Shown here piece after piece: positions 1 to 64,000 of a stretch of DNA of 64,000 nucleotides. Position 1 is the first letter of the stretch, and the number at the start of each line of letters is the position of its first letter. Where the stretch lies: positions 423,671-487,670 of the forward strand of contig CALVMW010000001.1 in assembly GCA_944349335.1 (NCBI GenBank). The letters are read 5' to 3'. The notes beneath the pieces are model-generated. The model ran no database searches. It was given only the letters and a program-made list of their open reading frames with translations, and was not told the origin of the DNA. Origin of the DNA: an uncultured Bacilli bacterium. Its GTDB lineage: Bacteria > Bacillota_I > Bacilli_A > RFN20 > CAG-288. Both the position numbers and the translations under genes were made by a program.

Positions 1-793
1 CATCATTAGCTATAAACATCAAAGCATAAGGTAAAGTCACATTATCGATAATATAATCATTAGCTATCTTATCTATCTGACCTTTTAAAGTTGAAATTAA
101 TAATTGTTTATTCTTTTTATATTCCTCAGGAGAAGAGATAAGATTTTTATATTTAATTACTGAAAATTTGCTATCGATACAAATAATAGTTTTCTCATCT
201 AAATGAATAACAGCATCCGCAATAACTTTATCATTAGCATTATTAGTCAACGAATATTGCTTTTCAAAAATATTATTATCTCCAAAAGTAGAACGAAGGA
301 TATTACCTAAAAAATGTTCTCCATATTTACCGGCTTTATTTGAATAAGAAAGAATACTATTTAAAGAATTAACTTCCTTAGAAAGATTGACAATATTATT
401 TTTAGCATCATCAATAATAGTTAATGAAGTAGTAACCTTCTCAATCTGTTCATTATTAGTTTTAAAGCCATCAGTTATAGAATTATTGACTTGATTCTGA
501 ATATTTAAAATATGATCATTGATATCTTTTTTTAAACTATCTAGGAATGTATATTGTTCCTTTATCTGTTTATTAGTCTCATCTTTCATCTTACTTAATT
601 CAATATTTAATGAATTAGCAATAGAATTATTGATACTCTTATCAAGATTATTAATATTAGTATTTATAGAACCTAAAGAAGAATATAAATCATGATCATC
701 TCTTTTTTTATGATAATGGATAATTAAAATAATAGTTATAATCAATGCAAGTAAACACACAATTAAAAGAATCAAAATAACATAATCTAACAT
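1..793 (-). CDS. rmuC: DNA recombination protein RmuC (partial; the 3' end / C-terminus lies beyond the window start)
   Basis: The reverse-strand reading frame is open from the ATG at 793 (GGAGG 8 nt upstream) through position 1. The translation MLDYVILILL... has an N-terminal TM helix, coiled-coil and a DKVIADAVIHLDEKTIICIDSKFS segment typical of RmuC. The supplied ORF track omits it (edge-truncated); I translated it by hand. Confidence 0.7.
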   Translation of the reverse strand, partial: MLDYVILILLIVCLLALIITIILIIHYHKKRDDHDLYSSLGSINTNINNLDKSINNSIANSLNIELSKMKDETNKQIKEQYTFLDSLKKDINDHILNIQNQVNNSITDGFKTNNEQIEKVTTSLTIIDDAKNNIVNLSKEVNSLNSILSYSNKAGKYGEHFLGNILRSTFGDNNIFEKQYSLTNNANDKVIADAVIHLDEKTIICIDSKFSVIKYKNLISSPEEYKKNKQLLISTLKGQIDKIANDYIIDNVTLPYALMFIAND

Positions 794-841
794 CTATCTG
801 ACCTCCTTTAAAATATCTTATCATATTAATGATGAAAAAAG

Positions 842-870
842 TTGACACTGCTATTAGAATCCGCTATAAT
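842..870 (+). promoter_or_regulatory. Sigma70-type promoter of the tRNA-Val/tRNA-Ser pair (TTGACA, 17 nt spacer, TATAAT)
   Basis: TTGACA at 842-847, a 17-nt spacer, TATAAT at 865-870, about 25 nt upstream of the tRNA 5' end. Confidence 0.7.
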
Positions 871-894
871 TATTTTCGCTTTGAAAGAAGCAAT

Positions 895-970
895 GGGCGT
901 TTAGCTCAGCTGGGAGAGCATCTGTTTGACGTACAGAAGGTCATAGGTTCGAGCCCTATAGCGCCCACCA
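895..970 (+). tRNA. trnV: tRNA-Val (anticodon GAC)
   Basis: 76-nt cloverleaf: acceptor GGGCGTT/AGCGCCC, D stem GCTC/GAGC, anticodon stem TCTGT/ACAGA with loop TTGACGT, T loop TTCGAGC, encoded CCA. Confidence 0.85.
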
Positions 971-972
971 TT

Positions 973-1002
973 GTTTAAGCCTCATGAAGGCTTTTTTTAT
1001 TA
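973..1002 (+). terminator. Terminator-like hairpin (AAGCCT-CATGA-AGGCTT plus a T-run) between the two tRNAs
   Basis: 6-bp stem, 5-nt loop, then TTTTTTT. It sits between tRNA-Val and tRNA-Ser. Confidence 0.45.
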
Positions 1003-1006
1003 TTTT

Positions 1007-1098
1007 GGAGCAGTACCCAAGCGGCTGAAGGGACTGGTCTTGAAAACCAGCAGTGGGCGAATAACCCAGCCAGAGTTCAAATCTCTGCTGCTCCGCCA
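1007..1098 (+). tRNA. trnS: tRNA-Ser (anticodon TGA), class II with a long variable arm
   Basis: Acceptor GGAGCAG/CTGCTCC, 3-bp D stem, anticodon stem CTGGT/ACCAG with loop CTTGAAA, roughly 20-nt variable arm with a TGGG/CCCA stem, T arm CAGAG-TTCAAAT-CTCTG, G discriminator plus CCA. The 7-bp acceptor stem argues against tRNA-Sec. Confidence 0.8.
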
Positions 1099-1153
1099 TC
1101 TTATAACTAACATTTTGATACAAAGTAATGGTCTCAAAATGAACGATATTTGT

Positions 1154-1185
1154 CCGAGAAATCGGACTTTTTAATTTTAGGGGTG
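1154..1185. repeat. Repeat copy A (partial; GAGAAATCGG-CTTTTT core) of a local 3-copy repeat family
   Basis: Shares about 25 nt (CCGAGAAATCGGaCTTTTTaaTT) with the 5' part of copies B and C. Confidence 0.35.
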
Positions 1186-1334
1186 TTTTGCTAGTATATA
1201 AAAATTGATTTGAATCTACGGATTTTAGAATTTTGGTTCTGCTAGAAAAAAGAAAGCCTACTAGCAAAACGTATCTCTACTAGAAAAAATATCCTTATGA
1301 ATCCACAATTTTATTTTAATTAAGCGGCAACATA

Positions 1335-1787
1335 ATGACTCTGAATAAGTTAAATCTATTTGTTGTTTTTAGATCGGTATACCGATATAATATTGGTATG
1401 ACATTTTTAGATTTATTAGCATTTAAAAAAACAACAGTTTATGCGTTATCCATTAAAAGCGGGATTCCGAAAACCACTTTAATTGATATTGCGTCTAGTA
1501 AGACAGACATTTTAGAGTGTTCTGGTAAAACATTATTAGCAATATCAAAAAGTTTAAATATATCAATTGAAGAGTTGCTTTCTCTAGAAAAAGAAGAATC
1601 TAAAACTTTGTTGCCTTTATTTTTATATGATGCGATTTCAGAATATAGAAAATCTATACGTGAGAATAGTTCTTTATTAGATTGCTATAGCGACCAATTA
1701 AATAGTTCTATCAATGTTGCTGAAGTTGAAAATCTCATTTCGAAAGAACAAGCTGATCGATTAAGAGCAAGATACTTTAGGAGATAA
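1335..1787 (+). CDS. XRE-family helix-turn-helix protein (HipB-like putative antitoxin/regulator) with a roughly 70-aa C-terminal extension
   Basis: Residues KTTVYALSIKSGIPKTTLIDIASSKTDILECSGKTLLAISKSLNISIEELL match the HTH_XRE helix 2-3 pattern. The true start may be the internal ATG at 1398. It lies 8 nt upstream of the HipA-like kinase gene. Confidence 0.6.
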   Translation: MTLNKLNLFVVFRSVYRYNIGMTFLDLLAFKKTTVYALSIKSGIPKTTLIDIASSKTDILECSGKTLLAISKSLNISIEELLSLEKEESKTLLPLFLYDAISEYRKSIRENSSLLDCYSDQLNSSINVAEVENLISKEQADRLRARYFRR

Positions 1788-1794
1788 ACACTAT

Positions 1795-2670
1795 ATGATT
1801 AATTTTACAAATTTTCCGATAAGAAAAAAGGCGTATGGGGGTGCGAATGGGAATAAACTATCGGTAGTTTATAATGATGATCTTTATATGATCAAGCTCC
1901 CGATGCACGCCATTAAAAATCCTAATCTATCCTACACGAATAGTTGTATTTCTGAATATTTAGGTTGCCGTATTTTTAATATGTTAGGTGTAAAAGCACA
2001 AGAAACATTATTAGGAGTATATGAATTTCATGGAAAAGTTAGAAATGTTGTTGCGTGTAAAGATTTTACTTCTATAAATACTATATTTATTGATTTTGCA
2101 TCAGTAAAAAATCAAATTATCGATTCTGCTTCAAATGGATATGGAACTGAATTGGCCGATATTCTTGATACTATTGAGAAACAAAATGCAGTCGATCCTA
2201 AAGAATTAAAAGAACATTTTTGGGATATGTTTGTTATTGATGCGTTTATTGGTAACTGGGATAGACATAATGGTAATTGGGGTTTTTTATATAACCAAGA
2301 AAACGATGAAATGAAAATTGCTCCAATCTTTGATTGTGGTTCATCGTTGTTTCCTCAAATTGACGATGAATTAATTAAAAAAGTTATGTCATCTAAGACA
2401 GAAATGGACGCTCGCGTTTTTGATATGCCAACTTCTGCAATACTAGTAAAAGGAAAAAGAGGCAATTATTTTAGAATGATAACATCCTTGGAATACAGTG
2501 ACTGTAATGAAGCAATCAAAAGAATCGTTCCTAAAATCAATCTTAAACAGATTAATTCATTAATTGACGAAGTGGAGCAAGCAAGTGATTTACAAAAATT
2601 ATTTCTTAAAAAAATACTAAAATTACGTAAAGAAAATATATTGGATTCTGCACTTATGAAATTGACTTGA
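1795..2670 (+). CDS. HipA-like Ser/Thr kinase lacking the N-terminal subdomain (HipT-like short kinase, putative toxin)
   Basis: AGGAGA RBS. Glycine-rich loop GGANGNKLSV; catalytic motif IGNWDRHNGNWGF (HipA DxHxxN); Mg-binding motif IAPIFDCGSS (HipA APxYD-like). At 291 aa it is the kinase core only. Confidence 0.65.
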   Translation: MINFTNFPIRKKAYGGANGNKLSVVYNDDLYMIKLPMHAIKNPNLSYTNSCISEYLGCRIFNMLGVKAQETLLGVYEFHGKVRNVVACKDFTSINTIFIDFASVKNQIIDSASNGYGTELADILDTIEKQNAVDPKELKEHFWDMFVIDAFIGNWDRHNGNWGFLYNQENDEMKIAPIFDCGSSLFPQIDDELIKKVMSSKTEMDARVFDMPTSAILVKGKRGNYFRMITSLEYSDCNEAIKRIVPKINLKQINSLIDEVEQASDLQKLFLKKILKLRKENILDSALMKLT

Positions 2671-2692
2671 AACAACTTATAGGAGTTTAGAA

Positions 2693-3223
2693 ATGCTTAA
2701 TGTTAACGATGAAATATCAATCAGCGATATTAAATACACAATAGTAAAACTTTTAGGACATGGTAAAGGTGGATATTCATATCTAGCAACAACTGATAAT
2801 AAAAAATATGTATTAAAACAAATCCATCACGAGCCTTGTTCTTATTACCAATTTGGTAACAAAATCGAAGCCGAATTACATGATTACGAGCGACTTCTTA
2901 AAACAGGAATTAGAATCCCTAAATTGATTGCGTATGATAAAGATAAAGAAATAATCATTAAAGAATATATTGAAGGACCAGTCTTATCTGACCTAATTAA
3001 ATTAAATAAAGATATTACAATTTATATTAAGCAAATGAAAGACATGCTTCCTAATATTTATAGTGCAGGTCTTAATATTGATTATTATCCAACAAATTTC
3101 ATTATCAATAAGAATGATAATTTAATTTATTACATTGATTACGAATGCAATTTATACGATGCAAAATGGGATTTTGATAATTGGGGAATAAAGTATTGGA
3201 ATGGCGGTGAAAAACTAATTTAA
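2693..3223 (+). CDS. Minimal eukaryotic-like kinase (ELK) fold protein, 176 aa (Bud32/RIO/Kdo-kinase/APH-like)
   Basis: AGGAG RBS. G-loop LGHGKGGYSY, beta3 Lys in VLKQI, hinge KEYIEG, catalytic-loop-like DYYPTNFII (D-x4-N), IDYE in the DFG/IDWE position. Confidence 0.5.
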   Translation: MLNVNDEISISDIKYTIVKLLGHGKGGYSYLATTDNKKYVLKQIHHEPCSYYQFGNKIEAELHDYERLLKTGIRIPKLIAYDKDKEIIIKEYIEGPVLSDLIKLNKDITIYIKQMKDMLPNIYSAGLNIDYYPTNFIINKNDNLIYYIDYECNLYDAKWDFDNWGIKYWNGGEKLI

Positions 3224-3350
3224 GAATGAAAATGGTATTGTTTTTCTAGTAAAGGTATTATCTTGCTATGTTTTGTATTAAAGTGATAGCATAATGACAT
3301 TTGTTAGAAAGATATTTAAAACTGTAGATATAGTAAAATTTACACTTTTG

Positions 3351-3448
3351 CTCGAGAAATCGGGGCTTTTTTTGTAGTTGTTGCTCTTGTGGTTTATATC
3401 ACTTTTAAAGTACAAAAAAAGTTTTTGCCCAATAGTCGAACGATTAGG
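3351..3448. repeat. Repeat copy B (about 95 bp), upstream of the first nitroreductase gene
   Basis: GAGAAATCGGGGCTTTTTTTGTAGTTGTTGCTCTTGTGGTTTA...ACGATTAGG aligns at about 75% identity with copy C (4541-4634), including an identical 19-mer TTGTTGCTCTTGTGGTTTA. Confidence 0.55.
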
Positions 3449-3691
3449 AAGTTAACTAATTTTTCATGAAAGGGAAATAAGCAAATGTGAGACGTTTATG
3501 AGCCTTTTAAGACACAAGTAAAAACATTATCTAATCTATTCTTTACTTATTCAAAGTTAGTATCTTTAGCAGTATAATGTAAATGAAAATTAACGTGGAC
3601 TTTTCCGGAGTCATCATCTTTTTGCCACATAGTCTAGTGATTGAATAGGTAGTTTTGTATTTATCATGTTTTTAGAAGGAGAATGATATTT

Positions 3692-4213
3692 ATGAACACT
3701 GATTTTATTAAACTAATTAAAACTAGAAGAAGCATAAGAAGCTATAAGAAAGAACCAATATCAGAAAAGGATTTAAGTAAGATTCTTGAAGCTGGAACTT
3801 ATGCTCCTACAGGTGGAGGAAGACAATCGCCTACCATTGTGGCTGTTACTAGTCCTAAGTATCGTGAAAAAATTACTGAGCTAAATGAAAAAGTTAGAAA
3901 TACAAGTAATGACCCATATTATGGAGCTCCAATTGTTATTTTAGTTTTAGCTGATGGTAATGCTTCGAATTTTGTTGAGGATGGAAGCTGCGTTCTTATG
4001 AACATGATACTTGCTGCTCACTCTCTTGGACTTGGTAGTGTTTGGGTTGCTAAAGAGCGTGAGATATTTGATAGTGAAGAGGGGAAAGAACTTCTTAAAG
4101 AGTGGAATCTTCCTACAACATTAAGAGGTGTTGGAGCTCTTGCTCTTGGCTATGCTAATGAAGAACCTAAGGAAGCAGCACCTAGAAAGAAAGACTACAT
4201 CGTTAGAGTATAA
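3692..4213 (+). CDS. Nitroreductase-family oxidoreductase (FMN-dependent)
   Basis: IKTRRSIRSYKKEPISEKDL...PTGGGRQSP nitroreductase N-terminal signature. RBS AGGAG precedes the ATG at 3692; the track's ATG at 3683 abuts the SD. Confidence 0.8.
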   Translation: MNTDFIKLIKTRRSIRSYKKEPISEKDLSKILEAGTYAPTGGGRQSPTIVAVTSPKYREKITELNEKVRNTSNDPYYGAPIVILVLADGNASNFVEDGSCVLMNMILAAHSLGLGSVWVAKEREIFDSEEGKELLKEWNLPTTLRGVGALALGYANEEPKEAAPRKKDYIVRV

Positions 4214-4540
4214 AATATTTACAAAATACTTATTTAATCACTTAAGCCATCATTCTTATTTTGCTGAGTTTGGTGGCTTTTTTGTTTTTCTAAGAATTGC
4301 TTAGAAAGGTAAAGTCAAGATTTATCAAGTGTGATTTAATCAGGAATGTAGAAAATTTTGTTGGCGATTATGATGCTTCTAAATCAAATAGAGAGTTTAT
4401 AAAAAGATAAGCTCTCATAGCCAGCACTTCCTTCGGTCAGTTTATTTTTGATAATTTTAGATCATACTCAGCATATCTTTTCCAGCAAACAAGCCAAATT
4501 AAGTACTATATGGTGTGTCGATATTAAGTATAGAAACCTT

Positions 4541-4634
4541 GAGGAATCGAGGCTTTATAATTGTTGCTCTTGTGGTTTAGGCTACTTTAAATGTTCAAAA
4601 TTCATGATTTTTACCCACTTGCTCAACGATTAGG
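4541..4634. repeat. Repeat copy C (about 95 bp), downstream of the first nitroreductase gene, with an extra ACGATTAG iteration at 4646-4653
   Basis: GAGGAATCGAGGCTTTATAATTGTTGCTCTTGTGGTTTAGG...ACGATTAGG, homologous to copy B. Confidence 0.55.
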
Positions 4635-4759
4635 GGACTAGACAAACGATTAGACCACTAGAGAAACGAAACACCCCAAAACAGGAAATAAACGTTTGTT
4701 CGAAATATTAAATGAATAATTTAGACTACTTTACTTGTATCGATGAAATTATGAGTAGG

Positions 4760-5003
4760 CTATTGCCTTTTAATTTTTGATGAATATTTAATTTCTTTTC
4801 TATGCTTATTGCCGTTTTCATCTTCAAGAACATTAGAGCGTCTTTTTCTTTCTTCCTGCACCTTATTAAATAGCTCAATTAAATAGCTCAGTGGGAATTA
4901 TAGAAGTATGAGCTTCAGTAAATTTATACATGCTATGCTCGCCATTATTGATATATCTTTTCTTGTCCTTAGTATATGTTTTAAACACATCTGAAAACAA
5001 CAT
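4760..5003 (-). pseudogene. Disrupted small ORF (about 77 aa if repaired), possibly the N-terminal arm-type DNA-binding fragment of an integrase; broken by a 13-bp tandem duplication
   Basis: Reverse strand reads MLFSDVFKTYTKDKKRYINNGEHSMYKFTEAHTSIIPTELFN then stop. After the duplicated ATTAAATAGCTCA (4865-4877 and 4878-4890) the frame continues ...ELFNKVQEERKRRSNVLEDENGNKHRKEIKYSSKIKRQ. No homolog could be confirmed by eye. Confidence 0.3.
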
Positions 5004-5121
5004 GTTTGATACATTCTTAGAACTTATCTAAATGTGTTCAAACATTTTTTATTTTAAGCGATTAATAAGATATTTTAAAAAAGTTGCCGTTATAAAGATG
5101 TGCAATGTATCAAAAACGTAG

Positions 5122-5553
5122 CCATCTGATATCAGAATTATCGGTGATGTATCTAAACTCGATGATTTAACTATTAAAAATGCTGAAGATTTCCTTACAT
5201 CTTTACCTAAACAAGTTGAAGTTACTTTCTTAGATGGATCAAAAGCTTTAGTAGATGTTCAATTTGATACTTCTATCTTCCAAGGTAAAAAAGGAACATA
5301 TGAGTTAACTGGTTCACTCATCTTACCTCCTGAGTATGTTAACGCATTTAATAGACAAGTATCTTCAATAGTAATTGTCGAAAATGATTTGAAAGTTGAG
5401 GAACCTATTAATCCTCAAGATCCAACGATTGAAGATGATCAAAAAGGCTTACAAGCTAGTGATATTGCGGCTATCGTTCTTGGAATAATCTTAGGCTTAA
5501 CAATCATCGGTGGTCTAATTTACTTCCTCATTATAAGAAAGAAAAAAGCATAA
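5122..5553 (+). pseudogene. 3'-terminal fragment of a cell-surface protein gene with a C-terminal transmembrane anchor; no start codon
   Basis: Open frame of about 143 aa from the stop at 5119-5121 to the TAA at 5551-5553, with no in-frame ATG near the 5' end. It ends ...IAAIVLGIILGLTIIGGLIYFLIIRKKKA (TM helix plus basic tail) and is followed by a rho-independent terminator. Absent from the ORF track. Confidence 0.5.
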
Positions 5554-5561
5554 ACTATAAA

Positions 5562-5588
5562 GGGCGGAATAATCTTCCGTCCTTTTTT
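5562..5588 (+). terminator. Rho-independent terminator (GGGCGGAA...TTCCGTCC plus T-run)
   Basis: GC-rich imperfect hairpin followed by TTTTTT. Confidence 0.6.
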
Positions 5589-5642
5589 ACTAATAAGAAA
5601 TTCAATTTTTAAATGCTATAATATCAGTAGCGAGGATATATT

Positions 5643-5933
5643 ATGAATAATACATTAAAAATCTCCTTAAATGATGAACAAGGTGAATATGCTTATGTCT
5701 CATTAGAAGATAAAGATAACACCTACATCATTAAAGAAACTTATGTAGATAAGAGATATCGTGGACAAGGTAAAGCCAGTGAACTTATGAAAAAAGTTAT
5801 CGAAAAAGCTGAATTAGATAACCATAGAATCGCAGCAACTTGTTCCTATGGAATATCTTATTTTGAAAAGAATCCCCACGAGCTTTACGACAAAGATAAA
5901 TCGATATTAAAAGAGGAAGTTTGCCATTTATAA
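5643..5933 (+). CDS. Small GNAT-family N-acetyltransferase (96 aa)
   Basis: YRGQGKASELMKKVIE matches GNAT motif A (R/Q-x-x-G-x-G/A). TATAAT at 5616-5621 and a GAGGA RBS. Confidence 0.6.
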   Translation: MNNTLKISLNDEQGEYAYVSLEDKDNTYIIKETYVDKRYRGQGKASELMKKVIEKAELDNHRIAATCSYGISYFEKNPHELYDKDKSILKEEVCHL

Positions 5934-5944
5934 GAGGAAAAATT

Positions 5945-6463
5945 ATGAAAACAGTTATTGAAACTATAAAAGAAAGAAGATCTATCAGAAAATATGAAGA
6001 TAGAGAAGTAAGTGAAGAAATTATCAAAAAAATATGTGAACTAGGCTTGATGGCACCTAGCGGAATGAATAAAAAATCACCTATCATCATCGCTATAAAA
6101 GATAAAAAGATGCGTGATAGATTATCTAAATTAAATGCTTCTTTTTTAAATTCTTCTTCTGATCCTTTTTATGGAGCACCTGTTGTTTTGATAGTATTAG
6201 CTGATAAAAATATTCCAACCTATATTTATGATGGTAGCTGCGTGATCGAAAATCTTCTTTTAGCTAGTTATGCTTATGGCTTAGGTAGCTGCTGGATACA
6301 TCGAGCTAAAGAAGAATTTAATTCTGAAGAAGGTAAACAAATTTTACAAGAACTAGGTATCGAAGGTAATTATGAAGGTATCGGTCATGTTATTTTAGGC
6401 TATCCAGCTGAAAAGAAAGAAAAGAAAGATATAGAAGATAATAGAATAGTTTGGTCTTTATAA
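5945..6463 (+). CDS. Nitroreductase-family oxidoreductase, paralog of 3692-4213
   Basis: IKERRSIRKYEDREVSEE...; roughly 45% identity to the first nitroreductase by eye. GAGGA RBS before the ATG at 5945. Confidence 0.8.
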   Translation: MKTVIETIKERRSIRKYEDREVSEEIIKKICELGLMAPSGMNKKSPIIIAIKDKKMRDRLSKLNASFLNSSSDPFYGAPVVLIVLADKNIPTYIYDGSCVIENLLLASYAYGLGSCWIHRAKEEFNSEEGKQILQELGIEGNYEGIGHVILGYPAEKKEKKDIEDNRIVWSL

Positions 6464-6560
6464 TAGTTAAACAATTTAATTATTTCGACTATCTTATAGT
6501 TGCTAAAAATAACATTTGACAAAAAAATTATTTCTAGTATCTTTTTGCTAGGAGGAAATT

Positions 6561-8759
6561 ATGAAAAAGAATATTTCAATTTGTTTATTACTAACACTTG
6601 CAACGATCAGTTTAGCTTCTTGTGCAGATACTTCATCACAAGTTTCAAATAGTTCTACTGGCTCTTCTTCAACAACTAGCTCTAACTCTTCTAGTAGTTC
6701 TAGTAGTTCTAGTAGTTCTTCTACACCGACCACAGATAATGAACCTAGTGAAGTCAGCTTAAAAAGGAGCGGCAATATCGACCTTACCTTAGACTTAGGT
6801 ACTCTCGGTAATATGTTTTTAGGAGCTATCGATTATTCTTCACCTATCGAACTCGCTTACCAAAGAATAGATGATAAAGTAGCTTATGAAAATGGTAACT
6901 TCTCTTTATCTATCTTACCTGCTGATTCTAGTTTAGCTAGCGAGGATATTTTAAGTAACTATAACTCCTTAAAAGTTCTCTACAGCTTAAATATGCTCTC
7001 TTCATTAGGCTTAGATGTCTCCTTCCCTAACTTCTATCTCTCATCTTATTATCGTTATAACGATATCGTAAGCAGTTTAGCTACTGAAGAAGCTACACCT
7101 GAAACTCTCTCATTAAACTTTTTAGGTAACAATTTTATCTACGCCGATACTTTTGAAGATAAATTAGCTGGTTATGCTATCGCTGATGCTTCAAGTGTCT
7201 CTTCACTTGGAACAGTATTAGATATTGTCGAAGAAGGAACGAGCGCTCTCTTTGCTAATTTAGACTTATCTAGCATCGACTTAACTTTAACTAGTATCTT
7301 CTCTTTATTGAACACTTTACTTCCTGATTTAGGAGAAGTTCAACCTATCATTTCAACTATCGGTACAGTATTAGTTGCTTTAGGTGATTATGTCGATATC
7401 TCTATCGATGAAAGAAGCGATGACTACACTTATATCACTTTAAATTTAGACTTAAATGAAGAAGGTAAAGTTTTCTTAAACGATCTTCTTTCTTCTATGC
7501 CTGAATTAAGTGCTATTGGAACAATCACCGCTGAAGATATTTCATTATCTTTCTCTTTCTATGATGATGAATATGGCTATACTCAAATCTCATCTTTAGG
7601 TTTAAGTGCTAATATCAATGCCAATGTCTTAGGCTTCCTTTCTCTTCCTATCGCTTTAGATTTCAACTGCAATTTAGGTAGTACTGAAGAAGAATTACAA
7701 GACACATATTTTGATGATCTTACTACTACTTTAAATTCATATTCTACCTTAGCTAGTGAATATGATACCTATTTCTCAAAGATTCGTGGCTATGCTACAC
7801 ATAATGGTTTATTAGGTTCTGAAAGCATCAATGCTAAAGAATTAGATGTTTCTAATGCTGCTCATGATGATTTAGAAGAAGCTATTAATAGCTATTCATC
7901 ATTAAGTGATGAACTTAAATTTATGATTTCAGATCATTACTTAGAACAGATTGAAGATGGCACATTAGAAAATAATTATCAATCCGCCTTAGCTACTTTA
8001 ACCTCTGCTATTGATAAATATAATTCATTAGGTACAATCGATAGCACAAATATCGCAACAATTCTTCCGTCAACTGTCACCCAATATAAAAATTGGCGTC
8101 AAGGATTAGTAGATAATGGAGGTGAGAATTTAATCTCAGCTTTAGATAGTTACTTAACTACTTATTTATCTGAATATCAAGTCTCACTCAACACTTTAGA
8201 AAGTGCTACTTCAGCTTATGTAGCTAATAGCACTGATGAAGAACTCTATACTACCCTTTTAGATGCTTATGAAGATTCTAGCTCCTTTACTCTTGATACA
8301 GCTTACTTCTCCGATGAACTTTTAAGCGAATATCAGAGCTTACAAATTCAAGGTCAAGATATTTTAAATAGAGCTAAAGAAGCTATTTCTACTCATGTCA
8401 TCTCTACTCTTTCAAACACTGCTTTAACTTACACCGATTTAGTTAACTTCATCGATTCTTCAAGAGAATATCCGATCATCTCTGATAGTTTAATCTCTTT
8501 AGTAGCTAGTGATGAATCTTGCCATACTAATGTAGTTTCTGTAATCCAAGCTCAAGCTGATCAATATTTCACTGATGCTAGTAAAGCTTTTGTTACAGCT
8601 ACTGAAGAAACTTATATCGATATCGCAAGAACCATCCGTCAAAACTATACCGATATTGAAGAGATAGCTAATACTTATTTAGGTGAAAATAACGAAGTAA
8701 CTGAGACTATTAGTAACATCTATGCTCTCTATCTCGGTGTTATGGAAGCTTTTGCTTAA
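6561..8759 (+). CDS. Large surface lipoprotein (732 aa) with a Ser/Thr-rich linker; function unknown
   Basis: Signal peptide plus lipobox LASC. Poly-Ser tract encoded partly by the tandem triplicated unit AGTTCTAGT. Confidence 0.7.
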   Translation: MKKNISICLLLTLATISLASCADTSSQVSNSSTGSSSTTSSNSSSSSSSSSSSSTPTTDNEPSEVSLKRSGNIDLTLDLGTLGNMFLGAIDYSSPIELAYQRIDDKVAYENGNFSLSILPADSSLASEDILSNYNSLKVLYSLNMLSSLGLDVSFPNFYLSSYYRYNDIVSSLATEEATPETLSLNFLGNNFIYADTFEDKLAGYAIADASSVSSLGTVLDIVEEGTSALFANLDLSSIDLTLTSIFSLLNTLLPDLGEVQPIISTIGTVLVALGDYVDISIDERSDDYTYITLNLDLNEEGKVFLNDLLSSMPELSAIGTITAEDISLSFSFYDDEYGYTQISSLGLSANINANVLGFLSLPIALDFNCNLGSTEEELQDTYFDDLTTTLNSYSTLASEYDTYFSKIRGYATHNGLLGSESINAKELDVSNAAHDDLEEAINSYSSLSDELKFMISDHYLEQIEDGTLENNYQSALATLTSAIDKYNSLGTIDSTNIATILPSTVTQYKNWRQGLVDNGGENLISALDSYLTTYLSEYQVSLNTLESATSAYVANSTDEELYTTLLDAYEDSSSFTLDTAYFSDELLSEYQSLQIQGQDILNRAKEAISTHVISTLSNTALTYTDLVNFIDSSREYPIISDSLISLVASDESCHTNVVSVIQAQADQYFTDASKAFVTATEETYIDIARTIRQNYTDIEEIANTYLGENNEVTETISNIYALYLGVMEAFA

Positions 8760-8784
8760 TAATCCATAATCAAAGCCAAAAGAA

Positions 8785-8815
8785 AACCTCAGGTATTATC
8801 CTGAGGTTTTTTATT
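8785..8815. terminator. Bidirectional rho-independent terminator between convergent genes
   Basis: AACCTCAGG-TATTAT-CCTGAGGTT plus T-run; A-run on the other side. Confidence 0.7.
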
Positions 8816-8827
8816 ATTTTTTAATTC

Positions 8828-10051
8828 TTACTTAGCCCAATTACCTTGAATAAAGATAGGAACTTCTTTTCCATCTTTAGTTGTTCCAATAATATTCATA
8901 TCTTCACTACCGATCATAAAATCACAATGGATCAAAGAAGAATTGATACCGCTAGCCTTTATCTGTTTTTCACTCTTTTTATCAAAATCACGAACGAGGT
9001 TAGAGAATCCTTGACCTAAAGCGAGATGGCAAGAGCAGTTTTCATCAAAAAGGGTCGAATAGAAAACAATACCTAAATCATTGATCGGAGAATGATAAGG
9101 AATTAAAGCACACTCACCTAACATTCTACTTCCTTCATCAGTATTAATTAAATGTCTTAAAGCATCCTCACCCTTTTCAGCATGTAAATCAACAACTTTA
9201 CCATCCTTAAATACTATATAGAAATTATCAATAAGTTGACCGTCGAGATTCAAAGGCTTAGTAGCGACAACTTTACCTTCGCATCTACCAGCGATAGGAG
9301 AAGTAAAAATCTCTTCTGAAGGTATATTAGGCTCGAATACAATATCTTCATCCACTCTCTTCTCCTCTCCTCCTAAAAAGAGAATATCCGGATTTAAAGA
9401 GACTTCAAAATCTGTTCCATTCTTAGAACTATACTTCAATTTAACTAATTGTAAAGAATTAAGCCAGCTAGATTTTTCTTTAAGATTTAAGGCGTGTTCT
9501 TCCCAGTTTCTAATAGGATCACCTTCAAAAGCACGAGAAGCTTTTAAAATATTTTCCCAAAGCTTTTCGATCGCTTCTTCATCATTAAGTTCCGGGAAGA
9601 CTTTCTTTGCCCATTTTAAGGAAGGAGCGCCAGCAATACACCACTGAACTTTATTTTCGAATTGATCACGATACTTTTTAATAATCTTTCTTCTAGCATT
9701 ATCGATGCTAGAGATTTTACTAGCATCTAATCCTGCTAAAGCGTCAGGATCTTGAGATTCAATAAAAAGGCGACAAGCATGATGATCAGCAATATACTTC
9801 CACTTCTCTTCCTCAAAAGTTTCTAACTTATCTAAATCCGTCGCTTTTTCATATTCTAAACGTGAAACGACAGGATCTTCATAAGTTATAAATACTTTTC
9901 TAGCACCAGCATCATAAAGCTCTTCTAATAACATGTGATTAAAACTTGCTTGCTCGATAGTTGTTGTAAGCATTACATCTTGACCTTTTTGAACATTAAG
10001 GCCTACTCTAGCGATCAAACGCGCATAATTTCTTAATCTACTTTCATTCAT
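8828..10051 (-). CDS. Aminopeptidase, M29 family (PepS/AmpS-like)
   Basis: N-terminal MNESRLRNYARLIARVGLNVQKGQDV... is typical of M29 thermophilic-type aminopeptidases. Start chosen at the second ATG (10051), which has GGAGGT 7 nt upstream. Confidence 0.7.
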   Translation of the reverse strand: MNESRLRNYARLIARVGLNVQKGQDVMLTTTIEQASFNHMLLEELYDAGARKVFITYEDPVVSRLEYEKATDLDKLETFEEEKWKYIADHHACRLFIESQDPDALAGLDASKISSIDNARRKIIKKYRDQFENKVQWCIAGAPSLKWAKKVFPELNDEEAIEKLWENILKASRAFEGDPIRNWEEHALNLKEKSSWLNSLQLVKLKYSSKNGTDFEVSLNPDILFLGGEEKRVDEDIVFEPNIPSEEIFTSPIAGRCEGKVVATKPLNLDGQLIDNFYIVFKDGKVVDLHAEKGEDALRHLINTDEGSRMLGECALIPYHSPINDLGIVFYSTLFDENCSCHLALGQGFSNLVRDFDKKSEKQIKASGINSSLIHCDFMIGSEDMNIIGTTKDGKEVPIFIQGNWAK

Positions 10052-10055
10052 TTTA

Positions 10056-11651
10056 TTACCTCCTAATTTCATCAGCTAATTTTTGTCTATCTATCTTACC
10101 AATATTTGTTCTTGGTAATTTAGCTTTAATAATAATTTTTTCAGGCTTAGCATATCTAAACAAAACTTCATCTAAATGTTTTTCAATTCTCTCTTTTAAT
10201 ACATCATCTTTTTGATTGATATCCTTTTCAATAAAGAGAGCAAAATAAGGATGATCTTTATCAGAAATAAAGATAGCTGCTGAAGTGATTACTCCTTTAC
10301 AAGCTTCAGCCTTCTTTTCTATCTCACTCGGGAAAATATTATAACCAGCAATCTTATGCACATCATTATTTCTATTTACAAAAAAGAGATAACCATCCTC
10401 ATCAAGATAGCCGATATCACCAGTAACTAAATATTTTTGACCATCTAAATAATAGAATGGCTGCTTATCTTCTTTAGTATTCATATAACCTAAACAAAGA
10501 GAAGGAGAAGAGATCAAGATAAGACCTTTTTCATTAGCTTTCCTTTCAACTTTAAAATCTTCAGGATCGACAACGCGCACTATTACATCATCGATAGGTT
10601 TACCGACAGAATTAGGTTTATTATTTTTAAGAGTATTAACAACATTGACAGATAAAGTTTCTGTTAAACCATAACCTTGAAGTAATCTATTGATACTATG
10701 ATGTTTAATCATCATCGCATCAAAATCAGCTGTCAGATTAGCATCGGGCTTATCGGCGCCAACAAAAGTAGAGATAAGATTCTGTAATATATCGCTATCA
10801 AACCCTTTTTCCTTCATTAGCTTATTTATCATATAAGGAATACCTAAGAGGATATTTATCTTATTCTCTTTTATCTTTTTTACTATCTCTTTAGTATCAA
10901 AATTAAGCAATAAACAAGTCGCTGCTCCATTAGAAAGAGGAGCATGGACAGACATTACAAGGCCATAGCCGTGAAAAATAGGTAAAACTCCGATAATAGA
11001 TAGTCCATAGGGACAATGACAAAGCATCTTTTCCGATTGCTTTGTAATAAAGTTTATAGCTTTTTGGGAAACGATAACTGTCTTACTTTTACCAGTTGTT
11101 CCACCGCTTTGTAAATAAATAGAACCTCTAGTGTCATCATCATCAATTTCAAAAAAAACCTTTGGTCTCTTCATCTTATAAATATATAAAGTAGGATCAA
11201 TATTCTTTAGAGCTTTACGATAAAGAAATTTAAAACCTAAATATGTTAAAGAAGAGACATCATCATGAATAGAAAGATAATGAATACTAATCTTTCTTTC
11301 TTTTAAAATATCTAAATACTTATCAGCTAAGACATCAAACAATAAAATATGTTCAGCTTTTGTCTCTCTTAAAAGTTCTTTTAAATCATCTTTCGGAATA
11401 AGAGGATGAACGATACTGATAGTCGCTCCAATTTTACTAAGAGCATATAAAGCTATGATGCACTCAGGGGCATTAGGCGCGAGTAGAGAAACGACAGTCT
11501 CTTTCTTAATACCTAAAGAATAAAGTTTATCTGCCATCTCATCAACTCTATTTAAAAAAGTCGGATATTTTATTGTTTCATTACGAAAATGAATAGCATT
11601 ATTTTGACAACTACGATATTTATCCACAGTTAAATATAATGTTTCACTCAT
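10056..11651 (-). CDS. AMP-dependent synthetase/ligase (acyl-CoA synthetase-like adenylating enzyme)
   Basis: AMP-binding motif SGGTTGKSKTV (T-S/G-G-T-T-G-x-P-K-G-like) and a C-terminal ...PRTNIGKIDRQ motif. Confidence 0.75.
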   Translation of the reverse strand: MSETLYLTVDKYRSCQNNAIHFRNETIKYPTFLNRVDEMADKLYSLGIKKETVVSLLAPNAPECIIALYALSKIGATISIVHPLIPKDDLKELLRETKAEHILLFDVLADKYLDILKERKISIHYLSIHDDVSSLTYLGFKFLYRKALKNIDPTLYIYKMKRPKVFFEIDDDDTRGSIYLQSGGTTGKSKTVIVSQKAINFITKQSEKMLCHCPYGLSIIGVLPIFHGYGLVMSVHAPLSNGAATCLLLNFDTKEIVKKIKENKINILLGIPYMINKLMKEKGFDSDILQNLISTFVGADKPDANLTADFDAMMIKHHSINRLLQGYGLTETLSVNVVNTLKNNKPNSVGKPIDDVIVRVVDPEDFKVERKANEKGLILISSPSLCLGYMNTKEDKQPFYYLDGQKYLVTGDIGYLDEDGYLFFVNRNNDVHKIAGYNIFPSEIEKKAEACKGVITSAAIFISDKDHPYFALFIEKDINQKDDVLKERIEKHLDEVLFRYAKPEKIIIKAKLPRTNIGKIDRQKLADEIRR

Positions 11652-12568
11652 AATCTAAACCCCATTGAAAGTAATATAACACCTAAGATAATTATGATGA
11701 TCGGCTGATGCAAAAAATAAACCCAGAGAGTATGTCCTCCGATAAATAAAATAGGTTTAAAAACCGGAAAACGTAAAAACTGTAGATATGATTCTTTCTT
11801 ATTTTGATAAAGAATTTTACCGAAAGCTATACCTAAAAAGATAAGACCTAAATAGGGAAAAATCGGCCAATAATCGATAGGAGCTGAATAATAACCTAAT
11901 GCGACATAAAGAGGAGAAAGAGGATCTTTATTAATCCAATCAAGGTAACTGATACCACTGATACTACTCACCGGCCAAGTTACATTAGATAAAGAATCAG
12001 TCAAATAGCCATTTCTTAAAAATAAACCGATAAAAAAGACTAAAAAACCGATAACAAAACATAATAAAACTGGTACTTCTTTCTTCAAAACTTTTTTATA
12101 AAATAGCTCGATCAAAGCATATATAAGTATAGATAAGCCCATGATATGTAAAATACCAAAGCCGATAAAAACATTATAATGCAAGATATCACTGATCAAA
12201 TAAGAACCGAGAGAGATCAATAAAGCTGCTCCACATAATAAAAGTCCTCTTCTTAAATTATTTCTAGATAAAGAAGAGGAGATACCACAAGTAAAAAGAA
12301 ACATACCAGCAAAGAAAGGAACGAGGATATCATGTAAAAAAGAATTGCTCATTATCTCTTGGCAAAGAGAGACAAAAGAATCTAAAGCTGGATAATTATT
12401 GATTATGCTTTGATAATTAGAGATAAGAGAAGGAAGCTGAGTGATATCATAACAAAAATGATAAAGAACAACTAAAAAAATAGGTATACCTCTCAAAAGA
12501 TCTACCTCATATATACGCTTTTTTTTCTTTAGAGGATCTATTCCTTTAGTTAACACAGCAGCTGTCAC
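11648..12568 (-). CDS. Polytopic membrane protein, acyltransferase_3 / DUF1624-like
   Basis: EVDLLRGIPIFLVVLYH N-terminal signature and multiple TM helices. Overlaps the upstream ligase gene by 4 nt. The start (GTG at 12568) is uncertain. Confidence 0.5.
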   Translation of the reverse strand: MTAAVLTKGIDPLKKKKRIYEVDLLRGIPIFLVVLYHFCYDITQLPSLISNYQSIINNYPALDSFVSLCQEIMSNSFLHDILVPFFAGMFLFTCGISSSLSRNNLRRGLLLCGAALLISLGSYLISDILHYNVFIGFGILHIMGLSILIYALIELFYKKVLKKEVPVLLCFVIGFLVFFIGLFLRNGYLTDSLSNVTWPVSSISGISYLDWINKDPLSPLYVALGYYSAPIDYWPIFPYLGLIFLGIAFGKILYQNKKESYLQFLRFPVFKPILFIGGHTLWVYFLHQPIIIIILGVILLSMGFRL

Positions 12569-12772
12569 GTGTAAAATTATATCATCTTCTTATTTTTTTG
12601 TTAGAAAAAATCAAATCTAAGCCTTAAATAAATACTAATTAAACTTTTGTAATAAAATCAGAGGTAAAAAATGGACATAAAAAAAGAGTTTCTCTAATTT
12701 CTCTAAAAGTTTAGATATTTTAGGCTTTTCTACTATATAATATTAGTGCTCTAAAGAGCATGAGGTAATATA

Positions 12773-15385
12773 ATGAAAACAAAAATAAAATTTTTAACAA
12801 CTCTCGTAACTATTGCTGCTCTCTCTTTTTCTTGTTCTGAAAATTCATCTTTATCGATTCCTTCTTCCAATTCTTCAACAACCTCCTCTTCTACTTCAAG
12901 TTCAAGTTCATCCTCTTCTTCCTCTTCTTCATCAAGCTCATCTAGTTCTAGCTCAAGTTCATCTATCAGCGTCGCTACTTACTACACTATTCAATGGCTA
13001 AATTATGATAATAGCGTCTTAGAGACAGATGTCGTCTTAGAAGGTGAGATGCCTACTTACGATGGAGAAACACCAACTAAACCCTCTTCTACTTTCTATG
13101 ATTACACCTTCACCGGTTGGAATAAAGAAGTTGTCCCTGCTACACAAGACACCTCTTATACTGCAACCTTTACCGAAAAAATCCGCAGTTATAATGTAAC
13201 TTGGTTAAATTATGATGGTTCAACTTTAGCTATAGATTCCTTTACAGCTGGTTCTATCCCCTCCTACGATTTCTCAACTCACGGCGTACCTACTAGAGAG
13301 TCAGATGCTCAATATTCTTACACCTTCTCCGGTTGGTCCCCTGCTATCACTGATACAACTTATGTTGAAAGTGATTTAACCTTTACCGCTACTTATTCAA
13401 GCACTGTCAATACTTACAACATCACAACTTATCTAAATATTGGTCCTAATGCTGGTTCTGGAACTAATCATAGCTATGAATACGGTACTAGTGTTAATGC
13501 TAGCGACTTAGGAACACCTAGTTATCCTGGCTATAACTTTATCGGTTGGTTCTATGATTCAAGTTGTACTGAGCCTGTTTCTTTCCCCATAACAGTCACT
13601 GAAAATATCTCGATTTATGCTGGATTTGAAGCTGCTATAACTTATCGTTACGATGAAGAAGCTCAATACTACATCGTCTTAGGCATCGAAGATGATACAT
13701 TAACAGATATAAACTTTATTCCTAGTGAATATGATGATGGAGTTAATGGTCTCCATCCTGTCGGTGCTATCGGCACAAACGCTTTCAAAGGTATGACTAA
13801 TTTAAAATCAATAACCATTCCTGAAAGTGTCAACATCATCAAATTATCCGCTTTTGAAAACTGCACTAACCTTACAACAGTCTCTCTCTCTTCCGGTTTA
13901 GTCACAATTGGAAATAAAGCTTTCCTAAATTGCTCCAGCCTCAATGAAATTAATATTCCTACTACAGTTACTACTATAGGTAACAACGCCTTTAGAGGTT
14001 GCTCTAGTTTAACTGCTTTACAATTAGATAATGTTACCTCCATCGGCAGCTTTGCTCTTTATGGATGCACTGATTTAACTGAAGTAAACTTACCTAACTG
14101 CACTACTATCGGAACTAATGCCTTTAGTGAATCAACTAATCTCACTACAGTCAACATCCCCTTAGTTACAACTATTCCTCAATCTGCTTTTGAAAGATGC
14201 ACATCCTTAACTTCTCTTACCTTATCTTCTTCTCTTACAACAATCCATAAATCGGCTTTTAGAGATTGTGAAAAGCTCCCGTATTTAGTTATTCCTAGCA
14301 CGATAACAACTATCGAACGCTTAGCTTTTGCTGGCTGTGATTCTCTTACCCTTTTCTTTGATGTCGCTCGTCCTAGTGATGATATCTATAATCTCTCAAC
14401 CTTTGATGGCGAAGCTTATTTTAAAGGTGAGTGGACATATGATGAAAATAACATCCCTGTCCCTAATAGCGATATTGAAGAACCCACTGATCCCGGTGAT
14501 ATTGTTGAATTAGAAGTTTCTATTCCTTCTTTACCTACTCTCGAAGCTGGTGATCAATATGCTATCAATCCTACAGCTAACAAGGCTGGTGCTACTTTCG
14601 TTTACACTTCTTTAAATCCCGATATCGCTATTGTCGATGCTAATGGTGTTATCACTGCTGTTGCTACTGGCGTTGCTGAAATTAAAGTCTCTGCTACTTT
14701 AGGTGATGAAACTGATGCAAGCAGAGTTACCTTAGTCGTCAGAGATTCTTCTGTCAAAATCGAAGCTGCCTTCACTGGTAATAAAGTCGTTTTTGCTGAT
14801 GATCCTGATTTCAACTACACAAGAGTTGAAGGTCGCGTTGTCAAAGATGATGGTCAAAACGATTATAGCCAGAGACTTGTTTATACAACCGAAGATACAG
14901 ATTTAATCGAACTCGATGAAAATACTGGCCACATCATCGGTGTCTGGCAAGGCCAAGCTAACGTTAATATCACTTCCACTGACAATCCTGAAGTTTCTAC
15001 TTGGATTGTTGTTACTATCAGATTCAGAAATCAAAACGCTGCTGATTGGATCCACTTCAATACTGAAGATGCCCATTTATATGTCGGCGATAAATTAAGT
15101 GTTAATGATAGAATCACTTTCGATGAAGACAATGATGGTCTTACTGGTTTCACAGCTGATCACATCGCTTTACTCAAAGAAAGACTCACTTGGACTCTTG
15201 AAGGTAATGATGGTTATCTTGAAGAGACCGCTAATGGTGAATATACCGCTATCGCTGCTACACCCGCTACTACTCTTCCTACCGCCAGAACAGATATTGC
15301 TGATTTAGTCGCTACCGTTACAATCCACATCCATGATGAAATCGGTGGTTACTTCTTCAGAACTGGTGATACAGCTGCTGAATAA
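12773..15385 (+). CDS. Surface lipoprotein (870 aa) with Listeria-Bacteroides (Flg_new) repeats, BspA-type leucine-rich repeats and Big_2 Ig-like domains
   Basis: Lipobox LSFSCS; roughly 40-residue poly-Ser linker. YTFTGW / YTFSGW / YNFIGWFYD repeats; IGxNAFxxCxxLTxV LRR units; PDIAIVDANGVITAVATGVAEIKVSA Big_2 motif. Confidence 0.75.
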   Translation: MKTKIKFLTTLVTIAALSFSCSENSSLSIPSSNSSTTSSSTSSSSSSSSSSSSSSSSSSSSSSSISVATYYTIQWLNYDNSVLETDVVLEGEMPTYDGETPTKPSSTFYDYTFTGWNKEVVPATQDTSYTATFTEKIRSYNVTWLNYDGSTLAIDSFTAGSIPSYDFSTHGVPTRESDAQYSYTFSGWSPAITDTTYVESDLTFTATYSSTVNTYNITTYLNIGPNAGSGTNHSYEYGTSVNASDLGTPSYPGYNFIGWFYDSSCTEPVSFPITVTENISIYAGFEAAITYRYDEEAQYYIVLGIEDDTLTDINFIPSEYDDGVNGLHPVGAIGTNAFKGMTNLKSITIPESVNIIKLSAFENCTNLTTVSLSSGLVTIGNKAFLNCSSLNEINIPTTVTTIGNNAFRGCSSLTALQLDNVTSIGSFALYGCTDLTEVNLPNCTTIGTNAFSESTNLTTVNIPLVTTIPQSAFERCTSLTSLTLSSSLTTIHKSAFRDCEKLPYLVIPSTITTIERLAFAGCDSLTLFFDVARPSDDIYNLSTFDGEAYFKGEWTYDENNIPVPNSDIEEPTDPGDIVELEVSIPSLPTLEAGDQYAINPTANKAGATFVYTSLNPDIAIVDANGVITAVATGVAEIKVSATLGDETDASRVTLVVRDSSVKIEAAFTGNKVVFADDPDFNYTRVEGRVVKDDGQNDYSQRLVYTTEDTDLIELDENTGHIIGVWQGQANVNITSTDNPEVSTWIVVTIRFRNQNAADWIHFNTEDAHLYVGDKLSVNDRITFDEDNDGLTGFTADHIALLKERLTWTLEGNDGYLEETANGEYTAIAATPATTLPTARTDIADLVATVTIHIHDEIGGYFFRTGDTAAE

Positions 15386-15392
15386 AAAATAG

Positions 15393-15430
15393 ATAAGCAC
15401 CGATCCTTTTAGGATTGGTGCTTATTGTTC
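15393..15430 (+). terminator. Rho-independent terminator after the lipoprotein gene
   Basis: ATAAGCACCGATCC-TTTT-AGGATTGGTGCTTAT hairpin plus T-rich tail. Confidence 0.7.
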
Positions 15431-15453
15431 TTAAAAGAAAAATCTTTTATAAT
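15425..15453 (+). promoter_or_regulatory. Candidate sigma70 promoter for the jetABC-like operon (TTGTTC, 17 nt, TATAAT)
   Basis: TTGTTC at 15425-15430, a 17-nt spacer, TATAAT at 15448-15453. Confidence 0.5.
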
Positions 15454-15489
15454 TTTTGTTTGATTACTCCACTTGAAAGGATAGATATA

Positions 15490-16941
15490 TTGTCTAAGTT
15501 ATTTGAAAGAATTCCCGCCGATCTCTTCTCCCCTTTATCTCGCAAATATAGGTCAGTTTATGCTTTTGCTTTACTTTGTCTTTATCGTTGCTTAAAGACT
15601 TATAAAACCGATATTAAAAAGGTTGATTATATTAACATGATTAAAAATCAAGGTGTCGACCTGATGTCCCTTTTTAATGTCGATATGGATAAACTCGACG
15701 ATAAGGAAGAGGAAGATCAAGTTGAAATTAAAGAAGATGGTGATATTTTAAATAACAAAGTTAATTATATTGTCCGTAAACTAGCTAATTGTGGTTGGTT
15801 TATTATAAGTAAAGATTCAAACACTAATATCGAATACATCTATATCCCCGCTTACTCAATTCAATTTTTGAAAGTGATCGACGATTTAACTTCTGATATC
15901 GGCTCTTATTTACCTTTAGTCCATCAAACTTATGCTGAACTAAAAATGGAAGATGATAAAGAAGACGATTATATGTATCGAGCTCTTTTAAATGCTAGAA
16001 ATAATGCTGATTCTATCGAGATGTCTGTCACTTTATTAAGGCAGCAAATATGCGTCTTCGGTAATCGTTTAACTTCTGTTTTAGATCCTAATATCGCTCT
16101 AAAGCAACACTTTGATGATTATAGAGTCAATGTTTCTGATAAATATTATCATCCGATGAAAACTTTCGATTCCTTAGGCCTCTACTCTCAACCAACTATA
16201 TCTATTTTAAGAAAGTGGCTAAAAAGTGAAAGAATCATCGCCCTTTTAGTTAAAGAAGCTAAAAGTGAACCGATGAACCGCAACAGAGATGAAGCGCAAC
16301 TGACAAAAGAGATGATAAAAATAATCAACGAAATCATCGATATTTTCTCTCGCTTGACTGCTAGCTTTAATGAAATAGATAAGGCTAATGCTAACTATAC
16401 AGAGCAAGTACAGAAAAAGATTAATTATCTCTCTTCAACTGATAAAACTGTCAAAGGTAAAATCGATCGTATAATCCTAGCTTTAGCTAATGAAATTAAA
16501 AATAATCCCTCCTTAAGATATGATGAATTGCCCCTATTAGAGCAAGCTAGTGAAACTCTCCTATTAAATAGGCAAGGTTATATTGATACTTTCTCTCTTA
16601 CGATGCCCTTTAAACGTGCAGTTAGCGAGAATAGTGAACCTCTGCCCCTAGATGATGATTTTATACCTGATGACGATCTTTTAGCTGATTATTTTGATAA
16701 CCAATTAAATCGCTTTTCTGACCGCTCTATTCTTAACTTTATAGATAGCATCATGGAAGGAAAAGATGAAATAACAACTACAGATATTCCTATTGAAAAT
16801 GCTGATCAACTAGTTATGATGATTTTAGCGATCATCAAAGCTGTCCTTGGAGTTATACCTTATACAGTCACTAAATTATCTGACCGTATCGACTATGCTA
16901 ACTATTATATGCCGTTATATAAATTTGTCCGTAAAAAGTAG
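15490..16941 (+). CDS. JetA/MksF-like kleisin-family protein (Wadjet / MksBEF-like system subunit)
   Basis: About 484 aa from a TTG start (GAAAGGA RBS 9 nt upstream; the track's longer ORF from 15415 overlaps the terminator). Assigned from size and position: first gene of a 3-gene set followed by a roughly 210-aa protein and a roughly 1140-aa SMC-like ATPase. No motif confirmed by eye. Confidence 0.5.
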   Translation: MSKLFERIPADLFSPLSRKYRSVYAFALLCLYRCLKTYKTDIKKVDYINMIKNQGVDLMSLFNVDMDKLDDKEEEDQVEIKEDGDILNNKVNYIVRKLANCGWFIISKDSNTNIEYIYIPAYSIQFLKVIDDLTSDIGSYLPLVHQTYAELKMEDDKEDDYMYRALLNARNNADSIEMSVTLLRQQICVFGNRLTSVLDPNIALKQHFDDYRVNVSDKYYHPMKTFDSLGLYSQPTISILRKWLKSERIIALLVKEAKSEPMNRNRDEAQLTKEMIKIINEIIDIFSRLTASFNEIDKANANYTEQVQKKINYLSSTDKTVKGKIDRIILALANEIKNNPSLRYDELPLLEQASETLLLNRQGYIDTFSLTMPFKRAVSENSEPLPLDDDFIPDDDLLADYFDNQLNRFSDRSILNFIDSIMEGKDEITTTDIPIENADQLVMMILAIIKAVLGVIPYTVTKLSDRIDYANYYMPLYKFVRKK

Positions 16942-16950
16942 GAGGAGATA

Positions 16951-17592
16951 ATGTTTTTAGAGGATTTTGAGAAATTAACGCGTTCAGAAAAAGCTCTTTT
17001 TTCAGAAGCTGTCAACGACCTTCTCTATCAATGCTTCATAGTTAGGCGCATTTACGATCGCAAAATGAAAATGTTCAAAACTAACCCCGATTATTTATAT
17101 ATAGATCGTCATTTTGAATTGATTGAAGATTATCTATCCTATATAAATATTTCTCTTTCTAAAAGCGATGAAGATGGTATTATTTTCATTTCATCAGGAA
17201 TCGAGAAAAATCATCTTAGATTAGATGTTGTCACAACACTGATTGTCTACGCTTTAAGATCATATTATGAAGATCAAATAAGCCGTTTCCCGGAAGAGAT
17301 CACTCCTCGCATGACCTATGGTATTTTAAATACTTTCTTACAAGAGACAGGTTTATCTAACTTAACTAAAAGACTCTCTTCTTCAACGATTGCGAGTTCT
17401 TTAAGAGTTTTAGATTCCTACAACATCATCACAAAGATTGAAGGATCTTATGGTGATCCTGCTTATAGCTTCTGTATTCTCCCTACTATCCGTTATATCA
17501 TCTCTTCAGAAAAGATGAACACTCTCTATAACTTTTTAACTAAAAAAGATGACAATCTCATCTTAGATAGTTTTGAAAGGAGCGAAGAATGA
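16951..17592 (+). CDS. JetB/MksE-like protein
   Basis: 213 aa, AGGAGG RBS, ATGA start/stop overlap with the downstream SMC-like gene. Assignment by size and operon position. Confidence 0.5.
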   Translation: MFLEDFEKLTRSEKALFSEAVNDLLYQCFIVRRIYDRKMKMFKTNPDYLYIDRHFELIEDYLSYINISLSKSDEDGIIFISSGIEKNHLRLDVVTTLIVYALRSYYEDQISRFPEEITPRMTYGILNTFLQETGLSNLTKRLSSSTIASSLRVLDSYNIITKIEGSYGDPAYSFCILPTIRYIISSEKMNTLYNFLTKKDDNLILDSFERSEE

Positions 17593-20500
17593 AAGTACTA
17601 AAACGCCTTCGCCTAATTAATTGGCACTACTTTTCTAACACAACTACTGACCTTAAGCAGATCACTCTTTTAACTGGTCCTAACGGTACAGGTAAATCTA
17701 CTATCATCGACGCCTTACAGATTGTTTTAATAGGCTCGACTAGAGCTGAATATTTCAATAAAGCTGCTAATGAAACCAAAGGTAGAGGACGTACTCTTCT
17801 CTCTTATTTAAGAGGGCAGACAGGTATATCTGACGATGGAAAAGTCATTAACCTTCGCAAAGGTAACTTCACTTCTTATATCGCTATTGAAATTTATGAT
17901 GATGTTGAAAATAAAACCTTCTCTTTAGGTGCTGTTTTTGATGTCGATAGCGCTGATAATATTTCCAAACACTATTTTTATATCGCTTCTCCCTTCTTAA
18001 AAAATAACTTCTCAAATTCTGAAACAGAAAGCGATTTAAAAAAAGTACGTCCAATGATGTATAAAGAACTTTCTAGTTATGTTAGAAAGAATTATTCCAG
18101 TGGTGAATATCATTTCTTTGATACTGATATAGATTATCAAAACTTTATCAAAGTCGCTTTTGGTAACCTTCCTGATAAATACTTCTCTCTATTAAGAAAA
18201 GCTATCTCTTTTGCACCTATCAATAACATCTCTCAATTTATCACTGATTACATCTGTGATGCCGATAAAACCATCGATATCAAACCGATGCAAAAAAACA
18301 TCGAACAATATAAATTATTAGAAAACGAAGCTAAAAAACTTAGAGTTAAACAAGAAGCTTTATTAAAAATAAAAGAAAGCTACACTAACTATTCTTCCTA
18401 TGCTGAGAAGATGAATCTTTTAACTTATGTTAATGCTCGCGTCCAATATGAAGAAGCAAAAAAGAAGCTCGATTCCTTAAAAGAAAAATTAGAAAAAGAT
18501 AATAATCGTCTTTCAGAGATTTCTTCTAACCTCAATTTATTTGATAAACAAATAGAAGATCTTCGCTCTGACTTATCTTCATACCAAGCTAAAAAACTTC
18601 AGTCTAAGAATTATTCTTTAACAGAAAAGCTTTCCATGAAGAAAGACAATATCACTAAACAGATAGCTTCTATTCAAATGGCTGTCTCTACTAGCATTTC
18701 CAAAATCAATAATTATGTACACGATTATATGGATGCCTGTCGCAACTTTGCTTCCTTCTATACCCAATTTGATTCAAATCGTTTCGGTGACAAAATTAAA
18801 GAAAACTTCGATCAATTGATCGAATTATGTAAAGATTTAACTATCCAATCAAAAGCTTTAATGGACAATATCGATAACGATAAAATTGATTTTAACGACT
18901 TAAAAGCCTTCCGTAACGATATGGAAGCCTTAAGAAATCAAGCTATCGCTATGAAACAGAGCTTAAGACGTGAATTATACGATACTTCTGCTGATTTACA
19001 AGCTTTACAGAAGGATTTAACTAATGTCAATTCTGGTAAAAAGCCTTTTGATCAGATAGGTCCTAGCTATATGGCTATTAAAAACTCCTTAGAATCAGCT
19101 CTAAAGATGAGGCACACTGATGCTTATGTTCATATTTATTGTGACTTAGTTGACGTTGATGATCCAGAGTGGACAATGGCTTTAGAAGCTGCTTTATACA
19201 ATCAAAAATTTAACTTCTTTGTTAATCCTGAATATTATCAAGAAGCTAATCGCCTATTAAAAGAACTAACTGAAACTTATCGTTATTATCGTGTCTCCTT
19301 AGTAGATAGCGATAGATTATTAAGTAGTGATATCTATGCCGATGATGATTCAATAGCAAATCTTATCTCTACTAACGATGAAGGAGCGAGAGCTTATACT
19401 GATTATTTATTAGGCCGAATTAAAAAGTGTGAAACTTTTGAAGAAGCGAGAAACTCTGGTTCAGGTCTATTAAAAGACTGTACCGGTTATCGCGCATATG
19501 GAACGTGGTACTTAAATAAAGCCCACGCTCGTATCCCCTTCTTAGGTACAAAAGTTTCTTCTGATACTAAAGCTATATCAGCAAAAGATTATCAAGATAT
19601 GAATAGACGTTATAATCTTTATACTGAAGCTTTAAATAAGTTAGATACTCTCTTATCTTTACCTTTAATGTCCCAAGCTGAATGCGACACCTATCAAAGC
19701 GATATCGAAAGGATGAAGGATATCTCCGGATTACAAGAATCTATTAAGGATATCGATACCCAGATGCATGATGTTTCAATGGGTGATATGGTTGAAGTAG
19801 AAAACAAAATTCAAGCTATCGAAGAAGATATCAAGACGATCAATGATGAAAGAGAAGAGATTCTCACGGAAAGAGGATCTCTCATCAATGAAACTCGCCA
19901 CTTAAATGGAGAAGAGATACCTGTCGCTGATAGAAATTATCAATCTACTTTAGCAGAGTTAAAAAGCTTTGACGAACATATCGTCAATGAACAATATGCT
20001 CCTTTCTATGAAAAACTTATCGAACAAGAGGGTATGACTCTTTCAATGATTAGCAAAGAAGCTATGAAAGAGTATATTCAAGCTCAAAATAAACAAAATA
20101 GCGACCGTACTTTATTACTCCGTTTACGCTCTGACTACTGCTCTACTTATCATCTTAACTACGACTATACTAATATGGCAACTAACGAAGAGTTTGATAA
20201 AGAATTAGAAAGTATTTCTAAAGTTATGCTTCCTGATTATGAAGAAAAAATAAAACAAGCTCACGATAGTTCTGTCAAAGAGTTTAAAGATGATTTTGTT
20301 TATAAATTGAGAACTGCTATCGAGACAGTCAACACCCAGATTGTCGAATTAAATCAAGCTTTAGAAGACTGCCACTTCGGTGTTGATACCTATCAATTTA
20401 AAGTTACTCCAAGTAAAGATTATCTTGAATACTATAATATGATTATGGATCCGCTCCTTTTAAAAGCTGGAGATGCGGAAAATCTCTTTATGGAGAAATA

Positions 20501-21020
20501 TAAAGAGACAATGGATTCCTTATTCAACCTAATCTCATCTTCGACAAGTGCAACTGGTGATGAGAAAAATCAAATTTTAGATAACATTAAAATCTTTACT
20601 ACCTATACAACTTATATGAATTTTGATTTGTTAGTTTATCGCGGTGGAATCGAAAATAAACAAGTTATATCTTTAGGCCGTTCTTTCACCTCTCAATCAG
20701 GTGGTGAAACACAAACTCCTTTCTACATCTCAATTCTCGCTTCTTTTGCTTCTTTATGTCGTGTAAATAATGTCAAAGATAACAATACTCTACGTTTAGT
20801 AGTCTTCGATGAAGCCTTCTCAAAGATGGACTCTTCAAGAATTATGCAATCGACTGATCTTTTCCGTCAGTTTGGTTTACAAGCTATCTTATCCACACCA
20901 GCTGAAAAATTACGTGATCTTGTCTCTTACTTAGATCTCATCTTAGTCGCGATTCATGATGATAAACATAAGAGATCTGGTTTAGATATATACGAAGAAA
21001 AGAAAGATAAAGATAGCTAA
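17589..21020 (+). CDS. JetC/MksB-like SMC-family ATPase (1143 aa)
   Basis: N-terminal LRLINWHYF...TLLTGPNGTGKSTIIDALQIVLIGS (MukB/MksB-like Walker A head), long central coiled-coil-like region, C-terminal ABC signature SQSGGETQ, Walker B LRLVVFDEAF and H-loop. Confidence 0.7.
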   Translation: MKVLKRLRLINWHYFSNTTTDLKQITLLTGPNGTGKSTIIDALQIVLIGSTRAEYFNKAANETKGRGRTLLSYLRGQTGISDDGKVINLRKGNFTSYIAIEIYDDVENKTFSLGAVFDVDSADNISKHYFYIASPFLKNNFSNSETESDLKKVRPMMYKELSSYVRKNYSSGEYHFFDTDIDYQNFIKVAFGNLPDKYFSLLRKAISFAPINNISQFITDYICDADKTIDIKPMQKNIEQYKLLENEAKKLRVKQEALLKIKESYTNYSSYAEKMNLLTYVNARVQYEEAKKKLDSLKEKLEKDNNRLSEISSNLNLFDKQIEDLRSDLSSYQAKKLQSKNYSLTEKLSMKKDNITKQIASIQMAVSTSISKINNYVHDYMDACRNFASFYTQFDSNRFGDKIKENFDQLIELCKDLTIQSKALMDNIDNDKIDFNDLKAFRNDMEALRNQAIAMKQSLRRELYDTSADLQALQKDLTNVNSGKKPFDQIGPSYMAIKNSLESALKMRHTDAYVHIYCDLVDVDDPEWTMALEAALYNQKFNFFVNPEYYQEANRLLKELTETYRYYRVSLVDSDRLLSSDIYADDDSIANLISTNDEGARAYTDYLLGRIKKCETFEEARNSGSGLLKDCTGYRAYGTWYLNKAHARIPFLGTKVSSDTKAISAKDYQDMNRRYNLYTEALNKLDTLLSLPLMSQAECDTYQSDIERMKDISGLQESIKDIDTQMHDVSMGDMVEVENKIQAIEEDIKTINDEREEILTERGSLINETRHLNGEEIPVADRNYQSTLAELKSFDEHIVNEQYAPFYEKLIEQEGMTLSMISKEAMKEYIQAQNKQNSDRTLLLRLRSDYCSTYHLNYDYTNMATNEEFDKELESISKVMLPDYEEKIKQAHDSSVKEFKDDFVYKLRTAIETVNTQIVELNQALEDCHFGVDTYQFKVTPSKDYLEYYNMIMDPLLLKAGDAENLFMEKYKETMDSLFNLISSSTSATGDEKNQILDNIKIFTTYTTYMNFDLLVYRGGIENKQVISLGRSFTSQSGGETQTPFYISILASFASLCRVNNVKDNNTLRLVVFDEAFSKMDSSRIMQSTDLFRQFGLQAILSTPAEKLRDLVSYLDLILVAIHDDKHKRSGLDIYEEKKDKDS

Positions 21021-21070
21021 TTACATTTGTAAATAATCAATACTTTTTCAATGTCTTCTTTATTTCTTTT

Positions 21071-21117
21071 CCTCCCTGTTTTATAATGTTAAAAGTGAAA
21101 GCGTTTACAACAGGAGG
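21071..21117 (+). promoter_or_regulatory. Leader hairpin that would sequester the glgC Shine-Dalgarno sequence
   Basis: CCTCCCTGTT at 21071-21080 is complementary to AACAGGAGG at 21109-21117, which contains the glgC SD. The 28-nt loop includes TTATAAT. Confidence 0.3.
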
Positions 21118-21123
21118 ACAAAA

Positions 21124-22236
21124 ATGAAATCAGAAATGGTAGCAGTAATCCTCGCCGGTGGTAGAGGAACTCGCTTGCAGTCATTGACGGCGAAAATTGC
21201 TAAACCAGCTGTCTTTTTTGGTGGTAAATATCGAATTATCGACTTCGCTTTATCTAATGTCGCTAATTCCGGTATTTCAAGTGTCGGTGTAGCAACTCAA
21301 TATGAAGCGACAGTTTTAAATACTTATATAGGAACTGGACGTAACTGGGGTCTTAATGGAAATGGTGCACTGACTTCTATTTTACCGCCTAGAGAGACAC
21401 CTAAAGGCGCAAGTTGGTATTTAGGTACAGCAGATGCTATATATCAAAACATCGATTGGTTAGACAAAACTCATTGTGAATATGTAGTTATTCTCTCTGG
21501 TGACCATATTTACAAGATGGATTATTCAGAAATGCTTGCTTTCCACAAAAAGAATGCAGCTGATGTCACTATCGCTACTATCAAAGTTCCCATGGAAGAA
21601 GCTCCGCGCTTCGGTATTGTCTGCACTGATGATGAAGATAGAATCACTGAATTCCAAGAGAAGCCTAAAGTCCCTAAATCTGATTTAGCAAGTATGGGTA
21701 TTTATATCTTCACTTATTCACTATTAAGAGAAAGCTTAATCGCTGACAGCAATAATGCTAAATCTTCCCATGACTTTGGAAAAGATATCTTACCTACTTT
21801 ATTAAAAGCTGGAAAGAGACTTTTCTCCTATAATTTCCATGGCTACTGGAAAGATGTCGGTACAATTCATTCTTTATGGGAAGCCAATATGGACCTTCTC
21901 GATCCTGATTGCGAATTAAATATCTTCTCTTCCAAGATGAAGATTTATTCAGCTGATACCTATTCTCGCCCTCAATATATCGCTAAGATCGCTAAAGTTG
22001 AAGATAGCCTTATCAATCAAGGTGCTGTCATTCGTGGTACTTGCATCCATTCAGTAATATCTAATGAAGTTACGATTGAAAAAGGGGCTGTTGTTAAAGA
22101 TTGCCTTATCATGCCTGGTGCAACTATCAAAGCTGATGTCAAGATAGAAAAAGCGATTGTCGGATCTTCAGTTGTCGTCTCATCTGATCACATCGGTACA
22201 ACCGACAATATCGCTTTGATCAATAAGGAGGATTAA
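21124..22236 (+). CDS. glgC: Glucose-1-phosphate adenylyltransferase
   Basis: VAVILAGGRGTRLQSLTAKIAKPAVFFGGKYRIIDFALSN N-terminal NTP-transferase motif plus C-terminal left-handed beta-helix. Confidence 0.85.
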   Translation: MKSEMVAVILAGGRGTRLQSLTAKIAKPAVFFGGKYRIIDFALSNVANSGISSVGVATQYEATVLNTYIGTGRNWGLNGNGALTSILPPRETPKGASWYLGTADAIYQNIDWLDKTHCEYVVILSGDHIYKMDYSEMLAFHKKNAADVTIATIKVPMEEAPRFGIVCTDDEDRITEFQEKPKVPKSDLASMGIYIFTYSLLRESLIADSNNAKSSHDFGKDILPTLLKAGKRLFSYNFHGYWKDVGTIHSLWEANMDLLDPDCELNIFSSKMKIYSADTYSRPQYIAKIAKVEDSLINQGAVIRGTCIHSVISNEVTIEKGAVVKDCLIMPGATIKADVKIEKAIVGSSVVVSSDHIGTTDNIALINKED

Positions 22237-22237
22237 T

Positions 22238-23353
22238 ATGGCTAGAAGAATATTAGGCTTAGTCAATTGTTTCAGCAATGCTAATTTTGGCCCGATGACT
22301 GAGCATCGTTCCATTGCTTCAACTTCCTTTTTAGGTCGTTACGCTTTCATCGACTTCCCTCTCTCTAACTTCTTAAATTCAGGCATTCCTGCTATCGGTA
22401 TCCTCTGTAAAAACCATATCCGTTCTCTTTCAAGACATGTAGGAAATGGTGCTCCTTGGACAGCTAATACAAAAATAGGTCAATTTCAAATCTTATACGA
22501 TGAACCTAACATTGCTAATCCTTCTTATAATACCGATGTTGCTAACCTCATTGAAAACCGTTGGTTTTTAAAAGCTTGCAATCCTGATTATGTTGTTATC
22601 ACACCCTCTTCAACTATCTTCTATGCTGACTTTGATCGCTTAGTTGAAGAACATATTTCTTCTGGTGCAAGAATCTCTTTACTCTATCATCACTGCACTG
22701 GATTAAAACACTCCTTTATCGGCAATAGAAAAGTTTATATCTCTGATAGAGGAAAAGTCACTAAAATGGAAATAAATCAAGGAGATAGCGATGAAGGTGA
22801 TATCTCTTTAGGTACTATCATCTTAGATTATCCAATGTTAGAATCCTTATTAGATTATGCCAGTGGAACTTCTTCTTTCTTCACTATCGCTGACACTTTA
22901 AATTACATCTCTCCCTCTGTTTTAGTAAGAGCAGTTAAACACGAAGGCTATGCTAGAAGCTTTGATTCATTACCTCACTACTTTAACTATTCTTTAGAGA
23001 TGCTTAATGAAGAAGTTTTTAGAACTCTCTTCCAAGATGATTGGCCGATCTATACTAAGAGTTATGACACACCTCCAGTCATTTATAAGAAAGGAGCAAC
23101 AGTCTCTAACTCCAGTATCGCTAACGGTGCAATTATCGAAGGCACAGTTATCAATTCAATTTTAGGTCGCGGTGTCAAAATTAAAAAAGGTGCTGTTGTC
23201 AAAAATGCTGTTATCGGCTCTGATAGTATTATCGATTCAAATATTCATATCGAAAATGCTGTTGTCGATAAAGAAGTACAAGTCTTACATATTGCCGAGG
23301 TGAAAGGTACAATCGATGATCCTCTTTATATTGCGAGAGGAGATATTGTCTAA
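22238..23353 (+). CDS. glgD: Glycogen biosynthesis protein GlgD (non-catalytic ADP-glucose pyrophosphorylase subunit)
   Basis: Paralog of GlgC immediately downstream; the GGxGxRL motif is degenerate. Typical Firmicute glgC-glgD-glgA order. Confidence 0.75.
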   Translation: MARRILGLVNCFSNANFGPMTEHRSIASTSFLGRYAFIDFPLSNFLNSGIPAIGILCKNHIRSLSRHVGNGAPWTANTKIGQFQILYDEPNIANPSYNTDVANLIENRWFLKACNPDYVVITPSSTIFYADFDRLVEEHISSGARISLLYHHCTGLKHSFIGNRKVYISDRGKVTKMEINQGDSDEGDISLGTIILDYPMLESLLDYASGTSSFFTIADTLNYISPSVLVRAVKHEGYARSFDSLPHYFNYSLEMLNEEVFRTLFQDDWPIYTKSYDTPPVIYKKGATVSNSSIANGAIIEGTVINSILGRGVKIKKGAVVKNAVIGSDSIIDSNIHIENAVVDKEVQVLHIAEVKGTIDDPLYIARGDIV

Positions 23354-24759
23354 TGAATATATTATTAGTAACAAGTGAAGCTCTACCTTATGCTAAAAGC
23401 GGAGGACTTGCTGATTTCATTTTTTCCTATGCTAAAGCTCTAGTTAAAAAGGGGCATAAAGCTTCTGTCATCATGCCTCTATATAAAAGTATCCGCTTTG
23501 GTCATAGCGAAGTTATGGAAGATCTATATGATACTTTCGACTTCAAAATGAACTGGAGAACTCAAGGTTGCGGATTATTCCATAGTAAAGTGAGCGGAGT
23601 AGATTATTACTTCACCGCTATGGATCGTTTTGACCGCGATGGTTTATATGGATATGGGGATGACAACGAGCGTTTTGCCTGCTTCATGATGGCTGTAAAC
23701 ACCTTCATAACTAGACATAACGATTTTGATGTTGTCCATTGTAACGATTGGCAAACAGCCGTCTTACCTCTTCTTTTAAAGTATAATCCCCGTCCGATAA
23801 AAACTATCTTAACTATTCATAATCCGGCTTACCAAGGCTGGGCAAAAAGAGAAGAAACTTCTCTCTTCTTTAATCTCCATACAGACTACTACGACTCTGG
23901 CTTTGTCCGCTTAGGAGATTCCTTTAACTTCTTAAAAACAGGTATTATGTCCGCTGATAAAATTACAACTGTTTCAAAGACTCATCGCGATGAACTCTTA
24001 AGAGATCATGATGGCTTTGGAAAGATTGGAGCAATTATCGATTGGTGCAGACATAATGACTTCGTCGGAATAGTCAACGGCTTAGATGTCGATATTTGGA
24101 ATCCGAAGACTGATAAGCAATTAGCTAAAAACTATTCAGTCGATGATTATAAAGAAGGAAAGAAGATTAATCGCGATGCTATTTTAGACTCTCTAGGTAT
24201 GAATAAAAACTTCACCGGTCCTCTCGTCGGTGTCGTCACCCGTTTATCTTTCCAAAAAGGTGTTGACCGCATCATTCAAGCTATGCGCGAAATCTATAAG
24301 AGCGATGGAAGAATGATCATAATCGGTACTGGTGAAATGGAAGAACAAATTCAAAGTGAAGCTTTTGCTCATCCAGAAGTCTACTATGTTAGAAGATATG
24401 ATGAAAATTTAGCTCACCTTCTTTATGCAGCGAGTGACTACTTCTTAATGCCTTCCTATTTTGAACCATGTGGAACAAGTCAACTTATCTCCATGCGCTA
24501 TGGAACCGTTCCTATCGTCTCAAATGTCGGTGGCTTAAATGATACTGTCAAAGATGCTTCAAGAGGAATGGAAGCGAGCGGATTCGTCTTCAATAATGCT
24601 GACCCTAACGGATTCATCAACTGCTTTATAGGAGCTACTCAATACTTCTATAATCCTGGTTTAGATACTCTCATCAAAAATGGTATGGTCGGAGATTATT
24701 CTTGGGCTAAATCTGCTGATGAATATCTTGATCTCTATAACTCAATCTATTGGAAATAA
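23353..24759 (+). CDS. glgA: Glycogen synthase (ADP-glucose type)
   Basis: N-terminal EALPYAKSGGLADF (KxGGL motif) and a GT-B fold C-terminus. Confidence 0.85.
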   Translation: MNILLVTSEALPYAKSGGLADFIFSYAKALVKKGHKASVIMPLYKSIRFGHSEVMEDLYDTFDFKMNWRTQGCGLFHSKVSGVDYYFTAMDRFDRDGLYGYGDDNERFACFMMAVNTFITRHNDFDVVHCNDWQTAVLPLLLKYNPRPIKTILTIHNPAYQGWAKREETSLFFNLHTDYYDSGFVRLGDSFNFLKTGIMSADKITTVSKTHRDELLRDHDGFGKIGAIIDWCRHNDFVGIVNGLDVDIWNPKTDKQLAKNYSVDDYKEGKKINRDAILDSLGMNKNFTGPLVGVVTRLSFQKGVDRIIQAMREIYKSDGRMIIIGTGEMEEQIQSEAFAHPEVYYVRRYDENLAHLLYAASDYFLMPSYFEPCGTSQLISMRYGTVPIVSNVGGLNDTVKDASRGMEASGFVFNNADPNGFINCFIGATQYFYNPGLDTLIKNGMVGDYSWAKSADEYLDLYNSIYWK

Positions 24760-24766
24760 TTAAATA

Positions 24767-24791
24767 AGAGCTGTGAAAACAGCTCTTTTTA
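24767..24791 (+). terminator. Rho-independent terminator after glgA
   Basis: AGAGCTGT-GAAA-ACAGCTCT plus TTTTT. Confidence 0.75.
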
Positions 24792-24994
24792 AATAAATAC
24801 TAATAAATTCATCCTTTAAATTTAGCTATTCATTATGATTTAATAGAATAGTTTTTCATAAAAGTAAGCTAAAACACCTAATAAAAATCTTTATTTTACG
24901 ATAAAGTTAATTTCTTATTTACTTTTTGCGTAAGTAGCTATATAATTAACTTTGCTAATTTAAGCATCGAATTATTTATATTGGAGGATAAAGT

Positions 24995-25183
24995 ATGGCT
25001 GTACCTGTGAGAAGAACTGGTGTCACAAAGAAAAGATTAAGAAGAGGTCATATCAAAGCTGTTGCGGCTGCTACTGTCGCTTGCCCTAACTGCGGTGCAG
25101 CTTATCGCCCTCATCATGTCTGCCCTTCTTGTGGCTATTATGATGGTCGCAAGGTTGTTGACGTCAAAGCTAAAGAAGATTAA
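24995..25183 (+). CDS. rpmF: 50S ribosomal protein L32
   Basis: MAVPVRRTGVTKKRLRRGHIKA... with a CPNCG...CPSCG zinc ribbon; 62 aa. Confidence 0.85.
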   Translation: MAVPVRRTGVTKKRLRRGHIKAVAAATVACPNCGAAYRPHHVCPSCGYYDGRKVVDVKAKED

Positions 25184-25184
25184 A

Positions 25185-25206
25185 AGACCCACACGGGTCT
25201 TTTTTA
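25185..25206 (+). terminator. Rho-independent terminator after rpmF
   Basis: AGACCCACACGGGTCT plus TTTTTT. Confidence 0.75.
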
Positions 25207-25215
25207 AATATAATT

Positions 25216-25659
25216 ATGACTTATATTGAAAGAATCACATATCTTATCGGTAGTTATTTAGAAATTCAACAATACGTAATGTTGAATGCTTTTGTTTATG
25301 CTTTTTATTTAAATGCTAAAAACAATCGAGCTATCTCTTCTTATGATTATATGCAAGTTATAGAATGCAATGCTACTGAAGAATACGATAAATATATCTC
25401 AAAAAGCAAAGATGACTATTTAAAATTCTTTAAAGATAATAATTTATCAAAAAGGGATATCACCACTTTAGATAAGATTGTCACTAAAAGAGATGAGATC
25501 TCTCAATCCTTTTTTATCAAGCACGCAGAAGGACTCGCTAAAGAAGATATCAATGTTTATAACTCAGTGATAAAAGAACTAGAAGATGCTATCAATTATG
25601 CTACTGATTATAATCGAAAATTGATAAAAAAAGTTGATGATTTAAAAACCTCACTATAA
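25216..25659 (+). CDS. Hypothetical protein (147 aa)
   Basis: Open frame with no clear SD and no recognisable motifs. Confidence 0.35.
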   Translation: MTYIERITYLIGSYLEIQQYVMLNAFVYAFYLNAKNNRAISSYDYMQVIECNATEEYDKYISKSKDDYLKFFKDNNLSKRDITTLDKIVTKRDEISQSFFIKHAEGLAKEDINVYNSVIKELEDAINYATDYNRKLIKKVDDLKTSL

Positions 25660-25753
25660 ATAATTTCGCATTCTTGTAAATTTTTCTAAAAGATTTTTCC
25701 TCTCTATGATATAATCTTTTCTGTAAGCGGTTACAAATAAGGAGGAATAATCG

Positions 25754-27820
25754 ATGATATATCAACCCGATAAGATACGTAATATTGCCGTCGTCGGTCA
25801 TCAGTCAACTGGTAAAACAAGCTTAGTGGAAGCGATTGCTTTTAAAGCAGATATGATGGCAAAAAAGGGTACGATCGAAGAAAAGAACACTATCTCTGAT
25901 TACTTACCTAAAGAGAAAGAAAAACAATGTTCATTATCTTCTGCTGTCGTTCCTGTTATCCGCAATGGCTATAAATTAAATTTGATAGATGTTCCTGGCA
26001 ATGATGATTTTATCTTCGAAACCATCGGTATCACAAAACTTATCAAAGGCGCGATCATTGTCATCGATGCCTCTAAAGGTGTCCAAACTGGTGCGATAAA
26101 AAGTTTTAACCTTTTAAAGAAGAGAGGAGTCCCGATGATTCTCTTTGTTAACAAGATGGATAAAGAGAATGTCGACTTCAATAAGATTTATGCTGAAATT
26201 CAAGAAAAGTTAGATGCTAAAAAATGTGTTCCCTTCACCTATCCTATAGGTAGAAAAGAGAATTTTGATGGCTTTGTTAACGTTGTCGAATTAAAAGCTC
26301 GCAAATATAATGGTGTCACTTGTGAAGATGATGTTATCTATGATGATAAGAAGCAGATCGTTTTTGAACTTCATAATCGCCTCTGCGAGTCTGTCGCCAC
26401 TATATCTGATGAATTATTAGAGAAATTCTTCTCTGGTGAACCATTAACTAACGAAGAGATTAAAAACGGACTTAGACAAGGTGTCATCAATGGTGAGCTT
26501 TATCCTATTATCGTAGGTTCAGCTACAAAAGAAATAGGCATCAATACCCTTTCAGAAATGTTGATTTCTTTCCTTCCTTCTCCTTTTGATCTCCGTCCAT
26601 ACTTTGCTAATGATGATAAAGGTGAAAAGATTGAAGTTGCTACTAAAGAGGATGAACCAGTCTCTCTTGTCGTCTTTAAAAACACTTATAGTTCTTATCA
26701 AGGAATGATCTCTATTTTCAAAGTTCAATCCGGTATTTTAAGAACAAACGACGAATTATATTGTCCCAATAATAACAGAACATATCGTTTGAATAATCTC
26801 TATACAATCTGCGGTGAAAAGTTGACACCTGTCGATGAAATAGGAGCGGGTGATATCGGTGCTGCTACTAGATTAGATGAGGTTAAACTCTCCTATACTT
26901 TAACTAGTAAAGATCGTGTCATCACATTTGATCCTGTTCATTATCCGACACCTACTTACTTCAATGCGATAGTTCCTGATTCTAAAAAAGACTTAGACAA
27001 ATTATTCCAAGTCGCAGAAAGAATGATGTTTGAAGACCCTACTATCGCTTTAAAGAAAGAAGAGACAACCGGTCAGATTCTCTTAGGTGGACTTTCTAAA
27101 ACTCATCTTCTCTACATCATGGAAAGATTACAGACAGAATTCGGTATCAAATTTAAGACCGAACCTATCGAAATCTCTTATCGTGAAACTATAACTACAA
27201 GCGCAGAAGCTGAAGGTAGATATGTTAAACAATCTGGTGGAAGCGGATATTATGGTGTTGTCAATATGCGCTTTGAACCTGATGATCACACTTCTTTCCA
27301 GTCAACCGTATTCGGTGGCCACATCGATAAATCTTACTTCCCCGCTGTTGAAAAAGGCTTCATGGAAGCTTTAAGCAAAGGTTCATTAGTCGGTGCTCCT
27401 GTCATCAATGTTAAGGCGACTTTAACTGATGGTAAACAACACTCTGTCGACTCTAATGAAATGGCCTTCAAAAACGCTGGTATCGCTGCTTTCCGCAACG
27501 CCTATATGAATTGTAAGCCGATACTCTTAGAACCTTATGATAAGATTATTGTCAATGTTACAAATGAATATCTCGGTGCTGTTTTAAGTGATTTAGCAAA
27601 GAAGAGAGGAAGAATCATCTCAACTGATGAAGGTAAGGATGGAAGCTTAGATGTCGTAGCTATGGTCCCTGAATCTGAAATTAAAGAATATGCTAATGAG
27701 CTTAAAGCTTTAACAAAAGGAACTGGTTTCTTCAACCTTGAATTCTTGGATTACGAAGAGGTTCCGATGAAATTAGCAGAAGACATCATCAAAGCCTATA
27801 AAGCTAAACAAGATAAATAA
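25754..27820 (+). CDS. Elongation factor G paralog (EF-G-like translational GTPase, 688 aa)
   Basis: Five-domain EF-G architecture. The G1 motif is atypical, GHQSTGKTS rather than AHIDAGKTT. AGGAGG RBS. Confidence 0.7.
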   Translation: MIYQPDKIRNIAVVGHQSTGKTSLVEAIAFKADMMAKKGTIEEKNTISDYLPKEKEKQCSLSSAVVPVIRNGYKLNLIDVPGNDDFIFETIGITKLIKGAIIVIDASKGVQTGAIKSFNLLKKRGVPMILFVNKMDKENVDFNKIYAEIQEKLDAKKCVPFTYPIGRKENFDGFVNVVELKARKYNGVTCEDDVIYDDKKQIVFELHNRLCESVATISDELLEKFFSGEPLTNEEIKNGLRQGVINGELYPIIVGSATKEIGINTLSEMLISFLPSPFDLRPYFANDDKGEKIEVATKEDEPVSLVVFKNTYSSYQGMISIFKVQSGILRTNDELYCPNNNRTYRLNNLYTICGEKLTPVDEIGAGDIGAATRLDEVKLSYTLTSKDRVITFDPVHYPTPTYFNAIVPDSKKDLDKLFQVAERMMFEDPTIALKKEETTGQILLGGLSKTHLLYIMERLQTEFGIKFKTEPIEISYRETITTSAEAEGRYVKQSGGSGYYGVVNMRFEPDDHTSFQSTVFGGHIDKSYFPAVEKGFMEALSKGSLVGAPVINVKATLTDGKQHSVDSNEMAFKNAGIAAFRNAYMNCKPILLEPYDKIIVNVTNEYLGAVLSDLAKKRGRIISTDEGKDGSLDVVAMVPESEIKEYANELKALTKGTGFFNLEFLDYEEVPMKLAEDIIKAYKAKQDK

Positions 27821-27826
27821 TAAATC

Positions 27827-27853
27827 GGGGTTCAATAATTGAACCCCTTTTCT
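27827..27853 (+). terminator. Rho-independent terminator after the EF-G paralog
   Basis: GGGGTTCAATAATTGAACCCC plus TTTT. Confidence 0.75.
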
Positions 27854-27905
27854 TTATATTAAATGATACAAAAGCAAAGTGAAATAAGTTATAATTTAAA
27901 GAGTT

Positions 27906-29174
27906 ATGAACGATTTTAATGCTGAACTTACAGCGCTTAAGCGCATCTTATCTTCTAAAAAGACTTATCGTGAAACTGTCTTTAATATCTTTGTTCAAGA
28001 AAAGCTTTCTGCTAAGGACTTTAAAGAATTAAAACTCATCACCTATAGCATACTTAGACGCTATTTTTCTTTATCTTATGAAGCCTCTTCTCTCTTCCCT
28101 GAGATAAGAAAAGATGATGATGAATTTTATTTTATTTTGCTTCTTCTCTTTTATCTTCGCTACGATTTAAAAACAGATAAAATTATACTTCGTGAAAAGT
28201 TTTTAAACACTTTTAATTCTTTTAGATTATATGGTGATTTTAATTATATATATGATAAAGTTGCTAAAAAGACAGAACGAAACTTTACTATCCCTGAAAA
28301 TCTAAAAGATAAGCCTTATACTTATAACTCTTTAGTTTTAGAAGTGCCAGAATTTTTACTTAAAAAGATAGTTGATTTTTATGGTGCTAAAAAAGCTAGT
28401 GAAATTTTAAAACACATTCACGATATTCCTCGCTTATATTGTGCTATAAACAAAAATAAAACAAATATTACCCTTAATTATGAAAAAGAGCATCTCTCTT
28501 ATGCTGATATCTATCAGATCCCTAAAGACCACGACTTAAAGAAAGATCCTCTTTATCAAGAAGGAAAAATATATACTATCGATTATTTAAAAGCTTTAGC
28601 GATCAAAGATGTCTTTATTAAGCCCTTATCTTTTAAAGCTCTCTTACTTAATCAAAGAACACCCTATCTCTCTGCATATTTAGAAGAGATTATTAAAGAT
28701 CATGAAGAAAAAGAGATAACTGCACATTATTTATCTTCCGCTCGTTATAGAATGGCTTTAGATTTAAAAGAAAAATTTAATTGTCAGATTTCTTCTCCTC
28801 TACTTTCCTCTCTTACTTTAGTAAAGACTTTTGTCAAAGAAGATTATTACGATTTAGTTTTCTTACAAGCGAGAGATACTAACTTAGGTAAAGCTGGCTC
28901 AAGAATCGATATTATTGCTAATCTTAATGAAAAAGATATCTATAATCATTCTTTAAGTGAAAAAAGTGATCTATTAGCTGCTTCTGATTTTGTAAAACTT
29001 GGAGGAGATTTAGTTTACTTAACTTTCTCTTTATTACAAGAAGAAACTTTTGCTATCAAAGATGACTTCTTAAAAATGAGAAAGAATTTTGCTTTCGTTA
29101 AAGATAATTTCTTATTCCCCGAAGATAAAAATACAGAGAGCGGTTATTATGCAATATTCAGGAGGATCAGATGA
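27906..29174 (+). CDS. RsmB/Sun-position protein with a NusB-like N-terminus and no recognisable SAM-binding or catalytic motifs (degenerate paralog)
   Basis: Sits in the fmt-rsmB slot directly upstream of rlmN-PP2C-STK-rsgA-rpe (conserved Firmicute synteny). No LCAAPGGK or PCSG motif is present. Confidence 0.4.
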   Translation: MNDFNAELTALKRILSSKKTYRETVFNIFVQEKLSAKDFKELKLITYSILRRYFSLSYEASSLFPEIRKDDDEFYFILLLLFYLRYDLKTDKIILREKFLNTFNSFRLYGDFNYIYDKVAKKTERNFTIPENLKDKPYTYNSLVLEVPEFLLKKIVDFYGAKKASEILKHIHDIPRLYCAINKNKTNITLNYEKEHLSYADIYQIPKDHDLKKDPLYQEGKIYTIDYLKALAIKDVFIKPLSFKALLLNQRTPYLSAYLEEIIKDHEEKEITAHYLSSARYRMALDLKEKFNCQISSPLLSSLTLVKTFVKEDYYDLVFLQARDTNLGKAGSRIDIIANLNEKDIYNHSLSEKSDLLAASDFVKLGGDLVYLTFSLLQEETFAIKDDFLKMRKNFAFVKDNFLFPEDKNTESGYYAIFRRIR

Positions 29175-30205
29175 GAAGTATCTACTCCTATTCTTTAGAT
29201 GAATTGACTAGTAAGATGCTCTCTTTAGGTCAATCCACTTATCGTTCAAAACAAATCTTCTCCTGGCTATATAAAAAAAGAGTTACTTCTTTTGATGAGA
29301 TGAGTGACATCTCTAAATCATTTAGAGAAGTTTTAAAACAAGAATTTGACTTCTTTTTACCATCTATGGAGCATATCCGTTACTCTAAAGATGGAACGAT
29401 TAAATGTTTAATTAAACTTAGAGATGGAGAAATGGTCGAAAGTGTATTGATGCATTATATATATGGATATGCAGTCTGTGTATCTTCTGAAGTTGGCTGC
29501 AATATGTCCTGTCAGTTTTGTGCATCAGGTATCTTAAAAAAGAAAAGAGCTTTAACTAGTGAAGAAATGTTAGGCCAAGTTTTAGCCTATGATCATCTTT
29601 TAAAAGAACAAGATCCTAATTTACGAGTTTCCCATGTCGTCATTATGGGTACTGGTGAACCATTTGATAATTATGACTCTGTTCTCTCTTTTGTAAGAAA
29701 TATCAATTCTCCTTTTGGACTTGATATAGGTGCTAGACATATAACGATCTCAACTTGTGGAATAGTCCCTAAGATTAAGAAATTTGCTGATGAGCATCTC
29801 CAAGTAAATCTCGCTATCTCTCTTCATGCTCCTAACAATGAACTTAGAAATATATTGATGCCTATCAATAAAGCTTATCCGCTTGAAGACTTAATTCCAG
29901 CTGTAAAAGAATATACTGAGAAAAGTGGAAGGCGAGTCACTTTCGAATATATTATGATAAAAGGGTTAAATGATACTATTCAGCATGCTAAAGAATTAGT
30001 AGAGCTGATAAGACCGACAGGTGGATTTGTAAACTTGATTCCTTGTAATCCTGTCGTTGAAAAAGGTTTTTTAAGAAGCGATAATAAAGATATCGATTCA
30101 TTCCATCGTTTCTTATTAAGCAGAGGAATAAAATCGACAATCCGCAAAGAATTCGGTTCAGATATCGAAGCTGCTTGCGGTCAACTGAGGGCTAAATATG
30201 AGTGA
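29171..30205 (+). CDS. rlmN: 23S rRNA/tRNA (adenine-C2)-methyltransferase, radical SAM
   Basis: CNMSCQFCASG radical-SAM cysteine motif, N-terminal YRSKQIFSWLY, second Cys in ...IEAACGQL. Confidence 0.85.
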   Translation: MRSIYSYSLDELTSKMLSLGQSTYRSKQIFSWLYKKRVTSFDEMSDISKSFREVLKQEFDFFLPSMEHIRYSKDGTIKCLIKLRDGEMVESVLMHYIYGYAVCVSSEVGCNMSCQFCASGILKKKRALTSEEMLGQVLAYDHLLKEQDPNLRVSHVVIMGTGEPFDNYDSVLSFVRNINSPFGLDIGARHITISTCGIVPKIKKFADEHLQVNLAISLHAPNNELRNILMPINKAYPLEDLIPAVKEYTEKSGRRVTFEYIMIKGLNDTIQHAKELVELIRPTGGFVNLIPCNPVVEKGFLRSDNKDIDSFHRFLLSRGIKSTIRKEFGSDIEAACGQLRAKYE

Positions 30206-30935
30206 TAAGGCATTTTTAAGCGATATAGGTCTTGTCAGAAAAAACAATGAAGATATCGCTGCTATCGTTGAAAATAATCACGGGCTAGCACTATTAGTCG
30301 CTGATGGTTTAGGTGGCCATCATAAAGGGGAGATCGCTTCGAGAATCGCTAGTGATGATCTCACTTTTTTCTTCAGGCAAAGAAAAGAAAAATTTACTGA
30401 GCACAGCGCTAAAAAGTTTATTAAAAAATGTATTAAAAGAGCTCACGACGATATTTATTCTCTCGCCTTATTAGATTCTTCTTATAACGGAATAGGGTCC
30501 ACTTTAGTCTTTGCTTTAGTTGATGATAATAAAACATATATCGCAAATGTCGGCGATAGCCGTTGCTATACTTATTCTTCTTATGAAGGTTTAGTTTTAA
30601 GAACAAAAGATGAATCATATGTACAGTATCTCTTTGATTTAGGAAAGATAACAAAAGCTGAAAGAAAAGAGCATCCTCAGCGCAATATCCTTCTAAATGC
30701 GGTCGGCATCGATTGTGATTATAAACACGTACAGACGCAAACTTTAGACACTTCTTCCTATGATAAAATCATCCTTTGCTCAGATGGACTTTATAATTAT
30801 GTTTCTGAAGAAAGAATAACTGAAGTTTTAAAAATGAAAATATCTAGTAAAGAAAAGTTAGATATCCTTTTAGAAGATGCCTTAAAAACTGGTGGAAAGG
30901 ACAATATTGCTATCGCTCTTTGGGAGAAAGACTGA
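30198..30935 (+). CDS. PP2C-family Ser/Thr protein phosphatase (Stp/PrpC-like)
   Basis: LLVADGLGGHHKGEIAS and DGLYNYVSEE PP2C motifs; sits directly upstream of the kinase. Confidence 0.8.
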   Translation: MSDKAFLSDIGLVRKNNEDIAAIVENNHGLALLVADGLGGHHKGEIASRIASDDLTFFFRQRKEKFTEHSAKKFIKKCIKRAHDDIYSLALLDSSYNGIGSTLVFALVDDNKTYIANVGDSRCYTYSSYEGLVLRTKDESYVQYLFDLGKITKAERKEHPQRNILLNAVGIDCDYKHVQTQTLDTSSYDKIILCSDGLYNYVSEERITEVLKMKISSKEKLDILLEDALKTGGKDNIAIALWEKD

Positions 30936-31900
30936 TGGAAAACCTTCTTAATGAGATCATTGATGACCGCTATAAGATTATCGACTTCCTCGGTGAAGGC
31001 GGTACAGCTAAAGTTTATAAAGCCCACGACTTAGTCACTGATAAAGATGTTTCAATCAAGATGATGAAAGAAGAAGTTGCGGCTGTTAAAGCATCTTTAA
31101 GCCGCTTTGAAAGAGAAGCTCGCGCAGCTGCTTCTTTAAATCATGTCAACATAGTCAAAGTTATCAATGTTGGTACTTATAAAGGTTTGCCATATATTGT
31201 CAATGAATTTATCAATGGTTCTACTTTAAAAGATATCATGGATATCCGCGGTAAATTCTCTTTTTTAGAAGCTCTCGATATTATGAATCAACTTTGTTTA
31301 GCTGTCTGTTATGCACATAAACAAGGAGTTATTCACCGCGATATCAAACCGCAAAATATCTTTTTAACTAAAGATGGAACTATTAAATTAGGTGACTTTG
31401 GTATCGCCACTTTCCAAAATGCAAGTCCGATCACTAAACCACAGGTCGTTATCGGTTCTGTCCATTATATTGCCCCTGAGATCCCCTTAGGTAAACCAGT
31501 TACTGAAAGAAGTGACATCTATTCGATGGGTATTACTTTTTTTGAACTAATAACTGATTCTGTTCCTTTCGATAACCCTAATCCATATACAGTAACTATC
31601 ATGCACATCAAAAATAAATTTCCTTCGATTAAAAAATTCAATCCTAAAGTTCCAGCTAGTATCGAAGAAATAATCTATAAAGCTTGTGCTAAAAAACCTT
31701 CTGATCGTTATAAAGATGCTGATGAAATGCAGAAAGCAATAATGAAAATCATCGCTGATCCTTCTTTATTAGAAAAAACAAGTTCAAACTTCTTCTCTTT
31801 TTTACGCTTAAGAAAAAATAGTGATAACCTCGAGAAAAAAGAAGTAAAAAAGAGACAGAAAGAAATTAAAAAAGAAATGAAAAAGGCAAGAAAAAAATGA
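30935..31900 (+). CDS. Hanks-type Ser/Thr protein kinase without PASTA domains; lysine-rich C-terminal tail
   Basis: GEGGTAKVYKA G-loop, HRDIKPQNI catalytic loop, DFG. Start placed at the ATG overlapping the phosphatase stop (TGATG) with a GGGAGA RBS. Confidence 0.8.
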   Translation: MENLLNEIIDDRYKIIDFLGEGGTAKVYKAHDLVTDKDVSIKMMKEEVAAVKASLSRFEREARAAASLNHVNIVKVINVGTYKGLPYIVNEFINGSTLKDIMDIRGKFSFLEALDIMNQLCLAVCYAHKQGVIHRDIKPQNIFLTKDGTIKLGDFGIATFQNASPITKPQVVIGSVHYIAPEIPLGKPVTERSDIYSMGITFFELITDSVPFDNPNPYTVTIMHIKNKFPSIKKFNPKVPASIEEIIYKACAKKPSDRYKDADEMQKAIMKIIADPSLLEKTSSNFFSFLRLRKNSDNLEKKEVKKRQKEIKKEMKKARKK

Positions 31901-32766
31901 CATATCTTGTCCTCTCTTCCTCCTCTTTAGGCTATACATGTTATTCAGAAGTTGATAAGAGTCTAAGAATAGCAAAAAAAAGAGGAAATATACAAAAAGT
32001 ACTGATCGGTGATAGAGTTTCAGTCGATGAAGAAGGATTTATCTATAAGGTTGAAGAAGAAAAGGCTGTTTTATATCGACCTCGTTTAGCTAATCCAGAC
32101 TATGTATATATAGTCCTCTCAGCCACTAAACCACGTTTTTCTACTTATCTAGCTGATAAATTTTTAACAGTAATAAATTATTGCGAAATCAAAGCTTCAC
32201 TTATTGTCACAAAAATAGATTTATTAACTGAAAGTGAAAAAGCAGAATTAGAAAAAACACTAGACTTTTATAGAGGATTAAATTACAACGTATTTCTTCT
32301 CGATGCTAAAGATAAAGAAAAATATGATTTTCCTAAGCTATTAGAATTCACAAAAGGAAAAAAAGTAGCTTTAATGGGACAAACTGGTGTCGGGAAATCG
32401 ACGATTCTTAATTCTATAAATCCTGATATTAAAAGAAAGGTTGATTCCTTATATGCCAAAGTTGAAAGAGGAAGACATGTAACTAAAGAAAGTATCCTCA
32501 TCCCATTTGACGATTTCATGATCTATGATACCCCTGGTTTCTCTTCCTTTAATTTAGATATGATGAATAAAGAAGAATTAGCTGTCTTCTTCCCCGGTTT
32601 TTCAACCTTATTTTTAAAATGTGAATTTGTTGATTGTCATCACTTAAGAGGAATGAAAGGATGCCACGTTTTAGAAGAAGTAAGCAAAAACGCCTATCCT
32701 TTGGAGAATTATCAAAATTATTGTAAAATATACACAGAGGTAAAAAGTGGATGGAAAAGAAAATAG
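31897..32766 (+). CDS. rsgA: Ribosome small-subunit biogenesis GTPase RsgA
   Basis: Circularly permuted GTPase: G1 motif GQTGVGKSTILN in the C-terminal half, zinc-finger cysteines CEFVDCHH. Confidence 0.8.
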   Translation: MTYLVLSSSSLGYTCYSEVDKSLRIAKKRGNIQKVLIGDRVSVDEEGFIYKVEEEKAVLYRPRLANPDYVYIVLSATKPRFSTYLADKFLTVINYCEIKASLIVTKIDLLTESEKAELEKTLDFYRGLNYNVFLLDAKDKEKYDFPKLLEFTKGKKVALMGQTGVGKSTILNSINPDIKRKVDSLYAKVERGRHVTKESILIPFDDFMIYDTPGFSSFNLDMMNKEELAVFFPGFSTLFLKCEFVDCHHLRGMKGCHVLEEVSKNAYPLENYQNYCKIYTEVKSGWKRK

Positions 32767-33410
32767 AGATCTTTCCTTCTCTTCTCGGTGCGAATTTTTT
32801 ATCACTAGAAGATGATCTAGAAAAGCTTTCAGAGATAGGAATCAAAACTATTCACTATGATGTAATGGATGGTCATTTTGTTGATGATATATCTTTTGGT
32901 GAACCTCTTCTAAGAAAACTATTTACTTCTCATCCTGAATTTAATTATGACGTTCACTTAATGGTCTCTAACCCTTTAAAAAAGTTAGAGGACTTCTATA
33001 AAATAGGAGCAAAGAAAATAACAATTCACCTTGAAGCTAAACATTTATCTCTCAATTTAATTCAATATCTTATAAATCAATATCCTAAACTTGAATTAGG
33101 TATTTCAATATCTCCTGAAACTGATGTTGAAGAAACTTTTTATCTCTTACCTTTTATTTCTTCTATACTGATAATGTCAGTAGTTCCTGGAAAAGGTGGT
33201 CAAAAATTCATAGAAAACTCATTGAATAAAGTACAGGTTCTTAAAGAGAAAAGAAAAGAGTTAAACTTTGCAATCGCAATAGATGGCGGCATCAATGATG
33301 AAAATATTGATAAAGTCATTTCTGCAGGAGCTGATCATATTATAGTCGGTTCTTATTTATTTAAAATTTTAAATGATAAAGAAAAAGTTGTTTCTTTTTT
33401 AAGGAGATAA
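32751..33410 (+). CDS. rpe: Ribulose-phosphate 3-epimerase
   Basis: IFPSLLGANF...HYDVMDGHFV... signature, TIM barrel, about 219 aa. Confidence 0.8.
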   Translation: MEKKIEIFPSLLGANFLSLEDDLEKLSEIGIKTIHYDVMDGHFVDDISFGEPLLRKLFTSHPEFNYDVHLMVSNPLKKLEDFYKIGAKKITIHLEAKHLSLNLIQYLINQYPKLELGISISPETDVEETFYLLPFISSILIMSVVPGKGGQKFIENSLNKVQVLKEKRKELNFAIAIDGGINDENIDKVISAGADHIIVGSYLFKILNDKEKVVSFLRR

Positions 33411-33411
33411 T

Positions 33412-34098
33412 ATGAATCTTATTACTATCGCTTCTTTTGGTCTTTTAGCTTCTATTGCCCTCATATTCCTCTACTTTGTTCTTCTTATAATCTCGAATAA
33501 TAAATTATTAAAAGAAAGAAGGTTATCGATCAAAAACTCTTTCCCTTATGAATTTTACATGGAATTTCCTATCAGTATAAGAGTCGCTTTATATTCTCTT
33601 TTATTCCTCTCTTTAATCGCTTCTATCATCGGTATCTCATGTTTCTTCTTAGCTTTTAATACAACATATATGCTCATGACAATGTCACTTTATGTAATAT
33701 CTATCATCGCCATTACCTTCTCTAATGTCATTTCTCTTTCCCATTATAAAATTCACATTGCTCTTTCACTTATCTCTTTCTTCTTTTTTAGCTATTCTGC
33801 CCTTCTTATCACTTTTTCAACAAGCTTAAATAGTGCTCTTATCTATGAAGAAAACTTCAATTTACCGATTATTGTCATCTTAGGCGTATTAGGCTTTTCT
33901 ATTTTATTAGCGATGCTTAATCCTCGCATAAAAAATTGGAGTAAAAAAGAAAGATGCGAAGATAATGGTAAAACATTCTATGTTAAACCTAAAATTAATT
34001 ATTTAGCTCTTTATGAATGGATTTTTTTAATCGCCATTTACTTCAGTAATTTCTTATTATATATAAATATTATTGTTTCTGGAGACACATCAATATGA
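33412..34098 (+). CDS. Polytopic membrane protein, unknown function
   Basis: About 6 predicted TM helices; translationally coupled to its neighbours. Confidence 0.45.
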   Translation: MNLITIASFGLLASIALIFLYFVLLIISNNKLLKERRLSIKNSFPYEFYMEFPISIRVALYSLLFLSLIASIIGISCFFLAFNTTYMLMTMSLYVISIIAITFSNVISLSHYKIHIALSLISFFFFSYSALLITFSTSLNSALIYEENFNLPIIVILGVLGFSILLAMLNPRIKNWSKKERCEDNGKTFYVKPKINYLALYEWIFLIAIYFSNFLLYINIIVSGDTSI

Positions 34099-36242
34099 AA
34101 AAAGAATTATTACTTCTTTCTTTAGTATTTTCTCTTTTTTCCTGTAGTAATTTATCATCTATAACAACTTCTACAGAAGAATCTATTTCATCATCATATG
34201 ATAATAGAGAACTTTTTATTAGTTCAAACCCTCAAAAAACTATCTATAATCTCTATGATAAATTTGATTCAACTGGTTTAATAATCGGATATACTGCTGA
34301 AGGAAAAGAAACAGCCTATCTAGTAAATAAAGACGAATATACATTATCAATAAATGGTCAAGAGATAAAAGATGGTGACATCTTAAAAGAAGTAGGCACG
34401 TTTCTAGTTACAATTACTTATAATGGATTAACGGCTAGTTTTTCTATTTCAGTAAATAATATTTATGATTACTACTCAGAACTAGAAATAGTTTCTTTAC
34501 CTAATAAAACTAAATATCAAATAGGCGAGAAATTAGATCCTACTGGACTCTCTTTACTTATAAATACCACTTATAAAACTGCTCAAGGCCAAGAAGTTAA
34601 ATTAAGTGAGACTGTAACTAAATATAAACTTACTATTAATGATATTGATTTTAATGAATATACTTTTAATGAACCTAAACGTGAAGAAGTAAAAATCACT
34701 TACATTGACAATAGTGAACGAGTTATTTTCACCTCATTTGCTATCCAAGTTCTAAAAGTAAAAGATATCTTCTCCCCTTTTAAATATGATGATAGTATAG
34801 GTTTACCTATCGACCATAATAATATAACTATCACTTTTGATAATCCTAATTTCTCTGACACTAATGATAAAGGATATTATGCTCCAGAAGAAATAATCAC
34901 AGCTTATAATAGCCATAACTATGGAGAAGATAATTATTATAACTGGCATTATCCTGATACAAGTAAAGATGTCGCAGCTTTAGTTATACCAGTAGTTGTA
35001 CCTGGTTATGAAGAGAAAGCAGATGATTATACTTGGAACTGTATTAATCAAGCTTTCTTTGGAGATGATAATGATCTTTATTTTGAATCTCTTCGCTCTT
35101 ATTATTACAAGTCTTCTTTTGGACAATTAGATATTCAAGGAGCGATGACTGATTACTATTATGCTAAAGATGAATCTTCTTTCTATCACCATGAAGATGA
35201 TTTAAGTACTGAAAAAGTAAATACTCTTGCTCAAGATTGTTTAAATTGGGCAATAGATACTTACTCTTTAGATAGTACAAAATATGATTTAGATAGAGAT
35301 GGAACAGTCGATATGATCTGGCTAGTTTATGTTGGAAAAGAAGCAACAGGAAGTACTTACTGGGCTTTTACTTCTTCTACTGGTTTAATCTCTCATATGC
35401 CTGATAAATCTTTTTGTAATATGATAGGTTGGATCGGTGCTTCACAAATAATTGGTTTTTCTGATGAAAATGGAGATGTTGATGCTCATACTATCATCCA
35501 TGAAACCGGCCACATTTTTGGAATATCTGACTATTACTCAACCGCCTTAAATGGTTATTCTGACTATATGCCTTTAGGACGTTCAGATATGATGGACCAA
35601 AATGTTGGCGATCATAATTCTTATTCTAAATTAACTTTAGGGTGGACTAAACCTTATATCGTTTATGGGGATTGTACATTAACCCTTTCTTCTTCTCGTC
35701 TAAAAGACTCTTGTATTGTTATTCCCTATGATAATAAAAAATATGAAAAAGATGAAAATGGAAAAATACTATTTAACCCTTATGATGAATATCTAGTTTT
35801 AGAATTATATACACCTATCGATTTAAACTCCCAAGGTTATGATGCTTATTATGTAGATTTATTAAAAACAACTGGAGTCAAAGTATTTCATGTTGATGCT
35901 CGCTTAGCTTGTCTTTCTAACTATACGAGCACTTATATTCCTGAAGATCCTGATTGGATTTATAAAGAAAAGAATTTAGGGAAACCTTGGATGGTTATTA
36001 CAAATACCGAACAAGGTGAAACAGCAGAGGAAAGATTCTATTTAAACCAATATAATCATTTTGATGAGATACGTTGGATTACAAAAGACCACATATACCT
36101 TAATAGATATCAACAAGCTACTGAAGATAGCCTTTTTAAAAAAGGAGATTTTTTCTCTTTAACTGATTATATAGAGCAGTTTAATGCAGATGGTTTAGAT
36201 AATGGAGAAATATTATCTACCACATTTAAAATATTAAAATAA
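34095..36242 (+). CDS. Surface lipoprotein with a zinc-metalloprotease HExxH motif (715 aa)
   Basis: Lipobox LFSCS; HTIIHETGHIFG (HExxH) in the C-terminal half; N-terminal Ig-like repeats. Confidence 0.6.
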   Translation: MKKELLLLSLVFSLFSCSNLSSITTSTEESISSSYDNRELFISSNPQKTIYNLYDKFDSTGLIIGYTAEGKETAYLVNKDEYTLSINGQEIKDGDILKEVGTFLVTITYNGLTASFSISVNNIYDYYSELEIVSLPNKTKYQIGEKLDPTGLSLLINTTYKTAQGQEVKLSETVTKYKLTINDIDFNEYTFNEPKREEVKITYIDNSERVIFTSFAIQVLKVKDIFSPFKYDDSIGLPIDHNNITITFDNPNFSDTNDKGYYAPEEIITAYNSHNYGEDNYYNWHYPDTSKDVAALVIPVVVPGYEEKADDYTWNCINQAFFGDDNDLYFESLRSYYYKSSFGQLDIQGAMTDYYYAKDESSFYHHEDDLSTEKVNTLAQDCLNWAIDTYSLDSTKYDLDRDGTVDMIWLVYVGKEATGSTYWAFTSSTGLISHMPDKSFCNMIGWIGASQIIGFSDENGDVDAHTIIHETGHIFGISDYYSTALNGYSDYMPLGRSDMMDQNVGDHNSYSKLTLGWTKPYIVYGDCTLTLSSSRLKDSCIVIPYDNKKYEKDENGKILFNPYDEYLVLELYTPIDLNSQGYDAYYVDLLKTTGVKVFHVDARLACLSNYTSTYIPEDPDWIYKEKNLGKPWMVITNTEQGETAEERFYLNQYNHFDEIRWITKDHIYLNRYQQATEDSLFKKGDFFSLTDYIEQFNADGLDNGEILSTTFKILK

Positions 36243-37042
36243 TGTCACAGAAACTTACTGAACCTTTCAGTATTCTAGTTTTTGATACTGATGAAGAAAA
36301 TAAAGTCGAATTTATAAGCATTGGTACTCCTTTAGATTACGAATTTTATGGAGTTAGTTTTGAAGATTGTTTAGATGTAGGATCTTACTACAATACAGAT
36401 TATTCTTCTTTAGAAGAAATAAAAGAAAAAGAATATTTAGAATATCGTAATAATTTAGAAAGAACCAAAAAGGAACTTCTCGAAGAGGGATATTATGAAA
36501 AAACTCAAGATTTAGCTATCCTCTATCAAAATTATGCCAAAATTTATTTTGAAGAAAAAGAAAAGATGAAAGGTCATTATAAAAAGTTTTCTAAAAGTCA
36601 GACTGCAAAAAACTTCAATAATTTCTTTAAAGAACATCAAGGATTAAATGAAGGAAATAAATGTCGTCTAGACCAACGTTTTCAGTTAGGTTCTTATATT
36701 AAAAAAGAAATTTTAAATGGAAAAGAATGTTCCGTGATCAATTGCAAAGAAAATAAAATATTTACAAAAGAAGAATACATTAAAAGTGTTGAAGATTCTT
36801 GTTTTAATTGTCTTAAAGCTTATAAAGATAATTTAAATTATGGAAAATATATTATAAAAGAAGATTATGATGATCTAATAAAAAGAGTTAAAAAATTACT
36901 AAAACAACATAGACGAGTTGGCTTAATAGGTTATAACACTACGGGACATGTAAAAGAAATAAATAATCTCTCAATCGATAACTTTAAAATAATTGATTAT
37001 CTAAAAGTTAAACCACATTATATTTATTGGTTCACTAATTAA
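36242..37042 (+). CDS. Hypothetical cytoplasmic protein (266 aa) with CxxxxC/CxxC pairs, translationally coupled to the metalloprotease gene
   Basis: ATG overlaps the upstream stop (TAATG). CSVINC and CFNC motifs. No signal peptide. Confidence 0.45.
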   Translation: MSQKLTEPFSILVFDTDEENKVEFISIGTPLDYEFYGVSFEDCLDVGSYYNTDYSSLEEIKEKEYLEYRNNLERTKKELLEEGYYEKTQDLAILYQNYAKIYFEEKEKMKGHYKKFSKSQTAKNFNNFFKEHQGLNEGNKCRLDQRFQLGSYIKKEILNGKECSVINCKENKIFTKEEYIKSVEDSCFNCLKAYKDNLNYGKYIIKEDYDDLIKRVKKLLKQHRRVGLIGYNTTGHVKEINNLSIDNFKIIDYLKVKPHYIYWFTN

Positions 37043-37066
37043 ATTTATAAAATGATTTGCATTAAC

Positions 37067-37095
37067 AAAAAAACCGATAGTGATATCACTATCGG
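37067..37095 (-). terminator. Rho-independent terminator downstream of tRNA-Ala (minus strand)
   Basis: CCGATAGTGATATCACTATCGG palindrome with an A-run on the plus strand (T-run on the minus strand). Confidence 0.65.
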
Positions 37096-37109
37096 CAATA
37101 ATAACTAGA

Positions 37110-37185
37110 TGGTGGAGCTAATGGGGGTCGAACCCACGACCTCCTCCATGCCATGGAGGCGCTCTTCCAATTGAGCTATAGCCCC
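37110..37185 (-). tRNA. trnA: tRNA-Ala (anticodon GGC)
   Basis: The reverse complement folds as a cloverleaf with the Ala identity pair G3:U70, anticodon loop ATGGCAT, T loop TTCGACC and CCA. Confidence 0.85.
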
Positions 37186-37690
37186 AAAACGTTTAACGCG
37201 AAAATTATTATACGCTCTATAATAGTAATAGTCAATAATTTTATAAAATTTTCTTTTTATTACCTCTAAATCTAAATACATATATAAAATATGCTCAATT
37301 ACATTTAACCATTCACTATCATCATTTATATTTATTAATAATTATTCTTTTAGCTTAACTATACTTATATTTTCCTAAATAGACATAAAATAATATTAAA
37401 AGAGTAGATATAACATTAAAAACAATACTATTTTTATAGGTGCTTAAAAATATTCTTTTGTTTTTACAAGACATACAATAAAAACAAATTTATTCTTAAC
37501 AAAAATTTTCCTAATTATTTTTTAAAATGAATTTCATATTTATTTAAATCCTTTTAATTTAAAAATTATTAAATAGCAAAAAATAAAAATCATATTTATT
37601 TTTTTATTACTTACTATACAATATTAAACTTTGATTTTTCATATGTAAATAAATATAATACTATTAATAATAATTAACGGAGGATGAAAT

Positions 37691-37795
37691 TATGAAATCA
37701 TTCATTATTCTACCTCTCATCTTAACATCAGTAAACGCACTGAATTATCAGACTGACTCTCCTATCATTAGTTTTCATAAGGAGAATTACAGATG
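37691..37795 (+). CDS. Possible 34-codon upstream ORF / leader peptide overlapping the lipoprotein start (ATGA)
   Basis: Strong SD (GGAGGA) 8 nt upstream; hydrophobic MKSFIILPLILTSVNAL...; its stop overlaps the start of the 37793 gene. Confidence 0.25.
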
Positions 37796-38491
37796 AAATT
37801 AAAAAATATTTTATTATCTTGTTTGTTTTTACTAACTGGTTGTACTGAGAATCAATCCTCAATTCAAACTTGGAGTGGATATCCTAGATATCAAATAATC
37901 GATCCTATCTTTGTTAATCACACTTTTAAAGATAGTGATGATATGATGATAATTACAGCAAGAGATGGTCTCTCATCATGTGGTAATCTTCCTGAATTCA
38001 TCTATCCTAACAAAGATGAGCAAAAAACATTTTATAAAGAATTATTTGAATTAATTTATGATGCAAAATTTTATGTCACTTCTTGCGCAGCTGGTCCAGA
38101 ATTTGGATCAATCACGGTAAAATTTGATGATGAAGGCAATTCAGGTGGATGCTTTTACTTAGTTATGGAAGGAAAATATTACACTAATGTAACTGCTCCA
38201 GATGACTATATTAATGGATACGGAGAAGAATATGAAACATATCCTTGTATCATAATTAGTCAAGTTATACAAGAAGGTGCAGATAAGGAAGAACTTTTTT
38301 TCAATGTACCAAATGTGGAATATCCAGTACATATAGCTAAAGGATGGCATATGCTAAACTGTTATTTAGAGCCAAGTGATGGTCCTAAACTTCAAGCATT
38401 AATAGATAAAGTTAATACGTTTATAAATGAAGCAGAAGAAAGATATAATATACCGTATGATGAATATTCTACCTTCCTTAAAGAACATTAA
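37793..38491 (+). CDS. Lipoprotein (232 aa), unknown function
   Basis: Signal peptide plus lipobox LLTGCT. Confidence 0.6.
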   Translation: MKLKNILLSCLFLLTGCTENQSSIQTWSGYPRYQIIDPIFVNHTFKDSDDMMIITARDGLSSCGNLPEFIYPNKDEQKTFYKELFELIYDAKFYVTSCAAGPEFGSITVKFDDEGNSGGCFYLVMEGKYYTNVTAPDDYINGYGEEYETYPCIIISQVIQEGADKEELFFNVPNVEYPVHIAKGWHMLNCYLEPSDGPKLQALIDKVNTFINEAEERYNIPYDEYSTFLKEH

Positions 38492-38549
38492 ATTAAATGA
38501 TATCTAAAAATATCAAAATAAGATGATTTAATGAAAAATATTTTAAATA

Positions 38550-39239
38550 TTAAATAGTAAAAGATTTAGAAAGAACATCATTAGAGAATTCATCATCCAT
38601 AGCTGACTCTAATTCAATCTCTCCTTTTTTCTCTAATTCTCTTTTAAACACGACTGTAAGAACATCGATAGCTAAATTCTTTCTACCATCATTATTGACA
38701 ATAACATCTGCATAAGTTGAAGAAGGGGAAATAATCTCTTCAAACATAGGTTTAACAGTAGCAAAATATTGATTGACAATACTATCAAATGAACGTCCTC
38801 TCTCTTTACGATCACGAACAATTCTTCTTAAAAAACGGCGTTCATGAGAGGCAAAAATAAAAACTTTTAAGTCACCCATATCACGTAATTTTCTATCAAC
38901 TAAAGCCATAATGCCTTCCACAACTATCAATTCTTTAGGTTCGATTATTTGAAATTGATCGCTGCGATTATGAACTGTAAAATCATAAATCGGTTTTTTA
39001 ATAGTTTTACCTTCTTTTAAGCTTTTAATCTGCTCTCTTATTAACACCCAGTCGAATGCTTTAGGATGATCATAATTTACTTTGCAACGTTCTTCAAAAG
39101 TTAAATTACTTAAATCTTTATAATAATCATCTAAAGAAATATGTGTGACTTTATCTTCTCCGATATTTTTAATAACATTTCTTGTAACATAAGTTTTACC
39201 AGAAGAAGAACCGCCACCTACTAAAATAATGCGTGCCAT
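38550..39239 (-). CDS. udk: Uridine kinase
   Basis: P-loop ILVGGGSSSGKTY and the conserved Udk core. Roughly 30-aa acidic C-terminal extension. Start taken at MARIIL. Confidence 0.75.
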   Translation of the reverse strand: MARIILVGGGSSSGKTYVTRNVIKNIGEDKVTHISLDDYYKDLSNLTFEERCKVNYDHPKAFDWVLIREQIKSLKEGKTIKKPIYDFTVHNRSDQFQIIEPKELIVVEGIMALVDRKLRDMGDLKVFIFASHERRFLRRIVRDRKERGRSFDSIVNQYFATVKPMFEEIISPSSTYADVIVNNDGRKNLAIDVLTVVFKRELEKKGEIELESAMDDEFSNDVLSKSFTI

Positions 39240-39397
39240 TTTTAAGACCCTCATTGTATAATTTACCAAAAATCCATTCTAAATAATATGTTTATTTTTT
39301 ATAGTATCCGCTTTCAGCTTATTTAATTATTATTTATACATATAATATTGTTTTTAGTAGAATATTAAGTGCTTGTCTACCATAGAAAGGAGAATAA

Positions 39398-40285
39398 ATG
39401 GCAAATTATATTTTATCAGCTTGTACTACCGCTGACTTATCTAACCAAAAATTTCATGATAGAAATATCTCATATCTTTGCTACCATTATGTCTTAGGTG
39501 ATAAAGAATATGTTGACGATTTAGGATCTACTATCTCAATGCATGAATTTTATCAAAAGATGGAAGAAGGGATCGATGCTAAAACAAGTCAAGTAAGTGT
39601 CGGACAATACTACGATTACTTCAAAAAATATTTAGACAACGGAAATGATATTTTTCATGTAGTTTTCTCTTCAGGTTTATCTGGTTCTTACAACTCAGCT
39701 ATTCAAGCTGTAGAAATGTTAAAAGAAGAATATCCTGAAAGAAAAATCTACGTAGTTGACTCTTTAGCTGCTTCTTCAGGTTATGGCTTATTAATGGATA
39801 AATTAGCCGATCTTCGTGATGAAGGTAAAACAATTGAAGAACTTAACGAATTCGTTTTAAATAATCGCCTAAGAGTCAATCATTGGGTTTATTCAACCAC
39901 TTTAAAATACTATGTTAAGGGTGGTCGTGTTTCTAAAACTGCTGGCTTTGTTGGCAATATTATTGGAATCTGTCCTATCATTTATGTCAATAAAGAAGGA
40001 AAATTAATTCCTGTTGAAAAAACTTTAGGTACTAAAAAAGCCGAGACAAATCTTTTAAATAAGATGATCAACTTAGCTGACTCTGGTCTAGACTACGCCG
40101 ATAAATGTTTTATCTCACACTCTGATGTTTTATCACAAGCTACAAGTCTTGCAAAGAGGATTGAAGAAACATTCCCTCACCTCAAAGGAAAAGTAGAAAT
40201 TTATGATATCGGTACAACGATCGGCTCTCATACTGGTCCTGGTACAATAGCTCTCTTCTTCTGGGGAAAGGAAAGAGAAAAATAA
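39398..40285 (+). CDS. DegV-family fatty-acid-binding protein
   Basis: ILSACTTADLS N-terminus typical of DegV/EDD-fold proteins; about 295 aa. Confidence 0.75.
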   Translation: MANYILSACTTADLSNQKFHDRNISYLCYHYVLGDKEYVDDLGSTISMHEFYQKMEEGIDAKTSQVSVGQYYDYFKKYLDNGNDIFHVVFSSGLSGSYNSAIQAVEMLKEEYPERKIYVVDSLAASSGYGLLMDKLADLRDEGKTIEELNEFVLNNRLRVNHWVYSTTLKYYVKGGRVSKTAGFVGNIIGICPIIYVNKEGKLIPVEKTLGTKKAETNLLNKMINLADSGLDYADKCFISHSDVLSQATSLAKRIEETFPHLKGKVEIYDIGTTIGSHTGPGTIALFFWGKEREK

Positions 40286-40286
40286 A

Positions 40287-40310
40287 AGAGGCAATTAAGC
40301 CTCTTTTTTA
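40287..40310. terminator. Bidirectional terminator between degV and the convergent lipoprotein gene
   Basis: AGAGGC-AATTAA-GCCTCT plus T-run; A-run upstream. Confidence 0.65.
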
Positions 40311-40314
40311 ATAT

Positions 40315-42159
40315 TTAGAAGAAATCAGAATATGAAGTTTCAACATAGGGAGTCGGATTATAATCTTCTTTAGAAGAAATTGTACCTCCACCTGTAATAT
40401 TACCAAACATTTCACCCCAACCACCACGATAATTTAAATACTCTTGGAAGTCATTATAATGGTTATATGTATAAAACACATGCATTTCATTAGGATCAGT
40501 AATCTTTTCTCCATAACGATAGATAGAAGCGACAATTCTTGCTGCTCCTCTAGTGATCTTATTTCCATCATTATATATAACTGCTTCATAAGAAGGATCA
40601 CAATCTGTTCCTGTTGTTCCGATATCTAATTCATAATAATCAGTATTACCATTGATACCTGAAATATCTGGAAGCTCTGGTTCATAAGGATAACGATCAG
40701 TATCTCCGCTAAAATATGAAAAGTTAAGACGGAGATATTCTCCCCATTCACTATTCTGCGGCCTTGCGTTCTTTTCTTCAATCTGATTAGCAGGTATATC
40801 ACCAAAAGCATAAAGATAAGCTGCAACATCTTCTAAAGATGTATAAGCACCACCTTTATAAATTAAGTCTACAGGTGTTCCATAAGCATCGACAATTAGA
40901 TATGTGTTACCACTATCTAAATAGCGATAAGCGGTGTTACGAATAAATTTATCTCCATCCTTAGGTTGATAAGTAGAAATTGAAGGCTCTTGATCTTGTA
41001 GTGAAATATCACCAGACATTAAATTGTGGCGGGATCTATAAATAGCATCAATATAGGAAGTAGCTTCATGATAATCTGCATAAAATTCTTCTTTATCAAC
41101 ATCAATATAAGGATCATCACTATCAAATAAAATATCAATAGTAACTTCGTTACTCATAACTCCTGAAATAGAACCGCGAATAGTAACTTTACCTGAATTA
41201 AGAGGAATGATTTCATCTTTTACTATCTTAACTAATTCCTCACCTTCAATAACCTCATAAGAGATATTTTTGGCGGCTGTCTCTGGATAAGACTTAAACT
41301 CAATCTTTGTTTTATATTTAGAATAAATATATGTTTTATCTAAAAAAAGATTGACCTTTTCTGGTGTTTCTCCTGGTTCATAAACTGAAAAAGATATTGG
41401 ATCACTAACATAATCCCTAACTTTAGCGACTACTTGAATATCCTCTTCTCCACTTTCTTTAATTCCTTTTAAAGTATTATTAGTTATTTCAATATATTCT
41501 TCACCCGAGATAATTTCATATGATACAAAATCATTCAAAATCGAAGGATAAACTACTGCATTTAAAGTGGTTTCCTCTCCGATATTTAAATAATATTTAT
41601 CAGCAGAAAAATCTATACCTTCAATCACTAAAGAAGAATCAATAACTGTAATATTAAGAATATTCGATTTTATTTCACCTTTTTGTGCATAAATTGAAGC
41701 TAATCCTGTCTTTAAGCCGGTAACAACATTATCTTCTATTGAAATAACATCTTCACCACTTAAAATCTTTAATTCAGCTTCCTGATTTATATCGATAGTT
41801 ATCTTTTCACCAACATCAATATCAGTTTTATCAGCTTCGATGACAAGAGGTAAATTTTCTTCTACAGTAATAGCGATAGTATCAGTATAATCTTCTAGTT
41901 TCGCTGTTACATAAGTTGAACCAACATCCATAGCTGTCACTAAACCTGTATCTGTAACTTCAACAATTGAAGTATCAGCGCTTGAAAACTCTACAAAGCC
42001 CTCAATATTTTGATAAGAGATAAGTAACTGCAAAGTATCCCCTACATAAAGAGAATATTCATCACCATTAGTAATACTGATACCTCTATTTTCTTGGCAA
42101 GAAGTTAAAGAAAACATCAGAGAAGATAGCAGTAAAGGAGCAACAAAATTTTTTTTCAT
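40315..42159 (-). CDS. Surface lipoprotein (614 aa) with Big_2 Ig-like domains
   Basis: Lipobox LTSCQ; DTSIVEVTDTGLVTAMDVGSTYVTAKL Big_2 signature; unknown C-terminal domain. Confidence 0.65.
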   Translation of the reverse strand: MKKNFVAPLLLSSLMFSLTSCQENRGISITNGDEYSLYVGDTLQLLISYQNIEGFVEFSSADTSIVEVTDTGLVTAMDVGSTYVTAKLEDYTDTIAITVEENLPLVIEADKTDIDVGEKITIDINQEAELKILSGEDVISIEDNVVTGLKTGLASIYAQKGEIKSNILNITVIDSSLVIEGIDFSADKYYLNIGEETTLNAVVYPSILNDFVSYEIISGEEYIEITNNTLKGIKESGEEDIQVVAKVRDYVSDPISFSVYEPGETPEKVNLFLDKTYIYSKYKTKIEFKSYPETAAKNISYEVIEGEELVKIVKDEIIPLNSGKVTIRGSISGVMSNEVTIDILFDSDDPYIDVDKEEFYADYHEATSYIDAIYRSRHNLMSGDISLQDQEPSISTYQPKDGDKFIRNTAYRYLDSGNTYLIVDAYGTPVDLIYKGGAYTSLEDVAAYLYAFGDIPANQIEEKNARPQNSEWGEYLRLNFSYFSGDTDRYPYEPELPDISGINGNTDYYELDIGTTGTDCDPSYEAVIYNDGNKITRGAARIVASIYRYGEKITDPNEMHVFYTYNHYNDFQEYLNYRGGWGEMFGNITGGGTISSKEDYNPTPYVETSYSDFF

Positions 42160-42255
42160 ATCATCTCCCTCTTTTCTTAATTATTATAACAAATAAAAAT
42201 TTCTAAAAAAAACATTGAAAACTAAGTATAGCTCAAGTATAATTATCGTTGCTAT

Positions 42256-42331
42256 GCCAACTTAGCTCAGCAGGTAGAGCAACTGATTTGTAATCAGTAG
42301 GTCACTGGTTCGATTCCGGTAGTTGGCACCA
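42256..42331 (+). tRNA. trnT: tRNA-Thr (anticodon TGT)
   Basis: GCCAACT...AGTTGGC acceptor, anticodon stem ACTGA/TCAGT with loop TTTGTAA, T loop TTCGATT, CCA. Confidence 0.85.
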
Positions 42332-42560
42332 CTTATATATTATTTTCTTCAATTCTCCTTTAGTAAAAGGAGTTTTTTATTTGTTCTAATTATTCTTTAT
42401 TTAAAAAAATATATATAATATAGATCTTACATAATTACAACTTATTTCACTTAGATTAATCGAGGAGATTTTGATTTATAAACTCATTTATATTTAATTT
42501 CATCTTATTTTATTAAAATAAAATTGTTATAGAGACTACTGCCTCTATAACAATAAATCA

Positions 42561-43556
42561 TCACTTAAGGTGTTGCTTTAAAAATGATTCGATTTTATCA
42601 AAGGGAATATAATTATTTTTCCCTCCATCATAAAGATCAGTATGGACCGCTCCATGAATAAGAAGAAGTTCTTTATTATCTTTATAAGGATTATCTTTTA
42701 ACATATTAGCATATGCATCTTTACTAAAATAGCAAGAGTGAGCTTTATCTCCATGTATCATCAAAACAGCACTCCTTATTTCATTAGAATAGCTAAGAAT
42801 AGGTTGATTCATAAATGACATACATCCGATAGTTGCCCAACCACCATTCGAATTTAAAGAACGGGGATGATAACCGCGCTTAGTCTTATAATAATCATAA
42901 TAATCAGCTACAAAATAAGGAGCATCTTTAGGAAGAGGATCAACAACTCCACCTGCTAACATATATGTTCCAGCTTTATAATCAATACTTCTTTGTTTAT
43001 TTAAATTAACTTTTTTATTGTAACGAGCAGCTTCTGAGTCTTCTAAATCAAAATAACCTTTAGCATTTACTCTAGCCATATCATACATCGTCGAAGTTAT
43101 TGTCACTTTAATTCGTGTATCAATAGAAGCCGCATTTAATGCTAGTCCTCCCCATCCACAGATACCGATAATACCGATCTTCTCACTATCTACCTCATCT
43201 GAAATTGAAAGATAGTCAACAGCAGCTTGGAAATCTTCAGTATTAATATCAGGAGAAGCCATATAACGAGGATAGCCACCACTTTCACCTGTGTAAGATG
43301 GATCAAAAGCAATAGTTAAAAATCCTCTTTCTGCTAATGTCATGGCATAATATCCAGAGGCTTGTTCTTTAACTGCCCCAAAAGGTCCAGCTACAGCAAG
43401 AGCAGGAAGCTTATTATTACTACCTTTAGGCTTATATAAGTCAGCTACTAAAGTGATGCCATATCTATTATGAAAAGTAATCTTTCTATGCTCTACTTTA
43501 TCACTGAGCGAAAAAATTTTATCCCACTCCTGTGTAATTTTTATTTCTTTTATCAC
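42561..43556 (-). CDS. Alpha/beta-hydrolase fold protein (dienelactone hydrolase / peptidase S9-S15-like)
   Basis: About 331 aa; nucleophile-elbow-like GICGWGG; alpha/beta-hydrolase layout. Confidence 0.5.
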   Translation of the reverse strand: MIKEIKITQEWDKIFSLSDKVEHRKITFHNRYGITLVADLYKPKGSNNKLPALAVAGPFGAVKEQASGYYAMTLAERGFLTIAFDPSYTGESGGYPRYMASPDINTEDFQAAVDYLSISDEVDSEKIGIIGICGWGGLALNAASIDTRIKVTITSTMYDMARVNAKGYFDLEDSEAARYNKKVNLNKQRSIDYKAGTYMLAGGVVDPLPKDAPYFVADYYDYYKTKRGYHPRSLNSNGGWATIGCMSFMNQPILSYSNEIRSAVLMIHGDKAHSCYFSKDAYANMLKDNPYKDNKELLLIHGAVHTDLYDGGKNNYIPFDKIESFLKQHLK

Positions 43557-43557
43557 T

Positions 43558-44016
43558 TTATATCTCCTTTTTAAAGCTATCTAAATCTACTCCAAAATTA
43601 CAGAGATGAGAAGAAATAAAATTTAATTGAGGATATGTCTTTTTAAGATGTGATAATGATAAAGGACTTCCACCACTTGTAGCAAAAACGATAATCTTTT
43701 TTCCTCTTAAATCATTCTCATCAATATAAGTATCAACTACGCGAGGTTCAACACCCCACCAAATAGGAAAACCAATTAAAATAGTTTCATAATTCTTAAC
43801 ATCATATTTTGTTTTTTGAATCTTAGGTCTACTAGACTCATCTTGCATTTCTAAAGTTGAACGAGAATTTCTATCACGCCAATTTAAATCAGCTGATGAA
43901 TATAAAGGAACTGGAGTAATTTCTTCAATATCTGCTTGTAAACCCTCAGCTAAAGCAAGAGCGACAGCTTTTGTCTCTCCGCTAGCAGAAAAATAAACAA
44001 CTAAAGTTTTATTCAT
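43558..44016 (-). CDS. Flavodoxin-like protein
   Basis: TLVVYFSASGETKAVA flavodoxin FMN-binding N-terminus; 152 aa. Confidence 0.7.
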   Translation of the reverse strand: MNKTLVVYFSASGETKAVALALAEGLQADIEEITPVPLYSSADLNWRDRNSRSTLEMQDESSRPKIQKTKYDVKNYETILIGFPIWWGVEPRVVDTYIDENDLRGKKIIVFATSGGSPLSLSHLKKTYPQLNFISSHLCNFGVDLDSFKKEI

Positions 44017-45176
44017 TAATATGCCTCTTTCAAAATCCCATAAATTTCTTCGTGAGTAACTTTCTTATATCCACCACCTTCAACTGTAGAATATGCAATA
44101 TCTTTTAACATCTCTTCTGTTGCCCCTAATTCTCTAATGTGCAAAACCATATGAGAATCCTCTATAAACTTTCTTAAAGCTTCAATACCTTCTAAAGCAA
44201 TTTCATCATCAGTTTTACCTTGAGGATCAACATTAAATATATTCTCAGCAAAGCGAACAAATTTCTTTAAACCATATTTGTAAATATGTTTATAATAAGG
44301 GACAGAAATAGCAGCTAAGCCCATACCATGTGCACAATCTGTATATGCTCCTAACTGATGCTCGATATTATGAACTTCCCAGTCTTGAGTTTTTCCTTTT
44401 CCTACTAAAGTATTTAAAGCTAAAGAAGCAACCCACATAATATTACTTCTAGCTTCATAATTTTCTCTGTCTACAATCGCTACTTTTAAAGAAGTGATAA
44501 GGCTCTTCATTAATGCTTCGATAAGATAATCAGAAACATTATCATCTTCCCCAGAGAAATACTGTTCCATAAGGTGGGACAATACATCAAAGGCTCCTGA
44601 ACACATCTGATATTCACTGACTGAATAAGTATATTCAGGATTTAAAATGGAAAACTTAGGATAAACATGAGGAGGGAAAACTCTACCCATTTTAATCTTT
44701 CTATCTTCATCAGTAATAACACTACCACCATTAAATTCACTACCAGTTCCAACCATGGTTAAAATAGAACCGACGGGAATATTATTTGTAGTAACATCTT
44801 TTTGTTTTAACCAAAGTTCTTTAAATGGATCTTCAAGTCCAATAGAGACGCTCATTCCTTTAGCGCAGTCAATAACTGAACCACCTCCAACTGCTAAAAT
44901 AAGATCGATATGATGAGTCTCTATCATCTTTACTCCTCTCATCATATCTTTAAGCTTAGGATTAGGAGTAATATTAGGACATTCAAAAATATTTTTGTTG
45001 CATTCTTTTAAAATAGCGATGACCTTGTCGTAAAGACCGATCTTTTTTATTGATCCTCCACCATAAACTAATAAAACATTAGAACCATAATTTTTTAATT
45101 CGCTAGAAAGATAATTTAAACTATCTTTTCCAAAATGAATTCTTGTCGGATTGTAATAAGTAAAATCGTACTGCAT
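44016..45176 (-). CDS. Iron-containing (group III) alcohol dehydrogenase
   Basis: GGGSVIDCAKG and the conserved His cluster of Fe-ADH; 386 aa. Confidence 0.75.
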   Translation of the reverse strand: MQYDFTYYNPTRIHFGKDSLNYLSSELKNYGSNVLLVYGGGSIKKIGLYDKVIAILKECNKNIFECPNITPNPKLKDMMRGVKMIETHHIDLILAVGGGSVIDCAKGMSVSIGLEDPFKELWLKQKDVTTNNIPVGSILTMVGTGSEFNGGSVITDEDRKIKMGRVFPPHVYPKFSILNPEYTYSVSEYQMCSGAFDVLSHLMEQYFSGEDDNVSDYLIEALMKSLITSLKVAIVDRENYEARSNIMWVASLALNTLVGKGKTQDWEVHNIEHQLGAYTDCAHGMGLAAISVPYYKHIYKYGLKKFVRFAENIFNVDPQGKTDDEIALEGIEALRKFIEDSHMVLHIRELGATEEMLKDIAYSTVEGGGYKKVTHEEIYGILKEAY

Positions 45177-45178
45177 CT

Positions 45179-45871
45179 TTATCTCCTTTCTTTTGTATAA
45201 ATAAGTTGAACAGTATCACCTTCTAAAATTTTTACTTTATCAATATGATAATATTTAGGGAAACCATTAATATCTTCATTACCAACAAATGTTAATTCTT
45301 TTCTTCCACCCTGAACACCAGGACAAATAATTAAACTGATCTCATCAATCAAATCTTCTTTCATGAATACTGAATTAATTTTAGGTCCACCGCAAAGCAT
45401 AAATGTACTTATGCCTAAAGAAGATAATTTTTCTAAGAAAAGCTTTAAATCAAAATCATCTTTTCCACAGAAAATATAAGAGATATTTTTACTATCTAAA
45501 TAAGAAATAAATCTCCTATCAACACTTTCAGTTAAGACAGAGACAAAACGACTCTTTCTCTCTGCATAATCGTTATACTCATTCTTAAAGAAGAGTTTAC
45601 CCCTTCTATCAAAAGCAAAACAGTAAATATCATCCCTTACTACGTGATCTACTAATTCACCTTCTTTGGGAAGATAAGAATCTAATTTTATATTCTTATC
45701 TGAGAGATATTCAAAAGTATCTCTTCCACATCCCCATGCTTTTACACTATCAAAAGTAAAATTATCATAAATGATGCCAGCTTCTAAGCTATCAGGATAG
45801 CCTTGAAGTTCTGTTTGAATCTTACCATCGATAGTCACATACATATGACAAATAACCTTAACTTTATCCAT
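45179..45871 (-). CDS. RibD C-terminal-domain (dihydrofolate-reductase-like) reductase
   Basis: ICHMYVTIDGKI N-terminus typical of RibD_C / bacterial DHFR-like proteins; 230 aa. Confidence 0.6.
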   Translation of the reverse strand: MDKVKVICHMYVTIDGKIQTELQGYPDSLEAGIIYDNFTFDSVKAWGCGRDTFEYLSDKNIKLDSYLPKEGELVDHVVRDDIYCFAFDRRGKLFFKNEYNDYAERKSRFVSVLTESVDRRFISYLDSKNISYIFCGKDDFDLKLFLEKLSSLGISTFMLCGGPKINSVFMKEDLIDEISLIICPGVQGGRKELTFVGNEDINGFPKYYHIDKVKILEGDTVQLIYTKERR

Positions 45872-45890
45872 AATCCCTCCTTAGTTTTTG

Positions 45891-45921
45891 ATTATAAAAC
45901 CTAAACCTAACTTTAGGTCAA
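45891..45921 (-). promoter_or_regulatory. MerR-type promoter (TTGACC, 19-nt spacer, TATAAT) with dyad ACCTAACTTTAGGT in the spacer
   Basis: Minus strand: TTGACC (plus-strand complement GGTCAA at 45916-45921), a 19-nt spacer (45897-45915) containing the 6-2-6 inverted repeat at 45905-45918, TATAAT (45891-45896). Directly upstream of the 45871 operon and divergent from the MerR gene. Confidence 0.55.
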
Positions 45922-45975
45922 GATTTTCTTGAATAAATTTTTCTTTTGCTTTATTATGACTAAAAGAGGTGAATT

Positions 45976-46415
45976 ATGGAATATACAATAAGTCAAGTAG
46001 CTGAAAATTTAATCTTACTATCTCACAGATCCGTTATTATGATAAAGAAGGATTATTACCTGATATAAAAAGAGTTAGTGGTATCCGTAAATTTACCGAT
46101 GCAGATATTGAAGTTATATTTATTATTGAATGCTTAAAAAAGAGTGGTTTACAACTTAAAGAAATAAAACAATTTATCGAATGGACTAAAGAAGGAGATA
46201 AAACTATCCCATTAAGATTAGATTTTTTTATCAATCAGGAGAAAAAAATATTAAATGAAATAAATAAATTAGATAAAGCTTTATCCTTAGTTCGTTATAA
46301 AATTTATTACTATACCAAAGCTAAAGAATTAGGTACTACTTCTCTGATAGAAAATGATAAAAAAACATACATCCCCAAAAATATCCAAAAACTTTACGAT
46401 AATGCCCACAAATAA
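45976..46415 (+). pseudogene. MerR-family transcriptional regulator with a -1 frameshift in a poly-A run (or a sequencing error)
   Basis: Frame 1 reads MEYTISQVAEN... and terminates at 46066. The shifted frame from 46005 reads KFNLTISQIRYYDKEGLLPDIKRVSGIRKFTDADIEVIFIIECLKKSGLQLKEI..., a classic MerR HTH plus effector domain. The break is at GAAAATTT (46003-46010). Confidence 0.65.
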
Positions 46416-46618
46416 TAACTATATTTAAAATCAACATGAATGAAATTAGATTTTCAAGAAGTTCTTGGCAAATAGATGAACCATTAAGCAATAGCTAAGC
46501 AACGCAGTTATATTTACTAATTTTAAGCTTAGCATCACTTAACCATACACTTATGTATATTACCTTGCTAGATTTTTTTAGCAGACATGTATAAGTTTGA
46601 TTATTAAATTTTAGTCTT

Positions 46619-47938
46619 TCATTTTAATGCTAAGACTTCCCAATGACCTATTCTATTAGTTCCAACTCTTATGAGCACTCCCGAATCTTTCAAATTTTTA
46701 ATTGATTTTTTTATAGTAGAAATCTCTTTATTAAGTTTATTAGCTAATTCAGCTATTGTTATATCGTTCTTTTCTTTGATTAAAGATAAAATCGCTGATT
46801 GTGTCTTAGATAGTCGAATGGTGGAATAAATAGTGGAATCATTGGTGGATTTATGGTGGAAATTTAAGTCAGGTAAAATGATTCTAAAATAAGTATTATT
46901 TACATCAAATGAAGGCTTTAAATCACTACTTTCATAAGCCTCTTGAATTCGTTTTATGCCTTTACCAAAATTTTCAATATAGTTAAACTTATCTAGAACT
47001 CGTACTAATCCTGGGTTTCTAAAAGTTTGATATCCACGAAGTATTTGTTCCAATGTTCCGTCCAAAATTCCACCTGGACTAGTAATTTCTACTCTATCAT
47101 CATAAAACTCAATTTTGATATTAGATGGTTTCAAATAATTAGCATGACAGATAGCATTCAATATTGCTTCTCTTAAACTTACGCCTGGATATGATTTTGT
47201 CTCTATTCTTTGAGCTTGATATGGAACGATAATCGCTGAAGTTGTATTAAGCAAATTAGCATATTCAAGAGTTTGATCAGCAATTTTCAAAATAGATCCA
47301 TTAAAAACTTTCTTTGCTTTAAAGTTCAAGTCTTTATCGTATGAAGCAAATTTAATTTCAAGTGGATTTTCATCACTGATTACTAAACCTAAATTTGTAA
47401 AGTTGCCTTCTTTGTTTTTCAAACCTAAAGATAACAATTCTCTTTCACTAAATTCAATATTTTTAGCTTTCGCAAGTTCAATAGCATACGTAAAATGAAG
47501 GTTTTGATTTTCAGCTATTTCTTTTTCAAAAGATATCTTCATGCTGTCCATAAGCATAAAAAGAATCTCTTCATCAGTCAGTTGCTGTTTACTTCTACCT
47601 ACTCTTATATATGTTCCACTTGGTCTAGGTATAGTAGATGCAACATAGTACGGCTTTTTGATACCTTCATTAATATGAATAACTAAAACATTGTCATTAT
47701 CATATCTAAATGAAACTAATTGTTTTGCACTAGGTTTGATTCCTTCTGTTACTATTGATGATATCTTTTGATCATATATATCTTTTGAATCATGAGGAAT
47801 GCCTACCACATTTCCATAATCATCAACACCAATATAAATAGTTCCACCATGAGCATTCAAAAAAGCGATGATTTCTTTGTCTAAATCTTTCACTATCTCA
47901 CGCTTAAGTTCAACTTTGTCGCTTTCTTCGTATCTCAC
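46619..47938 (-). CDS. AlbA_2 (Schlafen-like) domain protein with a C-terminal HATPase_c_4-like domain and wHTH (annotated in databases as an ATP-dependent DNA helicase RecG-related putative transcriptional regulator)
   Basis: ESDKVELKREIVKD...IIAFLNAHGGTIYIGVDDYGNVVGI AlbA_2 signature; C-terminal wHTH (ILSLIKEKNDITIAELANKL). Confidence 0.65.
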   Translation of the reverse strand: MRYEESDKVELKREIVKDLDKEIIAFLNAHGGTIYIGVDDYGNVVGIPHDSKDIYDQKISSIVTEGIKPSAKQLVSFRYDNDNVLVIHINEGIKKPYYVASTIPRPSGTYIRVGRSKQQLTDEEILFMLMDSMKISFEKEIAENQNLHFTYAIELAKAKNIEFSERELLSLGLKNKEGNFTNLGLVISDENPLEIKFASYDKDLNFKAKKVFNGSILKIADQTLEYANLLNTTSAIIVPYQAQRIETKSYPGVSLREAILNAICHANYLKPSNIKIEFYDDRVEITSPGGILDGTLEQILRGYQTFRNPGLVRVLDKFNYIENFGKGIKRIQEAYESSDLKPSFDVNNTYFRIILPDLNFHHKSTNDSTIYSTIRLSKTQSAILSLIKEKNDITIAELANKLNKEISTIKKSIKNLKDSGVLIRVGTNRIGHWEVLALK

Positions 47939-48182
47939 TATAAAACACCAGCTTCTAAAATATATTTGTTATGAAAAACGGCATTTTATCTACTTTTTTA
48001 AGATAAAAAGATCACAAAATCCTAATATTGTTAATAAAAAAAACAAAGTTAATTGAAATAAAAAGGTGGGACATTTATATAGTAGGGTTTTGTTTTTTTA
48101 GTAGGAATAAAAAATGCCCGATTTCTCGGGCAAATATTGCTGATTTTGACACCATTTAATCTTTTAAAATGAAGTTATCAAA

Positions 48183-48256
48183 TGGCGGGGGAGGAAAGAA
48201 TCGAACTCTCGATAACGGTTTTGGAGACCGCTGTTATACCACTTAACTACTCCCCC
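48183..48256 (-). tRNA. trnW: tRNA-Trp (anticodon CCA)
   Basis: Reverse complement GGGGGAG...CTCCCCC acceptor, anticodon stem GCGGT/ACCGT with loop CTCCAAA, T loop TTCGATT, GCCA end. Confidence 0.8.
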
Positions 48257-48297
48257 AAGTCAAGCGATATATATTTTAGTAAAAAGAAGATTATAAA

Positions 48298-48729
48298 TCA
48301 ATGATTAAATTCTTTAGCGATACTAGATACTAAAGACATATCAGCTTTACCAGCATATTCCTTCTTAAAAGTGACCATTATATTTTTTAGAGATTTATCA
48401 TCAAGTTTAGAAATTACTTCTCTAATTTCATCAGCACTCATCATTTTAGGAAGATATGATTTAATAACTTCAATCTGGGCATCACAATTTGCAACTTCAG
48501 TTTGATTATTACCTTTTAAATACATTTCTTTTTCATCGCTAAGTTCTTTTAAAATCTTAGTTAATATTCTTGTAACATCAGCTTCTGTCATCTCTTCATT
48601 TTTAGAACGCTTTTCGATAGTTTGAAGCTGATAAGCATTGATAATAATACCTAAAACATTACCGCGATTTTCATCCTTATCTTTTAAAGCTTGCATCTTA
48701 GCTTTCTTTAAATCGACAATAGTCAACAT
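48298..48729 (-). CDS. GatB/YqeY-domain protein
   Basis: 143 aa; GNVLGIIINAY...ADMSLVSSIAKE is typical of the YqeY family. Confidence 0.7.
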   Translation of the reverse strand: MLTIVDLKKAKMQALKDKDENRGNVLGIIINAYQLQTIEKRSKNEEMTEADVTRILTKILKELSDEKEMYLKGNNQTEVANCDAQIEVIKSYLPKMMSADEIREVISKLDDKSLKNIMVTFKKEYAGKADMSLVSSIAKEFNH

Positions 48730-48741
48730 AATTTAACCTCC

Positions 48742-49713
48742 TTACTTTAATCTACTTATATAATTTTCAAATCCATAAGAGATGATAGTTGAAGTATCCT
48801 TTATTCTTTTTACTGGAATAGATAGTAATGATTCTAAACTTTCTTTTAGACCAAAGAGATTAGCTGTTCCACCGCAGAGATATAAACCTGAAGAAACAAT
48901 ATCAGAAATTAAATCGGGTTTAGCCTGAGTTAAAACATCCGTTACTTTTAATACTAAATCTTCAATCAATGGTTTAATAAGATTCCTTATCTCACTGCTA
49001 GAGATGATCTTTGAAGTAGGTAAATGAGTAATAGTATCTAAACCGCGAACATCAACCAAACGATTATCACTATTTTCACTTAAAGAACCTAATCTTTTCT
49101 TTATATACTCAATACTTTGTTCACCCACTTGTAAATGTTGATGAATAAGAAGATAACGACGTATCTCTTCATTGATAAGATTACCTGAAAAAGTTGAAGT
49201 GCTAGAAGAAACAATATCGCCTAATGATAATAAAGCAATATCACTATATCCAGCACCACAATTAACTATTAAAGTAGCTGAGGGTGTATAAGTTTCCTCA
49301 CCTAGACCTAAAGCAGTAATCTTTGCTTCACTTTCAATATAGATATTTTTTGCACCTAATCTTTTAGCTACTTGGATAAACGAATTTCTATTTACTGTAG
49401 AAAGAGAAGATGGGGAAGAGAAAACGATAGAACTGATGTGATGAATATCCACTTTATAAAGAGCTTCTTTAAGGAAATGATAAACTAATTCAACATCATT
49501 GATAATACCATTAGTGATAGGAGAATATATTTTTAAACTATAAGGGTTTTTATCTACCATCTTTTCAGTTAAAAAACCGATAGAATCTATCTTCTTACTA
49601 TCACTAGAAATAGCTAATAAAGTACTTTCATCAAAGATGATACTCTTTTTTCTAAAAGAATAAATCAATGTGTTCTTGGTACCTAAATCGATGCCTAAAA
49701 TCTCTTTTGTCAT
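48742..49713 (-). CDS. MreB-like actin homolog (divergent, 323 aa)
   Basis: ILGIDLGTKNTLIY...ESTLLAIS matches the MreB phosphate-1 motif (IDLGTANTLIY...VVAI); ASKHA fold. Confidence 0.55.
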   Translation of the reverse strand: MTKEILGIDLGTKNTLIYSFRKKSIIFDESTLLAISSDSKKIDSIGFLTEKMVDKNPYSLKIYSPITNGIINDVELVYHFLKEALYKVDIHHISSIVFSSPSSLSTVNRNSFIQVAKRLGAKNIYIESEAKITALGLGEETYTPSATLIVNCGAGYSDIALLSLGDIVSSSTSTFSGNLINEEIRRYLLIHQHLQVGEQSIEYIKKRLGSLSENSDNRLVDVRGLDTITHLPTSKIISSSEIRNLIKPLIEDLVLKVTDVLTQAKPDLISDIVSSGLYLCGGTANLFGLKESLESLLSIPVKRIKDTSTIISYGFENYISRLK

Positions 49714-49748
49714 ATAATTATTTTACTTTAAAAAGAGAAAAAAGTATA

Positions 49749-51581
49749 TCAGATATATTCTTCAGGATGATGGGCTTCGTATTTCTTTCTTTCTTCCGTA
49801 TTTAAAATCTTTTTACGCATACGGATAGATTTAGGAGTTATTTCAACTAATTCATCATTATTAATGTAATCTAAACAATCTTCTAAAGACATTCTACGAG
49901 GCGATTTCAAAACAACTGTTGTATCTTTATTAGCACTTCTCTGATTACCTAAAGACTTTGTTTTAGTTACATTAACAGCAATATCGCGATCATACTTATT
50001 TTCACCGACGATCATACCCTCATAAATATTTACACCAGGACCAATAAACATCACACCTCTCTCCTCAGTATATTTAAGAGCATAGGCAGTAGAAACACCG
50101 CTATCAGTAGCAACTAAAACACCATTTGATCTTTGACCGATAGATTTATTAATACGCGGTCTAAACTCTCTAAAAGAGTGATTAATAATGCCGTATCCTT
50201 TAGTTAAAGTCATAAAGGCGTTCATAAATGAGATAAGGCCTCTTGAAGGAATAATATAAACAAGCCTTGTTTGACCATTTTCACTAGTCATATTGATAGT
50301 CTCAGCCGAACGAGAACCAACTAACTGCATAACATTACCTGCAAATTCATCAGGTACATCAATCTGTAAATCTTCAAAAGGCTCATATTCGACGCCATCA
50401 ATATTTTTAATGATGACAGTAGGTTTAGAAACTTGCATTTCAAAGCCTTCTCTTCTCATCGTTTCAATAAGAACAGATAGGTGAAGTTCACCTCTTCCAG
50501 TAACTACAAACGATTCATCAGTAGCTTGTTTTTCAAAACGTAAAGATACGTCCTTTTGACTTTCTTCATATAAACGATCAGAAATCTTTTGAGCAGTTAA
50601 AAGCTTACCTTCTTTACCCGCAAAAGGAGAAGTATTAGCAGCAAAAGTCATCTTCATTGTCGGCTCATCTATTCTTAAAGGAGGTAAGGGATCAATATTA
50701 GAATTATCACAAATAGTTTCACCGACCATAACATCAGATAAACCAGCAAAACCACAAATATCACCAGCATGAACAACATCAGCTTCAATTCTATCTAAAC
50801 CATGGAAAGTAAATAACTTCGCAATTTTAAATTTAACTGTCGTATTATCTAATCTCACGCAGGTATATTCTTGTCCTAAGCGGAGAGAACCTCTATCGAC
50901 TCTACCTATACCGATTCTACCAACATAACGGTTATAATCAAGTAAAGAAGGCTGGAACTGAGTAGACTTACTTTCATCAGCAAAAGGAGCAGGGATAGTA
51001 TCAATAATAGCATTAAATAAAACATCCATACCAGGTTTTTGAGAATCAACATCTTTAGAAAGAGAGGAAGTCATATTTAAAGCAGAAGTATAGACAACAG
51101 GGAATTCAAGCTGCTCATCATCAGCGCCCAAATCAATAAATAATTCTAAAATCTCATTTAAAACTCTCTCAGGATCAGCTCCTGGTCTATCTACTTTATT
51201 GATAACTACAACCGTTTTTAAATGATAAGAGATCGCTTGTTTTAAAACAAAACGAGTCTGTGGCATCGGTCCATCAAAAGCGTCAACTAAAAGACAGACA
51301 CCATCAACCATATTCATAATTCTTTCAACTTCACCTGAAAAATCAGCATGTCCAGGAGTATCGACGATATTAATTTTATAACCATTATAATTTACTCCTG
51401 TTGTTTTCGCTAAGATAGTAATACCTCTCTCATGCTCCAAAGGATTAGAATCCATAACACAAGTCTGAACAACTTGATTATCTCTAAAAGTACCAGAACA
51501 TTTTAATAAAGCATCAACCAATGTGGTTTTTCCATGATCAACGTGAGCGATGATAGCAACATTTCTAATCTTATCATTCAT
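49749..51581 (-). CDS. typA: Translational GTPase TypA/BipA
   Basis: [23 protein letters not shown]1 motif; 610 aa; EF-G-like domains. Confidence 0.85.
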
Positions 51582-51741
51582 ATAAAAACTCTCCTTAAAA
51601 AACCAAGTAATAATTATAATTTCTTTTAAAGATTTAACAATATTTTTTATATATATAATTTTATATATATAAATTATTAAACCTCAAAAAACACGAAAAT
51701 ATAAAAGTAAAAAACATTCTTGCAAAATATGTGAAAACGCT

Positions 51742-53631
51742 TTAATTCAAAGCTTTTTCTAGTTCTTCATAAAGCGGCTGTAACTCTTTATTTACTTCTT
51801 CTATATCTAAAGAAATCTTCTTCATTTTTTCATTATCAGTGTAATTCTCTTCAAGCAGACAAGAATCTTCTAATCTCTTTTTTCTCTCTTCTAATCGATC
51901 TATCTTCATCATTACTTTTTCAGGAGATAAACGAGTAAAGCGAACACGAGTATCCTTCTTTTCAACTTTCTTTTCTGTTTTCTTTAACTGTTCAAGAGCA
52001 ACTTTTTTCTCTTCTAAAATAGTCGATAACTTCTCTTCCTTAAATTCAGTATAAGAACCTTCATAATAATAAGCCTTACCATAATCTAAATAGAGGATTT
52101 TATCAGCAACTTTATCAACAAAATCACGATCATGAGAAATGATAATCAATGTTCCCATAAAAGAATTTAAAGCATCTATAAGTTCAGAAATAGATAAAAC
52201 ATCTAAGTGATTAGTAGGTTCATCTAAAAGCAATAAATCATACTCTTCTAAAGAAAGCTGATAAAGTTCTGTTCTCATCAATTCTCCACCAGAGAGCGAA
52301 GAAAGTTTTTTCTCATTTACTTCCTCATAAGTAAAGCCATACCTCGATAAGCCTGAATAAATCTCTTCATTAGCTTTCCTAGGATAAAGATTACGGAAAT
52401 GAGCAAAGAGCGTCTCTTCACTATCATAAGAGCGGATATCCTGCTTTAATAACCCTGTCCTTAAAGTAAAGTAACGGCGAATATTACCTTTCAACGGCTT
52501 TAATTCACCTAATAATGTCCTTCCTAAAGTAGACTTACCGATTCCATTAGAACCCATTATCGCTAAATGATCTTGTCCAAAAAGAGAAAAATTAATATCA
52601 GTGATTAAAGGATGATCATAACCGATAGCTAAATCAGTTACATCCATGATTCTTTTCCCAGTTCGAGTATCACCTTTTAACGACATATTTAAATGAATCT
52701 CCTTCTTTTTAGAAGGATCATCGATAGCATTATTATTTAATCTCTCTAACTTTTTAACACGATCTTTAGCACGAGAAGCAAAACGCGGTTTAGGCATATA
52801 AAAAGCGATAAACCTTTCTAGCTTTTTTCTTTGCTCTTCCTGCTTTTTATATTCAGCTAACTGATTTAAATATCGATCTCTCTTCTCTTTACAATAATTG
52901 TCGTATGTACAGTTATAATATGTAAAAACTTTATTTTCAATCTCTAAAATGCTTTTAGCAAGTCTTTTAACAAATGCCATATCATGCGAAACAAAAATAA
53001 TAGTTCCTTGATATGCTGATAGATAATCTTCTAACCACTCGATAGAGATAATATCAAGATGATTAGTAGGTTCATCTAATATCAAAATATCCGGATTTAA
53101 TAGGAGAAGTTTAGCAAAAGCTAAACGGGATTTTTCTCCTCCTGAAAAGGAGCTGATCTTTCTTTCATAATCCTCTTTTTTAAAGTTGAACATATTAAGT
53201 ATAAGGGCAATCTTATACTTATATTCATAACCTCCATGAGCTTGAAAAGAACTTTCTTTAGCCGAGTAAGATTTTAAACTTTCTTCATCAAATGGATTAT
53301 CGGCTATCTTAATTGCTAATTCTTCTAATTTCTTTTCCTCACTTAAAATATCTTTAAAAACTGTTAAAGCCTCTTCATATAAAGTATGTTCAGGATTTTC
53401 AATTACATCCTGAGAAAGATAACCGATAGAAATATTTTTAGAAAGAACAATTGAACCAGAATCAGGTTCAATCTCTCTAAGTATCATCTTTAAAAGAGTA
53501 GATTTACCAGTCCCATTAGGACCAATAATAGCCATTCTTTCTTTTTCTTTTACACTTAAAGAAAGAGGCTCAAATAGCCTCTCTCCATCATATTCTTTAG
53601 TAACGTTTTGAATAGATAAAACAATAGCCAT
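51742..53631 (-). CDS. ABC-F family ATPase (two ABC domains, no TMD; Uup/EttA-like)
   Basis: Two Walker A motifs (GPNGTGKST and GSNGIGKST), two LSGGE signatures, an inter-domain linker and a C-terminal coiled coil. Confidence 0.8.
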   Translation of the reverse strand: MAIVLSIQNVTKEYDGERLFEPLSLSVKEKERMAIIGPNGTGKSTLLKMILREIEPDSGSIVLSKNISIGYLSQDVIENPEHTLYEEALTVFKDILSEEKKLEELAIKIADNPFDEESLKSYSAKESSFQAHGGYEYKYKIALILNMFNFKKEDYERKISSFSGGEKSRLAFAKLLLLNPDILILDEPTNHLDIISIEWLEDYLSAYQGTIIFVSHDMAFVKRLAKSILEIENKVFTYYNCTYDNYCKEKRDRYLNQLAEYKKQEEQRKKLERFIAFYMPKPRFASRAKDRVKKLERLNNNAIDDPSKKKEIHLNMSLKGDTRTGKRIMDVTDLAIGYDHPLITDINFSLFGQDHLAIMGSNGIGKSTLGRTLLGELKPLKGNIRRYFTLRTGLLKQDIRSYDSEETLFAHFRNLYPRKANEEIYSGLSRYGFTYEEVNEKKLSSLSGGELMRTELYQLSLEEYDLLLLDEPTNHLDVLSISELIDALNSFMGTLIIISHDRDFVDKVADKILYLDYGKAYYYEGSYTEFKEEKLSTILEEKKVALEQLKKTEKKVEKKDTRVRFTRLSPEKVMMKIDRLEERKKRLEDSCLLEENYTDNEKMKKISLDIEEVNKELQPLYEELEKALN

Positions 53632-53632
53632 A

Positions 53633-54973
53633 TTAATTCTTTGTTATTGAAAATTCATCCTTATCTTGATCATAAGTAATAAGTTCTTCTACGGTAGGAG
53701 CAACTGGAACAACATCTTGAGAGAAAGAAAAACAATTCAAAGCAGAAGTTTCATATGCTTGCATATTACTTCTCTCAGTATAAAGAGTCAAAAGAAGATC
53801 ACCTTTATTAACTTTATCACCTAGTTTCTTATTCAAAACGATTCCCGCCGCCATATCAATGACATCATTCTTCTTTTCTCTTCCCGCTCCTAAATGCATA
53901 GAAATAAGGCCGAGATTTAAAGTATCGATTTCAGAAATATAACCATTCTTCATCGAACGAATAGGATAAGAATACATAGCTGTAGGGAATTTACTAGGAT
54001 TATCTAAATAAGAAACATCTCCTCCTTCAGCTCTAATAAATGATTTAAAGACTTCAAAAGCACGTCCATTAGCAATATTTCTCTCTAAAGCTTCCCTTGT
54101 CTTTCTCTTATCATTAAACAACTTAGCTTGGAAAAGCATGGTAGTTGCTGAAGTTAAGCAAAGGTCGACAAAGTCTTTAGGTCCTCTACCTTTTAATGTA
54201 TCGATAGCTTCCTTAACTTCAAGAATATTACCGATAGCATAACCTAAAGGTTGATCCATGCTTGTAATCTCAGCGCGAGTATCTTTATGGAAATAGGTAC
54301 CGATCTTTACCATCTCTTGCGCTAATTTTTCAGCTTCTTCTTTAGTTTTCATAAAAGCGCCTTTTCCATATTTAACATCTAATAAGATACAATCTGAACC
54401 AGAGGCTAGCTTTTTAGACATAATGGAAGAAGCGATAAGCGGAATCGATTCAACAGTTCCAGTAACATCTCTTAGAGCATAAAGCTTCTTATCAGCTGGA
54501 ACTAATTCTTCAGATTGACCAACAATAGCCATTCCGCAAGTGTTAACAATATCTAAAAATTGATCGACTGGCATCTCTACATTAACACCAGGAATCGATT
54601 CTAATTTATCTAAAGTGCCACCAGTAAATCCTAACCCACGTCCTGACATCTTAGCGATCTTAATACCTAAAGAAGCAACTAAAGGACAGAGAACAAGACT
54701 AGTTTTATCACCGACACCACCTGTAGAATGCTTATCACATTTAATACCAGGAATTGAAGAAAGATTGAGAGTTTTACCAGAATTGAGCATAGCTTGAGTG
54801 AGATAGAAAGTCTCCATCGCATTCATTCCTCTAATACAGATAGCCATAAGTAGTGATGAGACTTGGTAATCGGGAATCTTATCAGCACAATAATTCGTTA
54901 TCCAATAATTAATCTCATCGACATTCAATTCTTCACCATTCTTCTTTTTTTCGATAATATCAACCATTGTCAT
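53633..54973 (-). CDS. pdp: Pyrimidine-nucleoside (thymidine) phosphorylase
   Basis: MVDIIEKKKNGEEL... and DKHSTGGVGDKTSL signature; 446 aa. Confidence 0.85.
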   Translation of the reverse strand: MTMVDIIEKKKNGEELNVDEINYWITNYCADKIPDYQVSSLLMAICIRGMNAMETFYLTQAMLNSGKTLNLSSIPGIKCDKHSTGGVGDKTSLVLCPLVASLGIKIAKMSGRGLGFTGGTLDKLESIPGVNVEMPVDQFLDIVNTCGMAIVGQSEELVPADKKLYALRDVTGTVESIPLIASSIMSKKLASGSDCILLDVKYGKGAFMKTKEEAEKLAQEMVKIGTYFHKDTRAEITSMDQPLGYAIGNILEVKEAIDTLKGRGPKDFVDLCLTSATTMLFQAKLFNDKRKTREALERNIANGRAFEVFKSFIRAEGGDVSYLDNPSKFPTAMYSYPIRSMKNGYISEIDTLNLGLISMHLGAGREKKNDVIDMAAGIVLNKKLGDKVNKGDLLLTLYTERSNMQAYETSALNCFSFSQDVVPVAPTVEELITYDQDKDEFSITKN

Positions 54974-55000
54974 AAATAATCACCTCTAATAAGATTATAT

Positions 55001-55030
55001 CAAAAAAAATCGCCTATTTAATAGGCGATT
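55001..55030 (-). terminator. Rho-independent terminator (minus strand)
   Basis: AATCGCCTATTTAATAGGCGATT palindrome with an A-run on the plus strand. Confidence 0.65.
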
Positions 55031-55034
55031 TCAA

Positions 55035-55511
55035 CTAATCAAGATAGATGACAACCCAGCGATCGTTTTCATCTCCCGAAAGATTATCATAAACACGAAC
55101 ATAAAGAGTATGTTCCCCAGTCTCACCGATATATGTTAAGGATGAATGTTCATTAATATAGACATACTCTTGATCATCACTAGCTTCTCCGCTCGCACAG
55201 AGAGCTTTATTAGCTTTAAAATAGTTTTGAGCTTTTCCAACTAATGTATAACCGCAATTAGCAGATTGATGAACAGGAACTTCACGACCATCAGCATGGG
55301 TAAACTTAACCTTCGCATCTTTTGTAAGAGTACCTTTAAAATAATACTCTTTAACATCATAAATCGCTGAAGTTTGAGAAGAAAATTGATGCTTTTCTCT
55401 ACCAATAACTACATAAAGATCTTCACCTGTATCCACATTAGTGGTACTTACCTTCTTTGTTGTCTTCACGGCTGCTTTTTTAGTAGTCTTAGATTTTACC
55501 TCTTTCATGGA
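55035..55511 (-). CDS. Hypothetical protein (about 158 aa) with a lysine-rich N-terminus
   Basis: Start placed at MKEVKSK... with GGAGG 8 nt upstream; the track's longer ORF has no RBS. Confidence 0.5.
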   Translation of the reverse strand, partial: SMKEVKSKTTKKAAVKTTKKVSTTNVDTGEDLYVVIGREKHQFSSQTSAIYDVKEYYFKGTLTKDAKVKFTHADGREVPVHQSANCGYTLVGKAQNYFKANKALCASGEASDDQEYVYINEHSSLTYIGETGEHTLYVRVYDNLSGDENDRWVVIYLD

Positions 55512-55562
55512 TGAACCTCCGTTTTTTGTTATATTATATAACAGAAGTGAAAGAGGGTATAT

Positions 55563-56807
55563 ATGAAAAAAGATGAAAAAAGAGAGATGTTGATAGATAT
55601 GGTTGAAAAATATCTTGATGCTGAACAATTGGAAAAATTTAAAAGTAGTTTCAATAGCGAAAGCAAAAAGACCTTTATTAAACAAAAAAAATATACTTTC
55701 TCTTTAGATGAAATAAATAATTTAGGATTAAAACAAATAGATGAACAAAATTATAGTTATAAAAATGAAATAAAAATAAGCCATTCTTTACTTTATAACT
55801 TAGGTGTCATCTACCCTCTTGATTATTCTTCTAGCTATATTATAAAAGTAATAAAGGATTATCTTCCTTCCTATCCTTTAGTTTTAGATATGTGTGCTGC
55901 TCCTGGTGGAAAAAGTATTTCACTCAGTTTCCTAAAAGAAGACGCTCTAATAACTAGTTATGACATCTCTTATTCACGAGTATTAGAAATGATTAAAAAT
56001 GTTGATAGATCAGGACTAAATAATATATTTATCAATTCGATCGACCCATTAAAATTAAATTATTTCGAAACTTTTGATTTTATTATTTTAGATGCTCCAT
56101 GTTCGGGTTCAGGAATGTTTAGAAAAGAAGAAAAGATGTTAGATGATTTAACAGAAAAAAAGATACAGAAGCTCTTACCTATTCAAAAGGACTTATTAAA
56201 AAAAGCAGTGACAATGGTAAAAAAGGGAGGATACATTCTTTATTCAACTTGTTCTTTTTCAATTGATGAGGATGAAAAACAAGTTGAAGAAATATTAAAA
56301 ACAGCAGATATTGAAGAAATAAAGTTAGAGGTAGATAAAACTGTTATAAAAGGAAAGTATGGTTATCATCTTATCCCTGGCATTTTCCCTGGAGAAGGCA
56401 TTTATTTTGCTCTTTTAAGGAAAAAAGGAGAAACGACAAAAGAAAGTAGGATGGATATAACTGAATTTAACTTTAATTCCAACACTTACTCAATACCTTA
56501 CTTATATAAATCATTAACAAAGCAAAGTTTTATTAGACCTGGTATCGCTAAATACTCAAAGGAAAAATATCCAAAATGTGAATTTGATCATCCATATTGT
56601 AAAGTCGATCAAAAAACTGAGAAGTATGATTTATCTTTTGAAGAATGTCAAAAAATATATAGAGGAGAAGAAATCAACTCTTCTTCTACTTATGAAGGAT
56701 TACTGATATTAACCTATAAAAATATACCTATAACTTATGCGTCAAAAAAAGGAAACCGCATAAAAAATTATTTACCGAAATATTTAAGAACTAATATTTT
56801 TTATTAA
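55563..56807 (+). CDS. NOL1/NOP2/Sun-family RNA (cytosine-C5) methyltransferase (RsmB/RsmF-like)
   Basis: Motif I LDMCAAPGGKS, motif IV ILDAPCSGSG, motif VI catalytic YSTCS. Confidence 0.8.
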   Translation: MKKDEKREMLIDMVEKYLDAEQLEKFKSSFNSESKKTFIKQKKYTFSLDEINNLGLKQIDEQNYSYKNEIKISHSLLYNLGVIYPLDYSSSYIIKVIKDYLPSYPLVLDMCAAPGGKSISLSFLKEDALITSYDISYSRVLEMIKNVDRSGLNNIFINSIDPLKLNYFETFDFIILDAPCSGSGMFRKEEKMLDDLTEKKIQKLLPIQKDLLKKAVTMVKKGGYILYSTCSFSIDEDEKQVEEILKTADIEEIKLEVDKTVIKGKYGYHLIPGIFPGEGIYFALLRKKGETTKESRMDITEFNFNSNTYSIPYLYKSLTKQSFIRPGIAKYSKEKYPKCEFDHPYCKVDQKTEKYDLSFEECQKIYRGEEINSSSTYEGLLILTYKNIPITYASKKGNRIKNYLPKYLRTNIFY

Positions 56808-58450
56808 ATCTTCTCAAATAGATCAATTAAGGCTTTAGCACCAGAATATGGTCCTTCTTTTCTATCTAAAGATAAACGTGTATAAAGTTTTCCAATAGGT
56901 ACTTTGTTATCATTTAAAGCTTTAAAATAATCAGGTAGATATTTTTTAACCTCATCTTTTCTCTGCAATGGACCAAAAGGATTAGCAAAGAAAGTAGATA
57001 CTAAACCAGATTCACTAGTCGTATTTAAAGCGACTCTTCTACCTAAGATAAAATCAGTCATCGCTATATTAAGATCATCATAAAACTCAATACCATCTTC
57101 ACTAGGCGTATAATTATCTGCTAAGAGGAAAACGTCGACTGGATGATGAGTATAAGTCATCTCAAAATCTTCAATCGGAATAACGACACGAGAATTTTCC
57201 TGTTCAATATTTAAAAATACTGCTCTATCTGCTGAACGAAGAGAATAACCTTGATCTAAGTCATCCAATCTAACAAAAGCACCGATTTCCGTTCCAGTAG
57301 CATATACTTTACCATCGATCAAATGGAAAGTTCCCATATCGTCAAATATCGTATCGATCTGATAATCTTGATTATAAAGCATTCTAATAGCTTCGATAGT
57401 CTCGCTCTTACCAGCGCCTGAATCACCTAAGATAAAGAAATTCTTATGTTTATTTTCCCGACGAATTTTAATGCCAGCACCATGGATAGGTAAAAGCTTT
57501 CTATCTATCATTACTAAGTTAAACAAGGTCAAAACCATCTTTTTAGCATAGCCGAAATAATCGATATGGCTCTCTTTAGGCAAGACGCCGACATAAATTC
57601 CATCTTCTTTATAATAATAGCAATCGCTTTCTATCCCTTGAGTACCAAATAAAACAGCAAAATCGATATGTTCTACATTATCAGTTAATGTTTCAAGCTG
57701 GAATAAATTACCTAAAGAAACTAAGAAACCTAAATATTCTTTAGTAAAATAAATAACACCTCTTGTATCGTAAATATTGATTATTACAGCATAAGCATTT
57801 TTATAATCAAAATTATCGGGATGAACTTTTCTATCCTGATAAAAGAACGTTCCTCTTCTTTTATTCTCTTTAGTTCTGATAATAAAAGGAGGATGAGTAA
57901 CAACACATTTCATCGCTTTCACTTCATTTAAAAAAGAAAGGGAAGAAGGCAAAGAAAGATGAGACTTAGACAAAAAGATACCTGCATTACCTCCAGAAGG
58001 TAAAATACGATAAACTGTCTGTTCCTGATTTATAATTGTCTCGTAAATTTCACGATAGAAAGAGACGATAGAAGAAGCAAACTCTTGGAAAAGATGAAGA
58101 AAATCTTTATTTTTAATATTATTTTTATCAGCATCTAAAAATACATATCTTTCTAAAGAACGCCAATAATCATAAATAGAATCAATAAAATTGATCATAT
58201 CATCTTTCTTTTGCTCGGATAAATTAGAGATAGATTCTAAAGTTTGAGGATCTTTATTAACAATCCTCTTAATAAAATCAACTAATCTATCAGCTTTATA
58301 AAAATGGAAAAATTCACTATTAGGTTGACTATCTTTTTCATTTTCCTGAAAGTAAGATTTTAAAAACTTAAGAAACTTATCACTGTTAGCAATTTTCTGA
58401 GAACTAAGCGGTAAATCAATATCAGTTAAAGAAATTAAAAACTTACTCAT
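56804..58450 (-). CDS. Uncharacterised 548-aa protein with an HPr-kinase/phosphorylase-like P-loop (GDSGAGKSE)
   Basis: FFILGDSGAGKSETIEAI resembles the HprK/P Walker A (GDSGxGKSE). Overlaps the aminotransferase gene by 4 nt. Confidence 0.4.
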   Translation of the reverse strand: MSKFLISLTDIDLPLSSQKIANSDKFLKFLKSYFQENEKDSQPNSEFFHFYKADRLVDFIKRIVNKDPQTLESISNLSEQKKDDMINFIDSIYDYWRSLERYVFLDADKNNIKNKDFLHLFQEFASSIVSFYREIYETIINQEQTVYRILPSGGNAGIFLSKSHLSLPSSLSFLNEVKAMKCVVTHPPFIIRTKENKRRGTFFYQDRKVHPDNFDYKNAYAVIINIYDTRGVIYFTKEYLGFLVSLGNLFQLETLTDNVEHIDFAVLFGTQGIESDCYYYKEDGIYVGVLPKESHIDYFGYAKKMVLTLFNLVMIDRKLLPIHGAGIKIRRENKHKNFFILGDSGAGKSETIEAIRMLYNQDYQIDTIFDDMGTFHLIDGKVYATGTEIGAFVRLDDLDQGYSLRSADRAVFLNIEQENSRVVIPIEDFEMTYTHHPVDVFLLADNYTPSEDGIEFYDDLNIAMTDFILGRRVALNTTSESGLVSTFFANPFGPLQRKDEVKKYLPDYFKALNDNKVPIGKLYTRLSLDRKEGPYSGAKALIDLFEKI

Positions 58451-59604
58451 ATTCTCTTTTTCATCTCCTCAATATCATTTAAACTGATAGCTGAAATAGC
58501 TATTCTAATTCTTCGAGAATCAATAGGTGCAAAATATATATCCTTCTTTTCTAATTCATCACAAAACTTATGAGAATCTTCTGCCAAAAAAGTAAGATAA
58601 AAGCCTCCTTTATATGGATAAGAGACTATACCCTTTTCACTTAAAAATTTTTCCATACTCTTTCCGATAATAAAAAGTCTATTATTTTCATCAACTAATT
58701 CTTTCTTCACTTTTTTAACTTTATCTTTATCAGAATAAAATTCACTTATCGGACCCATCGCTCCACTATTTACGCAAGAATATGATCCTCTAGCATATGT
58801 GCGACAACTAGTAAGAAATAAGGAAGCATCCTTTTCTTTACTATAAATTGCAATTAAAGCACCTAATCTTAATCCATAAAGAGATAAAGATTTAGAACAA
58901 GAGAAAGCTAAATAAATATCAAAATTGATCTTTGAGTTTAAAAGTAATTCTTTTAAATAGTTTTCCATCGGTGAGTAATCATAATAAGCAATATCAATAA
59001 GTAAAGAAACTCGACCTTGCTTTTCATTTAATAAAGCAAATAACGAATAATACTCTTCTCTACTTAATGAATAACCTAAAGGATTTTCACAAGGATCATT
59101 TAAAACAAAAAGAACTTTTCCATCTTTTGGTAAAGCTTTTTTAATACCTTCAATATCAAGTTTATGCTCTTTATCTAAATAAGAGTAAATGCTCATCTTA
59201 GCTAAAGAATCTTCAACAATGGTATCATAATTAGGCCAACGAATATCAGGTAAAAAGATGAGATGAGTAGAATGAATGAAAGAAAAAAGCATCTTACAAG
59301 CACCGGTTCCACCTAAAGAAGCGACAACATTGATATTATATTTTTCCTTTAATTTTTCATCATCTTCATCAAAAAGCCAAGAGAGAACACCATTTTTATA
59401 TTCATCAGTTCCTAATACAGGAGAGTAAGCTAAATATTTATCAAAAGAAGAACGAATTATCTCATCAATATCAAAAAAAGTTTTCAATTTCTTTTCATCA
59501 TCAAAAAGCATACCAGCACAACCGTTAATAACATGCACACCTTGAGCTTTCCTTTTATTCATCCTTTCTTGAATCGAAAGAATATCATAATGTAAATTAT
59601 CCAT
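58447..59604 (-). CDS. Class I/II (aspartate/aromatic-type) PLP-dependent aminotransferase
   Basis: SCSKSLSLYGLRLG places the PLP lysine in the S-x-S-K context; fold-type I layout; 385 aa. Confidence 0.7.
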   Translation of the reverse strand: MDNLHYDILSIQERMNKRKAQGVHVINGCAGMLFDDEKKLKTFFDIDEIIRSSFDKYLAYSPVLGTDEYKNGVLSWLFDEDDEKLKEKYNINVVASLGGTGACKMLFSFIHSTHLIFLPDIRWPNYDTIVEDSLAKMSIYSYLDKEHKLDIEGIKKALPKDGKVLFVLNDPCENPLGYSLSREEYYSLFALLNEKQGRVSLLIDIAYYDYSPMENYLKELLLNSKINFDIYLAFSCSKSLSLYGLRLGALIAIYSKEKDASLFLTSCRTYARGSYSCVNSGAMGPISEFYSDKDKVKKVKKELVDENNRLFIIGKSMEKFLSEKGIVSYPYKGGFYLTFLAEDSHKFCDELEKKDIYFAPIDSRRIRIAISAISLNDIEEMKKRI

Positions 59605-60517
59605 GTAAACCTCCTAATGATAAAATCTGTTCTCTTATCTTTTTCTCTGCTTCACCAAAAATTTCTTTCTCTTTTAAAGATAAAGCAATTTTATCTTCAG
59701 TAATAAAACTATTGTTTAGTGAAACAACTTTAGAAATAGCAATATCATCTACTATGATAGAAACAGGTAAAGAAATAAACTTATCTTCTATTATTTTTTC
59801 AACTATATCACAGGCTGAAGAAGCAACGCCATAATGCGTATATCCTTGAAGCTGAACTATTGTAAAACCTATCGATATTACTTCATTAGTAACTTCTTTT
59901 TCAAAAGAAAGAACATCAATATTGTTTTCTTTTAAATAATCCCCTAAAAATATATTTCCAATCTTTGTAGATGAAAATAAGATTGTAGCTAATTCACCAT
60001 GTTCACCAATAACATAACCTTCAATATTATTTGGTGAGACATCTAACTTTTTAGAAAGGATAGAAATATATCTAGCATTATCTAATAAAGTACCTGTACC
60101 GATCACATGATTTCTATCTAAACCTGAGAACTTATAAAAAGTATAAGTCATGACATCTAAAGGGTTTGAAAGAATAATAGCATAGCCCTTAAATCCACTA
60201 TTTTTAACCTCAGTAGCAATAGATGAAACGATATTATAAGCAGTATACATACCTGCGCTTCTTGAAGATGTATTATTAGGCTTTATTCCTGCTGTGACAA
60301 TAATAAAATCATAGTCTTTCAATTCTGGATACTTTCCAGCATTAACAACTGTCTTTCTACCTAAAACGATAGAAGCATGTTCTAAATCATATAAACAGCC
60401 TTGAACCTTCTTTTCATCAACATCAAATAAGGAAATAACATCAGCTATCCCTCTTAAAAGCACAGTATATGCAGAAGTTGAACCAACATGTCCTAACCCG
60501 ATTATTGCAATTTTCAT
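59597..60517 (-). CDS. LDH/MDH-family 2-hydroxyacid dehydrogenase (L-lactate dehydrogenase-like)
   Basis: MKIAIIGLGHVGST Rossmann motif, GEHGE catalytic His region; 306 aa. Confidence 0.75.
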   Translation of the reverse strand: MKIAIIGLGHVGSTSAYTVLLRGIADVISLFDVDEKKVQGCLYDLEHASIVLGRKTVVNAGKYPELKDYDFIIVTAGIKPNNTSSRSAGMYTAYNIVSSIATEVKNSGFKGYAIILSNPLDVMTYTFYKFSGLDRNHVIGTGTLLDNARYISILSKKLDVSPNNIEGYVIGEHGELATILFSSTKIGNIFLGDYLKENNIDVLSFEKEVTNEVISIGFTIVQLQGYTHYGVASSACDIVEKIIEDKFISLPVSIIVDDIAISKVVSLNNSFITEDKIALSLKEKEIFGEAEKKIREQILSLGGLHG

Positions 60518-60587
60518 AAACTACCTCGTTCTTATTTATTTTATCAAAATTAGGACTTTCAAAAAATAAGAAAATTATTTTTAAACC

Positions 60588-60626
60588 ACAAAAAAACGGC
60601 TATCTTTACAAACGAATGATAGCCGC
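60588..60626 (-). terminator. Rho-independent terminator (minus strand)
   Basis: CGGCTATC...GATAGCCG hairpin with an A-run on the plus strand. Confidence 0.6.
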
Positions 60627-60632
60627 CTCAAA

Positions 60633-60959
60633 CTAAATTAAATCTTCATCGTGCATGACGAGCATCAAGATACCTGCAACTAAACTGCAGAACAAGAGTG
60701 TCACAATACCGATGCCGACTAATTGACTATGGTAAGTAGAATTTTCAAGTTTACGATAAGCGATAATGCCGACAATCAAAGGAACTAAGCAGACAAAGCT
60801 ACATATAATAGTAACAGTCGCAGAAACGCCCGCAACAGCAGCATCACCACTAGCGCCACCAGCTGCTACACCGATGATACCAACAATTAAGCAAGTTAGA
60901 AAACCTATTACTCCTCCAACCATAGAAAGTATTAAAAATACTTTTGCAGCTGTTTTCAT
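60633..60959 (-). CDS. Small membrane protein (108 aa), paralog of 61010-61363
   Basis: Three or four TM helices; AAAGGAG RBS; end-to-end similarity to the neighbouring gene (MKTAAKVFLILSMVGG... versus MKTSIKVFLILSIVLGG...). Confidence 0.6.
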   Translation of the reverse strand: MKTAAKVFLILSMVGGVIGFLTCLIVGIIGVAAGGASGDAAVAGVSATVTIICSFVCLVPLIVGIIAYRKLENSTYHSQLVGIGIVTLLFCSLVAGILMLVMHDEDLI

Positions 60960-61009
60960 ATTTTTTCTCCTTTCACATAAATTATATCACTTAAAAAACT
61001 AATTTAACA

Positions 61010-61363
61010 TTATTCTAAATCACTATCTTTACAAAGCATCATCAATAAACCAGCGATAAAACTACTTAAAAGAAGAGTTACGATACCGATAGGCATAATT
61101 TCATTTGCTGTTTTAGCCTTATTTACTTTATTGATAGCGATACTTGCTACCACGATTTTAACAATAGAAGCGATAAATAAAAGTATCATATAAATAGTCC
61201 AAACTATAGAGAAAGCATAGATGTTTTGAGTAGTATTAGATACTCCCTGGAAAAAATTTTCAAAAATAATAGGAGATAAAACACCAAGTACAATAGAAGT
61301 AACGATAAGCATACCGCCCAAAACTATTGAAAGAATCAAAAATACTTTAATAGATGTTTTCAT
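61010..61363 (-). CDS. Small membrane protein (about 117 aa), tandem paralog
   Basis: GGAAGG RBS 8 nt upstream of the ATG at 61363. Confidence 0.55.
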   Translation of the reverse strand: MKTSIKVFLILSIVLGGMLIVTSIVLGVLSPIIFENFFQGVSNTTQNIYAFSIVWTIYMILLFIASIVKIVVASIAINKVNKAKTANEIMPIGIVTLLLSSFIAGLLMMLCKDSDLE

Positions 61364-61409
61364 AATAATCACCTTCCTTATTTATTATATATCATAAATA
61401 TTTCTTTTA

Positions 61410-61973
61410 TTATAATTCTTTATAAACCTTACAAGGAGAACCAAAAGCGATAACATTTGCAGGGATAGATTTTGTAACTAATGATCCCGCACCAATGATC
61501 GTATTGTCACCTATAGATACACCAGGAAGAATAATAGAACCTGAACCTATCCATACATTTTCACCTATATGAATAGGTTTTGGAAGTAAATCATGTCTCT
61601 CTTCTTTCTTTTGACCATGGTTTAAAGTTAATAACATAACTCCATGGCCAATAAGTGAATTATCACCAATATAAACTCCACCCTGATCTTGAAAAGTACA
61701 ACAAGCATTGATAAATACTTTCTTACCGATATGAATATTCTTTCCACAATCTGAATAAAAAGGTGGAAAAATACGAAAATCATCATCTAACTTTTTTCCA
61801 GTTATCTTTTCCATGATCAATCTATTTTCTTCGTCAGTATGATAGGAATTATTTAATTCACATAAATATTTCCTTACTTCCTCACTCATTTTATGCATGA
61901 TTAAATGCATAGAAGAGCCTCCCTTAATCTGTTCTTGTCTATTATAAACAGCGAGTAATTCTTCTTCAGTCAT
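61410..61973 (-). CDS. Maltose/galactoside O-acetyltransferase-family hexapeptide-repeat acetyltransferase
   Basis: Mac N-terminal domain followed by left-handed beta-helix hexapeptide repeats (IGENVWIGSGSIILPGVSIGDNTIIGAGS). Confidence 0.75.
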   Translation of the reverse strand: MTEEELLAVYNRQEQIKGGSSMHLIMHKMSEEVRKYLCELNNSYHTDEENRLIMEKITGKKLDDDFRIFPPFYSDCGKNIHIGKKVFINACCTFQDQGGVYIGDNSLIGHGVMLLTLNHGQKKEERHDLLPKPIHIGENVWIGSGSIILPGVSIGDNTIIGAGSLVTKSIPANVIAFGSPCKVYKEL

Positions 61974-62071
61974 AGTTTCTCCTTTACAAATATATCTTAA
62001 TAAATACTAGTTATAATACTAGTTTATCATCTCTTTATAAAGATGATAAAATAAAAGATGAGGTATTTATT

Positions 62072-62605
62072 ATGGATTTAAAAGAAAAAATGATATCTTC
62101 TAAAGAAATTTATAGAGGACATATCTTAGATTTATTTGTTGATAAAGTTTCTCTTCCTAATGGAAAAGAAAGCACAAGAGAAGTCATTCGTCATTGTAAA
62201 GCTAGTGCTGTTTTAGCGATGGATGAGGAAGGAAATATCATTCTTGAAGAACAATATCGCTATCCTTTTGATACTATTTTAAAAGAAATTCCAGCAGGAA
62301 AATGTGATAAAGATGAAGACCCTAAAGATACTGCCCTTAGAGAATTAGAAGAAGAATGTGGATACAGAGCAAATAAAATTGAATATCTTGGTGTCATCTA
62401 TCCGACTGTCGCCTATACTGATGAAAAAATTTATATCTATTTAGCAACAGAACTAAAAAAGACTCACCAACATTTAGATGATGGTGAATCTCTAACTTAT
62501 AAATTTATACCTTTTAAAGAATTAGTAAGACTAGCTAAAGAGGGAGAAATTCAAGATGGAAAAACTTTAGCAGCGATCACTTTCTATTTGGCAAAGAATT
62601 ACTAA
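62072..62605 (+). CDS. NUDIX hydrolase (ADP-ribose pyrophosphatase-like)
   Basis: Nudix box GKCDKDEDPKDTALRELEEECG. Confidence 0.8.
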   Translation: MDLKEKMISSKEIYRGHILDLFVDKVSLPNGKESTREVIRHCKASAVLAMDEEGNIILEEQYRYPFDTILKEIPAGKCDKDEDPKDTALRELEEECGYRANKIEYLGVIYPTVAYTDEKIYIYLATELKKTHQHLDDGESLTYKFIPFKELVRLAKEGEIQDGKTLAAITFYLAKNY

Positions 62606-63455
62606 TTTTATATTTAGCAGAATAATCTTTATCAACTATAATTTCACTTTTATCATCAGAAACAAAATCAATATCTTTCGGATTATAAATAGAGATAGGA
62701 AGTTTGTTTAAGCTACCTGAAGCAGTAGTATACTCAAAAGCACGATCACAATCTTCCCTAAAGGAACAATTTTCAAATGTTATATTAGAAGAAGAAACAA
62801 AAGGTTGTGTGCCAATAAAAGTGCAATTCTTAAAATGGAGAGAAGAAGCAAACCACCCAGTATATTCTCCTTTTATAATACTGTCGATAACTGTGATATC
62901 TTTACAATGCCAAAAGGCATCTTTAGTATCTAGTTCACTATTTGTAATAGTTAAATTATGACAATATTGGAAAGAATATTTTCCTTTCATTTTTAAATGA
63001 GAAATAGTTCCATTTGAGCATTCAAAGAAAGGGTAATAACTTTCAAATATAAAATTATCGATAGTGAATTTATCACTTTTCCACAAAGACTCTATTCCTT
63101 TTAAAGTTGTATTTCTAATAGTAAAATCAGTGCATTCTCTTAATGTTTTAGGAGAAAACATCTGACAGGAATCTAAAACAAAAGACTTGGTATACCACAG
63201 AGGAGCTCTATCTGTTTTATAAAAATGTGACTTATAAACAATAATATCTTTATCTTCCCATAAAGCGTACTTAGCATGAAATTTACACTTATAGATAAAT
63301 AAATGCTCACATTCCTTTAAAGGAGATTCCCCTGGATCATAAAAAGACGAAGTAGAAAGAAAGCAATCTTTCGTCTTAGTGAGTTCTCTCTCACCACTTC
63401 CAATATAATCTTTAATAACTTTTTGATAACCTGCTTTTAGATTTTTTAAATTCAT
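62577..63455 (-). CDS. DUF3737-like cysteine-rich beta-helix repeat protein
   Basis: Repeated NxTxxNSxF/CxN units (FKNCTF, FENCSF, ITNSEL) of the kind found in DUF3737 proteins. Confidence 0.45.
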   Translation of the reverse strand: MNLKNLKAGYQKVIKDYIGSGERELTKTKDCFLSTSSFYDPGESPLKECEHLFIYKCKFHAKYALWEDKDIIVYKSHFYKTDRAPLWYTKSFVLDSCQMFSPKTLRECTDFTIRNTTLKGIESLWKSDKFTIDNFIFESYYPFFECSNGTISHLKMKGKYSFQYCHNLTITNSELDTKDAFWHCKDITVIDSIIKGEYTGWFASSLHFKNCTFIGTQPFVSSSNITFENCSFREDCDRAFEYTTASGSLNKLPISIYNPKDIDFVSDDKSEIIVDKDYSAKYKISNSLPNRK

Positions 63456-64000
63456 CTATTTTTTCTCCGCGATTTTAAAACTAACCTTTCAGCATCAATA
63501 GGAGATAAAGGGACATTTTCAATTCCTTCCTTCACTTTTTTAGAAAAGCCATATCCAACAATCTCACTAGCTTTTACAATAGTAATAAAGGCAGAATGAT
63601 CAATTTTATGAATTCCTCTTTCTAACAAAGAATATTCTGATCTATCAAAACAAACTTGAATAACCATAGTATCTAATCTAGAAAAACCGCCTTGTGCTCT
63701 ATATAAAGTCGTTCCTCTTTCAATATTTGAAGTAATAAAATCATTGATTTTAACCCACTCTTTAGAAACAATAAAGGCAATATATGATTTATTTTTTCCT
63801 TGGAAAACCATATCGATTAAAACAGAACAAAGGAAAGAGGTAATAATACCTACTGATGATGCTAATAAATTCATTCCATTTATATAGAAACCACAAGCGA
63901 TAATAATAATATCGCAACACAAAGAACAAGTACCTACTTTGATGTGAAAATATTTATTAACTGTCAAATTAATAACATCAGTTCCTCCGCTTGAACCTCC
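63452..64000 (-). CDS. YitT-family (DUF161/DUF2179) membrane protein, partial (N-terminus beyond the window end)
   Basis: C-terminal DUF2179 segment ERGTTLYRAQGGFSRLDTMVIQVCFDR. The reverse-strand frame stays open to position 64000. Confidence 0.6.
   Translation of the reverse strand, partial: GGSSGGTDVINLTVNKYFHIKVGTCSLCCDIIIIACGFYINGMNLLASSVGIITSFLCSVLIDMVFQGKNKSYIAFIVSKEWVKINDFITSNIERGTTLYRAQGGFSRLDTMVIQVCFDRSEYSLLERGIHKIDHSAFITIVKASEIVGYGFSKKVKEGIENVPLSPIDAERLVLKSRRKNR

What the first reader, a model, noticed from the sequence alone, without database searches (positions are those of the whole stretch)
15425..21020. JetA/JetB/JetC-like (MksF/MksE/MksB-like) SMC operon with no JetD/MksG nuclease gene
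Three tightly coupled genes with their own promoter: about 484 aa, 213 aa and 1143 aa. The AGGAGG RBS and ATGA overlap are seen directly. The last gene has an unmistakable MukB/MksB-type SMC head: LINWHYF...GPNGTGKST at the N-terminus and SQSGGETQ / VVFDEAF at the C-terminus. This order and these sizes match jetA-jetB-jetC of Wadjet. Wadjet is defined as a four-gene system whose DNA-cleaving subunit JetD (Toprim/DUF2220) is essential for anti-plasmid activity. Here the operon ends at 21020 and the next gene, 100 bp away, is glgC, with a terminator-less leader. No Toprim-like ORF exists anywhere in the 64 kb. So this is either an orphan MksBEF-type condensin in a low-GC organism that would normally rely on SMC-ScpAB, or a Wadjet-like system that has lost its nuclease or uses a distally encoded or novel effector. 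It sits between a lineage-specific surface-lipoprotein gene and the glycogen operon, consistent with insertion.
Basis: partly seen in the sequence, partly recalled or inferred. Interest (0 to 1): 0.75.

Follow-up and report, generated by a model that had tools for sequence, protein, structure and literature searches.

The report
Nuclease-less Wadjet SMC operon, inherited vertically
This is an intact three-gene Wadjet-type (JetA-JetB-JetC) DNA-motor operon that lacks the DNA-cutting subunit JetD, and it is an old, strongly conserved core-genome feature of a whole group of uncultured gut Bacilli, so it probably now works on the chromosome like an MksBEF condensin, not as plasmid defence.

Summary
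jetA (15490-16941, 483 aa), jetB (16951-17592, 213 aa) and jetC (17589-21020, 1143 aa) are a tightly coupled type I Wadjet-like operon (PADLOC JetA1 4e-87, JetB1 4e-60, JetC1 9e-287). No JetD/Toprim gene was found in the 64 kb window or the next 10 kb.

The "insertion" reading is wrong. 30 further informative loci from related uncultured low-GC Bacilli, including a sister clade at only 36% JetC identity, also carry jetABC without jetD. It is nearly always next to glgCDA among housekeeping genes. JetC divergence tracks GlgC, GlgA and RlmN (r 0.92-0.97). dN/dS for all three jet genes is 0.01-0.06, the same as the housekeeping neighbours, and the ATPase motifs are invariant.

The JetD-less JetC sequences form one clade (100/100 NJ bootstraps). 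The nearest outgroup sampled (32% identity, scattered across Clostridia) has JetD in both contexts checked.

Best reading: jetD was lost once, long ago, from a type I Wadjet system, and the JetABC loop-extruding motor was domesticated. This is a Bacillota parallel to MksBEF, and three-gene MksBEF systems are already known.

I could not test whether these genomes still have Smc-ScpAB, or a jetD elsewhere in the genome.

The parts
15395..15432 (+). Terminator-like hairpin (AAGCACCGATCC-TTTTA-GGATTGGTGCTT) plus a T-rich tail after the upstream lipoprotein gene. It separates that gene from jetA.
   Evidence: Read directly from the sequence. The consensus scan did not list it, so this is a visual call only.
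15425..15453 (+). Candidate sigma-70-type promoter for jetABC: TTGTTC (15425-15430), 17-nt spacer, TATAAT (15448-15453).
   Evidence: Read directly. The -35 hexamer is weak, and promoter-like sites in the region are no more frequent than in shuffles. Inferred, not shown.
15490..16941 (+). jetA: kleisin subunit, 483 aa, TTG start preceded by AAAGGA at 15476-15481.
   Evidence: Pfam PF18982 JetA 4e-66. PADLOC JetA1 4e-87 over nearly the full model, 2-461 of 464. Gene call of 483 aa in the public assembly. dN/dS 0.007-0.06.
16951..17592 (+). jetB: KITE (MukE-like) subunit, 213 aa, with AGGAGG RBS at 16940-16945.
   Evidence: Pfam DUF4194 38 bits, above its cut-off. PADLOC JetB1 4e-60. A family profile hits the solved JetB chains 8dk1 and 8as8. 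dN/dS 0-0.06.
17589..21020 (+). jetC: SMC-like ABC ATPase, 1143 aa, start overlapping the jetB stop (ATGA). It has Walker A at residue 30, signature SGGE at 1037, Walker B FDEAF at 1073, and an SMC-type hinge at 519-622.
   Evidence: PADLOC JetC1 9e-287, full length. Pfam AAA_29, SbcC_Walker_B and SMC_hinge. The best solved relatives are JetC chains 9qxt, 8as8 and 8dk2. The motifs are invariant in 29 clade members. dN/dS 0.013-0.06.
21021..21123 (+). 103-nt jetC-glgC spacer with no terminator-like site, a TATAAT at about 21083, and an AGGAGG before the glgC ATG. Read-through from jetC into glgCDA is possible.
   Evidence: Sequence and terminator scan. No remnant of jetD was found by tblastn or HMM.

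Best explanation
The locus encodes a complete, functional type I Wadjet-derived SMC motor. It consists of a JetC ATPase dimer, a JetA kleisin and a JetB KITE dimer. Its lineage lost the JetD Toprim nuclease once, long ago, and has since passed jetABC on vertically as a core-genome operon next to the glycogen genes. Without a nuclease the complex can still bind DNA, hydrolyse ATP and extrude loops, but it cannot cleave DNA. Its most likely role is therefore MksBEF/MukBEF-like organisation or segregation of the host chromosome, not plasmid destruction. What is shown: family identity, absence of jetD from the operon and its neighbourhood in 31 informative related loci, monophyly of the JetD-less JetC clade, co-divergence with housekeeping neighbours, housekeeping-level purifying selection, and intact ATPase motifs. 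What is inferred: loop extrusion (by homology to E. coli and P. aeruginosa JetABC) and action on the chromosome (by analogy with P. aeruginosa MksBEF).
For: Identity. No JetD in the window, in 10 kb beyond it, or in the flanks (up to 10 kb) of related loci. The jetABC-glgCDA position is conserved in 25 informative genome loci (45-69% JetC identity), in L035 and L036 (43-44%), and in two of the three sister-clade loci L041-L043 (36-37%). L042 has DUF3137 downstream instead of glgC. Co-divergence of JetC with GlgC (r 0.97), GlgA (0.97) and RlmN (0.92). dN/dS is 0.007-0.06 for jetA, jetB and jetC against 0.013-0.031 for glgC, glgA and rlmN in the same genome pairs. Walker A, signature and Walker B motifs are invariant in 29 sequences. 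The JetD-less JetC sequences are monophyletic in 100 of 100 NJ bootstraps; the nearest outgroup family, scattered across Clostridia, carries JetD (PF09983) in both contexts checked. JetA and JetC are the same length as in JetD+ relatives (483 vs 471 aa, 1143 vs 1138 aa), so no nuclease domain has been fused on. No relative was found on viral contigs. [quoted passage not shown]
Against: No functional data exist for any member of this clade. Only about 74 kb of this genome and 10 kb or less on each side of each relative could be read, so a distal jetD or another effector is not excluded. Whether Smc-ScpAB is present is unknown, so the need for a second condensin is unknown. Strong purifying selection shows that the genes are used, not what for; a long-standing nuclease-independent defence role would give the same signal. 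The tree is neighbour-joining on JetC only, and the JetD status of the intermediate representatives (P0127-P0131, P0134) and of the other 31-34% representatives in the tree (P0136-P0160) was not checked. Co-divergence with linked genes would also arise if the whole block moved together, although rlmN and glgC are ordinary chromosomal genes.
Confidence: 0.6

Rival explanations
1. It is still an anti-plasmid or anti-MGE system. JetABC senses small circular DNA by total extrusion and then hands it to a nuclease encoded elsewhere (a distal JetD or an unrelated effector), or it silences or compacts the DNA without cutting, as proposed for Smc5/6.
For: All three proteins score best against defence-system (Wadjet type I) models. 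The closest outgroup is a canonical JetABCD. The JetB N-terminus (MFxEEYEKL) is almost invariant in the clade, which could mark a partner-binding site. Most of the genome could not be searched.
Against: In every characterised Wadjet system jetD lies in the operon, and cognate JetD is required for cleavage (bioRxiv 10.1101/2025.03.10.642339). No gene is a conserved neighbour across both JetD-less clades except glgCDA. The distribution is vertical and core-like with dN/dS like housekeeping genes, unlike the patchy spread of the JetD+ outgroup. There are no defence-island neighbours.
Confidence: 0.27
2. jetABC is a recently inserted mobile block, or a decaying remnant of a Wadjet system that lost jetD by deletion.
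For: The upstream neighbour in this genome is a species-specific lipoprotein gene, and the upstream gene order differs from relatives: no glgB-plsC here. One MAG (L030) has jetC split into two ORFs.
Against: The same position next to glgCDA recurs across 25 informative species-level genomes and in two of the three sister-clade loci at 36-37% identity. Co-divergence with flanking genes gives r 0.92-0.97. dN/dS is 0.01-0.06 and the catalytic motifs are invariant. GC content is like the surroundings. The 103-nt spacer holds no jetD remnant.
Confidence: 0.03
3. The operon belongs to another SMC-like system (Lamassu LmuB, RecN, SbcC/Rad50, canonical Smc-ScpAB or MukBEF proper) and only resembles Wadjet.
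For: JetC gives weak hits to LmuB (1e-13), Smc TIGR02168 (49 bits) and the MukB N-terminus (24 bits), as any SMC head does.
Against: The JetC1 model scores 953 bits over its full length, against 49 bits for LmuB. TIGR02168 lies far below its 567-bit cut-off. Both partner genes are specifically JetA (PF18982) and JetB (DUF4194). There is no LmuA, ScpA/B or MukE/F match.
Confidence: 0.01

Closest known systems
Type I Wadjet / JetABCD (E. coli GF4-3 JET, P. aeruginosa PA14 JetABCD; MksBEFG of C. glutamicum; EptABCD of M. smegmatis)
   Same: Same gene order and sizes for jetA-jetB-jetC. The JetA family is DUF5716/PF18982, JetB is DUF4194, and JetC has an SMC-type hinge and intact ATPase motifs. 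The best solved-structure matches are JetC and JetB chains. The nearest sequence relatives outside the clade are canonical JetABCD operons.
   Different: There is no jetD, here or in any of 31 informative loci of the clade. Inheritance is vertical and core-genome-like among housekeeping genes, in place of a patchy defence-island distribution. JetC is only about 32% identical to the nearest JetD+ family, and it matches the solved JetCs only weakly (E about 1e-15, mainly over the N-terminal third).
MksBEF (three-gene MukBEF-like condensin, e.g. P. aeruginosa; Petrushenko et al. 2011, as cited in bioRxiv 10.1101/2022.10.04.510915 and PMC10586767)
   Same: A kleisin-KITE-SMC operon with no nuclease. 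[quoted passage not shown] The expected activity is chromosomal loop extrusion.
   Different: JetB is below the Pfam MksE threshold (20.2 bits against a cut-off of 27), so this looks like a separate, Bacillota-specific derivation. MksBEF is described as scattered by HGT, whereas this clade is fixed and syntenic across whole lineages. No functional data exist.
MukBEF of gamma-proteobacteria
   Same: A lineage-wide, vertically inherited MukBEF-like SMC complex. The kleisin probably dimerises, since the full-length JetA match includes the N-terminal region.
   Different: Sequence similarity is very distant (MukB N-terminal Pfam hit of 24 bits over 54 residues only). MukBEF replaced Smc-ScpAB in its hosts, and whether that happened here is unknown.
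JetD-less jetABC on the 252-kb replicon of Agathobacter rectalis (NZ_CP143948.1)
   Same: An annotated JetA, DUF4194 and SbcC/MukB-like operon followed by an unrelated gene (gamma carbonic anhydrase), with no JetD.
   Different: Its JetC is only about 24% identical to the window's JetC and falls outside the clade in the tree, so it is probably an independent loss. It lies on a secondary replicon, not in a conserved chromosomal site.

Membership tests
Wadjet type I (JetABCD) | JetA kleisin of the DUF5716/PF18982 family | tested here: met
   PF18982 4e-66, 223.8 bits against a cut-off of 26.2. PADLOC JetA1 4e-87.
Wadjet type I (JetABCD) | JetB KITE subunit (DUF4194/PF13835) | tested here: met
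   38 bits against a cut-off of 32.7. PADLOC JetB1 4e-60. A profile hits the solved JetB chain 8dk1 at E 5e-4.
Wadjet type I (JetABCD) | JetC SMC-like ATPase with Walker A, Walker B, signature motif and hinge | tested here: met
   PADLOC JetC1 9e-287. AAA_29, SbcC_Walker_B and SMC_hinge. Motifs invariant in 29 relatives. Best PDB hits are JetC chains.
Wadjet type I (JetABCD) | JetD Toprim nuclease (PF09983/DUF2220) encoded in the operon | tested here: not met
   The gene after jetC is glgC. No JetD was found in 64 kb plus 10 kb by Pfam annotation, PADLOC, tblastn or a JetD HMM. None was found in the 30 further informative related loci.
Wadjet type I (JetABCD) | JetD encoded anywhere in the genome | not testable with these tools
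Wadjet type I (JetABCD) | N-terminal JetB 'IFDR' motif that docks JetD (PMC10586767) | tested here: inconclusive
   The solved JetBs align from about residue 70 of 250, so they have about 25 extra N-terminal residues. These residues are missing from this whole Bacillota subfamily, including its JetD+ members. The clade's own N-terminus, MFxEEYEKL, is conserved.
Wadjet type I (JetABCD) | Restriction of circular plasmids | not testable with these tools
   This needs an experiment.
MksBEF-type condensin | Three-gene kleisin-KITE-SMC operon without a nuclease gene | tested here: met
MksBEF-type condensin | Sequence membership in Pfam MksE (PF21980) | tested here: not met
   20.2 bits, below the cut-off of 27. 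The protein fits JetB/DUF4194 models better.
MksBEF-type condensin | Contribution to chromosome organisation or segregation | not testable with these tools
   Only indirect support: vertical, core-like inheritance and dN/dS like housekeeping genes.
Smc-ScpAB | Smc equivalog TIGR02168 with ScpA and ScpB partners | tested here: not met
   49.3 bits against a cut-off of 567. The partner genes are JetA and JetB.
Lamassu | LmuB SMC-like protein with an LmuA effector | tested here: not met
   LmuB 1e-13 against JetC1 9e-287. No LmuA-like gene is adjacent.

The most novel reading that the evidence does not exclude
In this group of genome-reduced, Mollicutes-related gut Bacilli, the domesticated JetABC has become the main or only chromosome-organising SMC complex, replacing Smc-ScpAB. 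That would be a second, independent MukBEF-like replacement. It would offer a living intermediate series from defence Wadjet (the JetD+ Clostridia outgroup at 32-41% identity) to housekeeping condensin.
Probability: 0.15. Interest if true: 0.8.

Novelty: new member of a known kind. Interest (0 to 1): 0.45.

Why it matters
Reviews of the SMC field speculate that MksBEF and MukBEF arose from Wadjet-like defence systems by loss of the nuclease, but clear natural examples are few. This is a large, monophyletic, JetD-less JetABC clade that sits in a fixed chromosomal position and evolves under housekeeping-level constraint. Its closest relatives are canonical, horizontally scattered JetABCD operons. 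That pairing gives a clean comparative system for asking what changes when a plasmid-killing SMC motor is turned to chromosomal work. It also flags that defence-finder tools will report partial 'Wadjet' in these gut lineages, where the genes are probably not defence genes. On its own, a three-gene MksBEF-like operon is not new.

Tried and rejected
1. I checked whether the ORFs that follow jetC in relatives are divergent JetD. They are ComFA-like helicase, ComFC, GH30, GH3, a solute-binding protein and an LRR protein.
2. A conserved 340-400 aa gene lies between jetC and glgC in the 43-46% relatives. I considered it as a novel fourth subunit and rejected it. It is a two-TM membrane protein with no Pfam or PADLOC hit, and in L026 it stays with glgC while transporter genes separate it from jetC.
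3. The JetB IFDR JetD-docking motif as a test of lost JetD binding was inconclusive, because the whole subfamily, including its JetD+ members, lacks the N-terminal extension.
4. A JetA family profile against the PDB gave only spurious hits, and single-sequence JetA and JetB searches gave none.
5. The viral-contig scan for relatives found none.
6. The listing of cluster members, used to get organism names, was uninformative.
7. Literature searches for the Smc or condensin status of RF39/RFN20 found nothing.
8. I looked for Smc in all held loci by motif and size and found only JetC. Ten more kb beyond the window held no Smc and no JetD.
9. The promoter scan gave no more sites than shuffles.
10. 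The 147-aa genes near the operon in the two clades are not homologous to each other, so there is no conserved fourth partner.
11. Rfam and tRNA scans showed nothing in or beside the operon.


Full report
**Observation**

Window 15415-21020 holds three co-directional ORFs.
- The first has its real start at TTG 15490, giving 483 aa. This matches the gene call in the public assembly and the start of the PADLOC match.
- jetB (16951-17592, 213 aa) has an AGGAGG 5 nt upstream.
- jetC (17589-21020, 1143 aa) overlaps the jetB stop as ATGA.
- glgC starts 103 nt after jetC, with no terminator-like site between them.
- A hairpin follows the upstream lipoprotein gene, and a TTGTTC-17-TATAAT lies before jetA. 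The promoter scan is no better than shuffled sequence, so 'own promoter' is plausible, not shown.

**What the genes are**

- JetA: Pfam PF18982 at 4e-66, and PADLOC JetA1 at 4e-87 over nearly the full model.
- JetB: DUF4194 above threshold, and PADLOC JetB1 at 4e-60.
- JetC: AAA_29, SbcC_Walker_B and SMC_hinge domains, and PADLOC JetC1 at 9e-287 over its full length.
- Other SMC families score far lower: LmuB 1e-13, Smc TIGR02168 49 bits against a cut-off of 567, and MksE below its cut-off.
- The best solved relatives of JetC are the JetC chains of E. coli GF4-3 and P. aeruginosa. A JetB family profile hits the solved JetB chains.

This is therefore a type I Wadjet-like JetABC, not Lamassu, RecN, Smc or MukBEF proper.

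**Absence of JetD**

- Precomputed Pfam annotation of every called gene across the window shows no JetD_C, DUF2220 or Toprim.
- PADLOC on ten window ORFs, nine of them without a Pfam hit, found no JetD.
- I took JetD sequences from five canonical operons: Cohnella, Rossellomorea and Butyrivibrio plasmids, and two metagenomic relatives. With them I ran tblastn and an HMM against all six frames of the window and 45 loci (895 kb). Only the five source loci matched.
- Ten kb beyond the right end of the window holds SecA, PrfB, DegV and an amylase.
- JetA and JetC have the same lengths as in JetD+ relatives, so no nuclease domain has been fused on.

**Source and relatives**

The window matches a 449-kb scaffold of an ENA metagenome assembly. 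A scan of species-representative genomes found 29 loci with JetC at 45-69% identity. Most are MAGs labelled Bacilli bacterium, Candidatus Enterosoma sp., Clostridium sp. CAG:568 or uncultured Mollicutes bacterium. From my own knowledge these belong to GTDB order RF39; I did not test that here.

In the 25 loci with enough downstream sequence, jetABC is never followed by jetD. The usual order is (acpS)-glgB-plsC-[AMP-binding/HGSNAT]-jetABC-glgCDA-...-rsmB-rlmN-PP2C-kinase. Where other genes sit between jetC and glgC they are glycosidases, transporters or ComFA/ComFC. More distant members (43-44% identity; L035, L036) have the same arrangement.

In this window the upstream LRR lipoprotein gene has no counterpart in any relative, and glgB-plsC are missing from the 64 kb. 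The variable element is therefore the upstream flank, not jetABC.

**Vertical inheritance and selection**

- Pairwise protein distances of JetC correlate with those of GlgC (r 0.97), GlgA (0.97) and RlmN (0.92) across the loci.
- For the closest genome pairs, Nei-Gojobori dN/dS is 0.007-0.06 for jetA, 0-0.06 for jetB and 0.013-0.06 for jetC. For glgC, glgA and rlmN in the same pairs it is 0.013-0.031.
- Walker A, the signature SGGE and Walker B FDEAF are invariant in 29 sequences.
- GC content of the operon is like its surroundings.
- No relative occurs on viral contigs.

**How deep the JetD-less state goes**

A search of 50%-identity representatives gives an identity ladder of 64, 46, 45, 40-42 and 36%, then a plateau at 31-34%.

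The 36% family is large. It carries source names such as Erysipelotrichales bacterium, Acholeplasmataceae bacterium, Candidatus Onthovivens sp. and Bacilli bacterium. Its three inspected loci read rlmN-PP2C-kinase-rsgA-rpe-membrane protein-(rpmB)-(small gene)-jetABC. In two of them jetABC is followed by glgCDA, and none has jetD.

The next family (32%) is scattered over diverse Clostridia. Both inspected loci carry a 413-aa JetD (PF09983) overlapping the end of jetC.

In a neighbour-joining tree of 49 JetC sequences, the JetD-less group (window clade, intermediates and sister clade) is monophyletic in 100 of 100 bootstraps. It is nested among families whose sampled members have JetD.

Three caveats apply:
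- The tree is NJ on one protein.
- The JetD status of six intermediate representatives, and of the other 31-34% representatives in the tree, was not checked.
- By raw identity the sister clade is slightly closer to the JetD+ outgroup (about 40%) than to the window clade (36-37%). This fits faster evolution on the window branch.

**Interpretation**

The simplest account is a single ancient loss of jetD from a type I Wadjet operon that had settled next to the glycogen genes. The three-subunit motor was then retained under strong constraint.

By homology with the studied JetABC complexes, the motor should be a kleisin-bridged SMC dimer, probably a dimer of motor units because the JetA match is full length. 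It should hydrolyse ATP and extrude DNA loops. Without JetD it has no known way to cut DNA.

Published work describes three-gene MksBEF systems. [quoted passage not shown] I therefore favour a chromosome-directed, condensin-like role (about 0.6).

The main rival (about 0.27) is continued defence through a distal or novel effector, or through nuclease-free silencing. A recent insertion or a decaying remnant is contradicted by the data.

**What could not be settled**

Two questions stay open: whether these genomes still encode Smc-ScpAB, and whether a jetD lies elsewhere in the genome. The genome-collection scan and the context look-ups were exhausted. The held loci contain no second SMC, and no paper addressing this was found.

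An independent JetD-less jetABC on an Agathobacter rectalis replicon shows that nuclease loss is not unique to this clade.

**Verdict**

The system is a new member of the known nuclease-less MksBEF-like kind. What stands out is that it is fixed across whole lineages and has a clear JetD+ sister group. Interest is moderate.

Noticed in passing
L035 11594-12619; L036 11641-12717; L026 16729-17754; L031 14684-15736; L025 13784-14980: A conserved 340-400 aa protein with two predicted TM helices and a C-terminal globular part sits immediately upstream of glgC in the more distant relatives. It has no Pfam or PADLOC match and is absent from the window's own clade. It travels with glgC, not with jetC.
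   Followed up: partly
window 12773-15385 (+): An 870-aa predicted lipoprotein with a serine run of about 45 residues (two threonines near its start) after the signal peptide. Its repeats look BspA/LRR-like by eye and it has no Pfam hit on record. No counterpart exists at this position in any relative, so this gene, not jetABC, is the species-specific insertion.
   Followed up: partly
window 1-64000 compared with L004-L031: Most relatives have acpS-glgB-plsC directly upstream of jetA. The window has no glgB or plsC anywhere in its 64 kb (no tblastn hit), so the upstream flank has been rearranged in this species.
   Followed up: partly
window 46619-47938 (-): A 439-aa protein with SLFN/AlbA_2, HATPase_c_4 and HTH domains. 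It has weak PADLOC matches to pAgo-associated and CARF/HTH models. It could be a regulator or a defence-related gene.
   Followed up: no
L030 10001-11524 and 11538-13409: In one MAG jetC is split into two ORFs (507 and 623 aa). This is either a frameshift or pseudogene in that genome, or an assembly error.
   Followed up: no
L039 2759-8351 (Agathobacter rectalis NZ_CP143948.1, 252-kb replicon): An annotated jetA-DUF4194-jetC operon followed by a gamma carbonic anhydrase gene, with no jetD. Its JetC is about 24% identical to the window's and lies outside the clade, so this is probably an independent nuclease loss.
   Followed up: partly
L015, L017, L018, L030 (record titles): These loci are syntenic with the Bacilli loci and 60-64% identical in JetC, yet their records are titled Alistipes onderdonkii, Oscillospiraceae, Prevotellaceae and Paludibacteraceae. 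The MAG labels or bins are probably wrong.
   Followed up: no
window 16951-16980 (JetB residues 1-10) and the same position in 30 relatives: The JetB N-terminus MFxEEYEK(L/M) is almost invariant in the JetD-less clade, and is similar (MWNELY.KL) in the nearest JetD+ operons. It may be a partner-binding site. Its relation to the E. coli IFDR JetD-docking motif is unresolved.
   Followed up: partly
window 33412-34098 (+); L041 4386-5054; L042 4272-4940: A 222-228 aa multi-pass membrane protein with no Pfam hit is conserved directly after rpe in both clades. That is the position held by thiN/yloS in B. subtilis (gene order from memory).
   Followed up: no
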